The translations under genes and the position numbers were made by a program. This document shows positions 1 through 64,000 of a DNA stretch of 64,000 nt, one piece after another. Origin of the DNA: Candidatus Methanomethylophilaceae archaeon (lineage in GTDB: Archaea > Thermoplasmatota > Thermoplasmata > Methanomassiliicoccales > Methanomethylophilaceae). Numbering within the stretch: position 1 is the first letter of the stretch; each line of letters starts with the position of its first letter. The notes under the pieces were generated by a model. It was not told where the DNA came from and did no database searches. It saw nothing but the letters and a program-made list of their open reading frames with translations. The stretch spans positions 38,163 to 102,162 of the forward strand of contig JBMNQN010000004.1 of assembly GCA_050944155.1 (NCBI GenBank). The letters are read 5' to 3'.

Positions 1-13
1 GAGGTGAGGACGA

Positions 14-628
14 ATGACCCTTACCGCCCCTCAGCTCTCCGCCATCGGCAACTACTGGGATAAGAATGGAGAGATCAGATACTACGTCAACAACATCCAG
101 AAGCTGATAGAAGAGAAGATTCCCGACGATCTCCGCGTGTACGTCGATTCCCTGGAGGAGGTTCATGTCGTGAACTGTTACGACAGGAATCTGAAGGACA
201 AGATTAAGTCCGCTCTCCAGAAACAGATGGAACTCGCTGCAGACATGTATGTGGTGCAGTTCTATTCCTCATTCGGAAAGGAAGCGACTCTCGTTGAAGA
301 TATGCCTTCTGCCGAGAGGATGGCGGAGGAGATCTGGGAGAGCTATCCCAAGAGCAGGCAGCAGAGGATGGGTCCGGTGAAGATCTTCGAACCGGGCTCG
401 GATACCTCATGCAAGATCTATCCCGGCAGGTTCTCGGTCGAGACTTTCACTCACGAGGAATATACAAAGGACAGAACAACCAACAGGAAATACTTCGACC
501 GTCAGGAAGACGCCCTTGTATATGGTCTCAGGAGATTCAAAGACCTGAAATCCAAGGGCAAATACTACGTCCACATCAAGGAGAAGGATCTTGTCATCAA
601 GGCTTACGCACCAGATGTTCCTGAATAA
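14..628 (+). CDS. Hypothetical protein of probable mobile-element origin
   Basis: 204-aa ORF preceded by a strong SD (gaggtga); no family recognised; lies left of a putative att site. Confidence 0.7.
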   Translation: MTLTAPQLSAIGNYWDKNGEIRYYVNNIQKLIEEKIPDDLRVYVDSLEEVHVVNCYDRNLKDKIKSALQKQMELAADMYVVQFYSSFGKEATLVEDMPSAERMAEEIWESYPKSRQQRMGPVKIFEPGSDTSCKIYPGRFSVETFTHEEYTKDRTTNRKYFDRQEDALVYGLRRFKDLKSKGKYYVHIKEKDLVIKAYAPDVPE

Positions 629-719
629 ACTATTCGTGCCTCCGGGCACTTATTTTCTTTCATGTTATCGCCTCTTTTTTTCCCATAACTACTATAACCG
701 AAATTGACCATCTACCATT

Positions 720-1625
720 GTGGCCCACGGTAAGACCATCAGCATCTTCCTCGTAGATGATGATCCATCATCCAGATGGATCTGCGAACTCTCAAACTGG
801 ACTGGTATTGGATTCAGGATTCCGAGGGCTATGCTGGCCGATTCCAAAGATGTCGATTATCTGGATACTCCAGGCGTTTATTTCCTAATTGGAAGAACAG
901 ATGATGATTCCGGATATGCGGTCTATATCGGAGAAACCGAGGACGTCCACTACCGTTTGATGCAACATTACAACAACGGAGACAAGGAATGGCAGGAATG
1001 GAACGAATGTGTTGCATTCTGCAGCAAGGATGCCACACTTAACAAGGCCAAGATCAAGTATCTGGAAAACAGACTCTACAACCTTGCTCGTTCTTCCGGA
1101 AGATGCAAAGTCATGAATGGAAACGAACCGAAACAATCCAAACTGTCCATGAAAGACAAAGCAGAGACCGAAGAATATCTGGACAACCTGATTGTCACCT
1201 TCGGTGCCATGGGGTACAGGTTCTTACAGAAATATTCGCCTATTAAACCTATCAAGAAGATTGAATCGAACAGTTCGAACATCGATACTACTGCAAACAT
1301 TGATTCTGAAACCGTAATCTTCAACTGTACTTGGCCAAAGATCGGCTGTGATGCACACGGGATTATCGTTCCTGAAGGAATCCTGGTGTTGAAAAACTCC
1401 AGAATCAGACATGACACCACCCCTTCCTTCAAGAACAAGGGATACAATATCCTTAGGGAGAAACTGATTAATGATGGAGTGATCGTCAACGACATTTTCG
1501 TCACGGACTATCTGTTCTCATCATACTCTGCAGCCGCCTCGGTGATATGTGGCAACAGCACCAACGGTAGGCAGGCATGGATCAATGATGACCATCAATC
1601 GATAGAGGAATACCTTTCAAATTGA
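720..1625 (+). CDS. GIY-YIG nuclease with C-terminal DUF4357/RAMA-like domain
   Basis: PGVYFL...VYIGETEDVHYRLMQH GIY-YIG motif; C-terminal DYLFSSYSAAASVICGNSTNGRQAW motif. Confidence 0.85.
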   Translation: MAHGKTISIFLVDDDPSSRWICELSNWTGIGFRIPRAMLADSKDVDYLDTPGVYFLIGRTDDDSGYAVYIGETEDVHYRLMQHYNNGDKEWQEWNECVAFCSKDATLNKAKIKYLENRLYNLARSSGRCKVMNGNEPKQSKLSMKDKAETEEYLDNLIVTFGAMGYRFLQKYSPIKPIKKIESNSSNIDTTANIDSETVIFNCTWPKIGCDAHGIIVPEGILVLKNSRIRHDTTPSFKNKGYNILREKLINDGVIVNDIFVTDYLFSSYSAAASVICGNSTNGRQAWINDDHQSIEEYLSN

Positions 1626-1672
1626 GTGGACCGTCATTTTTTACCATTCATTTACCATTGACGAAAATGGAT

Positions 1673-1745
1673 TTGCAACAATTCAATGACCTGTTTTAGA
1701 GGGTCATTGAACTCAATTTTTTGATGCTGGCCTATGTTGTTGCAA
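1673..1745. repeat. Nested inverted repeats
   Basis: TTCAATGACC 1682-1691 / GGTCATTGAA 1702-1711, inside TTGCAACAA 1673-1681 / TTGTTGCAA 1737-1745. Confidence 0.75.
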
Positions 1746-1791
1746 TGTCGGGGGGGTCCGCCATTTTCGGACGACGGGAGTGTCCGCGACT

Positions 1792-1811
1792 CCGTAAGAG
1801 TTACGGTTTTT
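1792..1811 (+). terminator. Hairpin plus T-run terminator
   Basis: CCGTAA-gag-TTACGG followed by T5. Confidence 0.5.
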
Positions 1812-1854
1812 GAATTCCGGTCGAAATCCATGTATGGGTACAGTGAAGTTTGTA

Positions 1855-2649
1855 TCAGAAATTTCTGAGTCTGTACACCGCGGAGGCCGCTATCGTAAGG
1901 ATCGACCCGTAAATCAGCATAACGGCGGCGGATACGGCGCTGTCCGGCACATAATGAGGGCGGATTCCGTGGGTATCGTACGTCACGAAGTAGAATCCCT
2001 TGCCTATGTCTGAGGATATCGCGTCAATCAGATAAGAGGGAAGATACCACGGTTCGGACGGGAATACTTCCGGCGCGGGCATCAGAAATATTACCAGTAC
2101 GGCGAGTGCAAGCATGATTATCACCGAGATGCTGGTTTTCGGAGAGACCGAACTTATGAAAACGGCAAGTCCGCACGAAAAAAACAGACAGGAGATTGTA
2201 AGACCCACAGTGACGGAAAGATCGGGTATTTTTCCGTATTCGATTCTTACGACGGTCGCTGCGCATGCGATGTAAATCAATGCAAAAACCGTTCCCACGA
2301 TAAAAGCTGCCGTGTATTTGGAAGCGAAAACGGTGTATCTGCTCACAGGCTTGGAAAGTATAACCGTGCCCGTTCCGGATTCGAACTGGGACGATATGCT
2401 GTCGGACAGGAGAATCGCAGGGATTATGAAAACCAGGGCTGGAACCATGAACAGAAAGGTCTTCATCTTTCTGTCCCAAAGGCTGTCGGCGAATTCCGTG
2501 TATAACGGCGGGGCAACCGCCGCCCCCGCGAGCATAAGCACAGTGACTGCCGCAAGTGCCAGTATTCTCCAGCCGAAGATTACGGACCGCAGTTCGAACA
2601 GAAGCATTTTCGGGAACTGTTTCAGCGAAATCTCCGCGCACGCGTTCAC
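1855..2649 (-). CDS. ABC-2 type transporter permease
   Basis: About 6 hydrophobic segments, SDSISSQFESGT..ILSKPVSR motif, 4-bp overlap with the ATPase gene. Confidence 0.85.
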   Translation of the reverse strand: MNACAEISLKQFPKMLLFELRSVIFGWRILALAAVTVLMLAGAAVAPPLYTEFADSLWDRKMKTFLFMVPALVFIIPAILLSDSISSQFESGTGTVILSKPVSRYTVFASKYTAAFIVGTVFALIYIACAATVVRIEYGKIPDLSVTVGLTISCLFFSCGLAVFISSVSPKTSISVIIMLALAVLVIFLMPAPEVFPSEPWYLPSYLIDAISSDIGKGFYFVTYDTHGIRPHYVPDSAVSAAVMLIYGSILTIAASAVYRLRNF

Positions 2650-3578
2650 TTCGTTTCCTTCAGAATTTCCGAATATGCCGCTTTCAGGCTGTCTTCTCTG
2701 TCGTATACGGATCCCACCTCTACGCCCAGTTCCGCCAGTCTCGGAATGATACCGAAGCGGTCGTCTTCGGATCCTTCGAACAGGATTTCCAGAAAATGTT
2801 CTTCCGCAATTACGGACTCCACCCCGGGTATCTTCATAATCGCTTCTGCCGTCTGTTCGGAAATACGCTTCCTTATCTCGATGACAATCTTTCTTCCGCT
2901 GCGGTGTTTTATCTCTTCCGTTGTGCCGTCTGCGATGATTTTTCCTTTATTGAGGACGACGATTCTTTCGCACAGTCCTTCGATTTCGGAAAGGTTGTGA
3001 CTGCTTATCAGCAGAGTCGTTTTCTTTTCTTCGGTGATTTTTGACAGCAGATTTATGAAATCTTCCGCTCCGCCGGGATCCAATCCGGATGTGGGTTCGT
3101 CCAGAATAATCAGTCCGGGATCGGAAATCAACGCCTGTGCCAGACCTATGCGTTGCATCATCCCTTTGGAAAATCCGCCTATTTTTGCGTCGATCCAGTT
3201 AATCATGTTTACTTCCGTAAGGACTCTGTTCACGGATGCCGAAGCACTCTTCCGTGACATTCCGTACAGGTCCGCGACATAAGTCAGAATCTGACGGGGA
3301 GTATACTGCTTTCCGAAAGCGGGGGTTTCGATAACCGCTCCGACATCCGCCAGAGCCGTTACCTGGTCGGCGTGGACGTCGGTTCCGAATACGAAAACGT
3401 TTCCGGATGTGGGCCTGAGCAGACCGGTAATCATCTTAAGCAGTGTGCTTTTTCCGGAACCGTTGGGGCCTAAAAGTCCCACGGTTGTTCCGGGTTCTAT
3501 GCCGAACGTCAAATCGTTTACGGCAAAAGTTCTGCCGTAACGGCGCGTAAGTCCTTCGGTGCGTATCGCATCCGTCAC
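2646..3578 (-). CDS. ABC transporter ATP-binding subunit
   Basis: Walker A GPNGSGKST, signature FSKGMMQR, Walker B IILDEP, H-loop SSH; GTG start at 3578 likely. Confidence 0.95.
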   Translation of the reverse strand: MTDAIRTEGLTRRYGRTFAVNDLTFGIEPGTTVGLLGPNGSGKSTLLKMITGLLRPTSGNVFVFGTDVHADQVTALADVGAVIETPAFGKQYTPRQILTYVADLYGMSRKSASASVNRVLTEVNMINWIDAKIGGFSKGMMQRIGLAQALISDPGLIILDEPTSGLDPGGAEDFINLLSKITEEKKTTLLISSHNLSEIEGLCERIVVLNKGKIIADGTTEEIKHRSGRKIVIEIRKRISEQTAEAIMKIPGVESVIAEEHFLEILFEGSEDDRFGIIPRLAELGVEVGSVYDREDSLKAAYSEILKETK

Positions 3579-4680
3579 GGAGCATCCCATTCCAAGTCCC
3601 AGCTTACGTATTTTTGTTCCTGCAGCGTGCCGTCTTCGTTAAATGTGTACGACCGAACGGTTCCCGATGTTGTCATTTTGATAATTTTTCCTTCTTCTTT
3701 TTCGGATATATATTCGGTATACTGTGTCACATTCGAAGTCACAGTGCTGTAAGTGAAGCCGTCCCCGGAAGATATGGAATAATTTGCGATTCTCACGAAC
3801 GCCCCCCCTCTTTCTGAGGATTGCAATCCATCAGCGTTCCTTCGAACGCGTAAGGAAGAACTGTTTTTCCGAGTGCTTCGGTTATTTCGCCGTTGCGGAT
3901 GTCCAGGCTGCGGTATACCCGTTCATTTTTGACATAGAAAAAGACCACGGACGAAGTCTGCGGGAATCCGAATTCGTATTCGCAGGCAGTTTCTGTCAGA
4001 GGTTCCGGCGTTCCGGTCGTAATCGTACCCTTTGCTCCGAAATACGGGATCTCGGTTTCGTTATTCCAGTCCGCCCCCCGTCTTATCGGGCCGTTGATGT
4101 CCAGTTTGGCGGAAATCTCTGCGGAAACCATGCTCACGGTTCCGCCGGGTACGGCAAGAGGTCCTTCGTAATTCATCTCGAATCTTACGATGATACCGGA
4201 GCTCTTATCTTGATAAATCGTGAAGTTGCTGCTTCCGGTTTTATAGCTGTATTCTCCGCAATCGGAAGAATATTCGTTGCCGATTCCGTATTTTACGGTT
4301 TTTTCTCCTGTAAACGAAACTTCTCCGGGAAGACCCGTCTTTTTATCGATTGCAATCTGGTAAGTGTTGGAAGAGCCGTAGGCGTATTCCACGGTGAAAA
4401 TCGTGAAAATGTCGTCGCCGTCGGCGAACATCATTCTGCCTTCCGACTGGGGCATGGCAAGTTTGTCTTTTGTGTAGGAGTAGCTGAATAAAACGTTGCC
4501 GTCGGAGTCGGTTATTCTGCTGTTTTCCGTCGTATATCTTGCAAAACTCGGCGGCATGATTGAAATTTCGGACCGCAGGTCGTCGTGATGGCTATCGACT
4601 GCAACCATCGACGGAACAAGTATGATGAGGATGACGGCTGCAGACAGAATGGCCGATTTGACGGGCTTCACATGGCGCAC
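3575..4680 (-). pseudogene. Secreted or surface protein split by a frameshift at a G7 tract (ORFs 3793-4680 and 3575-3826)
   Basis: Signal-peptide-like N-terminus; the two ORFs overlap across the C7 run at 3802-3808; one extra G fuses them into 368 aa. Confidence 0.6.
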
Positions 4681-4874
4681 ACCGTATCGTTTAAGATAAA
4701 CGTTGTCTAAGTAAAATATATACCCATTATGATTTTATTTCGGGGTTGCTTATATGGAAAAATTAGGTGCAATCACGTGATAATTCCACGAAACAAAACC
4801 AATCCCGGTTTCGATTGTTGTCGTAACGGCAATGATTTTTGATTGTTTTTCAATGGATTTTCCAAAATGGAATT

Positions 4875-5399
4875 TCAGTTTTCGGGGTAAGTAATCAGTG
4901 AGTCTACTTCGTACCCCTTGAATTTATTCCGTCCTCCGAGCCCCGCAAGCTCTATGAGGAAACACATTTTGACTACTTTTCCGCCCAGCTGTTCGACCAT
5001 TTTCACCATGGCTTCCGCGGTTCCTCCGGTTGCGATCAAATCGTCGATGATTACGACCTTCTGTCCGGGTTTTATGGAATCTTTGTGCATTTCCAGCGTG
5101 GCGGTTCCGTATTCCAGATCATATTCCATTTCTATGGTTTCGCGCGGGAGCTTTCCTTTTTTCCTGACGATGACGAATCCTTTGTGCAGGGCGTAAGCCA
5201 CAGGAGCCCCGAAAATGAATCCTCTGGATTCTGATCCGGCAACGACGTCGAAATCGACTCCTTTGAGCATTTCGGCGATACCGTCGACGGCCATCGCAAG
5301 TCCGTCTTTATCCTGGAGTACCGTCGTTATGTCTCTAAAAACCACTCCCTTTTTGGGAAAATCGGGTATTTCCGTTACGTAGTCTTCTACAGTCTTCAT
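4875..5399 (-). CDS. apt: Adenine phosphoribosyltransferase (bacterial type)
   Basis: IPDFPKKGVVFRDIT, ESRGF, RKKGKLP, LEYG, PRPP loop IIDDLIATGGT. Confidence 0.97.
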   Translation of the reverse strand: MKTVEDYVTEIPDFPKKGVVFRDITTVLQDKDGLAMAVDGIAEMLKGVDFDVVAGSESRGFIFGAPVAYALHKGFVIVRKKGKLPRETIEMEYDLEYGTATLEMHKDSIKPGQKVVIIDDLIATGGTAEAMVKMVEQLGGKVVKMCFLIELAGLGGRNKFKGYEVDSLITYPEN

Positions 5400-5437
5400 A
5401 AGCCCGAAATTGAAAATTGAATATATAACAACAGCCG

Positions 5438-5454
5438 AAAAACCCCAGAGGGGT
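5438..5454 (-). terminator. Hairpin plus U-run terminator
   Basis: Minus strand ACCCC-tct-GGGGT followed by a T-run. Confidence 0.55.
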
Positions 5455-5645
5455 AAAGGTTCCCGGCACAGCCGGGTTTGTTGCGGTCATCAGTCGAGTC
5501 TTGCAGACAGCCCGCGTGAAAGGTCAATCAGAGTGAAGCGCCGACCGGCCTACCTTCTGCTCTTTGTTACCCGTACACATTACTGAGTTGTCTTCGCCGC
5601 AGATCCAAGTGTTTTGTCGTTTCCCGATAGTTGCTTACCTCCGGT
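5438..5645 (-). ncRNA. Candidate structured non-coding RNA of unknown class
   Basis: GC-richer ~200-nt block between AT-rich flanks; TATA at 5666-5674, several hairpins, 3' terminator; no convincing ORF. Confidence 0.45.
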
Positions 5646-5712
5646 ACTATACATTGATTCCCTACTATTTATAACATATGTTTTTCGTTTTCCGTTGAAT
5701 CTATGATAATAA

Positions 5713-5727
5713 CTACGAAATTCGTAG
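5713..5727. promoter_or_regulatory. 15-bp palindromic operator (Lrp/Ptr2-like)
   Basis: CTACGAA-A-TTCGTAG with perfect 7-bp arms, ~40 bp upstream of the TATA at 5666-5674. Confidence 0.5.
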
Positions 5728-5822
5728 AAAAGGTTACAGAAAGCAAATAATGTACTTTTTCGGGAATTACAGCATATTTCAAAAAAATCAAAGAAAAGGC
5801 CGGCGGGTGCCGGCAAAAAGTT

Positions 5823-6926
5823 TCAGTTCAGCTGTTCCGAGCAGTACGGGCAGAACTTCGGGGTCTTCTTAAGCCCGGCAAGACTCTCTCCGCAGTACGG
5901 GCAGATTTTGAAAGTTCTGCCCTCTCCGTCGGAAGGAGCGGGAGCCGCCGCAGGCGCCGCGGGGGCTGCCTGAGCATTTCCGGCTGCAGCCTGCTGCTGG
6001 GGCGAAGGTTTTCCGCAGTTTCCGCAGAATCTGTACGGATAGTCGTTGGGACTTCCGCAGTACGGACACAGAACTTTCGGAATCTGGTTTCCCTGTTGCT
6101 GCTGGGCGGCCTGTTGCTGCTGAAGCTGCTGGTACATCTGGGGGAACAGAAGCATTCCCGTACCTACAGCCGCGCCCCCGCTGGAGTTTCCGATGGCATC
6201 GGCCATACGGTCCATGACTTCGTACCTCTTGAAGGCCTCACCGTTCTGGGAACTGAACTGGAGATAGTTGAATATCTTCTCCTGATCCTCGTCGGTGGTT
6301 CTAAGCTCCGCAATCTTGAACGCCAGAAGTTCGATTCCCCTCTGTTCGAAGTAAGGCTCTATGAGGGCTTTGGTGGTGGACGAGGCTTTTTCGAGGTTTC
6401 CGTAGACTTCCATGTAGTATTGTTTCGTGAGCTGCTGGGTAATCTGTTCGTTTATGAAACTCTTCATGAAACTGTTGACGTCCGCCGTGCTGTACGAATT
6501 CATTCCTCCGATAACCTGGGTGTAGAATATCGACGGGTCCTTTATGCGGAACTGATAGTCTCCGTTGGACATGAGCACGATGGGAACGTCGTATCCCGGC
6601 GCAGCCTTGATCATGCCTCTGATGCCCCACCTTCCGTTGAACATCTTCAGGGAAACGAAGATTACCTGAACCTTGAACGGCGTCTCTTTGTATCCGAGTG
6701 CCAGATTGTACAGTTTGGTAAGCCAGGGGATGTTGGAACTGGTCAGTACGTGTCTTCCCGGCTCCAGAACCCCGGTAAGCTGTCCGTCTCTTATGAACAG
6801 GGCTACGGCGTGTTCGGGGACGGTCACGGAAGTGACGGTTCTCAGGTCGTCCCGGTCGTATTTGTAGATGATGTCGTCCGGACCCTGTCCGTCCCAAAAT
6901 ATTACGTTTGTTTTTTTCTCGGCCAT
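5823..6926 (-). CDS. SPFH/band-7 (YdjI-like) protein with Q-rich linker and C-terminal zinc ribbons
   Basis: VTVPEHAVALFIRDGQLTGVLEPGRHVLTSSNIPWL and PFKVQVIFVS; CPYCG..CGNCG and CPYCG..CPYC; ATG at 6926 after SD gaggagtga. Confidence 0.85.
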   Translation of the reverse strand: MAEKKTNVIFWDGQGPDDIIYKYDRDDLRTVTSVTVPEHAVALFIRDGQLTGVLEPGRHVLTSSNIPWLTKLYNLALGYKETPFKVQVIFVSLKMFNGRWGIRGMIKAAPGYDVPIVLMSNGDYQFRIKDPSIFYTQVIGGMNSYSTADVNSFMKSFINEQITQQLTKQYYMEVYGNLEKASSTTKALIEPYFEQRGIELLAFKIAELRTTDEDQEKIFNYLQFSSQNGEAFKRYEVMDRMADAIGNSSGGAAVGTGMLLFPQMYQQLQQQQAAQQQQGNQIPKVLCPYCGSPNDYPYRFCGNCGKPSPQQQAAAGNAQAAPAAPAAAPAPSDGEGRTFKICPYCGESLAGLKKTPKFCPYCSEQLN

Positions 6927-6931
6927 CGGTA

Positions 6932-7480
6932 TCACTCCTCTCCGTCCGCGAATCCTTTCATTACGGAGTCTCTGTTTCTGTATTCGTCGATCATGGAATC
7001 GACGGCGGTTTCGAGTTTTCTCAGATCTCCTCTGATTGCGTATTCGCCCCTGTCGATTTTGGCGACGAGTTCCGCAGACTCCTTTCTGAGTCCGGCGGCG
7101 CTTTCCACCAGCCGGGCATCCCACATAATCAGCCGATCCAGTTCCTCTTCCAGAATTTTAACCGAAGAAGACAGTCCGCTGTATCCGCCGGCGGCCTTTT
7201 TGACCGAAATGTAATACTGGTCCACTTTCGCTCTGATTCTTTCGGTGTCTCTGAGCAGTTCCAGATCTCCGGTGACGGCTCTCTGTACCGTACCGAGATC
7301 GGATTTGGTTCCTTCCAGGGTCCGGGCAACCTCCTGTCTTACGGCTCTGTCCTCGTCCCTGCGGAGGTTTTTCTGTTTGTATCCCCTGTATATGGGAATG
7401 TAAAGTCCTATGCGTTCTATCATAGACGTGGTGCTTTTCATCTGGTCTCCGACTTTTTTGTCCAACGTCATTTTTCTCAC
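6932..7480 (-). CDS. Conserved all-helical hypothetical protein (SPFH-operon associated)
   Basis: IPIYRGY..K..RRDEDRAVR and AAGGYSGL..VKI.EEELDRLI.WD motifs; charged and helical; tightly coupled in the operon. Confidence 0.8.
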   Translation of the reverse strand: MRKMTLDKKVGDQMKSTTSMIERIGLYIPIYRGYKQKNLRRDEDRAVRQEVARTLEGTKSDLGTVQRAVTGDLELLRDTERIRAKVDQYYISVKKAAGGYSGLSSSVKILEEELDRLIMWDARLVESAAGLRKESAELVAKIDRGEYAIRGDLRKLETAVDSMIDEYRNRDSVMKGFADGEE

Positions 7481-7848
7481 TTCCTGTTTTTAACCACCAG
7501 CAGTATCGCCAGAACGGCAATCACTATAATCACGATCAGTGCCACAATCGCCGTTCCCAGTTCCGTATATGTGAGCAGGTATCCCGTCAGGCCTGCCAGA
7601 AGCATAACGGACCCGACTGCGAATCTGTAGCTGGATTCCGAAGGGCCGAAGCCGTCGGATGCGTTGTCGTACAGGAACGACAGAGCCGCAACGGCCCCTC
7701 CTGTTATTGCCAGTACGACCCACAGAATCACGTGATAGCCGTCATCCATCGCGATGTAGGCGGCTACCCCGATTGCCAGGGCAATAATGAACATAATGCC
7801 CGTGACGGCGTTCAGATTTCTTTCTGCCAGCATTTTTTTGTTTACCAT
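7477..7848 (-). CDS. Small four-TM membrane protein
   Basis: Four hydrophobic segments; SD ggaggt upstream. Confidence 0.85.
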   Translation of the reverse strand: MVNKKMLAERNLNAVTGIMFIIALAIGVAAYIAMDDGYHVILWVVLAITGGAVAALSFLYDNASDGFGPSESSYRFAVGSVMLLAGLTGYLLTYTELGTAIVALIVIIVIAVLAILLVVKNRK

Positions 7849-7859
7849 TTGTTACCTCC

Positions 7860-9383
7860 TCATAATATAACCAGTTGGTTTGCGTCCGATCTTTTAACCC
7901 GCTCCGGCAGAAGTTTTCCGAACCCGTCCATGGTGAACGAGGTTCCGGACATTCTGCACGGAATGTAAATCAGCTGTTTTACGTAGGGTTTTGTAAGTTT
8001 GAGTTTGCTGTTCGTGACCGCACGCTGAACGAGATAGTTCTCGGTCAGCTGTTCGGCTTCTTTTTTCGTGCTCAGCGGCGCGATTACCTGTCTTCCTCCG
8101 GGGTTGCCTGGTTTGGCGGTATCCGAGAGCCTTCCTATGCCTTCGCCGCCGCTGATACTGGTCTCCTTGCCGGTTATACCGCTCAGTATTCCGCTTGCGG
8201 GCTTGAGCAGGAAAATATCCGTCACTCCGGAGGACGGGTCTGTCAGACACCCCAGGTCTATGGTGAAATCCGCGGGAACCAGAATATCCTCGGCGACCTC
8301 CACGCTCTTCTTGGACCACAGGGCCCCGGTGGTGAAGCTGTACCTCAGATCGATGTCCCAGAACGGGTAAAGAATATCCCCGTCCCCCGACGCTATGTTG
8401 ATGGTTCCGTTTCCGGCCTTGGCGGCGAGAATCTCTGCCATATGGTCGAAAAGTTCCCGGCTCCGGTCCTTGCTTCTGAGAATGACCCAGTTGCTTACGT
8501 TAGGGTATTCGATTTTGGTTATTTTGCTCAGACCCGAGAATGTCTTTACGGCGTCTCCGCCCATGGAATTTTTCACCACTTCGGCAGCCGTGTTAACCAA
8601 AGTCGCTTCCCTTTCGATGCCCTGAAACATCACGGCAAGGGCAGGCGTAGAAAACAGACCTGCTTTGGCGTCGTTAAGAGCAGACGCTCCTTTTTCGAAA
8701 TAACCCAGACTTCCCATGGCGTCTCCGTTCAGCAGTTTTTCGCATCCCGTGCACGCGTCGGCAAGGCCGCCGAAACGTTTGGAGACGCTTTCGTAATCCT
8801 TCACGTTTTTGAGCATATCGGAAGCCTGCTGGAAGTTGTTTCCCATGAGAACGTAGCGTCCGGGTTTGTCTTCCTGCATCAGTTTCGCATTGTTGATTAT
8901 GAGAGCGTAAGCGTTGGCAAGATTTTCGGCTCCCGCTATTTCCGCCTTGTCGTTGGGATCCACCGCCAGGGGAGACAGGCTCTTCAGTTTGGCGTTCAGC
9001 TCGAAAGCCGAAGCCGGTGTGTGCACGGGTTTGGCGGTGTTGTCGACGGTGAACGGCAGGACGAAAAGGGAATTCGACATCAGGCTGTTCGCCGCAAACC
9101 TGTATTCGGTGATTTCGGGCGTGATTCTGGGTTTTACGTTGGTTATGAAAATGTTGTGTCTCGCAATGGAGTCCACGTTTTCAGTCTGGGTCAGCGAAAA
9201 ACCGCCGGGCATGGCGCTGCTTACCCAGGACCTTACCTGTGCCATAACCTGATCCAGGTAGGCTTTCGCGTCAATGCGCTGCTGGGTGGTTCCGCAGCTG
9301 CGGCAGGTTATGTAGGGTGTTTCCGCCCCTACGTCTTTCTCTTCGAAAGGCGCACCGCAGTATTTGCACCTCAGCATTACCAT
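7860..9383 (-). CDS. Zinc-ribbon protein with helical core and YdjG-like C-terminal motifs
   Basis: N-terminal CKYCG..CRSCG; LYPFWDIDLRYSF and LIYIPC motifs. Confidence 0.8.
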   Translation of the reverse strand: MVMLRCKYCGAPFEEKDVGAETPYITCRSCGTTQQRIDAKAYLDQVMAQVRSWVSSAMPGGFSLTQTENVDSIARHNIFITNVKPRITPEITEYRFAANSLMSNSLFVLPFTVDNTAKPVHTPASAFELNAKLKSLSPLAVDPNDKAEIAGAENLANAYALIINNAKLMQEDKPGRYVLMGNNFQQASDMLKNVKDYESVSKRFGGLADACTGCEKLLNGDAMGSLGYFEKGASALNDAKAGLFSTPALAVMFQGIEREATLVNTAAEVVKNSMGGDAVKTFSGLSKITKIEYPNVSNWVILRSKDRSRELFDHMAEILAAKAGNGTINIASGDGDILYPFWDIDLRYSFTTGALWSKKSVEVAEDILVPADFTIDLGCLTDPSSGVTDIFLLKPASGILSGITGKETSISGGEGIGRLSDTAKPGNPGGRQVIAPLSTKKEAEQLTENYLVQRAVTNSKLKLTKPYVKQLIYIPCRMSGTSFTMDGFGKLLPERVKRSDANQLVIL

Positions 9384-9396
9384 GTCGTCCAGGAAA

Positions 9397-10323
9397 TCAT
9401 CTCCTCATAATCATTATCTGGGACTGCAGTGCGGACATCTCCATCTGCAGTCTGGCTTCCACGGCGGCTATTTCGCTCATGGCGCTGGCGTAATATCTCT
9501 TGGAAATCTCGTCGGCTTTGCGGACGATTCCGGTATAACACGCTCTGCACACGTAGACGGCATCTCCTTCCGCTCCGGATTTGAGAGGTTCGTTTTCGTC
9601 CGTTTTGCGGAGCATGGGCGAAATATCGCTGGAAAGTTTGAAAAAGTGAATCCCTTCGCCGGAAGCGTGTCTTCCGCAGAACCAGCATTTGCAGCTGCGG
9701 GAATACTCTTCTATGAGTTTCAGATTGGATTCTCCCGAGTCACCGATCTGTTTTCTGTAACCGTAGGCAATCTGCTGGTACTCGGCCGCTTTGCGGGGAT
9801 CTTCCCATACGGTTCCCGTAGCCATGGATTCGTATGCGACTGCCAGAAGAAGCATGCTTTCCCTTATGCCGGTGCGGGTGGTGTCGTTCTGATATATTTC
9901 CACAAGCCTGAGGTGGTCGTTCCCCATCTGGGTCTGGAATTTCTGGGCAAGTTCGATGAGACGTTTTCCCTTTTCCAGAAGAACTTCGGGCCCTCCGTTC
10001 ATATTCATAAGACGAATCTCTTCAACGGAAAGTTCGCATTGCGTAATCATCGTCTTGGTGTTAAGGGGCGTTAGGCCGAATTCGAAATCTTCAGTGCTGC
10101 AGTTCTTCAGCGCTTCGATAAGACGCAGGTAGCTGTCCGGATCCCCAAGCTTTCCGCGCATGTCTATCAGCGCCACGATTACCCTGGAGAGGTCGTCGGG
10201 TCCTCCGTCTTTCTCTATCGATTTCATCAATTTGGCTCTGGCGCCGTCCATGTCGCCCTGTTTAATCAGATCGATTCCCTGCGCGTATAGGTCATCGGCA
10301 TTTTTGAAAAAAGATAACGCCAT
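9397..10323 (-). CDS. TPR-like protein with CxxC..CxxC zinc finger and C-terminal coiled coil
   Basis: TPR-like ADDLYAQGIDLIKQGDMDGARAKL; CWFCGR..VCRAC; heptad-rich tail. Confidence 0.8.
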   Translation of the reverse strand: MALSFFKNADDLYAQGIDLIKQGDMDGARAKLMKSIEKDGGPDDLSRVIVALIDMRGKLGDPDSYLRLIEALKNCSTEDFEFGLTPLNTKTMITQCELSVEEIRLMNMNGGPEVLLEKGKRLIELAQKFQTQMGNDHLRLVEIYQNDTTRTGIRESMLLLAVAYESMATGTVWEDPRKAAEYQQIAYGYRKQIGDSGESNLKLIEEYSRSCKCWFCGRHASGEGIHFFKLSSDISPMLRKTDENEPLKSGAEGDAVYVCRACYTGIVRKADEISKRYYASAMSEIAAVEARLQMEMSALQSQIMIMRR

Positions 10324-10567
10324 ATGCAGTCCTTCTTCGGTTATATTATCCAGGGACTAAAAAATACATTCGGAAACGGCGGGCCGGATATTTCCGGAAT
10401 GTGGATTTATTCGAAAATCGCAAATATATTATTTCCAGTGTTTAACGAAAGAATGTTCATAGTTTTCTGATTTTATTAGACAAATGTACAGTCAATATCA
10501 TACAGACAAAACGTTTGTTTCAAACCTTGTAAAAAGTTTTATATCGGATTATTCAATCCGTCCGGAT

Positions 10568-12751
10568 ATGGCGAACAGCAGGTTCCGGGCGGTTGAAAAA
10601 GCATTGGAAAAAGAGCCCGTGAAAACCGCTCCTCCCGCGTCCGGCGTATCCGAATACTACGGATGCGACGTTTTCGGCAGACGCAACATGAGAAAGTATC
10701 TTTCTCCGGATACGAGAAGGTCGGTTTACGAATCCGCGGAAAGCGGAAAGACTCTTGATGCCTCGACCGCCGAACTTGTCGCAGAAGGCATGAAACGCTG
10801 GGCAACCGACCTGGGCGCAACCCATTATTCCCATTGGTTTCAGCCCCTGACTGGAGGAACCGCCGAGAAACACGATTCTTTCGCCACTCCGCACGGACAC
10901 GGCGAAGCAATCGAAACTTTCTCCGGAGCCATGCTGTGCCAGCAGGAACCCGACGCGTCGTCATTTCCCAGCGGAGGCCTGAGAAATACTTTCGAAGCCA
11001 GAGGTTATACTGCATGGGATCCCTCGTCTCCCGCCTTCGTCATAGGAGACACCCTCTTCATACCCACGGTTTTCATATCCTACAACGGCGAAGCCCTCGA
11101 TTACAAAACACCTCTGCTGAGGTCCATCGCGGCCGTGAGCAGGGCCGCTTCCGAAGTTCTGGAATATTTCGGCATCCGCGGCGCAAGGGTGGAATCTTAT
11201 CTGGGATGGGAACAGGAATTCTTTCTTGCGGACTCTTCTCTTTCCTCGCAGCGTCCGGACATAATGCTGGCCGGACGTACCCTGGTGGGGCACGAAAGCG
11301 CAAAGAGCCAACAGCTCGACGATCACTATTTCGGATCGATACCCATGAGGGTCCTGGAATTCATGAAAGATTTGGAATTCGAGTGCTACAAACTGGGAAT
11401 TCCGATAAAAACCAGGCATAACGAAGTGGCACCCAACCAGTTCGAAATCGCTCCGGTGTACGAGGAGGCGAATCTTGCCGTGGATCACAATCTTATGCTG
11501 ATGTCTCTGATGAGACCCACGGCGAAGCGCCACGGATTCAGAGTCCTATTCCACGAGAAACCCTACAAAGGGGTGAACGGTTCGGGAAAGCACTGCAATT
11601 GGTCTCTGGGTATATCGGACGGACCGGGACTTTTCTCTCCCGGAAAAACGAATCTCGAAAACCTCAGGTTCCTTACGTTCGTCGTTAACGTTCTTGCGGC
11701 GGTCCGCAGACACGATTCTCTTCTCAAAGCGTCGGTGATGAACGCTTCCAACGTGGAAAGACTCGGGGCGGACGAGGCGCCTCCCGCCATAATATCGGTG
11801 TTTCTCGGAACCAGTCTGACCGAAGTTTTCGAGAAACTGCTTAGTTCCGAAGAGATGGTGGAGATCGGCGGTAATTCCGGTTACAGACTGGGTCTCCCCC
11901 GTATTCCCGAAATAACCGTCGACGGGACGGACCGCAACCGCACTTCCCCCTTTGCGTTCACGGGAAACAGATTCGAGTTCCGTGCCGTCGGTGCATCCGC
12001 AAGCTGTTCTCCTTCGGTGACCGTGATAAACGCGGCGGTCGCCGAACAGCTGAAAGAATTCAAGAAAAAAGTCGATGCGAGAATCGCTTCCGGAGTCCCC
12101 GCGGAAAAAGCGGTTCTCGACGAAGTCAGGGAAACCTACGCGTCGTGCCGCGACGTCTGTTTCGAAGGCAACGCATATTCGGAAGAATGGAAAGCCGAGG
12201 CAAAACGCCGCAATCTCGACTGCGAAGAATCCGTGCCCATTGTTTACGATTCGTTCACGTCTCCCGAATCGTTGGAGTTGTTTTCGGATACCGGCATTCT
12301 GACGGAAACGGAGGCGGAGGCGAGGACGGAAATTCTTTGGGAACAGTACGGCAAGAAGGTAGAAATCGAAGCCAGAACCCTCAGCGACATGACGCTCAAC
12401 CATATTCTTCCGGTGGCGACCGCCTATCAGTCCCTGCTTTTAGATAATGTATCTAAGATAAAGGAGTCGTTTTCCGAGTCGGAATTCAAAGTTCTTGCGG
12501 CCAACGAGATAGAGTTGGTAAGGGCGATAGCGGGCCACATTTCGGAAGCCAGGAGACTTTCGATGGAAATCGACTCGGCCTGCGACCGCGCATCCGAGAT
12601 TTCCGAAGAACGGGAAAAAGCTATAGCCTTCCATGACGGCGTGGTTCCTCTCATGTCGGAAATACGCACCCACGCGGACTCGCTGGAAATGATAGTCGAC
12701 GATCAGATGTGGCCTCTTCCGAAATACAGGGAACTCCTGTTCATACACTGA
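10568..12751 (+). CDS. glnA: Glutamine synthetase type III
   Basis: HWFQPLTGGTAEKHDSF, EPDASSFPSGGLR, HNEVAPNQFE, NGSGKHCNWS, DRNRTSPFAFTGNRFEFR, WPLPKYRELLF. Confidence 0.96.
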   Translation: MANSRFRAVEKALEKEPVKTAPPASGVSEYYGCDVFGRRNMRKYLSPDTRRSVYESAESGKTLDASTAELVAEGMKRWATDLGATHYSHWFQPLTGGTAEKHDSFATPHGHGEAIETFSGAMLCQQEPDASSFPSGGLRNTFEARGYTAWDPSSPAFVIGDTLFIPTVFISYNGEALDYKTPLLRSIAAVSRAASEVLEYFGIRGARVESYLGWEQEFFLADSSLSSQRPDIMLAGRTLVGHESAKSQQLDDHYFGSIPMRVLEFMKDLEFECYKLGIPIKTRHNEVAPNQFEIAPVYEEANLAVDHNLMLMSLMRPTAKRHGFRVLFHEKPYKGVNGSGKHCNWSLGISDGPGLFSPGKTNLENLRFLTFVVNVLAAVRRHDSLLKASVMNASNVERLGADEAPPAIISVFLGTSLTEVFEKLLSSEEMVEIGGNSGYRLGLPRIPEITVDGTDRNRTSPFAFTGNRFEFRAVGASASCSPSVTVINAAVAEQLKEFKKKVDARIASGVPAEKAVLDEVRETYASCRDVCFEGNAYSEEWKAEAKRRNLDCEESVPIVYDSFTSPESLELFSDTGILTETEAEARTEILWEQYGKKVEIEARTLSDMTLNHILPVATAYQSLLLDNVSKIKESFSESEFKVLAANEIELVRAIAGHISEARRLSMEIDSACDRASEISEEREKAIAFHDGVVPLMSEIRTHADSLEMIVDDQMWPLPKYRELLFIH

Positions 12752-12868
12752 TCGCGGCCCGATTTCACGGAAAAACCGCGAAGCCGTGACAAAGAGATAG
12801 ATTTATATAGAAGAACAAACTTTATCCAATTAGAATCCACGTGAGTGGAATATTGGAGGTATACAATT

Positions 12869-14500
12869 ATGGGTATGGGTAACACACCGATCCTGATTCT
12901 TAGAGAAGGAACCAAGAGAAACAGAGGAAAAGATGCTCAGTACAACAACATATCGGCCGCAGTGGCCATCGCCGACTCCGTAGGCAGCAGCCTCGGACCC
13001 AGGGGTATGGACAAAATGCTCGTCGATTCCCTGGGCGACGTCGTGATAACCAACGACGGTGTCACGATCCTCAAAGAAATGGACGTTCAGCACCCCGCCG
13101 CAAAGATGCTGGTGGAAGTCGCCAAGGCACAGGACTCCGAAGTCGGAGACGGTACCACGTCTTCCGTAATCATAACCGGAGAGCTTCTGAAGAAAGCCAC
13201 CGACCTTATCGACGCCAACATACACCCGACAATCATCGCCAAAGGATACAGAATGGCCAACGACAAGGCTCAGGAAATCCTCAAAGAGATAGCGAAGGAA
13301 GTCACCATCGACGACGAAGAGACCCTCAGAAAGGTGGCCGAAGTCGCCATGATAAGCAAACAGGTCAGCGGATACAAGGAGTACTTCTCCGAGATGGTTG
13401 TCGACGCCGTAAAAACCGTGGCCGAGAAAGACAAAGACGGAAAATACACCGTGGACCTGAAGAACATTCAGACGGTCAAGAAATCCGGCGCCAACATGGA
13501 AGAGTCCCAGGTATACAAAGGACTCATAATCGACAAAGAGCCCGTTCAGCCCAACATGCCCAAGGTCGTTAAAAACGCCAAGATCGCGCTCATCGACGCG
13601 GCATTCGAAGTCAAGAAAACCGAAACCGACGCAAAGATTCAGATCAACGACCCGAGCCAGCTCTCCCGCTTCGTCGCCGAAGAAGAAAACATGCTCAAGA
13701 AGATGGTCGAATCCGTCAAGAAAGCAGGCGCCAACGTTGTGTTCTGCCAGAAAGGAATCGACGATCTGGCACAGCACCTTCTCTCCAAAGAGGGAATCTA
13801 CGCCTGCAGACGCGTGAAGAAGAGCGACATGGACAGACTCGCCAAATCCACCGGCGCTTCCATAGTCAACAAAATCTCCGACATAACCAAGGACGATCTG
13901 GGATTCGCCGGCGCCGTCGAATTCAAGAAAGTCGACGACGAGGAGATGACCTTCATCACCGGAGTCAAAGACCCCAAGACCGTTTCTGTCCTCGTCAGGG
14001 GAGGAACCAAACACGTAGCCGACGAAGTGGAAAGATCCCTTGTCGACTCCTGGTCCGCGGTCAAGGTTGCAATCGAAGACGGACTCATCGAGTGCGGCGG
14101 CGGATCCAAAGAGATGGAAATCGCCATGAGGCTCAGAGAATACGCGGCAACCGTCGGCGGAAGAGAGCAGATTGCAATCGAAGCCTTCGCATCCGCGATG
14201 GAAGTGATTCCGAAGACTCTGGCGGAAAACGCCGGTCTCGACCCGATCGACATGCTCATCGAGATGAGGAAACAGCACAAGGAAGGCAAAATCACCGCAG
14301 GTCTCGACCCCTTCTCCGGAAAGGTTGCGGACATGATGAAACTCAACGTCATCGAGCCCTACAGAGTAGGAAAGCACGCAATCAACTCGGCAACCGATGC
14401 TGCCGTGATGATTCTCAGAATCGACGACGTCATAGCGGCCTCCGGATCCCACGACATGGGTGTCGGAGACGGAATGCCTTCTCCCGAAGACGACGAGTGA
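12869..14500 (+). CDS. ths: Thermosome subunit (group II chaperonin)
   Basis: [26 protein letters not shown]; SD ggaggt; TATA at 12802-12809. Confidence 0.97.
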
Positions 14501-14518
14501 AACCTTAAAAAAACAACC

Positions 14519-14534
14519 GGGGGCTTCGGCCCCC
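14519..14534. terminator. GC hairpin with UUCG loop between thermosome and grpE
   Basis: GGGGGC-TTCG-GCCCCC. Confidence 0.55.
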
Positions 14535-14564
14535 CTTCATATTTACCTTGCAGAGTGATGATGG

Positions 14565-15122
14565 ATGACTGGTAAGTCTAAAAAGAACACAGAAGAGGAA
14601 AAGGAAAATTCCGAACCGATTCAGGAAGAGATAGACGAGCTTACCGCAGCCAGAGAACTTGCCGATCAGTACCTGAATGTGGCAAAACGCATACAGGCAG
14701 ACTTCGACAACTACCGCAAGAGAACCCAGAAGGACATGGAGGAGTACAGAAAACACGCCACGGACGGCTTGGCGACCGGCCTTCTGGAGACCCTGGACGA
14801 CCTGGACAGAGCCATCGCATCGGCAAAAGACCCGGACGGGGAATTCGTGCAGGGTATACTCATGGTGCGACAGAATCTCATGAAAACCCTGGCATCATAC
14901 GGCATCGCTGAGATACCGACGGACTGCAAGTTCGATCCGAAACTGCATGAAGCCCTGTGCACGGAAGAAGGCGAAGAAGACGGAGATATAGCCGAAGTCT
15001 ATCAGAAAGGTTACTCCAGCGGAGACAGGGTGCTCAGATATTCGAAAGTCAAAGTGACAAAGGCCCGGGAGGCCGAAAAAAAGACAGCCGGAGAGACGGC
15101 AGAAGAAGAGGAGAGTGATTGA
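14565..15122 (+). CDS. grpE: Nucleotide exchange factor GrpE
   Basis: [34 protein letters not shown]. Confidence 0.96.
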
Positions 15123-15123
15123 A

Positions 15124-16980
15124 ATGGGAAGAATAATTGGAATAGATCTAGGAACCAGTAATTCGGCAGCTGCAGCGATGGAGGGCGGCAGACCCTCCAT
15201 GATACCCAGCGCCGAAGGAACCAGTGTGGGAGGCAAAGCCTTCCCGTCTTACGTGGCATTCACCAAAGAGGGAGAGCTTCTGGTCGGCGAGCCCGCCAGA
15301 ACACAGGCGGTGACCAACCCCGAAGGAACAGTCAAAAACGTAAAGAGGAAGATGGGGACCAACGAGAAGATCAAGGTCTTCGACAAAGAATACACGCCCC
15401 AGCAGATTTCCGCTTTCATACTTCAGAAAATCAAGAAGGACGCGGAATCCTACCTCGGCGAAACCATAGACAAAGCGGTGATAACCGTTCCCGCTTACTT
15501 CGACGACAATCAGAGACAGGCGACCAAGGACGCCGGCGCGATTGCCGGTCTCGAAGTGGTCCGCATGATCAACGAACCTACGGCGGCGGCTTTGGCTTTC
15601 GGACTCGACAAAAGCGGAACCGAGCAGAAGATTCTCGTGTTCGACTTCGGAGGCGGAACTCTGGATGTAACCATAATGGATTTCAGCGACGGAGTCTTCG
15701 AAGTTCTTTCGACCAAGGGAGACACGAAACTGGGCGGTTCGGACATGGACGAAGCGATTACAAACTACGTGATCGGCGAGTTCAAGAAAAAGACAGGAAT
15801 CGATCTTTCGACGGACAAGATGGCGTTCTGGAGAGTGCGCGAGGCATGCGAGAAAGCGAAGATTGAGCTGTCCTCCATCATGCAGACGGAAATCAACCTG
15901 CCCTATGTAGCATCCGACGACAGCGGTCCCAAGCACCTTACCCAGACGCTTAACCGCGCAAAGCTCGAAGAACTCGTGGAACCCACCGTATCCAGATGCA
16001 GAACCTGCATCGAAGGCGCGGTATCCGACGCCAAACTCAAGATGGACGACATCGACAAAATCATCATGGTCGGAGGACCGACAAGAATGCCGATCGTTCA
16101 GAACTTCGTCGAGAGCATAGTCGGACCCAAGATACAGCGTGGAATCGACCCCATGGAATGCGTTTCCATGGGAGCGGCAATTCAGGGAGCAGTCCTGTCC
16201 GGAGACGTGAAAAACGTTCTTCTTCTGGACGTTACCCCGCTTACGCTGGGTATCGAGACACTCGGAGGCGTTGCAACCCCTCTGATCGAAAGGAACACCA
16301 CCATCCCCACCAAGAAGTCCCAGATATTCTCGACGGCGGCGGACAACCAGCCTTCCGTTGAGATCAACGTGGTTCAGGGAGAGAGGAAGATGGCGGCAGA
16401 CAACACGTCCCTCGGCCGCTTCATCCTCGACGGAATACCCCCGGCACGCCGCGGAGTTCCCCAGATCGAAGTCACCTTCGACATCGACGCGAACGGAATC
16501 GTCACCGTGACGGCCAAAGACAAGGGAACCGGAAAGGAACAGAAGATTACCATCGCTTCTTCCAACAAACTCACCGAGGACGAAATCAACGAGATGGTCA
16601 AGCAGGCCGAAGCTTTCGCCGATGCGGACAAGAAGAAACTGGAACTCATCGAAATCCGCAACCAGGCCGAGAGCAGCGTGTACATGGTGCGCAAGTCCCT
16701 TGACGAACTGGGAGAGAAGGTCAACCAGGCCGAGAGGACGGAGATCGAAGCGGCCATTTCCGACATCGAAGCCGTGATGAAGGAGGACGACGCCGAAGCG
16801 ATCAAGAACAAGATGGAGGCTCTGATGAAGGTTATGGAACCCATATCCCAGAGAATCTATCAGGAAGCTTCCGAGGAGGCGGCCAGGAACGAACCCGGTA
16901 CCCAGGAGGCTTCGGAGAATCCCGACGAAAACATAGTCGACGCCGACTACAAAATAGTCGACGACGACGATAAGAACTGA
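15124..16980 (+). CDS. dnaK: Chaperone DnaK
   Basis: [51 protein letters not shown]. Confidence 0.99.
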
Positions 16981-16988
16981 GGCAGTCA

Positions 16989-18116
16989 ATGGGTAAAGAC
17001 TACTACGGAATCCTGGGCGTCGAAAAGGACGCCTCCCAGAGCGAGATAAAGAGCGCGTACCGCTCTCTGGCCAAAAAGTACCATCCCGACGTATCCACGG
17101 AATCGAAGGAGGTGGCCGAAGAGAAGTTCAAGGAGATCTCGGAGGCTTACGAAGTCCTTTCGGACCCGGAAAAACGGAAGACGTACGACATGTACGGAAG
17201 CGACGCGGTCAACAGTCAGTTCTCGGGAGGAGGATTCTCGTGGGACGACTTTACCCGTGCCGACGACATAAGCGATATCTTCGGGGATCTGTTCGGAAGC
17301 TTCTTCGGAGGAGGCGGAAGCCGCCGTTCCCACCAGAGAGGACCCAGACCCGGGAACTCTCTGAGGATGGATATCGAAATAACCTTAAAAGAGGCCCTTA
17401 CGGGCCTCAAAAAAGAGGTTAAGGTTCCCCATACGGTACGCTGCAATCCCTGTAAGGGCACCGGCGGAAAGGACGGCAAGACCGAAACCTGCAGCCAGTG
17501 CGGAGGAACAGGAAGCGTCAGGTCGGTGAGGCAGACGCCTTTCGGAGGCATGGTATCCGTTTCCGACTGCGGACAGTGCGGAGGAACAGGGCGCACCTTC
17601 AAAGAAAAATGTCCCGAATGCAGGGGGCACGGACACATTCAGAAAACCTCCAAGGTGGAAGTGAATATTCCCAAGGGGGTGGACGAAGGTTCCACGCTTA
17701 CGCTTAAGGGACTCGGCGATGCCGGTTCCGACGGAGCTCCTCCGGGAGATCTCTACGTGGTGATACACCTGAAAAAAGATTCTGTTTTCGAAAGAGACGG
17801 CGCGAATCTCTGGACGGGTATAACCACCACGTATCCCAAACTCGTTCTGGGCGGGCAGGAGACCATTTCCACCCTCGAAGGGGAAAAAGTCATGCTGAAC
17901 ATTCCCAAAGGAACCCAGGTCGGGTCGGTTCTCAGAATCAACGGCAAAGGTATGCCCCGTTCCGCGAACTCGCTTACCCGGGGAGATCTTTTCGTGAGAG
18001 TGAAAATGGACGTTCCGACGAAAGTTTCCAAAGAAGAGACCGAACTGCTTCAGAAGCTGGACGAAGAAGCGGGACAGAAGGGAAAATCAAGACTGGGAAG
18101 AAGATCCAAATCCTGA
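16989..18116 (+). CDS. dnaJ: Chaperone DnaJ
   Basis: J-domain HPD, G/F region, four CxxCxGxG repeats. Confidence 0.98.
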
Positions 18117-18137
18117 TTCCGGTTATTGCGCAGAAGG

Positions 18138-18221
18138 CGCCGAGGGAGAGATTTGAACTCCCGAGGTCTTGCGACCAGCGGTTTTCGAGACCGCCACCCT
18201 ACCGGACTAGATTACCTCGGC
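18138..18221 (-). tRNA. tRNA-Ser(CGA)
   Basis: GCCGAGG acceptor stem, GCGGT-CTCGAAA-ACCGC anticodon arm, long variable arm, TTCAAAT T-loop, G73. Confidence 0.95.
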
Positions 18222-18321
18222 TAGGTACGGCTTATCCGCTCCGCATATTTTTAAATTTGCCATCTTCGGCAGATAACCCAGAATATATTATACCGTAACA
18301 CATTGGGACGGCGGAGAACAT

Positions 18322-19641
18322 ATGCAGGATATCAGGTCCCAGATTCTTAAATGCAAACAGGCGTCGGTGAAGCTCTCGGCAGCGGATACGGAGACGAAAA
18401 ACCGCGCGCTCGGAGCGATGGCCGATGCCTTGGACAAGAACAGGGAAAGAATACTGAAAGCAAACGCCGAAGACGTAATAGAGGCGGAGAAACTCTGCAG
18501 GGAAGGAAAACTCGCTGGACCGATGGTAAAAAGACTCATGGTCAGCGATTCCAAAATCGACGGGATGATCGACGGCATTTTGGACGTGAAATCCCTTGAA
18601 GACCCCGTGGGAGAGACCATCTCCGCGCTGGAGCTGGACGAAGGTCTGACTCTTTATCAGGTCCGCTGTCCCATAGGCGTGCTGGGAGTCATTTTCGAAT
18701 CCCGTCCCGACGTGGTTCCCCAGATAATGTCTCTCTGTCTGAAGAGCGGCAATGCCGTCGCGTTCAAAGGCGGTTCCGAAGCCGCCCGTTCCAACAGAAT
18801 CCTGTTCGATATTCTGCGGGATGCCGCCGCGTCCGAAGGAATTCCTAAAGACGCATTCGTGCTCATGGAGACCAGGGAAGACATATCCGAAATTCTGAGT
18901 CTCGACGAATACATCGATCTGCTCATTCCTAGAGGCTCCAACTCTTTCGTCCAATACATTCAGAACAATACGAAAATTCCGGTACTGGGTCATGCTTCCG
19001 GAGTGTGCACCACGTACATAGATTCCGATGCGGATCAGGATATGGCTCTGCGCGTCGTGCTGGACGCCAAGATACAGTATCCTGCAGTGTGCAACGCAAC
19101 GGAAAACGTTCTGGTGCACAGAGACATAGCGGACGAATTCGTACCGAAGCTGTGCCGCATATTCGCCGAAAACGGCGTGGAAGTCAGAGCCGATAAGTCG
19201 GTTTCAGAAATACCCGGAACCGAAGGTACGGTTCCCGCTTCCGAAGAAGACTGGAGCACCGAATACGGAGACTATACGGTGGCAGTCAAGGTGGTCGATT
19301 CGATAGAAGAGGCCACGGATTTCATCAACGAATACGGGTCGCACCACACCGACGCAATCATAACAAACAACAGTGCCAGCATGAAGTATTTCGTCAAAAT
19401 GGTGGATTCCGCCGACGTTTTCGTAAACGCGTCTACCAGGTTTGCCGACGGATACAGATTCGGCAAGGGCGCGGAAGTGGGCATTAGCACCAACAAAATC
19501 CACGCCCGCGGGCCGGTGGGCATGGAAGGTCTGATGATTTACAAGTATGTCTTAATGGGAAACGGCCAGGAAGTCCGCGGATACGCGGACGGGACGAAAA
19601 AATTCACTCACAGGGAAAAGAAGGAGGACTGTCCTCTTTGA
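18322..19641 (+). CDS. proA: Gamma-glutamyl phosphate reductase
   Basis: PIGVLGVIFESRP, YPAVCNATE, GSHHTDAI, NASTRFADG, HARGPVG. Confidence 0.97.
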   Translation: MQDIRSQILKCKQASVKLSAADTETKNRALGAMADALDKNRERILKANAEDVIEAEKLCREGKLAGPMVKRLMVSDSKIDGMIDGILDVKSLEDPVGETISALELDEGLTLYQVRCPIGVLGVIFESRPDVVPQIMSLCLKSGNAVAFKGGSEAARSNRILFDILRDAAASEGIPKDAFVLMETREDISEILSLDEYIDLLIPRGSNSFVQYIQNNTKIPVLGHASGVCTTYIDSDADQDMALRVVLDAKIQYPAVCNATENVLVHRDIADEFVPKLCRIFAENGVEVRADKSVSEIPGTEGTVPASEEDWSTEYGDYTVAVKVVDSIEEATDFINEYGSHHTDAIITNNSASMKYFVKMVDSADVFVNASTRFADGYRFGKGAEVGISTNKIHARGPVGMEGLMIYKYVLMGNGQEVRGYADGTKKFTHREKKEDCPL

Positions 19642-20756
19642 AATCCAGAAAAGAAGCCTTGGGAACCGTTGAAAGAGTGGTTATCAAAGTCGGAACTTCG
19701 TCCATTACCAGAAGTTCGCCGGAAAAATCCGCCGAGTTCATGGAAGAAATCGCGGATCAGGTGAAAACAATCAAAGACAGAGGCATCGAAGTCCTCATTG
19801 TTTCTTCGGGAGCCATAGGCCTGGGCATCAGGACTCTGGGTATAGAGCCCCATCCCAGCGACGTTCCCATGAGGCAGGCCGCAGCATCCATCGGACAGTC
19901 GGCATTGATGCACGGTTGGAACACGGCATTCGAAAAAAGGGGGCTGATCGGAGCCCAGATTCTGCTGACCATGGATTCGTATTCCGTCAGGGAAACCGCT
20001 AACAACCTCGGCAATACGGTGGAAACCCTTCTTTCCCTGGGAGCCGTTCCCGTGTTCAACGAAAACGATGCCGTATGCACCAAGGAAATCGATGCCGTTT
20101 TCGGAGACAACGACACTCTGTCCGCGGTAATAGCCAGCAATACGGATTCAGATCTTCTGATTATACTTTCCGACGTGGATGGACTGTACACAAAGAATCC
20201 GAAACTCTACGAGGATGCAGAATTGGTTTCCTGCGTATCCGATATAGACGAAGTGGAACACATGGCGGGAGACCCGACCACCAATTTGGGAGTCGGAGGG
20301 ATGAAAACAAAACTCAGCGCCGCACGCATATGCGCTGATGCCGGATGCAACATGGTTATTGCTTCCGGATTTTTGGGTAATTCGATTGTGGACGTTGTCA
20401 ACGGAGAGGACATCGGAACGCTGTTCGTTCCCGGTCCCGCAATCCCCAAAAAAAGACGCTGGCTCAAGTCGGTGGAACCTCACGGAAAGATATACGTGGA
20501 CGACGGCGCGGCCAAAGCTCTGAAGAGACACCATTCTCTTCTGCCCGTCGGAATAACGGAAATCTCCGGAGGTTTTTCCCAGGGAGATCCCGTCGACGTG
20601 ATGCACGGAGACGAAAACATTGCCCGGGGAATTTCCAATTACGATTCGGACGACCTCATAACGATAATGGGAAAGAGAAAACCGGAGGCGGACAGAATCC
20701 TCGGCAGAGACCGCCCCATCGACGTGATTCATACGGAAAACATGGTTCTTCTGTGA
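19638..20756 (+). CDS. proB: Glutamate 5-kinase with PUA domain
   Basis: VIKVGTSS, VSSGAI, NENDAV, FGDNDTLSA, GGMKTKL. Confidence 0.97.
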   Translation: MKSRKEALGTVERVVIKVGTSSITRSSPEKSAEFMEEIADQVKTIKDRGIEVLIVSSGAIGLGIRTLGIEPHPSDVPMRQAAASIGQSALMHGWNTAFEKRGLIGAQILLTMDSYSVRETANNLGNTVETLLSLGAVPVFNENDAVCTKEIDAVFGDNDTLSAVIASNTDSDLLIILSDVDGLYTKNPKLYEDAELVSCVSDIDEVEHMAGDPTTNLGVGGMKTKLSAARICADAGCNMVIASGFLGNSIVDVVNGEDIGTLFVPGPAIPKKRRWLKSVEPHGKIYVDDGAAKALKRHHSLLPVGITEISGGFSQGDPVDVMHGDENIARGISNYDSDDLITIMGKRKPEADRILGRDRPIDVIHTENMVLL

Positions 20757-20876
20757 GCCGTTATGCTTTCCTTATGTGGTCTCTTAGGTTAAAGGGCGAT
20801 TCGGGCGAGCGGGTCTTCCGTGCTCGTACGGATAAGAAGAAAGACGTCTCGGGAAAATTTTCAGAAGGATAAGGCA

Positions 20877-20952
20877 TGGTGGGCCCGGCCGGATTTGAAC
20901 CGGCGACCTCCGCAATGTCAATGCGACGTCATAACCCCTAGACTACGAGCCC
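20877..20952 (-). tRNA. tRNA-Val(GAC)
   Basis: GGGCTCG/CGGGCCC acceptor stem, TT-GAC-AT loop, encoded CCA. Confidence 0.95.
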
Positions 20953-21073
20953 AGCAAGCCCTTGATACAATTACAGTAAATATATCTTTTCCCGCAGAAA
21001 TTCCGTTCGGATATCTGAATTTCCGGTACTGGGTCATGGCAGATTCTTATATCGTAAAAGGGTTTTTACCCCT

Positions 21074-21316
21074 ATGGCCGAGATTAAGCTGTTTACGAAA
21101 GACAACTGCGGAAAATGCGAATACGTCTTGGAACGCATTCCCGAAGGGATCCGCGTGGAAACGGTGAACGTGGATACCGTGGACGGACTGGCCGAAGGAG
21201 CCTTTTATCAGATTCTCAACATGACGTTTCCCGTGCTGGTCGTCGACGGAACCGTGAAAGCCGAAGGTTCCATTAATTCGCTTAAAGTCCTGAAGGAGAT
21301 TTCCGAACAGAAATGA
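21074..21316 (+). CDS. Glutaredoxin/thioredoxin-like protein
   Basis: CGKC active site, FPVLVVDG cis-Pro motif. Confidence 0.85.
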   Translation: MAEIKLFTKDNCGKCEYVLERIPEGIRVETVNVDTVDGLAEGAFYQILNMTFPVLVVDGTVKAEGSINSLKVLKEISEQK

Positions 21317-22299
21317 TAACGCTGGGAATCGAAAGCACCGCCCACACCATGGGCGTAGGAATCACCGATTCGGAAAACGGCTGCAGAGTACTGGCAAACG
21401 TAATAGACATGTACCGCCCCCCGCAGGGCGGGCTCCATCCCAGGGAAGCCGCCAACCATCATGCGGAAAACGTTTCTTCCGACATACTCAAGGCGCTGGA
21501 AGAGGCGGGCCTCGGAATCAGGGACATAGACTTGGTTTCGTTTTCCATGGGCCCCGGTCTCGGACCGTGTCTGAAAACATCCGCAACCGCTGCCAGGGCG
21601 TTATCCCACCGTCTGAATATTCCGATAATGGGAGTCAACCACTGCGTCGCCCACATAGAGATAGGAAGAGCCACTCAGGGATGCGAAGATCCCGCTCTGC
21701 TTTACGCTTCCGGAGGAAATACCCAGATAATCGCTTTTGCCGACCGCAGATACCGTATATTCGGGGAAACCGAAGACGTGGGCATAGGAAACATGTTCGA
21801 TAAACTGGGAAGGGAACTGGGACTGGGGTATTACGCGGGGCCCGCGATAGAAAAACTGGCGAAAGACGGAGACAGACTTCTCGATATCCCCTACTCCGTC
21901 AAAGGTATGGACGTTTCTTTCTCTGGCATAATGACCGCAGCGCTGGCACATTACAAAAAAGGCGAGCGTCTGGAAGATATCGCGATGAGCGTTCAGGAGA
22001 CCGCATTCGCGATGCTCGTGGAAGTTACGGAAAGGGCGATGGCCCACACGGGAAAGAACGAAGTTTTGCTGGGCGGAGGTGTTTCCCAGAACACGCGTCT
22101 GAGGGAAATGACGAAAGCCATGGCCGAAGCGCGGGGAGCGGAAATGTTCGTTCCCGAAAGAAAACTGTGCGTGGACAACGGAGCTATGATAGCCTGGCTG
22201 GGAACACTTATGTACGAATCCGGAGTGAGAACGGACATAGCGTCCACCGCCGTCCGCCAAAGGTTCCGTACCGACGAGGCGGAAGTCACCTGGCGCTGA
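21313..22299 (+). CDS. kae1: KEOPS t6A synthase Kae1
   Basis: LGIESTAHT, GPGLGPCL, VNHCVAHIE, YASGGNT, DNGAMIAW. Confidence 0.96.
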   Translation: MITLGIESTAHTMGVGITDSENGCRVLANVIDMYRPPQGGLHPREAANHHAENVSSDILKALEEAGLGIRDIDLVSFSMGPGLGPCLKTSATAARALSHRLNIPIMGVNHCVAHIEIGRATQGCEDPALLYASGGNTQIIAFADRRYRIFGETEDVGIGNMFDKLGRELGLGYYAGPAIEKLAKDGDRLLDIPYSVKGMDVSFSGIMTAALAHYKKGERLEDIAMSVQETAFAMLVEVTERAMAHTGKNEVLLGGGVSQNTRLREMTKAMAEARGAEMFVPERKLCVDNGAMIAWLGTLMYESGVRTDIASTAVRQRFRTDEAEVTWR

Positions 22300-23620
22300 T
22301 TTGGGCGGCTATAACCGAATTCAGTTTTTCGATGAATTCGTCTTTTCTTTCGGAGGGAAAAGATCCTCCGCTGGCTATTCTGTGGCCTCCGCCGCTTCCG
22401 CCCACAGCCTTACATGCTTCCCGAAGCGCAACCGAAAGATCGACGCCCTTCGAAAGCAGTTCCGCGGTGGCCCTTCCGGAAACCTTTGCGGTTTCTTCCG
22501 TAGAGTTGATTCCGAATGTGGGTTTGGAACCGTTTCCCATGTAATTCATAGCAATCCCACACAGCATTCCGGTCATTCCGGAACGGGAGCTGTCGAACCA
22601 TTGAATGTCAGAGAGCTGGGTGAGTCCCCTTCCGTCCAGTTCGGCGGCGTTTTTCACGATTTCCGCGCGGAATTCTTTTTCGTTTTCTTCGGCTGTTTTA
22701 AGGCTCCGCAGATCCCCGCACGCGGCTGCCGCCCCCAGACCCATGAGTCCGTTGCGTCCGCAGCCGTCAAGAATCATTGCGAACCGTCCGGAATCCATTT
22801 TCCGGTCTTTCAGCAGATAACGTTCTCCCGAGATATTTCTCAGGGTATCTGCGGAAACACCCTGTTCCGCAAGTCTCAGAACAATCAGGGAAGAAAGTTT
22901 TCTTCTTTTGTCGTCGGACAGTTCGGAATTGTAGGAATCTTTGGAAATTCCCGCTTCGCCCAGAATCTCAGCAACCCCTTCCGCGTTTCCGCTTACGCCC
23001 CTGATATAGGGTTCGGAAGAAAGAAACAGCTCGTCCGTAAGTTTTCCGGAGGGGATGACCGATCCTTTTTTCGTCAATATGTGGCCCCGTTCCGTCCCCT
23101 CGTCGAGAAGATAAGCGTTCAGACCGTCGATTTCCTGTTTGTCACCGTATATTCCGGCGAAAGCGATTTCGACCAAGTCCCAGTTTCTTTCGTTCAGGGT
23201 CACGGCGAACAGACACGCCATGGTGGAGCCGCATCCGTATTTCATGCCGTCTATTCCGTGGAAGTGGGGATTGGCGTAAATCACCCGTTTCGCTTCCGCG
23301 CCGGGGGTGTGATGATCCAGAACCACGATTTTGCGGTCCAGCGCGTCCATTTTTTCTATGTAGGATGCGCCCAAATCCGTCATAACTATACATTCGGCGT
23401 CGCTGTTCTCCACTTCCGGGAAGGTACTGTCGTCGAGAGTCGTCAGAAAGGTGACTCTGAATTCCTTTCCCTCGCGCATCAGAGCTTTGATGACGATTCC
23501 GGCGGAAGAAATGCCGTCTGCGTCGTAATGGGAAATTACGTGAATGAAACCGCTGCCGCGGACGGTATCCGCGGCGGCGGAGAGAATTTTAAGAAGTTTT
23601 TCGGGGACACTCCGGTCCAT
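22286..23620 (-). CDS. DHH-family RecJ/Cdc45-like nuclease (probably GAN)
   Basis: HYDADG, TDLG, LDHH, GGGHRIASG; typical position downstream of rps15. Confidence 0.88.
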   Translation of the reverse strand: MDRSVPEKLLKILSAAADTVRGSGFIHVISHYDADGISSAGIVIKALMREGKEFRVTFLTTLDDSTFPEVENSDAECIVMTDLGASYIEKMDALDRKIVVLDHHTPGAEAKRVIYANPHFHGIDGMKYGCGSTMACLFAVTLNERNWDLVEIAFAGIYGDKQEIDGLNAYLLDEGTERGHILTKKGSVIPSGKLTDELFLSSEPYIRGVSGNAEGVAEILGEAGISKDSYNSELSDDKRRKLSSLIVLRLAEQGVSADTLRNISGERYLLKDRKMDSGRFAMILDGCGRNGLMGLGAAAACGDLRSLKTAEENEKEFRAEIVKNAAELDGRGLTQLSDIQWFDSSRSGMTGMLCGIAMNYMGNGSKPTFGINSTEETAKVSGRATAELLSKGVDLSVALREACKAVGGSGGGHRIASGGSFPSERKDEFIEKLNSVIAAQISAR

Positions 23621-23627
23621 TTCATTC

Positions 23628-24083
23628 TCACTTGAGCATAAGCTCCGCGTTCTTCAGCGAATATTTCCACTCTTTGGGAAGGACTCCCCTGTCTTTGTAG
23701 TATTTTTCGAGCCTTCTGATTTTCGCTTCGATGAGAAGAAGACCTCTTTTGTTGGCAACGTCTCCCTTGTTTTCCTTTACGTGGACGTTGAGGGAAATTG
23801 CGCGCCTCATGAGGTTGGAAAGATCCTCGGGAAGAGAAGGTGCCACGCCCTTTTCCTCCATGATTTCGGTAACGGTTTTTCCGGTTGCCAGTTTGACATT
23901 GGGAACTCCGTACTGGTCTCTGAGAACGAGTCCGATTTTCGCGGAAATCATTCCTTCCTTAGCGAATTTCACTATGAGTTCTTCAATCTCGGATGCCCCT
24001 ATGGGTACCCAAGCGGGATTTTCGGACACCATCGGGCGTCTCGAACGGGATTTCCCCCTTCTTCTGGTGTGCATTCTTGCCAT
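23628..24083 (-). CDS. rps15: 30S ribosomal protein S15 (uS15)
   Basis: MARMHTRRRGKS, LRDQYGVP, LPEDL, IEAKIRRL..YY. Confidence 0.98.
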   Translation of the reverse strand: MARMHTRRRGKSRSRRPMVSENPAWVPIGASEIEELIVKFAKEGMISAKIGLVLRDQYGVPNVKLATGKTVTEIMEEKGVAPSLPEDLSNLMRRAISLNVHVKENKGDVANKRGLLLIEAKIRRLEKYYKDRGVLPKEWKYSLKNAELMLK

Positions 24084-24168
24084 GATATGATACTCCGAAT
24101 AGGTTTGGCGGCTTGGCTGAGTCACATTAACGGCACGGTATATTAAAAGGTTACATCCGCGCGCGGTA

Positions 24169-24519
24169 TTATGCGCGTTTTCCGGACACTTCGGATTCCG
24201 CCCAGGGAATCACGTCCAAATACTCGTCCCGGGGAAAGGACAGAACTTCTGGAAGTTCGGAGAAAAGACGGCTTTCCATCTCTCCGCCGGATATTTTTTC
24301 TCCGAGTACCGCGGCGCACACGTCGCAGTATCCCAGATCCCGGACGGCGACGATTTCGATACCGTACCCGGATTCTTCGAGAAATTCCCGTTCCGCGGCT
24401 TCTTTTACGCTCTCTCCGGCTTCGGCCTTTCCTCCCGGCATCTCCCATCCCTTTCTCTTCCGGTTGTAAACCATCAGGTATTTTCCGTCCGAGAAAGCCA
24501 CTGTGTAAACGGTCCTCAT
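24169..24519 (-). CDS. NUDIX hydrolase
   Basis: Nudix box PGGKAEAGESVKEAAEREFLEESG; ATG at 24519 overlaps the fibrillarin stop. Confidence 0.9.
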   Translation of the reverse strand: MRTVYTVAFSDGKYLMVYNRKRKGWEMPGGKAEAGESVKEAAEREFLEESGYGIEIVAVRDLGYCDVCAAVLGEKISGGEMESRLFSELPEVLSFPRDEYLDVIPWAESEVSGKRA

Positions 24520-25175
24520 TTTTTCGCTCCGAAAACGATCATGACGTGATTCTTTTCGTAAGGCTCCAGACTTCTGGAATCCAGTATTGCGAATCCCCTT
24601 CCGCGGAGAACCGATTCGGCCTCCGCATATACGGCTTTCGGTTCTTTCGCGACGTCTTCGGAATTGGCTTTCACGCACAGCATTCCGTATTCCGCTCCGA
24701 AAGCTTCGGCGTTGTCCGCGGCGATTTCCGCCTGCCGTTTCTGTGCCACGTCCTGATAAACTATTTCGACTCTGTCCGAAGCGAAAAGATATTCTTCGGG
24801 TTTCGTGGCATCGCCAAGAACCGGAATCATGTTCGGCCGTCCTTCGCACACGGTCACCAGATCCCTGAACATTCTCTTCGAAATTTCGACGCATATTATT
24901 TTTCCTTTGACACACACGTCGGACACATGGGATGCGGTGGTTCCGCCGGATGCTCCGAGATACAGGACGGAAGAAGTTTCCGTAAACGGAAAGACTCTTC
25001 CGCCGTTGGTAAGGTAGGCGGAAAGTTTGCTCCTGCGGGGAGACCATTCCCTGTATTCCGTCCCCCCGTCGGTTACGAGGCGTTCTCCGTACACCCTTTT
25101 TCCGGGCAGGGAGGATTCGGTATACAGTTTTCCGTTCCGGGTAAAAACCCCCGGAACGTCCTTCAGATGTTCCAC
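24516..25175 (-). CDS. flpA: Fibrillarin-like rRNA/tRNA 2'-O-methyltransferase
   Basis: VYGE, YREWSPRRSKL, VLYLGASGGTTASHVSD, YQDVAQ. Confidence 0.96.
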   Translation of the reverse strand: MEHLKDVPGVFTRNGKLYTESSLPGKRVYGERLVTDGGTEYREWSPRRSKLSAYLTNGGRVFPFTETSSVLYLGASGGTTASHVSDVCVKGKIICVEISKRMFRDLVTVCEGRPNMIPVLGDATKPEEYLFASDRVEIVYQDVAQKRQAEIAADNAEAFGAEYGMLCVKANSEDVAKEPKAVYAEAESVLRGRGFAILDSRSLEPYEKNHVMIVFGAKK

Positions 25176-25247
25176 AATTCCGCCAACGGGTTTTCCTTAG
25201 AAAAAGGAACCTATCGGAAACCCTAATTACGGAGTTACCGCCTTAGG

Positions 25248-26864
25248 ATGCCCATGAACCTTGTCGAAACGCTGCGGGAAATCGCAAAGGAAGTCCGGAA
25301 GGCCGTATCGCTGATACCGGATTCCGACTTCAGAGGCAAAGAAATCTGTATGGGAGACGACGGAACTCCCACGTCCGGAATAGACAAGGTGGCCGAAAAC
25401 GCCGTTCTGGGATATATCGAAGCCAACGGACTGAAACTCAACGTTCTGAGCGAAGAAATCGGTTTCGTCGACAACGGCGGAAGCGACGTTCTGGTTTTGG
25501 ATCCGATAGACGGAACGAACAACTCGGTTGCGGAAATTCCCTTCTATTCCATATCAATGGCCGTGGGGACGGGTTCGCTGAGGGGTATGCACACCGCGTT
25601 CATCATGAACCTGGCAACCGGGGACGAGTATTGGGCGGTCAAAGGAAAAGGCGCCTACTTCAACGGAAGAAAACTCAAGGTGAGAAAGCCGGACTTCGAC
25701 AGAATATTTGCGATGATATACACGGGAAACTCGGCCGCGGACGAATCTTTCGCACTGATCAAAAACGTCAAAAGCGTACGTTCCATGGGATGCGCTTCGC
25801 TGGAAATGGCACATCTGGCACTGGGGCACGCGGACATATACTACATGAACGCCGAACGCTATGACCGTTCCGTAAGAACCGTGGACATAGCCGCGAGTTC
25901 TTTGATACTGAGAGAAGCCGGCGGAGAGATATACGACTTGGGAGGAAACGTTCTGGACATGCCTCTGGACAATTCTTTCCGTTCCAACTTTGTCGCGTGT
26001 ACGGACAAGAAGGTTTTCGATCACCTCATGAGGCCTTATGTAGAAAACCACGGTTCGGCAAGGTACGGAGTTTACGCGAACGCAACGGTCCCGGGCGTCG
26101 GTACGTACGTACGCAGGGTCTGCGCCGCCCTCGAAGGCGAAAAAGTCGTTCTGGACACGTCGGCCGCCGAGATTATGGGAACCGAAGGCATTCCGATTTC
26201 CGAAATGGACGTGGACATCGTGATTGTGGTCGGCGGAGACGGAACAATCCTGAGAGCCCTTCAGAACACCGATGCGGCAATAATAGGCGTTAATGCCGGA
26301 GGAGTAGGATTCCTGGCGGAGCTGGAACCGGACGAAATCGAAGAAGGCATATCCAGAATAAAGCGCGGAGAGTACACGGTGGAAAACAGATCGAAAATCA
26401 AAATCCGCTACGGTTCCGAGGAGTTTCCCGACGCCGTGAACGAAGCGGTCATCCACACAGATTCGGTTGCTAAAATCAGGCAGTTCAGAATATACGTCAA
26501 CAACCACATGGTCACCGAAGTGCGCGCCGACGGCGTGATAATCTCGACGTCCACGGGTTCCACGTGCTACGCCATGAGTCTCGGGGCTCCGATAACCGAT
26601 CCGGGGGTGGAAGCGTTTCTGATAGTTCCCATGGCAGCTTTCAAATTCGCATCCCGTCCTTTCGTTGTTCCTTCTTCTTCGAAGATAACCGTCGAGGCGG
26701 TCATGGACAAAGGATGCCTTATGGTCGTGGACGGACAGCACGAATATCCCATGAGAGGCGGAACCAAGGCGGAATTCTCTTTATCGGACACGAAAGCCCG
26801 TTTCATAAAACTGGATAAGGACTTTTATTCCAGAGTGAGGGACAAACTGGTGAACGCCATATGA
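25248..26864 (+). CDS. Bifunctional NADP phosphatase (IMPase-like) / NAD kinase
   Basis: SEE..LDPIDGT IMPase motifs; GGDGT, GFL, NE and DG..ST.TGST.Y.MSLG NAD-kinase motifs. Confidence 0.93.
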   Translation: MPMNLVETLREIAKEVRKAVSLIPDSDFRGKEICMGDDGTPTSGIDKVAENAVLGYIEANGLKLNVLSEEIGFVDNGGSDVLVLDPIDGTNNSVAEIPFYSISMAVGTGSLRGMHTAFIMNLATGDEYWAVKGKGAYFNGRKLKVRKPDFDRIFAMIYTGNSAADESFALIKNVKSVRSMGCASLEMAHLALGHADIYYMNAERYDRSVRTVDIAASSLILREAGGEIYDLGGNVLDMPLDNSFRSNFVACTDKKVFDHLMRPYVENHGSARYGVYANATVPGVGTYVRRVCAALEGEKVVLDTSAAEIMGTEGIPISEMDVDIVIVVGGDGTILRALQNTDAAIIGVNAGGVGFLAELEPDEIEEGISRIKRGEYTVENRSKIKIRYGSEEFPDAVNEAVIHTDSVAKIRQFRIYVNNHMVTEVRADGVIISTSTGSTCYAMSLGAPITDPGVEAFLIVPMAAFKFASRPFVVPSSSKITVEAVMDKGCLMVVDGQHEYPMRGGTKAEFSLSDTKARFIKLDKDFYSRVRDKLVNAI

Positions 26865-27241
26865 AGAGAATACGGGGAATACATGAGGAAGTCATCGAAG
26901 CCATCAATGAATCGGCTCGGTCAGTCCACCCGGACGAGTTTCTCTGCATGCTCAGGGAGGAGGACGGAATAATTTCGGAACTCGTGCTTCTTCCGGGAAC
27001 CGTTTACGGCGATTCCCACAGTTTCATGAGCGATTGGATGGCACCCGTGGATTTCAGTCTGGTCGGAACCGTGCATTCCCATCCGGGTTACTCCAACGAA
27101 CCTTCCGACGCCGATTTGGATTATTTTTCGAACATGGGCGGAATCCACATCATTACGTGTATGCCGTACGACGGAAAAAGCTGGAGGGCTTACGATTCGG
27201 CAGGCCGTCCTCTGAAACTGGAAATATTCACTGACTCCTGA
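26861..27241 (+). CDS. JAMM/MPN+ metalloprotease
   Basis: E...HSHP.....PS..D motif (HSHPGYSNEPSDAD). Confidence 0.9.
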   Translation: MKRIRGIHEEVIEAINESARSVHPDEFLCMLREEDGIISELVLLPGTVYGDSHSFMSDWMAPVDFSLVGTVHSHPGYSNEPSDADLDYFSNMGGIHIITCMPYDGKSWRAYDSAGRPLKLEIFTDS

Positions 27242-28553
27242 TTCCGTCGTTTACTATCTCTTTGGCTATTTCCAAAAGACCCACGGCGTAAGCTTTGTCT
27301 CTGGCTTCCGCCTTAATGTTGATGATCCCTTCGGAATCCGGGAAACTGATGAGGAACCAGCCGTGTTCCATGTCGACTCTCCAGCCTTTGACGTGAACCA
27401 CGTCGGTGTAATCCAATTCCTTAACGGATTCCGCAATGTTTCTCCACAGGGCTTCGTAACCGCCAGTAAAGTGTATTTTGGCGGTTTCGGTGATGTAGCC
27501 TTCCATGTCGTCGAGGGCGTCGCTAAGGCTGTTGGAACCTGCGTATTTCGAAATTATGGCGGCCGCCATCACCCCGTCCGGACAGAGAGTCATTCCCGGC
27601 AAAATAATCGAACCGTTGCCCAGGGCTCCGAATTCTATCTTCTCGGCCTTCATGGTCGAACACAGTGCCACGGGGTCCGGTTCGCATTTGACGATTCTGC
27701 GGTCTTCCGTTTCTTTTTCCCCGTCCCAAAATGCCCTGTCCACGCTCGCGGAGACGTCGATCGGGATTACGATATCTTTCGGTTTCATGTATTTTACCAA
27801 AAGTGCCAGCAGATTGTTTCCGCTGACGTACTCTCCGTCTTCGTCCACGAGAGCGACGCGGGTGCCGTCTCCGTTCAGAAGAATTCCTATGCTCCCGGGT
27901 ATGGTTTTGACGGCAGTCTGCACGTCCTTGGCCTCGGAGACTTCGATCCCGGAGAACCTGGGCTGATAGCTGCGGTCGGGGTGGGAATTGATGCTGACGA
28001 CGTCGGCTCCCGCCGCGGTAAGAATCTGGGGAGCCACGAAAGAGGTGCTGTTGCATCCGCAGTCCACGACTACCGAGCAGTCGATTTCTCCGCAGACCGA
28101 AACGAGTTTTTTGATGTATCTGACGGAAACCGAGTCGTCCCGTTTCATGCTGCTTACGGAAAGATATCCCGGAAGGGGAGTGAAAGCTTCGGAATATTTT
28201 TCGATGGTTTTCATCTGCTCTTCGCCGAATTCGGAACCGTCGGCGTTACGCAGGGTTATTCCGCTCACCACTCCGTGAACGTCCGGAGAGCCTATCATCG
28301 CGTAGCAGTCCATTCCCGAAGACGCAAGGGCGCCTGCGGGAGAGGGCACGTATCCCAGGTCCAGAACTTCGGACCCCACGGACATCAGTCCTGATATGAA
28401 AGCGTCGCGTATCATCTTGCTGCTTCTGCTCAGATCCATGCCCACGGAGACTTTTTTGTAGGATGTTCCCACGGCCCTTCCCGCGGAAAGCGCCTTCTCG
28501 GGAGTCATGTTCGAGTCGGATGCGGACTTGAAATCCAATCTGCTCGGATGCAT
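27228..28553 (-). CDS. Phosphohexomutase (GlmM/PMM)-like protein with degenerate active site
   Basis: VGMDLSRSS, DLGYVPSP, VVDCGC, PDG and GWRVD are conserved; ASHN and DGDADR are not. Confidence 0.85.
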   Translation of the reverse strand: MHPSRLDFKSASDSNMTPEKALSAGRAVGTSYKKVSVGMDLSRSSKMIRDAFISGLMSVGSEVLDLGYVPSPAGALASSGMDCYAMIGSPDVHGVVSGITLRNADGSEFGEEQMKTIEKYSEAFTPLPGYLSVSSMKRDDSVSVRYIKKLVSVCGEIDCSVVVDCGCNSTSFVAPQILTAAGADVVSINSHPDRSYQPRFSGIEVSEAKDVQTAVKTIPGSIGILLNGDGTRVALVDEDGEYVSGNNLLALLVKYMKPKDIVIPIDVSASVDRAFWDGEKETEDRRIVKCEPDPVALCSTMKAEKIEFGALGNGSIILPGMTLCPDGVMAAAIISKYAGSNSLSDALDDMEGYITETAKIHFTGGYEALWRNIAESVKELDYTDVVHVKGWRVDMEHGWFLISFPDSEGIINIKAEARDKAYAVGLLEIAKEIVNDGIRSQ

Positions 28554-28723
28554 CGTCGGGTCAGAGCATTTAGTTGTTCATATTTATTGCCATGGAATCC
28601 GTGCACTCCGTTTCACGTAGCCAGACGTCGGAAAAACGTCCGAAAACCGAAAAATCATTAAATAGTATAAACGCGGATTAAAACTCTGCGTGGCAGGTCT
28701 GGCCTGTCATCAGAAGGGATAAT

Positions 28724-28942
28724 ATGGCAATGGAAAAAATCAGTTTTGAAAAAGCTCAGGCTATAGCCAGAGTCAAAGGACTTCAGCCCGGAAAAGTCAA
28801 GGGCACCGAAGGAGTACAGTTCACCAAGGGAAACAACGACCGCCTTTCGGTTATATCCTGGGACGAATTCGCGTCGGCTCTCGATGCGAGGAATCTCGCA
28901 ATATACGAATCCGGCGGCTGGATGAAAATAATGAAGGCTTAA
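28724..28942 (+). CDS. Small hypothetical protein (72 aa)
   Basis: Stand-alone ORF with upstream AT-rich promoter; ISWDEF...NLAIYE motif. Confidence 0.8.
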   Translation: MAMEKISFEKAQAIARVKGLQPGKVKGTEGVQFTKGNNDRLSVISWDEFASALDARNLAIYESGGWMKIMKA

Positions 28943-29018
28943 ACTCCTTTGCCGGTTCATTCCGGCATTGCTTTTCCATCACACTTTTTATAGAACTAAG
29001 TGTTCCCGTGCTTGGAAC

Positions 29019-29106
29019 GCAGGGGTTGCCGAGCTTGGCCAAAGGCGATAGATTCAGGGTCTATTCGCGCAGGCGTTCGTGGGTTCGAATCCCATCCCCT
29101 GCACCA
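29019..29106 (+). tRNA. tRNA-Leu(CAG)
   Basis: GCAGGGG/CCCCTGC acceptor stem, ATAGA-TTCAGGG-TCTAT, long variable arm, CCA. Confidence 0.96.
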
Positions 29107-29142
29107 CCTTTTGCATTATTCCGAGCTCTCCGTTTCGCATTT

Positions 29143-29415
29143 TCACCCTATGAACCAGGAAACGGCGGCTCCCGCGGCACTAAGAACAATCAAAAGCATG
29201 GCGACGGCTGCCCATTTGTAGTCCTTTTCTAAAAATAAAATCGTCATCGAAACGGCGACCCCCGCCATGGGGGACGCTATGAGTACAAGAACCCCGACCC
29301 AAAGTACGGAATCTCCGAATCCCGTCGCGGCGAATATCAGTCCGGCGACGATGAGGGCGATACCCGTGATACCGCCGTACCACAGCATCTTGGCAGTGGA
29401 ATCGTTAAGATTCAC
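29143..29415 (-). CDS. DUF1634-like small membrane protein
   Basis: 3 TM, GVLVLIASP..V motif, EKDYK; GTGA overlap with the TSUP gene. Confidence 0.75.
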   Translation of the reverse strand: MNLNDSTAKMLWYGGITGIALIVAGLIFAATGFGDSVLWVGVLVLIASPMAGVAVSMTILFLEKDYKWAAVAMLLIVLSAAGAAVSWFIG

Positions 29416-30233
29416 ATGAATCCCCCCGCTCTCAGCAGAATAATGGCCGAAATGAAGAAAAGAAGAACCGAGAAGTATTTTCTCAGATGCCTGCTGTTGG
29501 TTTTCGCGGACAGTACCGTTCCGATCATGGATCCCAAAAATCCTCCGGCGGAAACCGCTCCCGCAAAATGGAGATCCAGGGCTCCGGTGACGAAGAAAAT
29601 GATCGCTCCCGCAAAGGCGGTTATTCCGATCATGTAGTTGCTCGTGGCAGTCGCGGCCCTCATGGGGATGTGCATGTGGAGATTCATTATGGGAACCTTT
29701 ATGCTTCCTCCGCCTACGCCGGTCATGGACGAGACCAATCCCGCCAGGGTGCACATGGCGGCGCCGCTCCTCATATTCTGGACTTCGTAGCCGATTTCTT
29801 TCTTTTCGTTTTCGTCGTAATACGAAAATGCGTGTTCGACCGACGCATCTTCGGGTTCGATTATGCGTTCCGGATTGAGTATCATGCGTATGCCGCTGTA
29901 AATCAGGACTATAGAGAAGATCACCAGAAGAACCGTATCTCCGAGATATCCTGCGATAATCGCACCTATTACCGCCCCTGCTACGGTCGTTGTTTCCAGA
30001 TAAAGACCCAGCCTTATGTTGGAAAGACGTTTGCGCACAAATACGGAAGACGCTCCCACCGAGGTTGCGACGATTCCCACAAGACTGACGGCGGCGGCGT
30101 CTCTCGCTCCCATTCCGAAAAATATCGTAAGTATGGGCACTATAATCATGCCGCCTCCGATGCCGAACAGAGCTCCCAGGATTCCGGCGAGAGCTCCCGT
30201 GAGAACCAGAGACAGGATAAGAATCGGATCCAC
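29412..30233 (-). CDS. TSUP (TauE/SafE) family transporter
   Basis: Repeated GALFGIGGGMIIVP and SMTGVGGGSIKVP motifs, AATATS. Confidence 0.92.
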   Translation of the reverse strand: MDPILILSLVLTGALAGILGALFGIGGGMIIVPILTIFFGMGARDAAAVSLVGIVATSVGASSVFVRKRLSNIRLGLYLETTTVAGAVIGAIIAGYLGDTVLLVIFSIVLIYSGIRMILNPERIIEPEDASVEHAFSYYDENEKKEIGYEVQNMRSGAAMCTLAGLVSSMTGVGGGSIKVPIMNLHMHIPMRAATATSNYMIGITAFAGAIIFFVTGALDLHFAGAVSAGGFLGSMIGTVLSAKTNSRHLRKYFSVLLFFISAIILLRAGGFM

Positions 30234-30298
30234 GTTTTCCTGATTGGCGGAATTATATTAATCCTGTCGGTCCGCGGATAAAAAGGATTATTACCGAA

Positions 30299-31165
30299 GT
30301 GTCCGTAAAGTCCGATGTGTCCGTCATAATAGTCAGATACTCGGAAATCGGTCTCAAAAGCCTGCCCGTGAGGGTAAGATTCGAAAATCAGCTGAAAGAT
30401 GCGATGCTGTCGATGCTGGCCGCGGACGGTGCGGAAGCCATAGTCGAAAAAGGCGACGCGCGGTTTTACGTAAAAAGTTCGGACACGGAAAAAGCCGTAA
30501 AATCTCTCAGAAAGGTTTTCGGCATAGGTTCTCTGTCGGTTGCGGAAGTCGTCACCTCCGCCATGGAAGACATATGCGCTTCCGCCGCCGCCTACTCGGA
30601 AGGAAAGCTGTCCGAAGGGGAGACGTTCGCCGTCAGGGCAAAAAGGGAAGGAAGCCACCCTTACAAAAGCACGGACGTGGGGCGGGAAGCGGGCTCGGCG
30701 ATTTTCGAAAGAAACGAACATCTGGGTATTAAGGTTGATCTGACGTCTCCCGATAAAATATTCTATATCGAGGTCAGGGAAAACAAGGCGTATATTTTCG
30801 ACAGTTACGTACGATGCCATGCGGGTCTTCCCGTGGGAACCCAGGGAAGGGCGGTGGCCGTATTGGGAAACGACCGTTCGTCTTTATCTGCCTGGCTCAT
30901 GATGAAAAGAGGCTGCAGAATATTTGCCAGAGGCACGGATACCGCAGGCATTCTGAAACATTACGACCCGGATATGAAATTCATAGAGGAGGGGGCGGAC
31001 GAACCTGGCGGCGTCATGGGATATGTTCTCGGAACGGATCTTAAGGGAATCGAAAACGTAAACGTCGCGGATTATCCCGCTCCCGTGTATTTCCCCACGG
31101 CAACCCTGACGGATGCGGAAGTTGCGGAAAAAATCGAAGAACTGAAAAAAGAATGTAAAATGTAA
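30299..31165 (+). CDS. ThiI-like THUMP-domain protein lacking the PP-loop
   Basis: IVRYSEIGLKS, VFGI, TFAVRAKR, VDLTSPD, GLPVGTQG, WLMMKRG; SGGIDS absent; only 288 aa. Confidence 0.85.
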   Translation: MSVKSDVSVIIVRYSEIGLKSLPVRVRFENQLKDAMLSMLAADGAEAIVEKGDARFYVKSSDTEKAVKSLRKVFGIGSLSVAEVVTSAMEDICASAAAYSEGKLSEGETFAVRAKREGSHPYKSTDVGREAGSAIFERNEHLGIKVDLTSPDKIFYIEVRENKAYIFDSYVRCHAGLPVGTQGRAVAVLGNDRSSLSAWLMMKRGCRIFARGTDTAGILKHYDPDMKFIEEGADEPGGVMGYVLGTDLKGIENVNVADYPAPVYFPTATLTDAEVAEKIEELKKECKM

Positions 31166-31190
31166 AAGGTTTGAAAACGGAAAAACCGTT

Positions 31191-31850
31191 TTATTTCTTG
31201 TACTGGCGGGCCAGCTTCTTCTTTTTGCTGTTGCTGGTCTTATTGGCCCTGACGGAAGGTCTGGCATTCTCTGCGCCGGTACCGGTGTGTCTCATTCCGC
31301 GGCCTTTCTGGCCGGCGGAAGTCTTTCCGCGGTAGACACGGTTGGTGTTGTTGCTTTCGCAGATCCAGTTGATCTTCTTGTCGGCCTTTATGACCGGGTG
31401 CGCCGGATCCACGAGGATGACTTCGTACCATTCCCTCTGTCCGTCGGCTCCGACCCAGTAGGAGTTCAGAACTTCCATATTCGGGTATCTTTTAGCGGTT
31501 CTCTCTTCGGCGATGCTCTGAAGGCTCTTGCCGACGGTCATCCTGTTCATACCCTTTCTTTTGGCCCTTCTTCCGCCTTTAATAGTTCTTTTTCCGAAGT
31601 TCCCTTTTCTGACTCTGGCTCTTACAACCGTGTAGCCAGGCTTCGCTTTGTATCCGAGGGCTCTGGCCCTGTCCAGACGGGTGGGTCTTTCGATTCTGAT
31701 GAAGTTTTCTTCCTTTCTCCACTGAATCTTTCTTTCGTAGTTAAGCTGCTTGACGTAAGATTTCTCGGGCGTGTTCCAAGCATCGGCTATGTAGCTGTAC
31801 ATGCTCTTTCCGTTGACCGGGCGTACTTCTTCCTGAGTAGTTTCGCTCAT
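31191..31850 (-). CDS. rpl15e: 50S ribosomal protein L15e
   Basis: RIERPTRLDRARALGYKAK, EVLNSYWV, YEVILVDPAHP, RGKTSAG. Confidence 0.98.
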   Translation of the reverse strand: MSETTQEEVRPVNGKSMYSYIADAWNTPEKSYVKQLNYERKIQWRKEENFIRIERPTRLDRARALGYKAKPGYTVVRARVRKGNFGKRTIKGGRRAKRKGMNRMTVGKSLQSIAEERTAKRYPNMEVLNSYWVGADGQREWYEVILVDPAHPVIKADKKINWICESNNTNRVYRGKTSAGQKGRGMRHTGTGAENARPSVRANKTSNSKKKKLARQYKK

Positions 31851-31861
31851 GTGTATCACCA

Positions 31862-31915
31862 TTTCGGATTCACCTTTCGGGCACATCTCCGCGGAACCTT
31901 AGTTCCGTAGGGTTG
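31862..31915 (-). promoter_or_regulatory. Structured 5' leader, probably an eL15-Euryarchaeota ribosomal leader
   Basis: Minus strand CGGAAC-taag-GTTCCG hairpin, then GGAGATGTGCCCGAAAGGTGAATCC, just upstream of the rpl15e SD. Confidence 0.65.
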
Positions 31916-32005
31916 TGATTATTAAGGACTATTTAACGATGACCTTCGAAAGCGTACGTGATACACGCGTATACGCGTAATACGGCGGAGAATTAATAAC
32001 CCGCC

Positions 32006-32212
32006 GTGCGATGTACGGCCGTGTCCAAATGCAGAGATTGCGGAGCCGAGCTCACTGACAGCCTTGCGTACTGCAACAGATGCGGAGCAGATCAGAGAAT
32101 CCCGCCCGCTCCCGCGGAGAAAAACAAAGAATCGTTTCTGGTACCCGCAGCCGTGGCAATCGTTTCGATAATCATTGCGACGGCAACGATTCTGTACCTT
32201 TTCCTGGTCTGA
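32006..32212 (+). CDS. Zinc-ribbon protein with C-terminal TM anchor
   Basis: CRDCG..CNRCG plus a hydrophobic C-terminus. Confidence 0.75.
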   Translation: MRCTAVSKCRDCGAELTDSLAYCNRCGADQRIPPAPAEKNKESFLVPAAVAIVSIIIATATILYLFLV

Positions 32213-32219
32213 AAGGGAA

Positions 32220-34622
32220 TCAGAAGAAATCTTTCAGACTGGTGGTTTTGGTGCCGGAATTCCTGGGTTTCGGCTTTTCTTTCGGTTTGGTTTCGGTTTT
32301 CGCACTCAGATCGATATCCAGAAGAGTGGACTGCTGACTTCCCAGCATGAGGTCTTTTTCCGTCCAGCCGAACACTTCAGTGATTCTTGATGCGGTATGT
32401 GCCAGACGTTCTGCGTAATAGCGGTAGTCGGGCTTATGCGTGAATTCTTTTCCGCTTACGTAGGGTTCCACCCGCTGGGGTACCGCATCTCCGTCGGTAA
32501 CTATCCACGAGACCTTGGCTCCCGGTATGAATTCGTAACCCAGGTCGACAAGTTTTTTGGCAGCCTGTACGTTGGCCATCCTCTCCGGGTTGGCATACGC
32601 GTTGATGCCCTTGCATGTACGGGATATCACGAGTTCTTCGGCGGAAACCCTGCCCGCCATGGTGTCCTGTATGGTTTTTCTCACCATGGCGACCGCACCT
32701 TCGTTGTCCTCGTCCAGAATCTTTTCGAACAGATTTTCGAGAAGCCTGCTCTGAAGATCGAAGGAATCCGAACGCCGTATTTCGTATCCCCTCACCAGAA
32801 GTTCGTCCTCTTCCTCGGGCCAAATTACTCTGCCCACGTATCTTTTCTTTTTGCCGTGGGAAAATAAAGGCTCCATAAGTTTCTCGAATTCGAGTCTCCG
32901 GCCTTCTTCCGAAAAACGGTCCGCCATGGATTTGCCGAATTTCACGGCGCCTTCTTTGCTGTGTTCCGGAGATCCTATGAAAACAGAGTCCGTGTCCGAA
33001 TAGATGACTTCTATTTTTTCCGATTCCAAATCCCGTATTATGCTTTTGACGCTGTCTCTGGCGAAAGAAGTGATGGCTCCGCCTATGTTTTTGTTGGTGA
33101 AACGGTAGAACGAGGAGGCGAACACGCCGTAAAACGTGTTCATCAGTATCTTGACGGCGGCCTGCAGGCCGTCCAGATAATGCGCTTCGTCGGGGTCGGA
33201 CGTCTTTTTCATGGAAGCTTTGATACTGTCTCTGTAATCCATCAGGTCCGACAGAATCTCCGGAAGAAGTCCTGCCCTGCGTTCCTTGGACATGAATCTG
33301 GCTCCGGAGGGGCTTATTATCTCGCCGTCGTTGGAAAGAGTCGTGAAACAGATGTTGTTGGAAATAATCAGGGACGGATACATGGATTTGAAGTCCAGAA
33401 CCACCACCCAATGGTAAAGACCGGGATTCATGGTGTGAACATATCCACCTTCTATCTGTTCGGAATCCGAACGTCTTCCCCCCATCATGGGAACGGCAAT
33501 CCCTTTCCGGTCTGCCGCTCTTATGAGCAGGGAATCGGCAAGTTGCGACGATCCGGAAGTGAGCACGTCTTCGGCCGGAAGTTTGGAAACCGCGGCAAGA
33601 TCCATCCCTTTTCTGATATTCTCGACCTTCAGTAAAATACGGAGTGCCAGTTCGGCGTCTTTCGTACAGTATTCCAGAACTTTTTCTCTGTTGTTCGTCC
33701 ACTCTTCGTCCATTTTCGAAGGGTCTACGTCTATCTTCCCTTCGCCGAGAAGCAGCATGGATACGGCGTTCAGAGTTTCCTGTTTGGGACGCAGTTCTCT
33801 TTTCGCGGCCCACCAGGCATCCACCACCAGACGCCCCTTTATGCGCCAGTATCTTTCGCCTATGGTTCTGGGCTGCCCCCCGTCCCTTCCCCAGGGCATG
33901 GCGTCGGCCATCTTGTTGACCTCGGCCCGTTCCTTGATTTTTTTGATATCGTAATTGTCTATGTTGTATCCGGTGATGACGTCGGGGTCCTCTTTTCTTA
34001 TCAGTTCCGAAAATTCCGTTATGATTTCCTTTTCGGAGCCCGTTATGGGTTCGCAGTAACGCCTGGTTCCCCCCTCGTCCGTCACGGCGCATATGCAGTA
34101 GATGAATTCGTGTTCGACGCTGTTTTCTATGTCGAAGGACAGTATTTTCAGAGGAGGCGTGAACGGATCTATGTTTTCGAAAGATTCCATTTCGACGGTA
34201 ATGTCCGTCGTATACTCGGCTTCGATCTCTTTTCCGGAGACTCTTATGCAGGCCCCCATGTCCGTGTCGTAAATGTACCTGTGGTGGAACGGAATGTCGG
34301 CGGCCAGAACGTCGAAGCCGTCTTTTCTCGCGGAGTTTCTGTATTCCGAAATCTTCCAGGGATTTTTCAGAGTGACTTTCAGAGTGTCCTGGAATTCCCC
34401 TTTGTGGAGCAGTTCCTTATGTTCGGTCGATACAACTTCGTCGTCGCCGTTCAGAGTTTTTTCCATAGCGGGCGTGGGCCTCACTATGTAATAGTACGGG
34501 CGGAATCCCTTTACCAAAACGGTTATGGATTTTCTTTCCCGGGTTTTGCCGAACAGTTCTATCACGGGTTCGTCGTCTTTTTGTGTATAGGACGCGGATA
34601 TTATTCGGAGTTCCCAGGACAT
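32220..34622 (-). CDS. polB: Family B DNA polymerase
   Basis: Exonuclease FDIE and GYNIDNYD; polymerase DFKSMYPS, KILMNTFYG, YSDTDS, KKRY. Confidence 0.97.
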   Translation of the reverse strand: MSWELRIISASYTQKDDEPVIELFGKTRERKSITVLVKGFRPYYYIVRPTPAMEKTLNGDDEVVSTEHKELLHKGEFQDTLKVTLKNPWKISEYRNSARKDGFDVLAADIPFHHRYIYDTDMGACIRVSGKEIEAEYTTDITVEMESFENIDPFTPPLKILSFDIENSVEHEFIYCICAVTDEGGTRRYCEPITGSEKEIITEFSELIRKEDPDVITGYNIDNYDIKKIKERAEVNKMADAMPWGRDGGQPRTIGERYWRIKGRLVVDAWWAAKRELRPKQETLNAVSMLLLGEGKIDVDPSKMDEEWTNNREKVLEYCTKDAELALRILLKVENIRKGMDLAAVSKLPAEDVLTSGSSQLADSLLIRAADRKGIAVPMMGGRRSDSEQIEGGYVHTMNPGLYHWVVVLDFKSMYPSLIISNNICFTTLSNDGEIISPSGARFMSKERRAGLLPEILSDLMDYRDSIKASMKKTSDPDEAHYLDGLQAAVKILMNTFYGVFASSFYRFTNKNIGGAITSFARDSVKSIIRDLESEKIEVIYSDTDSVFIGSPEHSKEGAVKFGKSMADRFSEEGRRLEFEKLMEPLFSHGKKKRYVGRVIWPEEEDELLVRGYEIRRSDSFDLQSRLLENLFEKILDEDNEGAVAMVRKTIQDTMAGRVSAEELVISRTCKGINAYANPERMANVQAAKKLVDLGYEFIPGAKVSWIVTDGDAVPQRVEPYVSGKEFTHKPDYRYYAERLAHTASRITEVFGWTEKDLMLGSQQSTLLDIDLSAKTETKPKEKPKPRNSGTKTTSLKDFF

Positions 34623-34626
34623 CGCT

Positions 34627-35811
34627 TCACCTGTTCGCAACGATTCTTATGACGTCTCCGTCCTGAAGCACATAGTCGGCCCCGACGGTCCGTTTGGTTT
34701 TGGCGTTCACGGCTCTGATGAATTTATCTCCCAAATCCGTATGAACTCTGTATGCCAGATCTTTCGCGGTGGAGCCCCTCGGGAGCAGGAATGCGTCCGG
34801 CAGAACCCGTCCGAAATGATCCGTGTATTTTCCTTCGTCTTCGACGGGATACACGGCTATAAGGTCCAAAAGCCCGAAAGCGGCGGTTTCCAGACATTTC
34901 TGCACGCCTGTACCTTCGAAAAGGGCCATCTTTTCGCTCATGTAATCCAGAGCCTTTTTCTGTGCCTCGTTCGTTTCCGCACCTTTGCGTTCGAAAGAGG
35001 GGTTTCCCGGAACGTATTCGATCATTCCCGCGGCCGCCGCCTTCTTAAGTGCCAGTTCGGTTTCCGCCATGGTGGGAACCGAGTTGGGTTCGCATTCCGA
35101 AATCTTCTTTATGTTCTCGGGGGGAGCGATGTCCGCCTTGTTCATGGATATCATCATGGGGCGGCTCAGTTCTCTTATCCTGGCACACAGTTTCATCAAT
35201 ATATCGTCGTCCCAAAGATTGGGATCGTCGGGAAGCCCCGTAAGTCTGACGGCGTCTTTGATCTGACCTTCGGTGACCTTGAGTCCCGCAAGCCTGTCCG
35301 CAAGAACCTCTTCGGGTTTCGTTCCCTGCATCTTTGCCTGTCTGGCTATTCTCGAAAGTCCGTTTTTGATTATTTCCGTCATCCAACGGTCTATTTCGGT
35401 TTTGAGAAACTCTATGTCTTCGGATGGATCGTGGCTTCCCAGCGGTACGGAGTTGCCTTCTATGTCGGTGGAACCGCTGGCGTCGATTACGTTTATGAGC
35501 GCATCCGCCTGGCGCAGGTCGTCCAGGAATTTATTACCCAGACCCTTTCCTTCCCACGCGTCGGGAACCAATCCCGCCACGTCGATGATATCCACGGGAA
35601 TCATGCGTATCCCGTCCGCGCATGCGGAATTGTGAGGAGTGCATTTCACTCCCAGTTCCTTGCAGGGGCAGGGAGATCTGACATATCCCACTCCTTTATT
35701 GGGTTCTATCGTGGTGAATGGGTAATTGGCGACTTCGGCAGACGCCATGGTTGCGGCGCTGAAGAACGTGGATTTTCCTACATTCGGTTTTCCGACTATT
35801 CCGATGAGCAT
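34627..35811 (-). CDS. Obg-family translation-associated GTPase (YchF-like) with TGS domain
   Basis: GKPNVGKST, YPFTTIEPN, DVAGLV, NKAD, C-terminal TGS domain. Confidence 0.93.
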   Translation of the reverse strand: MLIGIVGKPNVGKSTFFSAATMASAEVANYPFTTIEPNKGVGYVRSPCPCKELGVKCTPHNSACADGIRMIPVDIIDVAGLVPDAWEGKGLGNKFLDDLRQADALINVIDASGSTDIEGNSVPLGSHDPSEDIEFLKTEIDRWMTEIIKNGLSRIARQAKMQGTKPEEVLADRLAGLKVTEGQIKDAVRLTGLPDDPNLWDDDILMKLCARIRELSRPMMISMNKADIAPPENIKKISECEPNSVPTMAETELALKKAAAAGMIEYVPGNPSFERKGAETNEAQKKALDYMSEKMALFEGTGVQKCLETAAFGLLDLIAVYPVEDEGKYTDHFGRVLPDAFLLPRGSTAKDLAYRVHTDLGDKFIRAVNAKTKRTVGADYVLQDGDVIRIVANR

Positions 35812-35839
35812 CGTATCGCATCCCTATAGATGAATCAGG

Positions 35840-36622
35840 TTATACCTTTACCGAACGGGATACCGCATCGGACAGTTCCGCTATTTCCGCCGGAGAGAGC
35901 ATTTCGATTCTGGAATCGGCATACGGGAGATTCTCCGTATTTTTTATTATACCCGAGTTTCTGAGGGCGGTTCCTATCTTTTTACGTCTTTGGGCGAAAC
36001 ATACGTCCACAATTTTCGAAAAAAGTTCGGCATCGTTCAGTTCGAAGGGAGCTGGACGCGGTTCAATCACGACGACCGAAGAATCCACCTTCGGGCGGGG
36101 GTCGAAGCGGGAGGCAGGTACGTTTTCGATAACCCTGCATTCCGCCTTGGTAAAAAGATTGACCGTAAGACGGGAATAATCTTTGGAGCCGGGTTCGGCA
36201 ACCATGCGGTCGGCAAACTCTTTCTGAACCATCACCACGGCTCTTTCGAAGTTATGTGCCAGAAGTTTGAATATTACGGGAGTGGAAACGCTGTACGGCA
36301 GGTTGCTGACGAACACGTCGAATTCGGGCCATTCCACTTTAAGGGCGTCGCCTCTGATCAGAGTGACGGAATCTCCGAATTTTTTTTCCGTGTAATCCGC
36401 CAGAATCGGATCGATTTCGATGCAGAAAACCCGTCCGCCTGTTTCTACTAAACGTTCCGTAAGTATTCCGAATCCGGGGCCGATTTCAAGAATCCTGTCG
36501 TTTTCTTTTATTTCGGCAGCGGAAATCTGACGGTCCGCCACTCCTTCGTCCTTTAAAAAATTCTGACCTCTGCTCTTTTTCGGAATCAGTCCCGTACCGT
36601 CGATCGGGCGTCCGGCGGTCAT
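35840..36622 (-). CDS. ksgA: 16S rRNA dimethyladenosine transferase
   Basis: GQNFL, LEIGPG.G.LT, SNLPY, PRPKVDS. Confidence 0.97.
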   Translation of the reverse strand: MTAGRPIDGTGLIPKKSRGQNFLKDEGVADRQISAAEIKENDRILEIGPGFGILTERLVETGGRVFCIEIDPILADYTEKKFGDSVTLIRGDALKVEWPEFDVFVSNLPYSVSTPVIFKLLAHNFERAVVMVQKEFADRMVAEPGSKDYSRLTVNLFTKAECRVIENVPASRFDPRPKVDSSVVVIEPRPAPFELNDAELFSKIVDVCFAQRRKKIGTALRNSGIIKNTENLPYADSRIEMLSPAEIAELSDAVSRSVKV

Positions 36623-37185
36623 TTCGAAACGAAGATATAGCGCTTCATGTCGTTTTCGGAAATTTCCTGAACTATGCGCGCGACTATGAGTTTATCCGGA
36701 TTCTTTACCACGGGGACTCTGGCGGCCAGGTCGTCGAAATCTTTGAAAGGTTCCTTTTCCCGTTCTTTCAGGATGGCTTCCATGCTCTTTTTGCCCAGTC
36801 CGGGAAGTTCTTCCAGAAGGTGTTTGCGCATGGAAATGGGCCCGGCGTTGTTGAAAAAGCGTATGAACTTTACGGGATCGGCGGAAACGATATCGGCAAC
36901 CGCATATTCGAGTTCCGACTGTGCGGTGCTCGTAAGCTCGCCGTATCCGACGCGTCTTTTCAGATGGTCAATCTGTACGCGTTTGGAGGAATCCTTTCCG
37001 ATGTAGAGGCGGTCGCCCATTACGATTTTCGCGCCCGGCTTGGGAACGAGTTCGAAAAGCTTGAATTCCTCTTCGCCCACGGCAAAGCATGTCGGCTCTT
37101 TCTTCGAGAAACCGCCGCCCGGTATTCCCTGGGGCAGATAGTCTATGACCCGTACATACTCTTCCATAGCCATTTGTAATCCCAC
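36619..37185 (-). CDS. DUF655 family putative RNA-binding protein
   Basis: FFNNAGPISMRKHLLEELPGLGKK; conserved rpl21e-rpo4-DUF655-ksgA order. Confidence 0.92.
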   Translation of the reverse strand: MGLQMAMEEYVRVIDYLPQGIPGGGFSKKEPTCFAVGEEEFKLFELVPKPGAKIVMGDRLYIGKDSSKRVQIDHLKRRVGYGELTSTAQSELEYAVADIVSADPVKFIRFFNNAGPISMRKHLLEELPGLGKKSMEAILKEREKEPFKDFDDLAARVPVVKNPDKLIVARIVQEISENDMKRYIFVSK

Positions 37186-37196
37186 CCGATACCAGT

Positions 37197-37514
37197 TTAC
37201 AGGTATTTAGCGACTGTTGTAAGAATCCTGTCGGTGGTTTCGCTGTCGAGAGTGATTCTTTCTTTGGAGAAAATCACGCGGACGTCGACCGGGTATTTTG
37301 GAAGAATGTCTGCGATTTTTATCGCTATGAAATCGGTTACCGATTCTATGCCTTTCAGCTCTTCTACCAGGGCTTTGGCGTCTTCGGCGGACAGGCGGCT
37401 TACAGTCTGGGCGTGTTCCATAGTGGCATTCTGGACTGCCAGGAGTCCTCTCTTCTCTTTTTCCGCAGTCATAATGTCTCTGACTTCGGCCAAACTTACG
37501 TACTGCTCAGACAT
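37197..37514 (-). CDS. rpo4: RNA polymerase subunit Rpo4 (F)
   Basis: YVSLAEV, AIKIADILP motifs; synteny. Confidence 0.92.
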   Translation of the reverse strand: MSEQYVSLAEVRDIMTAEKEKRGLLAVQNATMEHAQTVSRLSAEDAKALVEELKGIESVTDFIAIKIADILPKYPVDVRVIFSKERITLDSETTDRILTTVAKYL

Positions 37515-37529
37515 TTTCGCACCTTCCGC

Positions 37530-37832
37530 TCACTGCACGTTCCTTACGAGGTGTTCGGGACGGGCCACGACCGTTTTGGTCTTGTTGCCGCTTTTTACGC
37601 TTACTTCGTAAGCCGCGCCTCTGGGGCCTATGACCACTCCGGTCAGACCGTGAAACCTCGAGAACGGCATTCCCTTGTGCACGCTGGGGTCGATCACTAT
37701 GTTGACTTTTTCTCCGGACTCGAAAGTCTGGAAGCTTTTTGTGATCGGCGAAAGACCGCGGGCTCTCGCTCTCTTCTTCAGAACGTTGCGGGTCTTTGTC
37801 CTTGTTCCTTTGGATGCCTTCATCTCACTCAA
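37530..37832 (-). CDS. rpl21e: 50S ribosomal protein L21e
   Basis: IDPSVHKGMPFSRFHGLTG, RPEHL. Confidence 0.98.
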   Translation of the reverse strand: MSEMKASKGTRTKTRNVLKKRARARGLSPITKSFQTFESGEKVNIVIDPSVHKGMPFSRFHGLTGVVIGPRGAAYEVSVKSGNKTKTVVARPEHLVRNVQ

Positions 37833-39049
37833 CTCTCCGGTTCTTCGTATTTTATCGTCAATACGTCCAATTCCTGGACTGTGCAGGGTATTCCCAGGGC
37901 ATCGGAGAAGTTAGGTATGCTTCTCCCCCCGTCGCCGGACACGAACTCCTTCACGTATGTTCCGGATTCCGTTTCCAGTGTAAGGTCGAACGTACAGTCT
38001 CCGACCGGTTCCGCCTCGACCCAGCGGATAGTTCTTTTTCTCACCAGGTCGGCACGTCTGTGCTCGACGCGGGTGGGAGTCCTCTGGTCGATACGGGTAT
38101 CCCTGAACGATAAGGCTACCTCAATTAGTTTCTCTTTATTAACTTTGCCGTCGGCCTTCACACGTGCGCGATATACTTTGTCGGGGTCGGCGCCTTTGTA
38201 CCTCTGCACGGCTTCCCTCTCTGCGAAACGCAGGTCTCTGAACTGTGCCAGATCCGATTTGTTGGCTTCTCTCTCCAAAGCCCGAAGATCTATGTTTCTG
38301 ATTTTGGGGTTACTGAGTTCCAGAACGAAAGGACGGCCGTCTCCGAGCATGAGTGCGTCTATGTCTTCGCGTCCCATTCCGTGGAAAAAATGTTCTTTTC
38401 CGCCGCACATTTTCAGAGCTACGTCCCCTATGATTTCCTGCACGGAAGTCTGATACATTTTACCGGTGTTTCCGCATCTGGCACATCCTTTTCCTTTGCA
38501 CATTCTGCAGGGCCATACGGTCTGCGGGATTTCTCTGCTCAGTTTGTTGTAGCGGCCTGTTATGAAGATGGGCTTGATGTCCAGTTCCACGTCCGCGAAA
38601 CGGGTGTCTATGCAGGCCACCACCTGCGGGTTTTTGAATTCCACGTTTCTCCCGAGAATCTCGAAAGATCTTTTTCCGATTTCCCGGTTAAGTTCCGCTT
38701 TTATGGATTCGTTTTTTTCCAGCCCGAATTTTTCTGCCAGTTCCTTTTCTTTGGAAATTATGAGGGGATCGACTTTGGTTCCCACTAGAAAATTGTCCGA
38801 TTCCACGGTTTCCACGGTTTCCGAAACCGATTCGGCGAAACGGTCCAGAAGATCGAAAATGTTTCCGCACAGCGGACACACGGCGTCGGGAACGACGTCC
38901 CCCATCTCCCTGCGGAGCATGGATCCGCGTACATCGTTCGTCATACCGGTGCTTTCTTTTCCGAACATTCTTCCCAGGCAGCGGTCGCAAAGACCCAGCT
39001 TTGCCAGTTCTTCGGCCTTCTCAAGATTGTTTACGACCCATTGTTCCAT
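37829..39049 (-). CDS. pus10: tRNA pseudouridine(54/55) synthase Pus10
   Basis: LCDRCLGR, GRYNKLSREIPQT, FHGMGREDID, GTYVKEFVSGD. Confidence 0.96.
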   Translation of the reverse strand: MEQWVVNNLEKAEELAKLGLCDRCLGRMFGKESTGMTNDVRGSMLRREMGDVVPDAVCPLCGNIFDLLDRFAESVSETVETVESDNFLVGTKVDPLIISKEKELAEKFGLEKNESIKAELNREIGKRSFEILGRNVEFKNPQVVACIDTRFADVELDIKPIFITGRYNKLSREIPQTVWPCRMCKGKGCARCGNTGKMYQTSVQEIIGDVALKMCGGKEHFFHGMGREDIDALMLGDGRPFVLELSNPKIRNIDLRALEREANKSDLAQFRDLRFAEREAVQRYKGADPDKVYRARVKADGKVNKEKLIEVALSFRDTRIDQRTPTRVEHRRADLVRKRTIRWVEAEPVGDCTFDLTLETESGTYVKEFVSGDGGRSIPNFSDALGIPCTVQELDVLTIKYEEPES

Positions 39050-39057
39050 GTTTTTCC

Positions 39058-39600
39058 TCACAGGTCGAAGCCCATTTCCGTAATTCTCAGACGGGGCCTC
39101 TGGCCTTCCAGATAGTGGTATACGGAAGAGTGCTCGCTTCCGTTGAGAATCATTTCCACCGCGTGTTTGGCAACGGGAAGACTTATCGAATTTCCTATGA
39201 GTCCCACGGTGTTTCCGTAGACTATCATGTCGCACCTCGTAAGTTCCTCGATTATCCGGCGGGTTTTTCCGTCTTTTCCGATGAGCCTGCCGCGGATTCT
39301 GTTGAGCTGGTTGGTTCTGTCTCCGACGAATTCCTTGAGGTCGACAATCTCCAGGTATTCGTCGTCTTCCATGAGCCTGAGAGCCTTTTCGGGGTTGAAT
39401 CCTCTGGATATCGCCTTGATTACATCGGCGAGTTTGAGAGGCATAAGGGCATCTTCGGTTTTTTCGTTGTGAATAATGACCAGCCCGTCTTTTTCAATCT
39501 GAATCGGAACTCCGGAAACTTCCTGAAGCATTTTTTTGGTTTCTCCGGATTTCCCTATAAGAACGGCGATTCTGTCCGACGGAACCCTGACTGTTCTCAT
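39058..39600 (-). CDS. dim2: KH-domain RNA-processing protein Dim2/Pno1
   Basis: LIGKSG, AISRGFNPE, GRLIGKDGKTR, G..HSSVY. Confidence 0.93.
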   Translation of the reverse strand: MRTVRVPSDRIAVLIGKSGETKKMLQEVSGVPIQIEKDGLVIIHNEKTEDALMPLKLADVIKAISRGFNPEKALRLMEDDEYLEIVDLKEFVGDRTNQLNRIRGRLIGKDGKTRRIIEELTRCDMIVYGNTVGLIGNSISLPVAKHAVEMILNGSEHSSVYHYLEGQRPRLRITEMGFDL

Positions 39601-40385
39601 TCTTCCTCCTCCTCTTCGGTACTGAAGACTTCCTTCAATATAATCTCCGGGTCTATTATATCGGCTCCGCGGTTTCTGAAAAAGCGGTTTATGTTGAGAA
39701 TGTCCCTGTCCAGCAGTTCCTTCGCGCCGGGATAGTCCCTGGTCATGGCCTGACCGCAGTCAATCATTATCGGGCCTTCGCCGCTCATCAGTATGTTATA
39801 TTCGCTCAGATCCCCGTGTACCAGATGGGCATCACGCCAACCGTCGATAATGAAGGAAACGGCTTCGTCGTAAGTTTCTGTGGGGTCGTCCAGAACAACA
39901 TCTTTCAGTTGGGGGGCCGGTCCGTTTTCGTCCCCTATGAATTCTTCCACCAGACAGTTCATGTCGTAGGCGATTGGTTCCGGAACGGGTATTCCCGCAT
40001 CGTAGTATCTCTGCATGTTTTTGAATTCCTTCTGTGTCCACACGTAAATCATTTTCGTGCGGCTCCCCTTCACGCCTTTGAATCTGGGGTCTCCCTCTAT
40101 GTATTTGGAAATCCTTTTGAAAGTGGACGTGGAAGTTCTGAATATCTTAAGTGCCAGAGGTTCTCCGTCCTGGTCTTCGGCGTAGAATACGTTGCCTTCT
40201 TTTCCCGTGGATATCGGATAATGAACGGTGTCGATAATCCCCTCGGTCATGAATCCGTAAAGAACCATCAGGGTTTTTCTGTCGAACACCTGCTCTTCGG
40301 TCTGACGTTCGTCTCCGGTTTTATTGGTTTTCAGCGCATCAACGCGCTTCTCCATATAGGCGTAAATCTCTTCGTATGAGGTCAC
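39597..40385 (-). CDS. rio1: RIO1 serine kinase/ATPase
   Basis: STGKEGNVF, VHGDLSEYNIL, IDCGQA. Confidence 0.95.
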   Translation of the reverse strand: MTSYEEIYAYMEKRVDALKTNKTGDERQTEEQVFDRKTLMVLYGFMTEGIIDTVHYPISTGKEGNVFYAEDQDGEPLALKIFRTSTSTFKRISKYIEGDPRFKGVKGSRTKMIYVWTQKEFKNMQRYYDAGIPVPEPIAYDMNCLVEEFIGDENGPAPQLKDVVLDDPTETYDEAVSFIIDGWRDAHLVHGDLSEYNILMSGEGPIMIDCGQAMTRDYPGAKELLDRDILNINRFFRNRGADIIDPEIILKEVFSTEEEEEE

Positions 40386-40396
40386 GCCCGTATCCC

Positions 40397-40726
40397 TCAA
40401 TAGATGTCGATGGATTTGGGAATCTTGTTTCTTTTGCTGAGGTTTGCCGCCTGGGTTCTTGTGTACCTGAACCTTACGTCGCATTTGTCGGGCTGAAAGT
40501 CCCAGACGGAAACAATCAGAAGATCCCCCTCTCTTATCCACATGCGTTTTTTGATCTTGCCGGGGATGCGCCCCATCCTGGAAACGCCGTCCTCACACAT
40601 GATTTTTATTTTAGAAGCGCCCAGCAGCTGATCCGCTATGCCGAATATCTCTCCTTCTTTTACATTGGGGAGGCGTATTCTGGATACATCTTCCTCCGTA
40701 CTTTCGAGCGGTCCGTTGTCTGCCAT
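40397..40726 (-). CDS. eif1a: Translation initiation factor aIF-1A
   Basis: GRIPGKIKKRMWIREGDL..V.WDFQ. Confidence 0.97.
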   Translation of the reverse strand: MADNGPLESTEEDVSRIRLPNVKEGEIFGIADQLLGASKIKIMCEDGVSRMGRIPGKIKKRMWIREGDLLIVSVWDFQPDKCDVRFRYTRTQAANLSKRNKIPKSIDIY

Positions 40727-40845
40727 GTTCTGCCTATCTCAGATATCTTTATTAATAATTTCCCATCGGAGCATGCCGCCGGGCCTTTTCGACGGCTCTT
40801 TATGCGTAAACTATTTTAACGGTATTCAAATATGGACGCCTGCAA

Positions 40846-40918
40846 GCTCCGGTAGTGTAGCGGCCAATCATTCGGCCCTTTCGAGGCCGACACTCGGGTT
40901 CGAATCCCGACCGGAGCA
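40846..40918 (+). tRNA. tRNA-Glu(TTC)
   Basis: GCTCCGG/CCGGAGC acceptor stem, CGGCC-CTTTCGA-GGCCG. Confidence 0.96.
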
Positions 40919-40936
40919 CTATTCTCAAAAATCGCG

Positions 40937-42076
40937 TCAATAGCCGTTGCGCACTCCGGCGCCGGTGCTTCTGAATCCCAGAATCTTTTTGCGGTATGCT
41001 TTGCTTTTTTCGACGACCTCTTCGATGTTATTGCGGTTGACAGCTATTACTTCCGGAAGTTTTCTGGGATTGGCTTTCAGGAAAGCGTCCATAAGACCCG
41101 AATCGGGGAATTCCATGTTTTTGAGGTAATTTCTGTTCCAGTTCTCGGCCATGCGGAGCACCGCCTCGACACCTTCGTTGTAAAATGCCTGCAGAAGGAC
41201 CGCGGCAACCGTGCAGTCTTTGGAAAGAACGGCAACGTTGCTTCCCCGCACGGCGAAATCTTCGCCGTTGAAAGAAAGTGCCAATCCTCCGCTTTCGTTT
41301 ACCAGCTGCATGGCCTGGAAGTCCGAAGTGTCGCTTCCTATGTATGCCGTACCGTCCAGATCAATCGATGTTTTGCGTCTGATTTCCAGAAGAGAATACG
41401 CTTTCTCGTTGGACCCTATGGACGTCATGGATCTCATAATCGCTCCGGCCGACGTTTTCTGAAGTTTTTCGCCGTATATTTTGTCCATGGTTTTGATTAT
41501 TTTCACGTCCGCGGGATTCAATTCGGTGGGAACGTTGAGTTCGTATTCGAATTTGGGGATTTTGAGGGCGGTTATCTCGGCTGCGGCCTCTCTGAGAACA
41601 CGGCCTTCCTGCCTGGTCATATCAGCGGCATCCAGGCTGAGCTCCGAGTAGACCATGTTGCCCATGGGTATATCCAACCCCTCGCAGATGTTCATCATGT
41701 CGTGTTCGTAAAGTCCGGTGGATATGAAGGTGGGCATCAGACCGGATGCGTAGCGTATCGTTTTTCCCGCGGATGGGAAAAGGTCCAGAGCTTCCTTGCT
41801 GGCACTGTGCATTTTAAGGTCGGTTGCCCCGAAAGCCTTCAGGAAGGGAGCTATGATTTTCATGGTGTTTCCGGAACGTCCGTCGTCGCGGCTGAGAACA
41901 TAGGCACACAACGAGTTGTATCTCGAAACCACGTCGTAAAAATGACCGCCGTTGCGTATGAACCGTTCGCATATGTCTCTGGTTCCGTTGTTTCTGGTGA
42001 GGAATCCCTGGCAGCTGCAGATGAACTGTTTGTCGTTTATGAGGCCCAGATCGTCCACTCCGTCGAATTCGGACAC
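40937..42076 (-). CDS. EhaR/COG4030-like HAD-fold protein with degenerate catalytic motifs
   Basis: GNTMKIIAPFL..FG and GGLALSFNG..FAV family motifs; motif I and IV aspartates altered. Confidence 0.75.
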   Translation of the reverse strand: MSEFDGVDDLGLINDKQFICSCQGFLTRNNGTRDICERFIRNGGHFYDVVSRYNSLCAYVLSRDDGRSGNTMKIIAPFLKAFGATDLKMHSASKEALDLFPSAGKTIRYASGLMPTFISTGLYEHDMMNICEGLDIPMGNMVYSELSLDAADMTRQEGRVLREAAAEITALKIPKFEYELNVPTELNPADVKIIKTMDKIYGEKLQKTSAGAIMRSMTSIGSNEKAYSLLEIRRKTSIDLDGTAYIGSDTSDFQAMQLVNESGGLALSFNGEDFAVRGSNVAVLSKDCTVAAVLLQAFYNEGVEAVLRMAENWNRNYLKNMEFPDSGLMDAFLKANPRKLPEVIAVNRNNIEEVVEKSKAYRKKILGFRSTGAGVRNGY

Positions 42077-42080
42077 GGAA

Positions 42081-42902
42081 TCACCTCAGCGCGGCATCGA
42101 CCTCTTCGGTCAGGTCGTATGCCTTATCCAGTTTTTTGTTTCCGGAATACGGTTCTTTGTTGCGCAGGGACACTTTTCCTTCGGCAAAGGCTCCGATTGT
42201 GGATACGATGAGAGGCAGCTCTCTTTTCGCTCCCTCTTCTCTTATTTTCCTGAAGAGAGGTTCCTCGGCTCCCTCGTCTTCCTTTATTTGCCCGAAAGTG
42301 CGTCCCTTCAGTTTTTCTTCGAAATCGTTCCAGAGGCGGTCGAAATCTTTTCCCCGTATGGGGAAACGGCAATACGATACGGCGGCGCCTCTGTCCCACT
42401 CTTCGGTGCACACGTGCATCATGGCTCCCTGTTCCGAGGCGTCGTTTTCGATAAGCTCCCATATCACCTCTTCCCAGGTTCCTTTGGGACCGTCCGGCAG
42501 GGCGGGATGAAGATTCAGCATGTCGTATTCCCTACAGGTGTCGTCGTCCATCCAAAGCATGTATCCTGCGAGGATTCCCAAATCGAAGGGATAGGGTTCG
42601 GTTTTCTTCCTGAGGATTTTACCGTATTCCAGTCTCCAGCGGTCCTCGTCTTCCCGCCTCAGATCGGGTTTGAATTTTTTCCAGGAGGCGGTCACCAAAG
42701 GTACGCCGTAGCTGCGTACCAGGTCGAAAAACATCTCTCTCTGGTCTTTGCGGGGATTGTTTTCTTCCGTGTTGTCCCAATTACAGAAAACAAATGCGAT
42801 TTCGGCGTCCAGAGAGCCTTCCCTTATCCGGTCCGCAACCGTCTTAAAGAGATTTCTCGAGCCGGGCCCTCTCCCAGTCGAAAACCAGCCCAATTTTATC
42901 AT
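42081..42902 (-). CDS. purN: Phosphoribosylglycinamide formyltransferase (divergent)
   Basis: WFSTGRG.GS, LAGYML, LNLHPALP, GAMMH...WDRG. Confidence 0.85.
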   Translation of the reverse strand: MIKLGWFSTGRGPGSRNLFKTVADRIREGSLDAEIAFVFCNWDNTEENNPRKDQREMFFDLVRSYGVPLVTASWKKFKPDLRREDEDRWRLEYGKILRKKTEPYPFDLGILAGYMLWMDDDTCREYDMLNLHPALPDGPKGTWEEVIWELIENDASEQGAMMHVCTEEWDRGAAVSYCRFPIRGKDFDRLWNDFEEKLKGRTFGQIKEDEGAEEPLFRKIREEGAKRELPLIVSTIGAFAEGKVSLRNKEPYSGNKKLDKAYDLTEEVDAALR

Positions 42903-42999
42903 TACACACCTGATTCCGTCCGGGCGTTATATAGATGCGTTTTTTCGGGTCAGTAACCGAAGTTACCGAATACCGATTTATTTCCGTACGGCTCTGCGT

Positions 43000-43413
43000 T
43001 CATATGTCGAAAAGCACGGTGACCGACGGAGTTTCCGGGTCGACCTCCATCATGTGATATGTGACGGCCTTTACTTCCGTTCTGGTTCTGTGCCTCGACA
43101 GGTCGAGACGTTCGCCCTTCGCGTCGCACACCACGGTGTTTTCTTCGAAACGTACTTTGAATTCGCATAAGAACAGATTTTCCGTTTCTTCTATGAAAAG
43201 AAGTTCGGAAAGGAAATTGTAAAGCATGGACTCCGGGTCTTCGCCTTCGGTGCGTAACGAAATGTTTTCCGCGGGTTTCACTCCCCGCAGATCCACCGTC
43301 TGATCGAACAGGGCGTAAGCGGCGTTCGCGAAACATTCCTCCAGAGTGTTTCCGGTACACCTGACAAGGGAATCTGCGGTATGTTCCAAAGTTTCGTAAG
43401 AGTGCACGGACAC
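43000..43413 (-). CDS. Archease
   Basis: LEHTAD, VKAVTYH, C-terminal LFDI. Confidence 0.95.
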   Translation of the reverse strand: MSVHSYETLEHTADSLVRCTGNTLEECFANAAYALFDQTVDLRGVKPAENISLRTEGEDPESMLYNFLSELLFIEETENLFLCEFKVRFEENTVVCDAKGERLDLSRHRTRTEVKAVTYHMMEVDPETPSVTVLFDI

Positions 43414-43582
43414 GGATTGCCCGCAACCGATATAGGTGTTTCCGATTTTTCTTCTCCGAAACTTCTGCGAATAACGAAAAATATGTGCGAATTCAATTAA
43501 TATCAGTGTTTGTTTTTTCGAAAAACGGAATCAAATTTCACATTCCCAAAAGTTCTTAATATTATTTGTTAATACGGGCGGT

Positions 43583-44389
43583 ATGCGTGTTGCAATAATT
43601 GGATGTGGTTTCATAGGTACCGGTCTGGCTCTTACGGCAGACAGTATGCCCGAAGTGAAACGCATCTATCTTTTCGACATGGACACGGCCGCCGCCGATC
43701 GTCTGGCGGCCAAGACCAAAAAAGGAATAGTAATATCTTCCGTGGAAGAGGAACTCTATCACTGCGATCTGGTAATCGAAGCGGCATCCCAGGATGCGGC
43801 GAGGACCTACGCTCCCGTCGTGGTGGAAAGGGGAGTCAGCATGATGATAATGTCCGTCGGTGCGCTGGTGGACGACGATTTCAGGAACGCTGTCTTCGAA
43901 AAAGCTTCGAAAACCGAATCCTGCATCTACATTCCGTCCGGAGCCGTCTGCGGCGTTGACGGACTGAGAGCCGCCCGCGGAGACGACCTGGAATACGTGG
44001 AACTCATAACCACCAAAGCGCCCCGCAGTCTGGAAAACATTCCCTACGTTCTGGAAAAAGGAATCGTCGTGGACGACCTGAAAGAAAAGACGGTGATATA
44101 CTCCGGAACCGCGAGGGAAGCGGTCAAGTATTTCCCCAAGAACATCAACGTGGCCGCCACCGTAAGTCTCTTCGGCATAGGATTCGACCGTACGAAGGTC
44201 ACCATCGCCGTAGATCCGGCAATCAAAATCAACTCTCACGAACTCAGATACAAAGGAGCCTTCGGAGAGACAATCTGCCACACATACAACGTGCCGTCTC
44301 CCGAAAATCCGAGAACGTCGTATCTTGCGGCACTTTCCGCAAACCACGCGTTCAAAAGTTTGGTCAAGAACGTCTGGATTGCTCTGTGA
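43583..44389 (+). CDS. nadX: L-aspartate dehydrogenase
   Basis: IIGCGFIG, EAAS, SVGAL, PSGAVCGVD, FPKNINVAA, NPRTSYLAALS. Confidence 0.95.
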   Translation: MRVAIIGCGFIGTGLALTADSMPEVKRIYLFDMDTAAADRLAAKTKKGIVISSVEEELYHCDLVIEAASQDAARTYAPVVVERGVSMMIMSVGALVDDDFRNAVFEKASKTESCIYIPSGAVCGVDGLRAARGDDLEYVELITTKAPRSLENIPYVLEKGIVVDDLKEKTVIYSGTAREAVKYFPKNINVAATVSLFGIGFDRTKVTIAVDPAIKINSHELRYKGAFGETICHTYNVPSPENPRTSYLAALSANHAFKSLVKNVWIAL

Positions 44390-44412
44390 TCCGTACCGGA
44401 GGCGCCGCTGAT

Positions 44413-45495
44413 ATGGTTCGGTCAAGAGCCGCGAGGCTTTCGGATAACTCTCCCGAAACCGATGCGATAGTGATAGTGAACGGCGACGAACCGTTCTGCG
44501 ATTCCGCCTTCTGGTACCTTACCGAACAGAAATCCGGAACTTTCGAGGGGGGAATCGCTGTTGTCAGAGACGGGAAACTGGACGTAATCGTAAGCACCCT
44601 CGAAGAGGAAACCGCCCGGGAAGGCTGCGGAGAGATACACGTTTATTCTAACCGCGCGGAAAGGGACGGATTGCTGAAAGAGCTGCTGAACGGATGCACG
44701 GATGTCGGATTCAACACCTTGAGCGCTCCCTACGCTTCCGTCCGGTACATCGAAAAAACGGCGGGAATAAACGTAAAGAACGCTTCCAAAGAAATTCTGG
44801 AAACCCTTACGGTCAAAGACGAAAAAGAATTGAAATCCATACGCAGGGCGTGCGAAATATCTTCGAAAGTGGCGTCCGAAATACCGGAAATACTTACTGC
44901 TGGTATGACGGAAAAGGAAGCGGCTTTCGCCATCGATTTCAGAATGAGGGAACTGGGAGGCGAAGGAAACGCGTTCGAAACCATAGCCGCGTTCGGTCCC
45001 AACTCGTCCAAACCCCATCATTCCCCGACAGACCGTAAAATTTCGAAAGGAGACGCGGCGCTGTTCGATTTCGGAACGAAATACGAAAAGTACTGCTCCG
45101 ACCTCACGAGAACGGTTTTCTTCGGAAAACCCGACGAAAGGATGGAAAGAGCCTACGAAACGGTAAAAAAGGCCCAGGAAGAAGGCTTTTCGCGCTACCG
45201 CGAAGGAGCACCCGCCGCCGACGCCGACATAGCCGCCAGAGAGATAATCGATGCCGGGGAATTCAAGGGAAGAATGATCCACACTTTCGGCCACGGCATA
45301 GGCATGGACATCCACCAGGGAATTTCGGTCTATTCCAAATCCGATTACACACTGAAAGCGGGAAACGTCGTGTCGGCGGAGCCCGGAATATATCTACCCG
45401 GAATCGGCGGAATAAGGATAGAAGACACCTGTCTGGTACTTAAGGACGGAGCGGAAAGACTGACGTCTTTCGACCGCGAACTGACGGTAGTCTGA
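44413..45495 (+). CDS. pepQ: Xaa-Pro peptidase (M24B)
   Basis: DFG..YCSDLTRT, HTFGHGIG..H, EPGIY, GIRIED. Confidence 0.92.
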   Translation: MVRSRAARLSDNSPETDAIVIVNGDEPFCDSAFWYLTEQKSGTFEGGIAVVRDGKLDVIVSTLEEETAREGCGEIHVYSNRAERDGLLKELLNGCTDVGFNTLSAPYASVRYIEKTAGINVKNASKEILETLTVKDEKELKSIRRACEISSKVASEIPEILTAGMTEKEAAFAIDFRMRELGGEGNAFETIAAFGPNSSKPHHSPTDRKISKGDAALFDFGTKYEKYCSDLTRTVFFGKPDERMERAYETVKKAQEEGFSRYREGAPAADADIAAREIIDAGEFKGRMIHTFGHGIGMDIHQGISVYSKSDYTLKAGNVVSAEPGIYLPGIGGIRIEDTCLVLKDGAERLTSFDRELTVV

Positions 45496-45873
45496 TCAGA
45501 ACACTTTGTCAAGCAGAATGCGTCTGCGGTCTCCGGTATTTTCCATCCCGTCCCAGCTTTCGAGTTTTCCTATTTTGACCACCGGGAAGGGGGATACGGG
45601 TTTGCCGTCGCCTCCGCTGAGAGGGGTGGGACCGAAGAAAAAGCACAGCGCGTTCGGTCCCGGCCACCAGGCCACGTCGCCTTCTTCGAGAACGGTTACG
45701 CGGTTTTCTTTCGGGACATAGGGAGAAATCGGAACTTCGAAATAGATTTCTCCGCCGAGCATGTTTGCTTCGGTTTTAAAAGGTAAAAAGAGCCAGACGG
45801 CGTTGGAGATATCGGAATCGTCCAATTCGGCAAAGTATTCGTCCTCCGCCGTAACGATTCTTATTCTGCTCAT
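45496..45873 (-). CDS. Cyclophilin-like fold protein (TM1367-like)
   Basis: GEIYF, GDVAWWPGPNALCFFFGPTP. Confidence 0.85.
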   Translation of the reverse strand: MSRIRIVTAEDEYFAELDDSDISNAVWLFLPFKTEANMLGGEIYFEVPISPYVPKENRVTVLEEGDVAWWPGPNALCFFFGPTPLSGGDGKPVSPFPVVKIGKLESWDGMENTGDRRRILLDKVF

Positions 45874-45897
45874 AACGCCGCCCGGACCCGTTCGGTT

Positions 45898-46884
45898 TCA
45901 GTTCTTTCTTTCGAAGAGTTTCCTGATTTCCCTGCCCACTTTTTCGAGTTCGAGGTTCTTCTCTTTCTCTTCCATGGCCTTCAGGTTCTTCAGGTCGTTG
46001 GCCCATTCCGCGGTCCATCTGTTCTTGAACGCACCGGATTCGATGTCGTCGAGAATCTTTCTCATTCCTTTCTTGGACTCGTCGGTTATGACGTAATCCC
46101 TCATGGTGAGTCCGCCGTATTCGGCGGTGTTGGACACAACGTGCCACATCTTCTCGAATCCTCCGTCGTTGATCAGGTCGACGATGAGTTTGGTTTCGTG
46201 GCAAACTTCGAAGTAAGCCATTTCGGGGGGATAGCCTCCTTTCACGAGGGTTTCGAATCCCGCGTTGATGAGGGCGGTTATGCCTCCGCAGAGTACGGCC
46301 TGCTCTCCGAAAAGATCGGTAAGGGTCTCGTTGTCGAAGGTGGTCTCAAAGACTCCCGCACGGGTCGCACCCAGTCCCTTGGCAAGTGCCAGAGCTATCT
46401 TTTTGGCGTTTCCGCTGTAGTCCTGGTGGACGCAGACGAGAGCGGGGACGCCGAAACCCTCGACGAAAACGTCTCTCTCTTTGTCACCGGGAGATTTGGG
46501 TGCCATCATGATGACGTCCACGTCTTTCGGGGGAACTATGGTTTTGTACGTAATCGCGAAACCGTGGGCGAACTCCAGCGCGGCGCCCTTCTTTATGTTG
46601 GGTTCGACGAAATCTTTGTAAACCTTGGGCTGGACTTCGTCCGGCAGGAGCATCATGACGACGTCGGCGCCCTTTACCGCGTCGGCAAAGTCGGCCACCT
46701 TGAAACCGTCTTCTTTTGCTTTTTCCCAGGATTTTCCGTTCTTTCTGACACCGATGGTCACGTCGAGTCCGGAATCCCTGAAGCAGAGAGCCTGTGCCCT
46801 TCCCTGGGATCCGTATCCCAGGACGGCAATTTTCTTTCCTTTGAGGACGTTCAGGTCCACATCCGCATCGTGATAAATCTTCAT
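45898..46884 (-). CDS. ilvC: Ketol-acid reductoisomerase
   Basis: GYGSQG, LLPDE, FAHGF, DLFGEQAVLCGG, SNTAEYG. Confidence 0.98.
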   Translation of the reverse strand: MKIYHDADVDLNVLKGKKIAVLGYGSQGRAQALCFRDSGLDVTIGVRKNGKSWEKAKEDGFKVADFADAVKGADVVMMLLPDEVQPKVYKDFVEPNIKKGAALEFAHGFAITYKTIVPPKDVDVIMMAPKSPGDKERDVFVEGFGVPALVCVHQDYSGNAKKIALALAKGLGATRAGVFETTFDNETLTDLFGEQAVLCGGITALINAGFETLVKGGYPPEMAYFEVCHETKLIVDLINDGGFEKMWHVVSNTAEYGGLTMRDYVITDESKKGMRKILDDIESGAFKNRWTAEWANDLKNLKAMEEKEKNLELEKVGREIRKLFERKN

Positions 46885-46915
46885 GTTTTTCACCTGTGTT
46901 CGGTTTTAATACCTT

Positions 46916-46949
46916 GGAGGCCGAATTTCCGTACGGATTTTCGGCCTTC
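46916..46949. repeat. Long hairpin/palindrome upstream of ilvC
   Basis: AGGCCGAA 46918-46925 / TTCGGCCT 46940-46947 enclosing the palindrome TCCGTACGGA. Confidence 0.75.
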
Positions 46950-47037
46950 TGTGGTTCCGCTGACTGCCTGCGTCATATTAAAGAGTTACATAAGTTTCCG
47001 CGGCCGCGCGCTTCCGAAGAAAATCTCCGGAAGCGCG

Positions 47038-48708
47038 TCAGTATTGGCAGCGTCCCCTGACCAGAGCCTGGTTGGGGTCCGCGGGCAGCATGGGGAGTAC
47101 GTCTTCCTCCGCGTCGACGTGAATATCCAGAAGGTACGTTTCTCCGCTGTCTATGGCGGTCTTGAGAGCGTCGGCGACGTCTCCGGGTTTCGTAACCGGC
47201 ATGCCTTTGGCTCCGTATGCTTCGGCTATCTTCGTGAAGTCCGGATCCGCCTTCAGTTCGGTTTCGCTGAACCTTCTGTCCCAGAACAGTTTCTGCCACT
47301 GTCTGACCATACCCAGCCATCCGTTGTTGAGCAGGACGATGACCACCGGAAGGTCTTCCGCAACTGCCGTCGCAAGTTCCTGCTGAACCATCTGCAGACC
47401 TCCGTCCCCGGTAATCGTGACGACGGTGCTGTCCGGTTTCGCGGCCTTCGCCCCTATGGCGGAAGGCAGACCGAAGCCCATGGTTCCGAAACTGCCGGAC
47501 GAAAGGAACTGTCTGGGTTTCTGAATGTGCAGATAGTGCATGGCCCACATCTGGTTCTGTCCAACGTCGGTGGTGATTATCATGTCTTTTCCCGCGTCGA
47601 GGTACTTGTTCAGTTCGAACATGACCTTCTGGGGAACTATCGGAGTGAGATTTATGTCGATTTTACAGGCGCACTGTTTTTTCCTTTCGGCGGCGAAAGA
47701 GCTCCAATCTCTGTGCACTCCGTATCCGGAGAGTCCGTCTATGAGTGCGGCGGTACCCTTTTTGGCGTCGCAGAGAAGGTTGACCGATTTGTTGCTGTGC
47801 TTGTCGAACTCCGTGGAATCGATGTCAATCTGAACGACCCTGCAGTCCTTTCCGAATCTGGAACGGGGGCTGAACGTCCTGTCTGAGAACTTGGTGCCTA
47901 TGGCTATAACCAAATCGGCCTCCTGGAACGTTTCGAGGGCGCACATCCTTCCGTGCATACCCAGAGGTCCCATGTAGAGGGGATGTCCGGCGGGCATGGC
48001 CCCGACCCCCATCAGGGTGGCAACGGCGGGCGCGCCTATCATTTCTGCGAGTTTCGCGACTTCGGCGGAAGCGTTCGCGATGATGGACCCGCCTCCGACG
48101 AGCAGAACGGGTTTCTTTGCTTCCTTAATCCACTTTATTGCGGTTTTCAGACCGGACATGTCTTCCCTGGGTTCTTTGATACCGTAGGAAGCTTTCAGAA
48201 GACTTTCGTCTATTTCGGAATTCATCTGATCCGACGGAAGGTCTATGTGAACGGGTCCGGGACGGCCGCTCTGGCATATCTTCCAGGCCTCGTCCACTGC
48301 GTGGGGCAGCCTGTTGACGTCAAGAACCCTGAAGTTGTGTTTCGTGATGGGCATAAGCAGACTGTAGGCGTCCACTTCCTGGAAAGCTCCGAGACCCAGA
48401 GACCCGGTCCCCACCTGACCGGTGAGGGCAATCATGGGCGACGAGTCGGCGTAAGCCGTTCCTATTCCCGTGATAAGGTTTGTGACTCCGGGACCGCTGG
48501 TGGATATACAGACTCCGGGTTTTCCTATGGCGCGCGCATATCCGTCCGCCATGTGTGCGGCGCACTGCTCGTGGCGTACGAGGACGTGGTTGATTGACGA
48601 ATCCATTATCTCGTCGTATATGGAAATCACACTTCCGCCCGGATATCCGAACATGGTTTCCACACCCCTGTCCTCCAACATCTGAAGCAATGCTCTCTTT
48701 CCTTTCAT
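47038..48708 (-). CDS. ilvB: Acetolactate synthase large subunit
   Basis: FGYPGG, RHEQ, TSGPG, DVGQNQMW, TPP motif GDGG..NN, GMVRQWQ. Confidence 0.97.
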   Translation of the reverse strand: MKGKRALLQMLEDRGVETMFGYPGGSVISIYDEIMDSSINHVLVRHEQCAAHMADGYARAIGKPGVCISTSGPGVTNLITGIGTAYADSSPMIALTGQVGTGSLGLGAFQEVDAYSLLMPITKHNFRVLDVNRLPHAVDEAWKICQSGRPGPVHIDLPSDQMNSEIDESLLKASYGIKEPREDMSGLKTAIKWIKEAKKPVLLVGGGSIIANASAEVAKLAEMIGAPAVATLMGVGAMPAGHPLYMGPLGMHGRMCALETFQEADLVIAIGTKFSDRTFSPRSRFGKDCRVVQIDIDSTEFDKHSNKSVNLLCDAKKGTAALIDGLSGYGVHRDWSSFAAERKKQCACKIDINLTPIVPQKVMFELNKYLDAGKDMIITTDVGQNQMWAMHYLHIQKPRQFLSSGSFGTMGFGLPSAIGAKAAKPDSTVVTITGDGGLQMVQQELATAVAEDLPVVIVLLNNGWLGMVRQWQKLFWDRRFSETELKADPDFTKIAEAYGAKGMPVTKPGDVADALKTAIDSGETYLLDIHVDAEEDVLPMLPADPNQALVRGRCQY

Positions 48709-48863
48709 GGGTATTCTCCGGAGTGCAATATCTTACACGTTTTTTATAATTTTACTCGGTCGGTCGGGAAATTTCCGCGGATACTGCCCGTTTTACCCGC
48801 CTGCCGGCGAAAAGAAGACCCTACCCTACATATTTATCAGTCCTCGCGCGTTATGGTGAGTCA

Positions 48864-49883
48864 ATGGCAAAGGTCAAAGTCGGAATCAACGGATACGGCA
48901 CGATAGGAAAGAGAGTGGCTTCTGCGGTCGCCGAGCAGGAGGATATGGAAGTAGTCGGAGTCACGAAGACCCGGCCGACCTTCGAATCCGAAGTCGCAAG
49001 ATACAGGGGATTCGATCTTTATGTTCCCGAATCCAACGTTCAGGCGTTCGAAAAATCCGGAACTCCGATAGGCGGAACCGTGGAAGACCTGTGCGGGAAA
49101 GTCGACATAATGGTGGATTGTACCCCCGGAAACGTGGGTCAGGAGTACAAAGCGCTGTACCAGAAACACGGCATCAAAGGGATATTCCAGGGAGGGGAGG
49201 AACATGGCCTCACCGGAATTTCATTCAACTCTACGGCAAACTTCAAAGAATCCTGGGGGGCGCAGTTCTCCCGCGTTGTTTCCTGCAATACGACGGGACT
49301 TCTGAGAACACTGTATCCCCTGGACCGCAAATACGGCATAGAAAAGTCCTATGCGACGATAATCAGAAGGGGAGCGGATCCCGGGGACGGCAAGAACGGA
49401 CCGATAAACGGACTCGAACCCTCCGTAAAACTGCCTACCCACCACGGTCCCGACGTGAGAAGCATCATGCCCTGGCTTAAAATAAACACCATGGCGGTGA
49501 AAGCTTCCACGACGCTGATGCATCTTCATGCCGTAACCCTCGAGCTCAAAAGCGACGCGTCCACCGAAGAGGCGGCGGAAACGCTCAGAAACGCCTCCAG
49601 GGTTAGGACAATAAAGAGCTCTTCGGGACTGAAATCCACGGCGGAAGTAATGGAATTGGCCAGGGATTTGGGAAGAGACCGTTCCGACATGTACGAAATC
49701 ATAGTCTGGGAAGACGGAATCAAAGCCGAAGGAAGGAATCTGTACTTCTATCAGGCGGTCCATCAGGAATCCGACGTGGTCCCGGAAAACATAGACTGCA
49801 TCAGATCCATGTGCAAACTCTGCGATGCCGCCGAGTCGGTCAGAAAAACAAACATCGCTCTGGGAATTCCGTACAAAAACTGA
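48864..49883 (+). CDS. gap: Archaeal type II glyceraldehyde-3-phosphate dehydrogenase
   Basis: NGYGTIGKRVA, RVVSCNTTGL, HHGPDV, AVHQESDVVPENID. Confidence 0.97.
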   Translation: MAKVKVGINGYGTIGKRVASAVAEQEDMEVVGVTKTRPTFESEVARYRGFDLYVPESNVQAFEKSGTPIGGTVEDLCGKVDIMVDCTPGNVGQEYKALYQKHGIKGIFQGGEEHGLTGISFNSTANFKESWGAQFSRVVSCNTTGLLRTLYPLDRKYGIEKSYATIIRRGADPGDGKNGPINGLEPSVKLPTHHGPDVRSIMPWLKINTMAVKASTTLMHLHAVTLELKSDASTEEAAETLRNASRVRTIKSSSGLKSTAEVMELARDLGRDRSDMYEIIVWEDGIKAEGRNLYFYQAVHQESDVVPENIDCIRSMCKLCDAAESVRKTNIALGIPYKN

Positions 49884-49893
49884 GGCGAAGACC

Positions 49894-51126
49894 GTGCACG
49901 GGCTCTACACATTGAGCGATTTCGATTTCAGGGGGAAATCGGTTCTGCTCAGAGTGGACATCAACTGTCCTCTCGACAAGGAAACCCTGATTATTTCCAA
50001 CGACTCCAGAATCCGCAGGATCGTTCCCACGGTCAGAGAGCTTGTGGGAAAGAAAGCGAAACTGGTGATTGCGGCGCATCAGGGCAGAAAGGGAAAATGG
50101 GATTTCATACCCATGGAGCAGCACGCCTCCTTCCTGGAGAAAAATCTCAATTCTCCCGTGAAATACGTCAACGACGTGATGGGCGAGGAAGCCAAAAAGG
50201 CCATAAAGGCCCTGAAACCCGGCGAAATCCTCATGCTGGGAAACGTCAGGGAAATAGACGAGGAATCCGTGGAAGCGGATATCGAGACCCATGCGGAATC
50301 GAATCTGGTGAAAGAACTCGCTCCCCTTTTCGATTATTACGTATGCGACGCCTTCGGAGCCGCACACCGTTCCCAGTGTTCCCTGGTAGGATTCGAAGCC
50401 AGAATTCCGTCTGCCACGGGCAGGCTGATGATGAAAGAAATTTTCGCACTCAGTTCGATATTCGACAATCCCCGCCGCCCCTCGGTATTTACGCTGGGAG
50501 GCGCCAAATTCGGAGATATTTCCGTGATGGTCGACCACGTTCTCGGATGCGGAATGGCCGACACCGTTATACTTACGGGACTTGCGGGAAATGCGTTCCT
50601 TTACGCCCGCGGGGTAGATATCGGCGAGGCGAGCATGAACGTTCTCAAGGACGAACTGACGGAAGAAAACATCGCGGCCGCACGCAGAGTCATGGACAGA
50701 TACGGACAGAGGGTTCTGCTTCCCATCGATATTGCCGTATGCAGGGACGGTAAGCGTGTTTCCGTCAACATCGGAGACCTGCCGGTTCCCGAGGCGGCTC
50801 TGGATATCGGAGACGCCAGCGCGGAAAAATTCAGGAAAGTGATAGAGTCGTCGAAAACTTCTTTCATGTCCGGTCCCGCCGGAATGATCGAAAAGGAAGG
50901 ATTCGAAATCGGTACGCGCATGCTTATGTCCGCTATGATCGACAGCAAAGGTCAGTCCGTCATAGGCGGCGGTCACACCGGCGCGGCGGCCGAAAAATTC
51001 GGTTTCTCCGACAGTTTTTCGTATGCGAGCACCGGGGGAGGGGCCCTGGAATCATTCCTTCTGGGTCATCCGCTCCCGGTGGTCGAGGCCCTGAAATATT
51101 CCAGGAAGAAGTTTCCCTCCGAGTGA
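49894..51126 (+). CDS. pgk: Phosphoglycerate kinase
   Basis: LRVDIN.P, AHQGR, DAFGAAHR, LGGAK, GGGHT, STGGGA. Confidence 0.96.
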   Translation: MHGLYTLSDFDFRGKSVLLRVDINCPLDKETLIISNDSRIRRIVPTVRELVGKKAKLVIAAHQGRKGKWDFIPMEQHASFLEKNLNSPVKYVNDVMGEEAKKAIKALKPGEILMLGNVREIDEESVEADIETHAESNLVKELAPLFDYYVCDAFGAAHRSQCSLVGFEARIPSATGRLMMKEIFALSSIFDNPRRPSVFTLGGAKFGDISVMVDHVLGCGMADTVILTGLAGNAFLYARGVDIGEASMNVLKDELTEENIAAARRVMDRYGQRVLLPIDIAVCRDGKRVSVNIGDLPVPEAALDIGDASAEKFRKVIESSKTSFMSGPAGMIEKEGFEIGTRMLMSAMIDSKGQSVIGGGHTGAAAEKFGFSDSFSYASTGGGALESFLLGHPLPVVEALKYSRKKFPSE

Positions 51127-52281
51127 TTAGAGGTTTCCGTCAAGTCTCTCGAAAGCCTGTTTTATGCGCTCGAGGGGCTGCGTCGCAGCCATTCTGGCAT
51201 ATCTGTCTACGGACTTTCCGAAACCGGAACCCGGAGTTACCAGAACTCCCAGGTTGATTAGTTTTTCCGTGAACTCCATGGAGGGCATTCCGCAGTCGAA
51301 CCAGACGTAGAATGTTCCTCTGGGCATCTTCACGTCGAATCCCAGTTTTCTGAGACCTTCCACTATGGCCTTTCTTCTCTCGGAATAAACTTTCATGTTT
51401 TCTTCCACGGCCTTGGGTACGGAACCGTCTTCGCCGTAAAGACTCAGAGCCTTTATTCCTCCTTTCTGAACGAAAATCGGAGCTCCGGAATCGACCTGTC
51501 CTTTGCATTTCTTGAGTCCGGCCACCAAATCGGGATGCCCTACGGCGTATCCCAGTCTGTATCCGGTCATGTTGAAAGTTTTGGAAAACGAACCGAATTC
51601 GATTGCGTTTTCGGTCGCCTGCAATACGGAGGGCGCGCGGTATCCGTCATAGCACATTTCGCAGTATGCATTGTCATATGCCAGTATGGTTCCGTTTTTG
51701 TCCGTCCACTCCGCGACGTCTTTGAGGTAGTTCAGGTCGCAGGTCGCTCCGGTGGGGTTGTTGGGATAGTTCAGATAAAGCATTTTTGCTTTCTCGGGAC
51801 AGTCGTTAACATCCAAGAGCCAGTCGTTCTCCGGTCTGAGTTTCACTTCGGCGTGGCGGGCATCGTTGAAAAGAGTGGCCGCTCCCGAATAGACGGGGTA
51901 TCCCGGACTCGGCGAGATTATGGTTTCTCCGGGGTTGACGAACGCCTGCGATATGTTGAAAATCGCTTCTTTGGAACCTATGGTTACGCATACCTGGGTC
52001 TTGGGATCCACGTCGACATTGTATCTCTTTTTGTACCATGCCGCGATGGCTTCCCGCAGGTCTTTTTCTCCCTGCGACGAAGAGTACTTCTGGTTACGGT
52101 TTACGGCCATGGATTCCTGTATGGCTTCGACTATGGGTGCGGGAGTGGGGAGGTCGGGGTCGCCTATGCCGAAATCGATGATGTCCTCGCCCTCTTCTTT
52201 CTTTTTGGCGGTCAGTTCTTCCAGTCTCACGAAGATGTAAGGCGGAAGTTTCTGAAGCCTCTCTGCTTGTTCGTAATGCAT
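51127..52281 (-). CDS. dapL: LL-diaminopimelate aminotransferase (class I/II PLP enzyme)
   Basis: GIGDPD, IGSKE, LNYPNNPTG, DNAY, SFSKTFNMTGYRLG; located in the dap/lys operon. Confidence 0.9.
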   Translation of the reverse strand: MHYEQAERLQKLPPYIFVRLEELTAKKKEEGEDIIDFGIGDPDLPTPAPIVEAIQESMAVNRNQKYSSSQGEKDLREAIAAWYKKRYNVDVDPKTQVCVTIGSKEAIFNISQAFVNPGETIISPSPGYPVYSGAATLFNDARHAEVKLRPENDWLLDVNDCPEKAKMLYLNYPNNPTGATCDLNYLKDVAEWTDKNGTILAYDNAYCEMCYDGYRAPSVLQATENAIEFGSFSKTFNMTGYRLGYAVGHPDLVAGLKKCKGQVDSGAPIFVQKGGIKALSLYGEDGSVPKAVEENMKVYSERRKAIVEGLRKLGFDVKMPRGTFYVWFDCGMPSMEFTEKLINLGVLVTPGSGFGKSVDRYARMAATQPLERIKQAFERLDGNL

Positions 52282-52282
52282 A

Positions 52283-53110
52283 TCAGATTTCTCCTTTGAA
52301 TACCAGTTCTGCCGGTCCCTCGAGTATAATGCAGTCCATATCCCTCATCACCGTGACGTTCAGAGTTCCTCCGGGAAGATGCACTTTCACGGGTTCGTCG
52401 TAGGGAGCCAGGCCCATAAGTGCGGCGGTTACCGCCGAGGCGCATGCTCCGGTTCCGCAGGCGAGAGTCCATCCCGCCCCGCGTTCGTAAACCCTGACGT
52501 AAATCTCCCCGTCCTCTATTCTGCAGAATTCCACGTTGGTTTTGTTCGGGAAAAACGCGTTGCTTTCCAGCTCGGGTCCAAGCCTGTCTATCTTCTCGTC
52601 CGAAAGTTCGGTGAAGGTTACGAAATGGGGATTTCCCATGGATACCGTGGTACCTCTGAGTCTGAGGCTTCCCGCCATGAACGTCTGATCGACGAATCTT
52701 CCGTCGTGGTTTATGGGTATGGATCTTCCGTTGAGAATCGGTGCACCCATGTCCACCGCGACTGTGGAAACCTTTCCGTCGTCGCCGAGAGTGACCTTTG
52801 CTTCTTTGTCTCCTCCCGCGGTGTGTATGCTGAACCGTTTTTCCTTGACGAGACCGGAATCGTAAGCGTGTTTGGCGACGCATCTGATTCCGTTACCGCA
52901 CATTTCCGCTTCGGAACCGTCGGGGTTGATTACGCGCATCGTAATGTCGGTGTTCTCTCCCGGCATTATGTACAGCACTCCGTCGGCGCCTATGCCGAAG
53001 TTGCGTCTGCACATTTTTTTGCACCATTCCGTATCCACCGCCACGTCTCCGGCGGTTCCGTCGATAACTATGAAATCGTTTCCTATTCCGTGATATTTCC
53101 AGAATCTCAT
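52283..53110 (-). CDS. dapF: Diaminopimelate epimerase
   Basis: KYHGIGNDF, EMCGNGIRC, SMGNPH, ERGAG.TLACGTG. Confidence 0.97.
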   Translation of the reverse strand: MRFWKYHGIGNDFIVIDGTAGDVAVDTEWCKKMCRRNFGIGADGVLYIMPGENTDITMRVINPDGSEAEMCGNGIRCVAKHAYDSGLVKEKRFSIHTAGGDKEAKVTLGDDGKVSTVAVDMGAPILNGRSIPINHDGRFVDQTFMAGSLRLRGTTVSMGNPHFVTFTELSDEKIDRLGPELESNAFFPNKTNVEFCRIEDGEIYVRVYERGAGWTLACGTGACASAVTAALMGLAPYDEPVKVHLPGGTLNVTVMRDMDCIILEGPAELVFKGEI

Positions 53111-54363
53111 TGCAGCAGCCTCTCGGGAATTTTCTGGTTTTTCCAGAGGTCTTCGACGGTCTGAGCCTCTCTTATGATTTCGGCTTTTCCGTCGCACACG
53201 AGTACTTCCCTGCAGAAGGGCCGGGTGTTGTAATTGCTGCTCATGGAGAAGCCGTAGGCACCGGCGTCGTATATGGCAAGCACATCTCCCTCTTCGGGGT
53301 TGGGAAGAACGCGTTCGCGGGCCAGAAAGTCTCCGGATTCGCATATGGATCCGACGACGTTGTATCTGGATGTGCAGGCTTTTCCGAATTTGTCGGCAAT
53401 CGCTACGTGATGGTAGGAGTCGTACATTGCGGGGCGTACGAGATTGTTCATTCCTGCGTCGACGCCGACGTATTTTTTGATGCCCGCGTCTTTGACCTCT
53501 ATGCATCTGGTCAGAAGTATCGTAGTGTCCGCGGCGATGTATCTTCCGGGCTCGATATACAGCGTTCCGACATTGCTTTCCTCTTTTATTATGTCGGAAA
53601 TCTCTATTGCCAGTTCCTTAACGTCGAGAACTTCTTCGTTCATCTTGTACGGTACGCCGTACCCTCCGCCGATGTCTATGAAATCCAGAGGGATACCGGT
53701 CTCTTCCAGTTTGTTCGCGATTTTGACTAGAACGTCGGTCACCTCTATGAAAGGTTCTACGGACTGTCCGCCGGATCCCGTGTGGGCGTGAAGACCGCGG
53801 GGAACGAACCCGAGTTCTTTCGCTCTGGAATACGCTTTCAGTATCCTTTCTTCGGGAATTCCGAATTTGGAACCTTTTTTGCCAGTTACCACTTTGTCGC
53901 AGTGTCCGGAACCCACGCCCGGCGTAACCCTTATGGAAATTTCGGCTCCGGGGTTTATTTTTGCAAGCCTTTCCATCTCGGATTCCGAGTCGATGTTAAT
54001 CATGACTCCCAGGTCGGAAACGGCCTTGAGCTCCGCGTTGCTTACGTTGACTCCCGTGTAAAGAATGCGGTCGGCGGTAAATCCCGCTTTCAGGCAGCTT
54101 CTGACCTCTCCCACGGAAACGGCGTCTATGCAGGAACCTTCCTGTTCCAGTACTTTCAGAATCGCAAGATTGGTGTTTGCTTTACAGGCATAATGGACCT
54201 GAGTGGGAATCTCTTCGGAAAAAGCGTTGTAAATCCTTCTGTAGTTGTCTCTGAGCCGCCTCTCGTCTGTAGCGAAGACGGGGGTTCCGAATTCGTCGGC
54301 GATATCGGATGCGTACATACCGGCAAAAATCATTCTGCCGTCTTTCGATTCGTAATCTTCCAT
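53107..54363 (-). CDS. lysA: Diaminopimelate decarboxylase
   Basis: YACKAN, SKFG, DIGGG, EPGR, RPAMY, ICESGD, AGAYG..MSSNYN. Confidence 0.97.
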   Translation of the reverse strand: MEDYESKDGRMIFAGMYASDIADEFGTPVFATDERRLRDNYRRIYNAFSEEIPTQVHYACKANTNLAILKVLEQEGSCIDAVSVGEVRSCLKAGFTADRILYTGVNVSNAELKAVSDLGVMINIDSESEMERLAKINPGAEISIRVTPGVGSGHCDKVVTGKKGSKFGIPEERILKAYSRAKELGFVPRGLHAHTGSGGQSVEPFIEVTDVLVKIANKLEETGIPLDFIDIGGGYGVPYKMNEEVLDVKELAIEISDIIKEESNVGTLYIEPGRYIAADTTILLTRCIEVKDAGIKKYVGVDAGMNNLVRPAMYDSYHHVAIADKFGKACTSRYNVVGSICESGDFLARERVLPNPEEGDVLAIYDAGAYGFSMSSNYNTRPFCREVLVCDGKAEIIREAQTVEDLWKNQKIPERLLQ

Positions 54364-55712
54364 CAGTCATTCCTCACGAACTGTTCGTGCAGCGCTTTTA
54401 TCGTGCCGACCACCATCTCCATGGGCACGACAAAGTTCAGAGACGAATCGGAAGCGCCTTCGGAAATCATTTCCACGTTGGTTCCTACCTGTTTCACCAC
54501 GGAAAATATGTCTCCGGACACGCCGCACTTATCCAACAGATCGTCCCCGACGCAGCACACAAGAGCCACGTCGCTTTTAACGTTTATCTTCTCTATGTCG
54601 TTCTTGGACAGAGAGTTCAGACGGTTCAGAACCTCCTGCACGTCGTTGTTGTGGACCAGGAACGCAACAGTGGACAGGGAGGTCGAAATCGAGTAGATTA
54701 TGACGTTGTTTTCCGCTATGGTTTCGATTATCCTGGCAACCATGGCCGGCCTGTAAGCTATCTCGGCGGAACTTATGGTGAGAATCGACAGATCCGTTTT
54801 GGCGACGACGCTCATCAGCAGGTCGTCCTTCGGTCCCCTGAGGTGATGTATCAGAGTTCCGGGATGTTTCGGGTCGAAGGAGTTTTTGACTCTTACCGGA
54901 ATGTGTTTCTGGCGTACCGGTTCGATGGTGCGCGGGTGCAGAATCTTCGCTCCGAAGTACGCGAGTTCGGCGGCTTCGCCGTAATTCATCTCTCCGATGG
55001 AAATCGCGTCCGGGACTATACGGGGGTCGGCGGACATGAAACCGTTCACGTCGGTCCATATCTGCAGTTCGTCCGCGCCGAGGGCGTTGGCAACCACCGC
55101 GGCCGAATAGTCGGATCCCCCCCTTCCGAATGTGAGGGGACGTCCCTTTTCGTTCATGCCGTAGAATCCCGTGATTACGGGAACGGTATCGGCAAGCATG
55201 GGTTTCACTTTCATGTTCATTTCCGCTCCCGTGCGGCGCAGATCGGCGTATCCGCTGAGGGGATTTCCCGCCGCAATTATTCCCGCGGCGGCCGCTGTCA
55301 GGGCTACGGATTTTTCTCCCTTGGACCTCAGAACGTAAGAAAGCAGAAGGGAAGAGAAACGTTCTCCCGAAGAGGTTATGGCATCCATGTAGAAGGGGTC
55401 GCTGCGGTCTCCGCTCAGGGCTTTGCCGAAGCTGACCATTTTTTCTTCGAAATCCTTCTCGAATTCGGACAGCAGTTCCCCGTCCAGCACTTTTTCTGCG
55501 ACGGCAAGATGCTTTTCCCTCAGCGTGTTTATGACGTCGTCGCAGCTGCACTCCTCGTGTTCGGCGGCTTCGACAAGGAAGTTGGTCACTCCCGACATGG
55601 CCGAAACCACGACGGCTTTGCATCCTTCCGTGGACACTATGATGTCGGCCACCCTTTCCAGGCCTTCCGGGGTTCCCACGCTGGAACCTCCGAATTTCAT
55701 AACTGTCAGCAT
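54363..55712 (-). CDS. lysC: Aspartate kinase
   Basis: VMKFGGSSV, VVSAM, GRGGSDYSA, IWTDV, ADPR, two ACT domains. Confidence 0.96.
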   Translation of the reverse strand: MLTVMKFGGSSVGTPEGLERVADIIVSTEGCKAVVVSAMSGVTNFLVEAAEHEECSCDDVINTLREKHLAVAEKVLDGELLSEFEKDFEEKMVSFGKALSGDRSDPFYMDAITSSGERFSSLLLSYVLRSKGEKSVALTAAAAGIIAAGNPLSGYADLRRTGAEMNMKVKPMLADTVPVITGFYGMNEKGRPLTFGRGGSDYSAAVVANALGADELQIWTDVNGFMSADPRIVPDAISIGEMNYGEAAELAYFGAKILHPRTIEPVRQKHIPVRVKNSFDPKHPGTLIHHLRGPKDDLLMSVVAKTDLSILTISSAEIAYRPAMVARIIETIAENNVIIYSISTSLSTVAFLVHNNDVQEVLNRLNSLSKNDIEKINVKSDVALVCCVGDDLLDKCGVSGDIFSVVKQVGTNVEMISEGASDSSLNFVVPMEMVVGTIKALHEQFVRND

Positions 55713-55792
55713 ACGGCGGAAACCTCCCTGCCGTGTATTTCTTCATTTAAAAAGTACGGTATCGTTTTCGTAAATGCGTTCATTCTATCGCC

Positions 55793-56662
55793 TCAGAGAC
55801 CCAGTGCTTCGAGAACCGCATCTACGGCGGCGGTTTTTTCTGCGCTCAGCGGAGTCAGGGGAAGACGGGGAATTCCGTTTCCGAATCCGATTCTGTGCAT
55901 TACGTACTTTATCGGAATGGGGTTGGATTCCGTGAACAGAATCTCCAAAAGAGGGAGCAGTTTTCTGTTTATCTCCCGTGCTTCCGCGATTTTTCCGTCC
56001 CTCATGCAATGTACCATTCTGCTCATAAGATCCGGGCAGCAGTTTCCTGCGACGGATATGACTCCGTCCCCTCCCAGGCACATCAGGGGCACGGTAAGGG
56101 AATCGTCTCCGCTCAGGACTTCGAAACCTTTCGGCTTTCCCGCGATGATTTTCTGGATCTGCATCATGTTGCCGCTCGCTTCCTTGACCGCGCATATTCC
56201 GGGTATTTCGGCCATGCGCAGCATGGTGTCGGCGGTTATGTTGGAAGCCGTCCTTCCGGGAACGTTATAGACGACCACGGGAATGTCCACGGCTTCGGCT
56301 ATGGCTTTGTAATGAAGGTAGATTCCTTCCTGAGTGGGTTTGTTGTAATACGGCGAAATCGAAAGTATGCCGTCCGCACCCAGGTCTTCGGCGTGCTTGC
56401 TGAATTCTATGGCTTCTTTGGTGGAGTTGCTTCCGGCTCCCGCGAGAACCTTTGCCTTTTTTGCCTGGTCCACTGCTATTTCTATGACTTTTACGTGTTC
56501 TTCCGGACCCAGAGTGGCCGACTCTCCGGTGGAACCGCAGGGAACCAGCACGTCCACTCCGTTTTCTTCCTGGAAACTTATCAGTCTTCTGAAAGCCTCT
56601 TCGTCGACGGATCCGTCTTCTCCGAAGGGAGTTATCAGCGCCGTTGCCATGCCCGCGAACAT
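55793..56662 (-). CDS. dapA: 4-hydroxy-tetrahydrodipicolinate synthase
   Basis: ALITPF, GSTGES, PYYNKP, YNVPGRT, VKEASG, NPIPIK. Confidence 0.98.
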   Translation of the reverse strand: MFAGMATALITPFGEDGSVDEEAFRRLISFQEENGVDVLVPCGSTGESATLGPEEHVKVIEIAVDQAKKAKVLAGAGSNSTKEAIEFSKHAEDLGADGILSISPYYNKPTQEGIYLHYKAIAEAVDIPVVVYNVPGRTASNITADTMLRMAEIPGICAVKEASGNMMQIQKIIAGKPKGFEVLSGDDSLTVPLMCLGGDGVISVAGNCCPDLMSRMVHCMRDGKIAEAREINRKLLPLLEILFTESNPIPIKYVMHRIGFGNGIPRLPLTPLSAEKTAAVDAVLEALGL

Positions 56663-57085
56663 TCAGGCGCCTCCGAAGTGTTCTTTGAGAATGAGTCTCG
56701 TCCTCGTTCCCAGCGTGTTGTCGTATCTGCGCATTTTTTCTATTATGTCGTTAAGCTGAGGGGAGGACTCCACGTCGATTATCGCGATTATGTCCTGATC
56801 TCCGGTGACTTCGAAAACTTCGGTGACGCCGTCGTAGGACGCAAGCTCCTTTGCGATTTTTTCCGTGTCGGTGTTGACGCTTATGCGTATCTCCACGAGC
56901 GCCTTCACGTTTCTGGAACTTGTTTTTATGGTGAATCCCCGGATGATCCCTTCTTCGGTCATCCTGTGGACTCTGCTTCTCACGGTCCCTTCGGAAACCC
57001 CCAGCTGACTGGCTATTTCCACAAAAGGACACCTGGAATCTTTTTTGAGTATCTCTATGATGCGTTTGTCAAGATTGTCAATCAT
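56663..57085 (-). CDS. Lrp/AsnC family transcriptional regulator heading the lysine operon
   Basis: HTH EIASQLGVSEGTVRSRV; effector-domain motif EVTGDQD. Confidence 0.95.
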   Translation of the reverse strand: MIDNLDKRIIEILKKDSRCPFVEIASQLGVSEGTVRSRVHRMTEEGIIRGFTIKTSSRNVKALVEIRISVNTDTEKIAKELASYDGVTEVFEVTGDQDIIAIIDVESSPQLNDIIEKMRRYDNTLGTRTRLILKEHFGGA

Positions 57086-57191
57086 ATCCGCGGGCCTCTT
57101 TTTTGCAGAATTCGTAATGTGTTTGCGGGAAACATAATTTAACTATATAAACAGTCGGAAAACGTAGGGCAGGTAACGAAAAACAGAAAAA

Positions 57192-57851
57192 TCAGACGTC
57201 GGTTATGCCCTTGTCGCTTATGCGGTACGAGGCTCCGCGGCCCTCGGGCAGACTGCGGTGTTTCACGATTACGGCGGTTCTGACGCCGTTCCCTCTGGGT
57301 TCGAGTCTCATGATGGTTTTCGCGTTGTGCCTGAGGGTATGTCCCCCCAGAAATTCGATTCCTCCGCTGAAAACGTTGGAATAGACCTGCGACGTGACGA
57401 TAACGGGAACGTCGTATTTTCTGGCGGTTCCCGTAAGCATTTCGGTCTGTCTTATGAAGTCGTTTCTGGAAATCGGGTCGTCGTGTATCAGTCTGTAATA
57501 ACTCGTCAGGGAATCCACGACTATGAGGCCGATTGCTCCTCTGGCTTCCGCCAGGCGGACGGCTTTGGAAATGCGGTCGCTCTGCTCTTCGAAACTGTGT
57601 ACCTGGAAAACCAGAAGGTCTTTGAGAGGGTCTTCTCCGTCGAAAACCTGGGAAACCCTGTCGTAAGAAATACCCTCGGTATCTATGAACGCCACTTTTT
57701 TGCCTTCTCTGATAACGTTGCGGGCCATCTGAAGACAGATGTTGGTTTTGCCCGTTCCGGCTTCTCCGTAAAAAAGAGTGAGGCTTCCGGACTCGATTCC
57801 TCCTCCCAGGAGTTCGTCGAAAGCCCGGCATCCCAACGGTACGCGGTTCAC
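57192..57851 (-). CDS. radB: DNA repair protein RadB
   Basis: Walker A GEAGTGKT, IDTEG, VVDS, C-terminal KHR motif, no N-terminal domain. Confidence 0.94.
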   Translation of the reverse strand: MNRVPLGCRAFDELLGGGIESGSLTLFYGEAGTGKTNICLQMARNVIREGKKVAFIDTEGISYDRVSQVFDGEDPLKDLLVFQVHSFEEQSDRISKAVRLAEARGAIGLIVVDSLTSYYRLIHDDPISRNDFIRQTEMLTGTARKYDVPVIVTSQVYSNVFSGGIEFLGGHTLRHNAKTIMRLEPRGNGVRTAVIVKHRSLPEGRGASYRISDKGITDV

Positions 57852-57891
57852 GCGTTCGGCTAAGGTCGTCGGTATTATTTAGTTGCCTTCG

Positions 57892-58569
57892 TCAGGCGGG
57901 CCCCTCGGGCTCGGGAATGAGGGGAAGAAACATATCCATCATTCTCGGCGGAGACATGGATTGGATGATTATTCTCCCCGGTCCTTTGAAGACGGTGAAA
58001 TACGGACCGTCGTCCCTGCGGGAGCCTCTGATATCTTTGTTAAGTTCCACCGAATAGTTTACGGAGGATTCCCAGGCAACCGCCATATCCGTTGCGGCCC
58101 TGTACGTTTCTCCTTTCTTCAGGGAGAAGATGTTGAAATCTCCCAGGGAGAAGAGAAAAACCATTCCTTTTCCTGAGAATTTCATGAGTACCAGACCTTC
58201 TTTTCCGAAGGCCGGGCCGAGAGCTTTCTGCATCTCTTTGTCTGCGGAAACGCCGGGCTGCGATGCCACGTATGCATCTTTCTGAGCGATCCAGCTCATT
58301 CCTTCGACGTTTATGTCCATAATCTTTCCGGGAAGTTTTCCGCAGAGACCCAGAGTTCCGCTTCCTTTGGAAGGTCCGCATGTCAGAAGGTCGAGAGAAC
58401 TTCCGCCTATGGCCTTTTTCAGGCCTCCGATCAGTCCGCCGCTTTTTTTGGCGATTTCCATATCGCCGGAGAAATACGCCACGGAACCCGCATTCGTGTC
58501 CAGTTTCTCTCCGGCGCTCAGTTCCACGTTGAGAAACTGAAGGTTGTCTCCGGTGACGGTGTACCTCAT
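57892..58569 (-). CDS. AIM24 (TIGR00266) family protein, copy 1
   Basis: GDNLQFL.VEL, GKEGLVLMKFSGKG, FKGPGRIIIQSM. Confidence 0.9.
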   Translation of the reverse strand: MRYTVTGDNLQFLNVELSAGEKLDTNAGSVAYFSGDMEIAKKSGGLIGGLKKAIGGSSLDLLTCGPSKGSGTLGLCGKLPGKIMDINVEGMSWIAQKDAYVASQPGVSADKEMQKALGPAFGKEGLVLMKFSGKGMVFLFSLGDFNIFSLKKGETYRAATDMAVAWESSVNYSVELNKDIRGSRRDDGPYFTVFKGPGRIIIQSMSPPRMMDMFLPLIPEPEGPA

Positions 58570-58620
58570 GAGGTATTCAACGCATGCACGGTATTAATTT
58601 TATACGCGTTCGGCGTCCCC

Positions 58621-59241
58621 GTGTGCGTGGAACATTCTGCCGTCGGAGCCGAAGCAACGGTTTCCGTATCCGATTTTCTGGGACGCAAAGCGGTAAAGAA
58701 AGTCAGGTCTCCGAAAACATACAGACACGGAGAGCTGGACCGCCGTCTGAGAACATCCAGGACCAAGAACGAAGTACGCGTTATGAGAAGTGCCAGATCC
58801 AGGACGGTGAGAACCCCCGTGGTTTACGACATAGATATGGAAAGCTGCACCATAACCATGGAGTACATAGAGGGCAGAAGGGTGAAAGAAGTTCTTGACG
58901 CAGAGGATTGCGATCCCCTTCCCGTTCTGAGAAAAATAGGAGAAACCCTTGCGGACATGCACAACAGGGGAATATCCCACGGGGATTTCACAACCTCTAA
59001 CATGATTCTTGCGGAAGACGGAAAGCTGTGCGTCATAGATTTTTCGTTGGGAACCGTCAAAGCGGGTCCCGAGGAGATGGGCGTGGACATCCGTCTTCTG
59101 CAGAGGGCGTTTTCTTCCGCCCATTCGGCAATCGAAGGTGGTTTCGGAAAGATTATGGAAGCCTACGCGGAAAAGAAAACCGACGCGGAAAAAGTACTGG
59201 CCAAAGCGGAAGAAATCAAAAACAGGGCAAGATACACATGA
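58621..59241 (+). CDS. bud32: KEOPS kinase/ATPase Bud32
   Basis: GAEA, K.R.PK.YRH.ELD, HGDFTTSNM, IDF.L, C-terminal RARY. Confidence 0.95.
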   Translation: MCVEHSAVGAEATVSVSDFLGRKAVKKVRSPKTYRHGELDRRLRTSRTKNEVRVMRSARSRTVRTPVVYDIDMESCTITMEYIEGRRVKEVLDAEDCDPLPVLRKIGETLADMHNRGISHGDFTTSNMILAEDGKLCVIDFSLGTVKAGPEEMGVDIRLLQRAFSSAHSAIEGGFGKIMEAYAEKKTDAEKVLAKAEEIKNRARYT

Positions 59242-59795
59242 AACTCACGGTGGTAACGTCAAATCCGGGGAAAGCCGCGGAATTCGGAGAGGCCCTGGGA
59301 AAGCTGGGTATAGAAACCGTTCACGAAAAAATCGAGTACGACGAAGTCCAGTCCGACAGCCTCGAAGACGTTGTGCGGAAAGGAATGGAAGAACTCAGAT
59401 CGAAAGGAATTTCCGATTTTATCATAGACGATACGGGACTGTTCATCGACTCCCTTAAGGGATTTCCGGGAGTTTGGTCTGCATACGTACAGAAAACCAT
59501 AGGAAACCCGGGCATACTGAAACTCATGGAAGATTCCGAGGACAGGGGAGCGGAATTCAGAACCTGCATAGGGTGCGACATAAAAGGAGAAACGATAATC
59601 GTCACCGGTGTCTGCAGGGGAGAGATAACCGAAAGACCCAGAGGTACGGACGGGTTCGGTTACGACCCCATATTCACCGCAGACGGAAAACGTACGTTTG
59701 CGGAACTCGGGCTGTCCGAGAAGAACGGAATATCCCACAGAGGAAACGCGGTACGCAGTCTGATCGGAGAAATAGAAAAACGCCGTCTTCTCTGA
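59238..59795 (+). CDS. rdgB: Non-canonical purine NTP pyrophosphatase (ITPase)
   Basis: TSNPGK, DDTGL, GFPG, GFGYDPIF, KN.ISHRG. Confidence 0.96.
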   Translation: MKLTVVTSNPGKAAEFGEALGKLGIETVHEKIEYDEVQSDSLEDVVRKGMEELRSKGISDFIIDDTGLFIDSLKGFPGVWSAYVQKTIGNPGILKLMEDSEDRGAEFRTCIGCDIKGETIIVTGVCRGEITERPRGTDGFGYDPIFTADGKRTFAELGLSEKNGISHRGNAVRSLIGEIEKRRLL

Positions 59796-59805
59796 CGGCG
59801 CATGT

Positions 59806-60138
59806 TCAATTCGGTTTGTCTTTTTCGGAATCGGTCTCTTTGACGGATTTCATATCGTCCAAACCATAATCCCCGCCGGTCTGGGTCTTTTCCCCCTTGT
59901 AGATGTACACGGGGATGGCGAGAACGGCAATCAGAATTTTTACCGCGATGAATATCAGAATCGCCGCGGCGATTATTATCAGGATCGGCTTCCAGATTTC
60001 TTCGGCAACTCCCGGACGGGTAACGGCGTAGATTACCAGTGCGATTATCGCTATAATCACCAGGGAAAGCAGTACCAGCTTCGCCGCGGTCGGCCAGGTT
60101 TTCTTTCTTTCGATATTGTCCGCTTCCATTTTTTTCAC
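59806..60138 (-). CDS. Small two-TM membrane protein
   Basis: Two long hydrophobic stretches; directly downstream of AIM24 copy 2. Confidence 0.8.
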   Translation of the reverse strand: MKKMEADNIERKKTWPTAAKLVLLSLVIIAIIALVIYAVTRPGVAEEIWKPILIIIAAAILIFIAVKILIAVLAIPVYIYKGEKTQTGGDYGLDDMKSVKETDSEKDKPN

Positions 60139-60139
60139 C

Positions 60140-60820
60140 TCAGCTGCCCGAAGGAAGGTAGGGAATCAGAGATGCCGCCAGTTCCGCCAGGCTCATGGAC
60201 TGTATGATTATTTTTCCGGGACCCGTAAGAGTGGTCACGAACACGCCTTCTCCTCCGAACAGAGTGTTTTTGAACCCTCCTATGGACGAGATGTCGTACG
60301 TTACGGATTCTTCCCACCCGACTATGTTGCCCGTGGATATTTTGTACTGTTCTCCGGGCCTGAGATCCACCACGTTGAAATCTCCGCAGGCGGAAGCCCA
60401 GACGATTCCGTTTCCGCTCACCCTCTGCAGAATCAGTCCTTCTCCTCCGTAGAACGCACCTCCGAGTTTTTTCTGGAAAGCGATATCCACGTCGACACCG
60501 GGCTGAGACGCGATGTACGAGGTTTTCTGAAGAAGCCAGTTTTTGCCGGGAACCACCTGGAGATCGATTATCTTTCCCGGGACGTTTCCGCCCAGCCCCA
60601 CTACGCCGGTTCCCCCTCTGGGTCTGAACGTTACGAGGAAAAAGGAGGCTCCGATCATGCTGCGTTTGAGGCCCTTTAACAGACCCCCCTCCATTTTGGT
60701 TTCCATCTCCATGTTGCCGCTCATGTATTTCATGTTGCCCGGGGTGGCCTTTATTTCCTCCCCCGGACCCAGCTCTATGTTGACGAATTGGAGGTTGTCT
60801 CCGGTAATGGTATATCTCAA
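60140..60820 (-). CDS. AIM24 (TIGR00266) family protein, copy 2
   Basis: GDNLQFV.IEL, GGEGLILQRVSG, LFGGEGVF.TTLTGPG. Confidence 0.93.
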   Translation of the reverse strand: MRYTITGDNLQFVNIELGPGEEIKATPGNMKYMSGNMEMETKMEGGLLKGLKRSMIGASFFLVTFRPRGGTGVVGLGGNVPGKIIDLQVVPGKNWLLQKTSYIASQPGVDVDIAFQKKLGGAFYGGEGLILQRVSGNGIVWASACGDFNVVDLRPGEQYKISTGNIVGWEESVTYDISSIGGFKNTLFGGEGVFVTTLTGPGKIIIQSMSLAELAASLIPYLPSGS

Positions 60821-60933
60821 GGTATCACCGTTATATGCACCGCAGTATGTATTAAAAACAGTGGTGCGGACTCTACGGTTTCTTTACGGAAATGTCGACA
60901 GAATTAATAACAGAGCGTTCATAGCACCCCCAA

Positions 60934-61006
60934 GGGACTGTGGGTTAGCTTGGTATACTTGTGGCTTTGGGAGCCATTGACTCCGGTTCAAATCCGGGCA
61001 GTCCCA
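60934..61006 (+). tRNA. tRNA-Pro(TGG)
   Basis: GGGACTG/CAGTCCC acceptor stem, GTGGC-TTTGGGA-GCCAT, TTCAAAT. Confidence 0.94.
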
Positions 61007-61388
61007 CTCATGAAAACAATCATTTTACGAAACAAGTTATCGGAATCGCGTATGTTTCGTTTTTTCGGGTGTTAATATACCCGACAGGATTATTTTCGCA
61101 AAAAATCTGGTCCGCCCATTTTCTTCGTATTGATCTTTTTGCCGAATTTTATTTTCTGTTCTGAAATGTACGGCGGCATCTGTTTCCGGTTCTTTTTTAA
61201 AACAGTATCTGCAAGTCTGGGTCTGTACGAATTCATAAAAGAATACATGTTCAGGTTTATTCAATTGAATATTTTGACGAAACTTGTCCGATTAAAAATA
61301 CACAAATCAATGTGTATTCAATCTCAGCAAGATTGTATATCGAATTTTAGATTTGATTTAGATACAATTTTATTGCAATCATACATTT

Positions 61389-61463
61389 TCGAAAAAATCG
61401 AATATCAAGATAAATATATTGAAATAATTCTTTATGATATACTATTATAATCGAAAAAATCGA
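61389..61463. repeat. Two copies of the 13-bp TCGAAAAAATCGA
   Basis: Exact copies at 61389-61401 and 61451-61463, upstream of the ATPase start. Confidence 0.75.
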
Positions 61464-61474
61464 GAGTAATTACC

Positions 61475-62776
61475 ATGTTGGTAAAATTCAGACTGGAAAA
61501 TTATAAATCATTCGACAGAGAACAATCGATATCCTTCAAAGCGGGCGCTTCCCGCAATCACACCGACCACGTAGTCGACGTAAAAGGCACCAAAATTCTC
61601 CGCATGGCAGCAATATTCGGTGCCAATGCATCTGGGAAATCAAATCTCATTCAGGCAATGCGTGCATCGCAGATGAAAATACTTCACAACATAGGCATCA
61701 GCCCCGGAGATTACTGCAGAATGATTCCGGGTAACGATAAAAAACCCACATCGTTTGAATACATTATCGAAATCGAAGGTACTTTCTATTCCTACGGATT
61801 CGAGATACTTCTGTCATCCGGCGAGGTGAAAACCGAATGGATGAAAAATTTATCGGATAAATCTCAGAATGCGTTCATATTTTTCCGTGATGAAAATAAA
61901 ATAGAGCCAGGTATAAAGCTTACAAAGGACGAGGAGAAGTATTTCTTTGTATACAGCAACGAGGTAATGCAGGACAGGACGAAATTATTTCTCAACGCGC
62001 TGTCCAGAATGCCCGATCTCGGAACGGGTAAATTAGCGCTATCAAAGAAGATATTTTTTTGGTTCGTTTCGTCTCTCAGAATTATCCTCGCGGGAGAACC
62101 GTCGGGATTCAAGTCCGAGGCAAAGGTGGAATTTACCGGGAAGGTGATACAGAGATACGGAACCGGAGTCTCTGGAATGAGATATGAGCAGGTAAGCAGG
62201 GAAGAAAGTCAGATTCCCAGAGGTATTTTGGAAGATATACTCGAGACCAAAGCCGGGCCTGGTGTTAAAGGGATAGAGGGAAGCATTCCGTTAAAAAAGA
62301 GCATGTTCCACGTAAGACTCGCCGCCGGACACAATCCGGAGATAAAAAAGATACTTTTTGACCATTACGGTGTCCCCTTCGAGTACGGAGAAGAGTCGGA
62401 TGGTACGAGCAGACTCATGGAACTTCTGCCCATGCTTGACGAGTCAGACAGCGGAGTACACACGTATGTGATTGACGAATTGGACAGAAGTCTGCACCCT
62501 CAGCTGACGCAGAAGATAGTCAGAGATTTCGGAGAATTAGATCCGAAACTAAAAAGGCAGCTGATTGTGACGACGCACGAATCCAGACTTATGGATCTCA
62601 GTCTCCTCAGACGGGATGAAATTTGGTTTGTGGAAAAAAAGGAAGACGGCACTTCCGAAATATATTCTCTGGAAGCCTTCAGCGAAAGAAAAGACAGGCG
62701 CATCGGAAAGGCTTATTTGGACGGAAGATACGGGGCTGTTCCGTGCTTCAGAGAATTTTTCCCCGATTTGGAGTAA
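61475..62776 (+). CDS. RloA/AbiLi-like AAA_21 (ABC-type) ATPase
   Basis: FRLENYKSF, Walker A GANASGKSN, ESDGT, IDELDRSLHP, QLIVTTH, RRDEIWFVEK, YLDGRYGAVP. Confidence 0.93.
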   Translation: MLVKFRLENYKSFDREQSISFKAGASRNHTDHVVDVKGTKILRMAAIFGANASGKSNLIQAMRASQMKILHNIGISPGDYCRMIPGNDKKPTSFEYIIEIEGTFYSYGFEILLSSGEVKTEWMKNLSDKSQNAFIFFRDENKIEPGIKLTKDEEKYFFVYSNEVMQDRTKLFLNALSRMPDLGTGKLALSKKIFFWFVSSLRIILAGEPSGFKSEAKVEFTGKVIQRYGTGVSGMRYEQVSREESQIPRGILEDILETKAGPGVKGIEGSIPLKKSMFHVRLAAGHNPEIKKILFDHYGVPFEYGEESDGTSRLMELLPMLDESDSGVHTYVIDELDRSLHPQLTQKIVRDFGELDPKLKRQLIVTTHESRLMDLSLLRRDEIWFVEKKEDGTSEIYSLEAFSERKDRRIGKAYLDGRYGAVPCFREFFPDLE

Positions 62777-62779
62777 TCG

Positions 62780-63736
62780 ATGAAACCGACAGAGTCTCTG
62801 GATGCAATAGGAAGATCAGACGTCAGACGCTCTCTTCGCAAAAAGGTGATAATCGTCACCGAAGGGTATTAAACAGAGCAGAATTATTTTGAAGCGCTGA
62901 AACGGCATATCTACAACACGAGAAGAGAGATTCTTGTTGAAATTGTTGTATTACAGAGATATCTTCTTCAGAGCGGAATCAGTGATCCCGAAAGATTGGT
63001 AGATCTTACAGAGGATTACATATGCATGCTGAAGACCGGGAAGTATTCTTACCCGCTGCTGGTCGGAAGGGTTATCGAATCTTTAATCGACAGTCAGCCC
63101 AGGTTCCGTAAGCAGATTATGGAAATCGATGACGATTTAAATAAAATGCTTGTGAAAAAGGAACTCGAGGATAAAATGACAGGAATGGTCTCTAATTCGG
63201 AGAAGGCGTTTGAAGAATGCATAATATTCCTCAAAGAAAGATATAACGTCGATGATTTCGAACTTGAAAACGATGATATTTACTTCGAAGAGGGCCTCGA
63301 CGAAATACTCATTGTAGTAGATCGGGACGCGGGGAAAGACGGACGTTCGGGGAAAGACGGGCGTCCAGAATGGAAGTATTTTTCGTTCATAGAAAAATGT
63401 AAGAACAACCACTACTACCCGATTGTTACAAACCCGAAGTTCGAGCTGTGGATTCTGTTTCATTACAAGATAGACGGCATTGTCGACGATTTAAAAAATT
63501 CTTCAGAATGCAAGAAACTGATAGATAAAAAGATGAGCGAACTCAAAATAGGTAAGAAATCGAAGTTCGACAAAACAATCAAATCATTGGATGTTGCGCT
63601 CAAAAACTCAAAAAAATTCTGTAATAATTTGGACGAATTAGAACACGAAACAGGTTCAAACATTCCCGAACTGATAAAAAAAATCGGATATTTTCCGAAT
63701 GAGCACGGTTGGATTTCACTCAACCCTTCTTTTTAA
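62780..63736 (+). pseudogene. RloB-like (TOPRIM-like) protein interrupted by an in-frame TAA
   Basis: ATG at 62780 reads ...IIVTEGY*TEQNYFEAL, in frame with ORF 62996-63736 (VVDRD, TNPKFELWILFH); TAA at 62870-62872. Confidence 0.85.
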
Positions 63737-63871
63737 CCGTTTTATCGATTTGTCGTAAAACTAGTTTTTTGAATGTAATAAAGCTGCAGTAGGTCACGAT
63801 TACAGAGGTTGTTGCGGTTTTTACAGAATGTATGCTAACCGGAGCTCAATTGCCTTCGGGCGTAATAATGA

Positions 63872-63983
63872 TGGTCCCCACCCCCTGATTTGAACAGGGG
63901 ACCTGCTGATTTCGGCGGCTGTACCGGAAAAATCCGGAAACTCTCTACAGTCAGCCGCTCTGGCCAGACTGAGCTAGGTGGGG
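63872..63983 (-). tRNA. tRNA-Tyr(GTA) with a 34-nt intron (63911-63944)
   Basis: CCCCACC/GGTGGGG acceptor stem (C1:G72), GCTGA-CTGTAG^A-TCAGC, insertion at 37/38, encoded CCA. Confidence 0.93.
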
Positions 63984-64000
63984 ACGGAGAGAGACTATAG

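Follow-up and report, generated by a model that had tools for sequence, protein, structure and literature searches.

A structured non-coding RNA family with its own promoter beside apt in Methanomethylophilaceae

The minus strand of the archaeal DNA analysed here (a stretch of 64 kb, hereafter the window) carries, between a gene for an SPFH/zinc-ribbon protein and apt, a stand-alone RNA gene. It represents a family of structured non-coding RNAs that is genuinely new and is transcribed from a promoter of its own. The gene occupies positions 5438–5674 and consists of a TATA box, a predicted start, an RNA of ~205 nt and a short hairpin followed by U5; all features described below lie on the minus strand. 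Upstream, the SPFH/zinc-ribbon gene (5823–7124) encodes a protein with the Pfam domains Band_7_1 and DZR, and downstream lies the adenine phosphoribosyltransferase gene apt (5399–4875), which matches the NCBIfam apt equivalog with 245.6 bits. A preceding sequence-only reading, all of whose motifs are present where it had placed them, had proposed an unannotated ncRNA with its own promoter that by eye resembled no common family, and this proposal has held: the Rfam scans gave no family for the RNA, the fold covaries and the RNA is seen in metatranscriptome contigs. With regard to its mode of action, we consider it slightly better than even (probability roughly 0.55) that the RNA acts in trans, with an invariant internal loop and an A-rich segment that would bind a protein or a ligand.

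The promoter contains the archaeal TATA box TTATAAATA (5674–5666), which is kept as TATAAATAG or TATATATAC in the aligned homologues. Using the archaeal rule of a TATA-to-start distance of ~26 nt, the start is predicted at ~5642–5645, and the 5' element (5634–5645) contains GGAGGUAAG (5642–5634), the 5' strand of helix P1. The GAGG at this 5' end is invariant in 33/33 aligned homologues, and the GGAGGT at 5642–5637 has no ATG behind it. Conservation across 33 to 51 homologues, exceeding what chance would give, was found for the TATA box, for GCGGCGA, for an 18-nt strand described below and for the 3' motif CUUACCCC. Upstream of the TATA box lie the palindrome CTACGAATTTCGTAG (5713–5727) and a second ACG-N5-CG-like repeat (~5680–5697); TACGAWWWTCGTA-like palindromes precede the TATA box in homologues from several genera, and the one at 5713–5727 is probably a regulator binding site, listed by the terminator scan only as an inverted repeat. 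A regulon of this palindrome was considered and rejected, as the genome-wide site counts showed no enrichment (ACG-W5-CGT, 13 found vs ~7 expected; TACG-N5-CGTA, 18 vs ~16).

BLASTN against 40 relatives located the stretch in 14 of 15 same-genus genomes and, outside the genus, in 4 of 9 genomes of the family, with one copy in the organism's own genome. The gene order SPFH–RNA–apt is kept within the genus, and the alignment displayed a conserved TATA box, conserved upstream palindromes, near-invariant blocks and hairpins with jointly changing arms. The most conserved block, with 17 specified bases, served as the pattern for a scan of 185,579 species genomes, which returned at least 119 stretches. 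Among the matches listed, ~28 also carry CTGCGGCGA 85–101 nt upstream, mostly together with a TATA box, and these, as far as they were itemised, are contigs of Methanomassiliicoccales or Methanomethylophilaceae; the rest of the listed matches we attribute to chance occurrences in bacteria, as expected for 17 specified bases. From the matches listed, 35 non-identical homologues were gathered.

A covariance model of 197 positions and 37 pairs matched 36 of 63 other genomes of Methanomethylophilaceae, 0 of 87 genomes of six sister families in the order and 0 of 134 genomes of 28 other families in the class, amounting to 0 of 221 searched genomes of other families in total. Strong matches were obtained in 7/7, 4/4, 4/4 and 15/19 genomes of four genera and in 1/1 of three further genera, genus g8 gave weak matches (3/13), and matches were absent from genera g6 (0/8) and g4 (0/2). 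These counts refer to genome samples searched under strict filters, so that absence is to be read as not found in those searched; laxer filters yielded weak full-length matches for g8 (3/3) and none for g6 and g4 (one genome each). Among the genomes searched, the RNA family thus appears to be confined to Methanomethylophilaceae. The family is also diversified. Subtype B adjoins the gene for a small QueG/RdhA-like Fe-S protein, and one genome contains both types as two paralogues. A third variant, at the apt locus of genome G002, shares the promoter palindromes, the rod and GAUGACC and has a different closing helix, and the g8 forms retain the 5' motif and the apical part but have other sequence in place of P2 and the 18-nt strand.

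The conservation and covariation of the RNA in relatives were evaluated on 62 model hits aligned to the covariance model, of which the 51 distinct sequences form the set used for pair counts. In the RNA fold, which covaries, GCGG pairs with CCGC to close a long rod; an asymmetric internal loop and a conserved A-rich 5' segment are its other main parts. In the alignment of these 51 sequences, which was fitted to the covariance model and thereby favours it, 86.8% of cells were paired, compared with 32.1–48.4% when the partners were slid by 1–3 columns. Changes on both sides occurred in 28 of the 37 pairs, and 0 of 500 shuffles attained the observed values on any of five measures. When the stretch between GCGGCGA and GCAAGAC was folded alone, a single long irregular hairpin resulted in 35 of 35 homologues, in which the bases directly after CGA pair with those directly before GCAAGAC although the sequences differ between lineages. 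The slid controls and these independent single-sequence folds argue that the rod is real despite the model-fitted alignment. The minimum free energy of the single sequence was no better than that of shuffles (z = +1.58) and is not informative, and a consensus computed by RNAalifold from 15 sequences, aligned with plain MAFFT, recovered only 16 pairs, the rod having emerged only from cores folded singly.

The rod is closed by P2, in which the 5' strand UGCGG (5597–5601) pairs with CCGCA (5482–5486). Four of its pairs, including the GCGG (5600–5597) and CCGC (5486–5483) that the sequence-only reading had correctly matched with each other, are G-C or C-G in 50–51 of the 51 homologues, and the fifth is U-A in 30, U-G in 14 and C-G in 2; P2 as a whole is nearly invariant. 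The 3' strand reads CCGCR in 49/51 and is followed in the window by ACAAA (5481–5477); the letters at this place are ACAA in 33, AUAA in 10, GCAA in 4 and other in 4 homologues. Beyond the internal loop, the long irregular rod (P3–P6; 5505–5593) is supported by both single-sequence folds and covariation. P3 (5593–5585 with 5505–5513) showed compensatory change in 9/9 pairs, its first nine pairs being standard in 20–33 of the 33 sequences of the smaller alignment with 3–6 pair types each. Compensatory change was likewise found in 2/2 pairs of P4 (5563–5560 with 5530–5533), in 4/4 pairs of P5 (5557–5554 with 5535–5538) and, past a 3-nt bulge between P5 and P6, in 2/3 pairs of P6 (5549–5547 with 5540–5542), which ends in the loop GGUC (5546–5543). 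The optional hairpin CCCGGC-UGU-GCCGGG (5476–5462) on the 3' side of P2, also noticed at the outset, carries double changes in 6/6 pairs with 77% of cells paired and is missing in 5 of 33 aligned homologues.

Two smaller hairpins suggested by eye fared less well as structures, their letters being present in both cases. For TCG-GGAAA-CGA (5627–5617), the three pairs form in 31, 45 and 23 of 51 homologues, respectively. For GTC-TGCAA-GAC (5508–5498), pairing is compatible in 42–50/51 with zero compensatory change, and its GTC is the 3' strand of the covarying P3, with which the small hairpin competes. An end-to-end helix, P1, probably closes the whole RNA: 81% of its cells are paired and 3 of its 8 pairs show compensatory change, with the pair at columns 10–252 standard in only 22/51; as P1 is mostly invariant, covariation leaves it unproven.

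The internal loop is the most conspicuous part of this architecture. Between P2 and P3, the short strand CGA (5594–5596), present in 48 of 51 distinct homologues with three weak g8 forms as the exceptions, faces the near-invariant 18-nt strand GCAAGACUCGACUGAUGA (5487–5504), the loop in general form being CGA opposite GCAAGACUCGACKGAUGA. The pattern GYAAGAC-N5/6-GAUGA occurs in 48/51 homologues, 20 of which are identical to the window, making this strand a candidate recognition surface. The A-rich joining segment J1/2 (5602–5633) is conserved as well, with the motif UAUCGGGAAACG at 5629–5618 and a pattern, NAUCGGNAAACG, kept in most of the 51 homologues including the diverged g8 forms. No partner was found for the J1/2 motif: its complementarity to the 3' half of the rod scored 5.41 vs 5.43 for the control, by which a pseudoknot between the two was rejected.

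At the 3' end (5438–5459), CCUUUACCCC forms the 3' strand of P1 (5459–5450), which overlaps the hairpin CCCC-UCU-GGGG (5453–5443) preceding U5 (5442–5438), where the RNA ends. The C-run is contested between P1 and the terminal hairpin. The terminator proposed by the sequence-only reading is present in its letters (5453–5438), and a C-run/G-run hairpin, often with U's after it, occurs in 34/51 homologues; its 4-bp stem lies below the threshold of the terminator scan, which did not list it. In g20, the overlapping hairpin has no U-tract after it and a second hairpin does. As a separate observation, hairpin-plus-U-tract gene ends occur here in an archaeon, and the RNA terminator is placed directly on the TATA box of the next gene: several genomes have the terminal U-tract of the RNA and the apt TATA box as one and the same sequence.

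Turning to expression, eleven public runs from 7 studies contain the 361-nt query or part of it, 9 of which are recorded as RNA. Contigs of four metatranscriptomes, from four studies, were mapped to positions 4900–6100, all at ≥99% identity, and cover the RNA. In X1, an RNA contig extends from 4900 or lower to 5631 at a depth of 113, with a contig of the upstream gene starting at 5824 at a depth of 11.9; X2 gave an RNA contig at 5404–5631 (depth 8.6), X6 one at 5338–5580 (depth 109.5, with the apt body at 6.2) and X8 one at 5452–5619 (depth 13.1), all depths being contig-based and the contigs showing neither strand, true ends nor expression level. The RNA is seemingly abundant. Positions 5632–5823, including the promoter, are without cover in all four metatranscriptomes, which, coming from contigs and not reads, is a hint only. 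The contigs of two studies both stop at 5631, ~11–14 nt downstream of the TATA-predicted start, a 5' shortfall of a size common in cDNA libraries. The RNA and apt are joined in one contig, and other contigs pass U5; as contigs end at 5452, 5404 or 5338 or continue into apt, termination appears to be leaky. Taken together, the contig data show that the RNA is present in RNA libraries, that its promoter is absent from them and that termination is leaky, short of a mapped transcript.

The anatomy suggests that the RNA would act in trans, either by scaffolding a ribonucleoprotein or by binding a ligand, with the invariant loop strand, CGA and the A-rich 5' segment as its presumed recognition core. 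The 5' GGAGGUAAG would pair with the 3' CUUACCCC to close the molecule, and the same C-run may alternatively form the 3' hairpin before the U-tract; through this alternative pairing termination would be leaky, with some transcripts entering apt. In favor of action in trans, the RNA persists with compensatory changes in lineages whose downstream gene has changed, and the genome with two paralogues likewise points to independence from apt. Against it stand the co-directional apt within 300 nt in 32/51 homologues, the contig that joins RNA and apt together with the run-past at U5, which leave room for a role in cis, and the uninformative single-sequence fold (z = +1.58) along with the mostly invariant P1. 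Such a recognition core would also not be universal, since it differs in the g8 forms and in the apt-linked variant of G002.

The main alternative, named by the sequence-only reading as an attenuator of apt, is a riboswitch-like cis leader of this gene, serving purine salvage, in which a ligand or protein would stabilise P1, the C-run/G-run hairpin before the U-tract would thereby be blocked and transcription would read through into apt, with terminated leaders piling up as a short RNA. Its attraction lies in the position of apt, which a tblastn count with a limit of 300 nt downstream found co-directional 34–143 nt downstream in 32 of the 51 distinct homologues, even beside the strongly diverged g8 and G002 variants. 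In 4 other homologues hpt converges on the RNA, in 3 of them together with adenine deaminase, a neighbourhood that also speaks for the leader; in one of these 4, apt follows hpt. The overlap of the P1 3' strand with a hairpin present in 34/51, the contigs that pass U5 or join RNA to apt, and the many helices around conserved junction bases, which give the usual look of an aptamer, would all fit such a switch. However, apt is missing within that distance from the remaining 19/51 copies, many of which are followed by a converging gene. For a riboswitch, which would be expected in the leader of its regulated gene in all or nearly all copies, the split of 32 to 19 speaks neither clearly for nor clearly against. 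Furthermore, apt has a TATA-like box of its own, TTATATAT (5428–5421), which lies outside the RNA, as the sequence-only reading had rightly pointed out; such boxes stand ~30–40 nt before the ATG and are homologous to the TATA before apt in genomes without the RNA, one of which is congeneric with an RNA-bearing species. That this box coincides in several genomes with the terminal U-tract of the RNA likewise argues against an obligatory leader.

A further objection comes from the g3 subclade, which has a convergent P-type ATPase gene and no apt downstream: the RNA is kept there at 131–163 bits, and P3 compensates (AAAU..AUUU vs GAAU..GUUC). As the upstream SPFH gene is conserved about as widely as apt, the SPFH–RNA–apt block is ancestral, and adjacency alone, which may reflect inheritance only, is no proof of a functional tie. 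In addition, the core changes between subtypes at one locus, which is unusual for a metabolite aptamer, the overlapping hairpin of g20 lacks a following U-tract, and hairpin-dependent termination is not an established property of archaeal RNA polymerase. We regard a cis leader of apt as unlikely. A specific form of it appears somewhat less likely still, namely that purine salvage is controlled here by an archaeal switch of a new class, be it a riboswitch or one that responds to a protein. The 18-nt strand, CGA and the A-rich segment would form the core that senses a purine-related ligand, P1 and the 3' hairpin would compete at the U-tract and so decide on run-on into apt, and the terminated form would make up the abundant small RNA.

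Known RNA families offered no assignment. Rfam 15 at gathering thresholds detected only five tRNAs in the whole 64-kb window, a permissive scan of 5350–5850 with E up to 10 gave nothing apart from SNORD27 on the promoter, a match due to chance (E = 3.9), and scanning 20 diverse homologues produced nothing consistent. The known riboswitch classes of Rfam 15 (purine, PRPP/ykkC, ZTP, cobalamin, lysine and others) matched neither the locus nor the 20 homologues, and the initial statement that the RNA is not a tRNA, 5S, SRP, RNase P or common riboswitch RNA agrees with these scans. A full-text search of the literature found no description of the RNA. The comparative genomics study of the order drew its ncRNAs from Rfam only (PMC4153887), and an earlier annotation may be listed in its supplementary ncRNA table.

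A guide or antisense RNA of the box C/D or H/ACA-like type, or an sRNA, would pair with rRNA, tRNA or mRNAs through the invariant 18-nt strand or through the C-rich motif at its 3' end, and an invariant single strand is what a conserved target would lead one to expect. The CTGATGA at 5493–5487, which the sequence-only reading called box-C/K-turn-like, is indeed present, and UGAUGA beside a helix, the GA-containing CGA on the opposite strand and an ANA after the helix in 43/51 homologues (ACA in 33 and AUA in 10, with GCA, CCA or others in 8) all recall archaeal box C/D and H/ACA sRNAs with K-turns. This interpretation broke down in the alignment. In a box C/D sRNA, box C (RUGAUGA) and box D (CUGA) build a K-turn with tandem G-A/A-G pairs beside a terminal stem, but here the place of the box C U directly before GAUGA is taken by U, G or C. 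On the opposite strand, CGA precedes RRAY (AGAC in the genus), which covaries with the P3 far strand, so that AG stands after CGA where a K-turn needs GA and the would-be G-A positions covary as Watson-Crick pairs of P3. Box D or D' is absent at guide spacing, and instead of ~50–70 nt arranged as C-D'-C'-D with guides of 10–12 nt, or the ~60–70 nt typical per guide unit, the RNA measures ~205 nt with a 110-nt rod between the elements. An H/ACA RNA would carry an ANA box directly 3' of its lower stem and a two-sided pseudouridylation pocket below an upper stem with a K-turn or K-loop; the internal loop here measures 3 nt vs 18 nt above a lower stem of only 5 bp, and ANA is kept in only 43/51. 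No C/D or H/ACA family matched at E up to 10 save the chance SNORD27 on the promoter.

Targets were equally elusive. In the organism's own genome, complementary sites of the 18-nt strand did not exceed chance, the best non-self match covering 16/18 positions with G-U allowed and none lying in 16S. Neither rRNA nor tRNA offered a complement in the assembly, from which 23S is missing. GAAAGAC resembles a segment of 23S, which may hint at rRNA mimicry; a search for 23S motifs found none in this assembly. A guide or antisense function is, on this evidence, improbable.

The RNA could also be the mRNA of a small protein with a non-AUG start behind GGAGGU, as the first reading had allowed, and both the invariant, Shine-Dalgarno-like GGAGG at the 5' end and the stop-free stretches of 28–68 codons on the sense strand would suit a message. 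Set against this, the lengths of the 51 homologues are spread evenly modulo 3 (16, 17 and 18), variable hairpins are gained or lost, substitutions in helices are compensatory and the window has no start codon at Shine-Dalgarno spacing, which makes translation very hard to credit. As little can be said for a very divergent housekeeping or catalytic RNA (RNase P, SRP, 5S, hammerhead or a known riboswitch), since CUGAUGA with its nearby GA-rich strand recalls a type II hammerhead and ACAAACCCGGC recalls RNase P CR-V by eye only, while, measured against the invariant hammerhead core (C3 U4 G5 A6 N7 G8 A9, with G12 A13 A14 directly after stem II), the C3/U4 positions vary (CU, AU, AC, CG, CC), an extra C separates helix and GA, no Rfam hammerhead or other family matched in 20 homologues, and RNase P RNA (197 bits; C2:126247-126539), SRP RNA (169 bits; C7:24255-24562) and 5S RNA (95 bits; C10:6404-6525), like the 16S gene, lie elsewhere in the genome, by which a hidden housekeeping RNA at this unmatched locus was likewise rejected.

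Comparison with known systems places the RNA closest in kind to the orphan structured bacterial ncRNAs raiA, OLE and ROOL/GOLLD, which arose from comparative genomics and whose function is not known. Shared with these are an own promoter and terminator, covarying helices around conserved unpaired bases, abundance in RNA data, a narrow taxonomic range and no known partner. In contrast to them, the present RNA is archaeal with a TATA promoter and has no similarity to them in sequence or model, and it is smaller than OLE or GOLLD and held to one syntenic position beside apt. The pbuE/ydhL adenine riboswitch works as an ON switch through competition of P1 with a terminator, and it resembles the RNA in its position upstream of a purine-salvage gene and in a closing helix whose 3' strand overlaps a hairpin followed by U's. 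The RNA differs from it in being about three times larger, in forming a rod and not a three-way junction, in lacking a purine-riboswitch match, in that apt has its own promoter and in that many RNA copies lack any gene downstream that they could regulate. The bacterial 6S RNA, whose rod is opened by an internal bubble, is likewise ~200 nt long, rod-like and closed by its two ends, with a conserved internal loop, and abundant. The loop of the present RNA, however, is 3 nt vs 18 nt and conserved in sequence and not only in shape, RF00013 gave no match, and we know of no archaeal counterpart of 6S RNA.

Large covarying structured ncRNAs are rare in Archaea beyond the universal ones, and most catalogues of archaeal sRNAs are expression-based. 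The RNA described here combines a well-supported fold with an almost invariant loop strand and evidence of high expression. Its hosts are host-associated or gut methanogens and digester methanogens of relevance to methane emission and the gut archaeome, and pull-down, probing and knock-out experiments can be aimed at it directly. Should it respond to a purine-related ligand, a new riboswitch class would follow, and with it a new way in which archaea control genes; if the apt switch is true, it would be a transcription-terminating riboswitch in Archaea. If it is instead the RNA of a ribonucleoprotein, it would be part of a lineage-specific machine not yet described.

Upstream of apt, the structured RNA also occurs in strongly altered forms. 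A third variant, found in the genome of a relative, G002 (locus L182, positions 440-660, on contig C1 of that assembly), has in common with the RNA the promoter, the rod and the GAUGACC motif, while its closing helix differs, comprising 12 bp (GGCAGGGAGUCG/CGAUUCCCUGCC), and both GGAGGUAAG and the AUCGG motif are missing. Forms from genus g8 of the same family (L173-L175 and L177), likewise located upstream of apt, are strongly diverged and score 21-39 bits; these retain the 5' GGAGGCG..AAUCGGGAAACG segment and the apical motif, with other sequence, including a CCC-GGAA-GGG hairpin, in place of the short closing helix P2 and the near-invariant 18-nt internal-loop strand.

At another locus, G002 also carries a copy of type B, the second subtype of the RNA, which comprises six paralogues (L013, L014, L016, L020, L109 and L130). 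In five of these six homologues, a gene for a 247-aa Fe-S protein with distant likeness to QueG and reductive dehalogenases lies ~80-97 nt downstream of the RNA, its place being taken in L013 by a Cas3 HD gene. The conserved blocks of the archaeal RNA were also detected on the contig of locus L056, which is filed under an assembly of Dialister hominis and whose apt is 70% identical to that of the window; this is probably an archaeal contig misplaced in a bacterial bin.

Palindromes of the TACGAWWWTCGTA / ACG-N5-CGT type precede the TATA box of the RNA (window 5680-5727, minus strand) and occupy the equivalent position in L002-L011, L039, L050, L066, L095 and L182; they are kept across genera and probably form a binding site for a regulator. 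One identical copy of the promoter palindrome lies elsewhere in the genome, in the intergenic region ahead of a Sel1/TPR-like gene (C3:22352), and no genome-wide enrichment of this type was found in the organism's own genome. In the same assembly, the 16S rRNA gene (C2:37991-39460) and the 5S rRNA gene (C10:6404-6525) reside on different contigs, and a motif search of its 27 contigs found no 23S rRNA motif.

The upstream neighbour of the RNA (window 5823-7124, minus strand) encodes an SPFH/Band_7_1 domain, a Q-/A-rich linker and two zinc ribbons. As listed, it begins at a GTG start with an Arg-rich N-terminus, a 5' extension that is probably too long, since the alignment with relatives begins only at about residue 63. 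Directly 3' of its stop codon, a GCCGGC-ACCC-GCCGGC hairpin with a perfect 6-bp G+C stem (window 5799-5814, minus strand) is followed by CTTTTCTTTG. Taken with the way the RNA itself ends and with the strong hairpin-plus-U ends of the RNA's homologues in genus g20, this arrangement points to bacterial-style hairpin-plus-U terminators as a common feature of the archaeal family.
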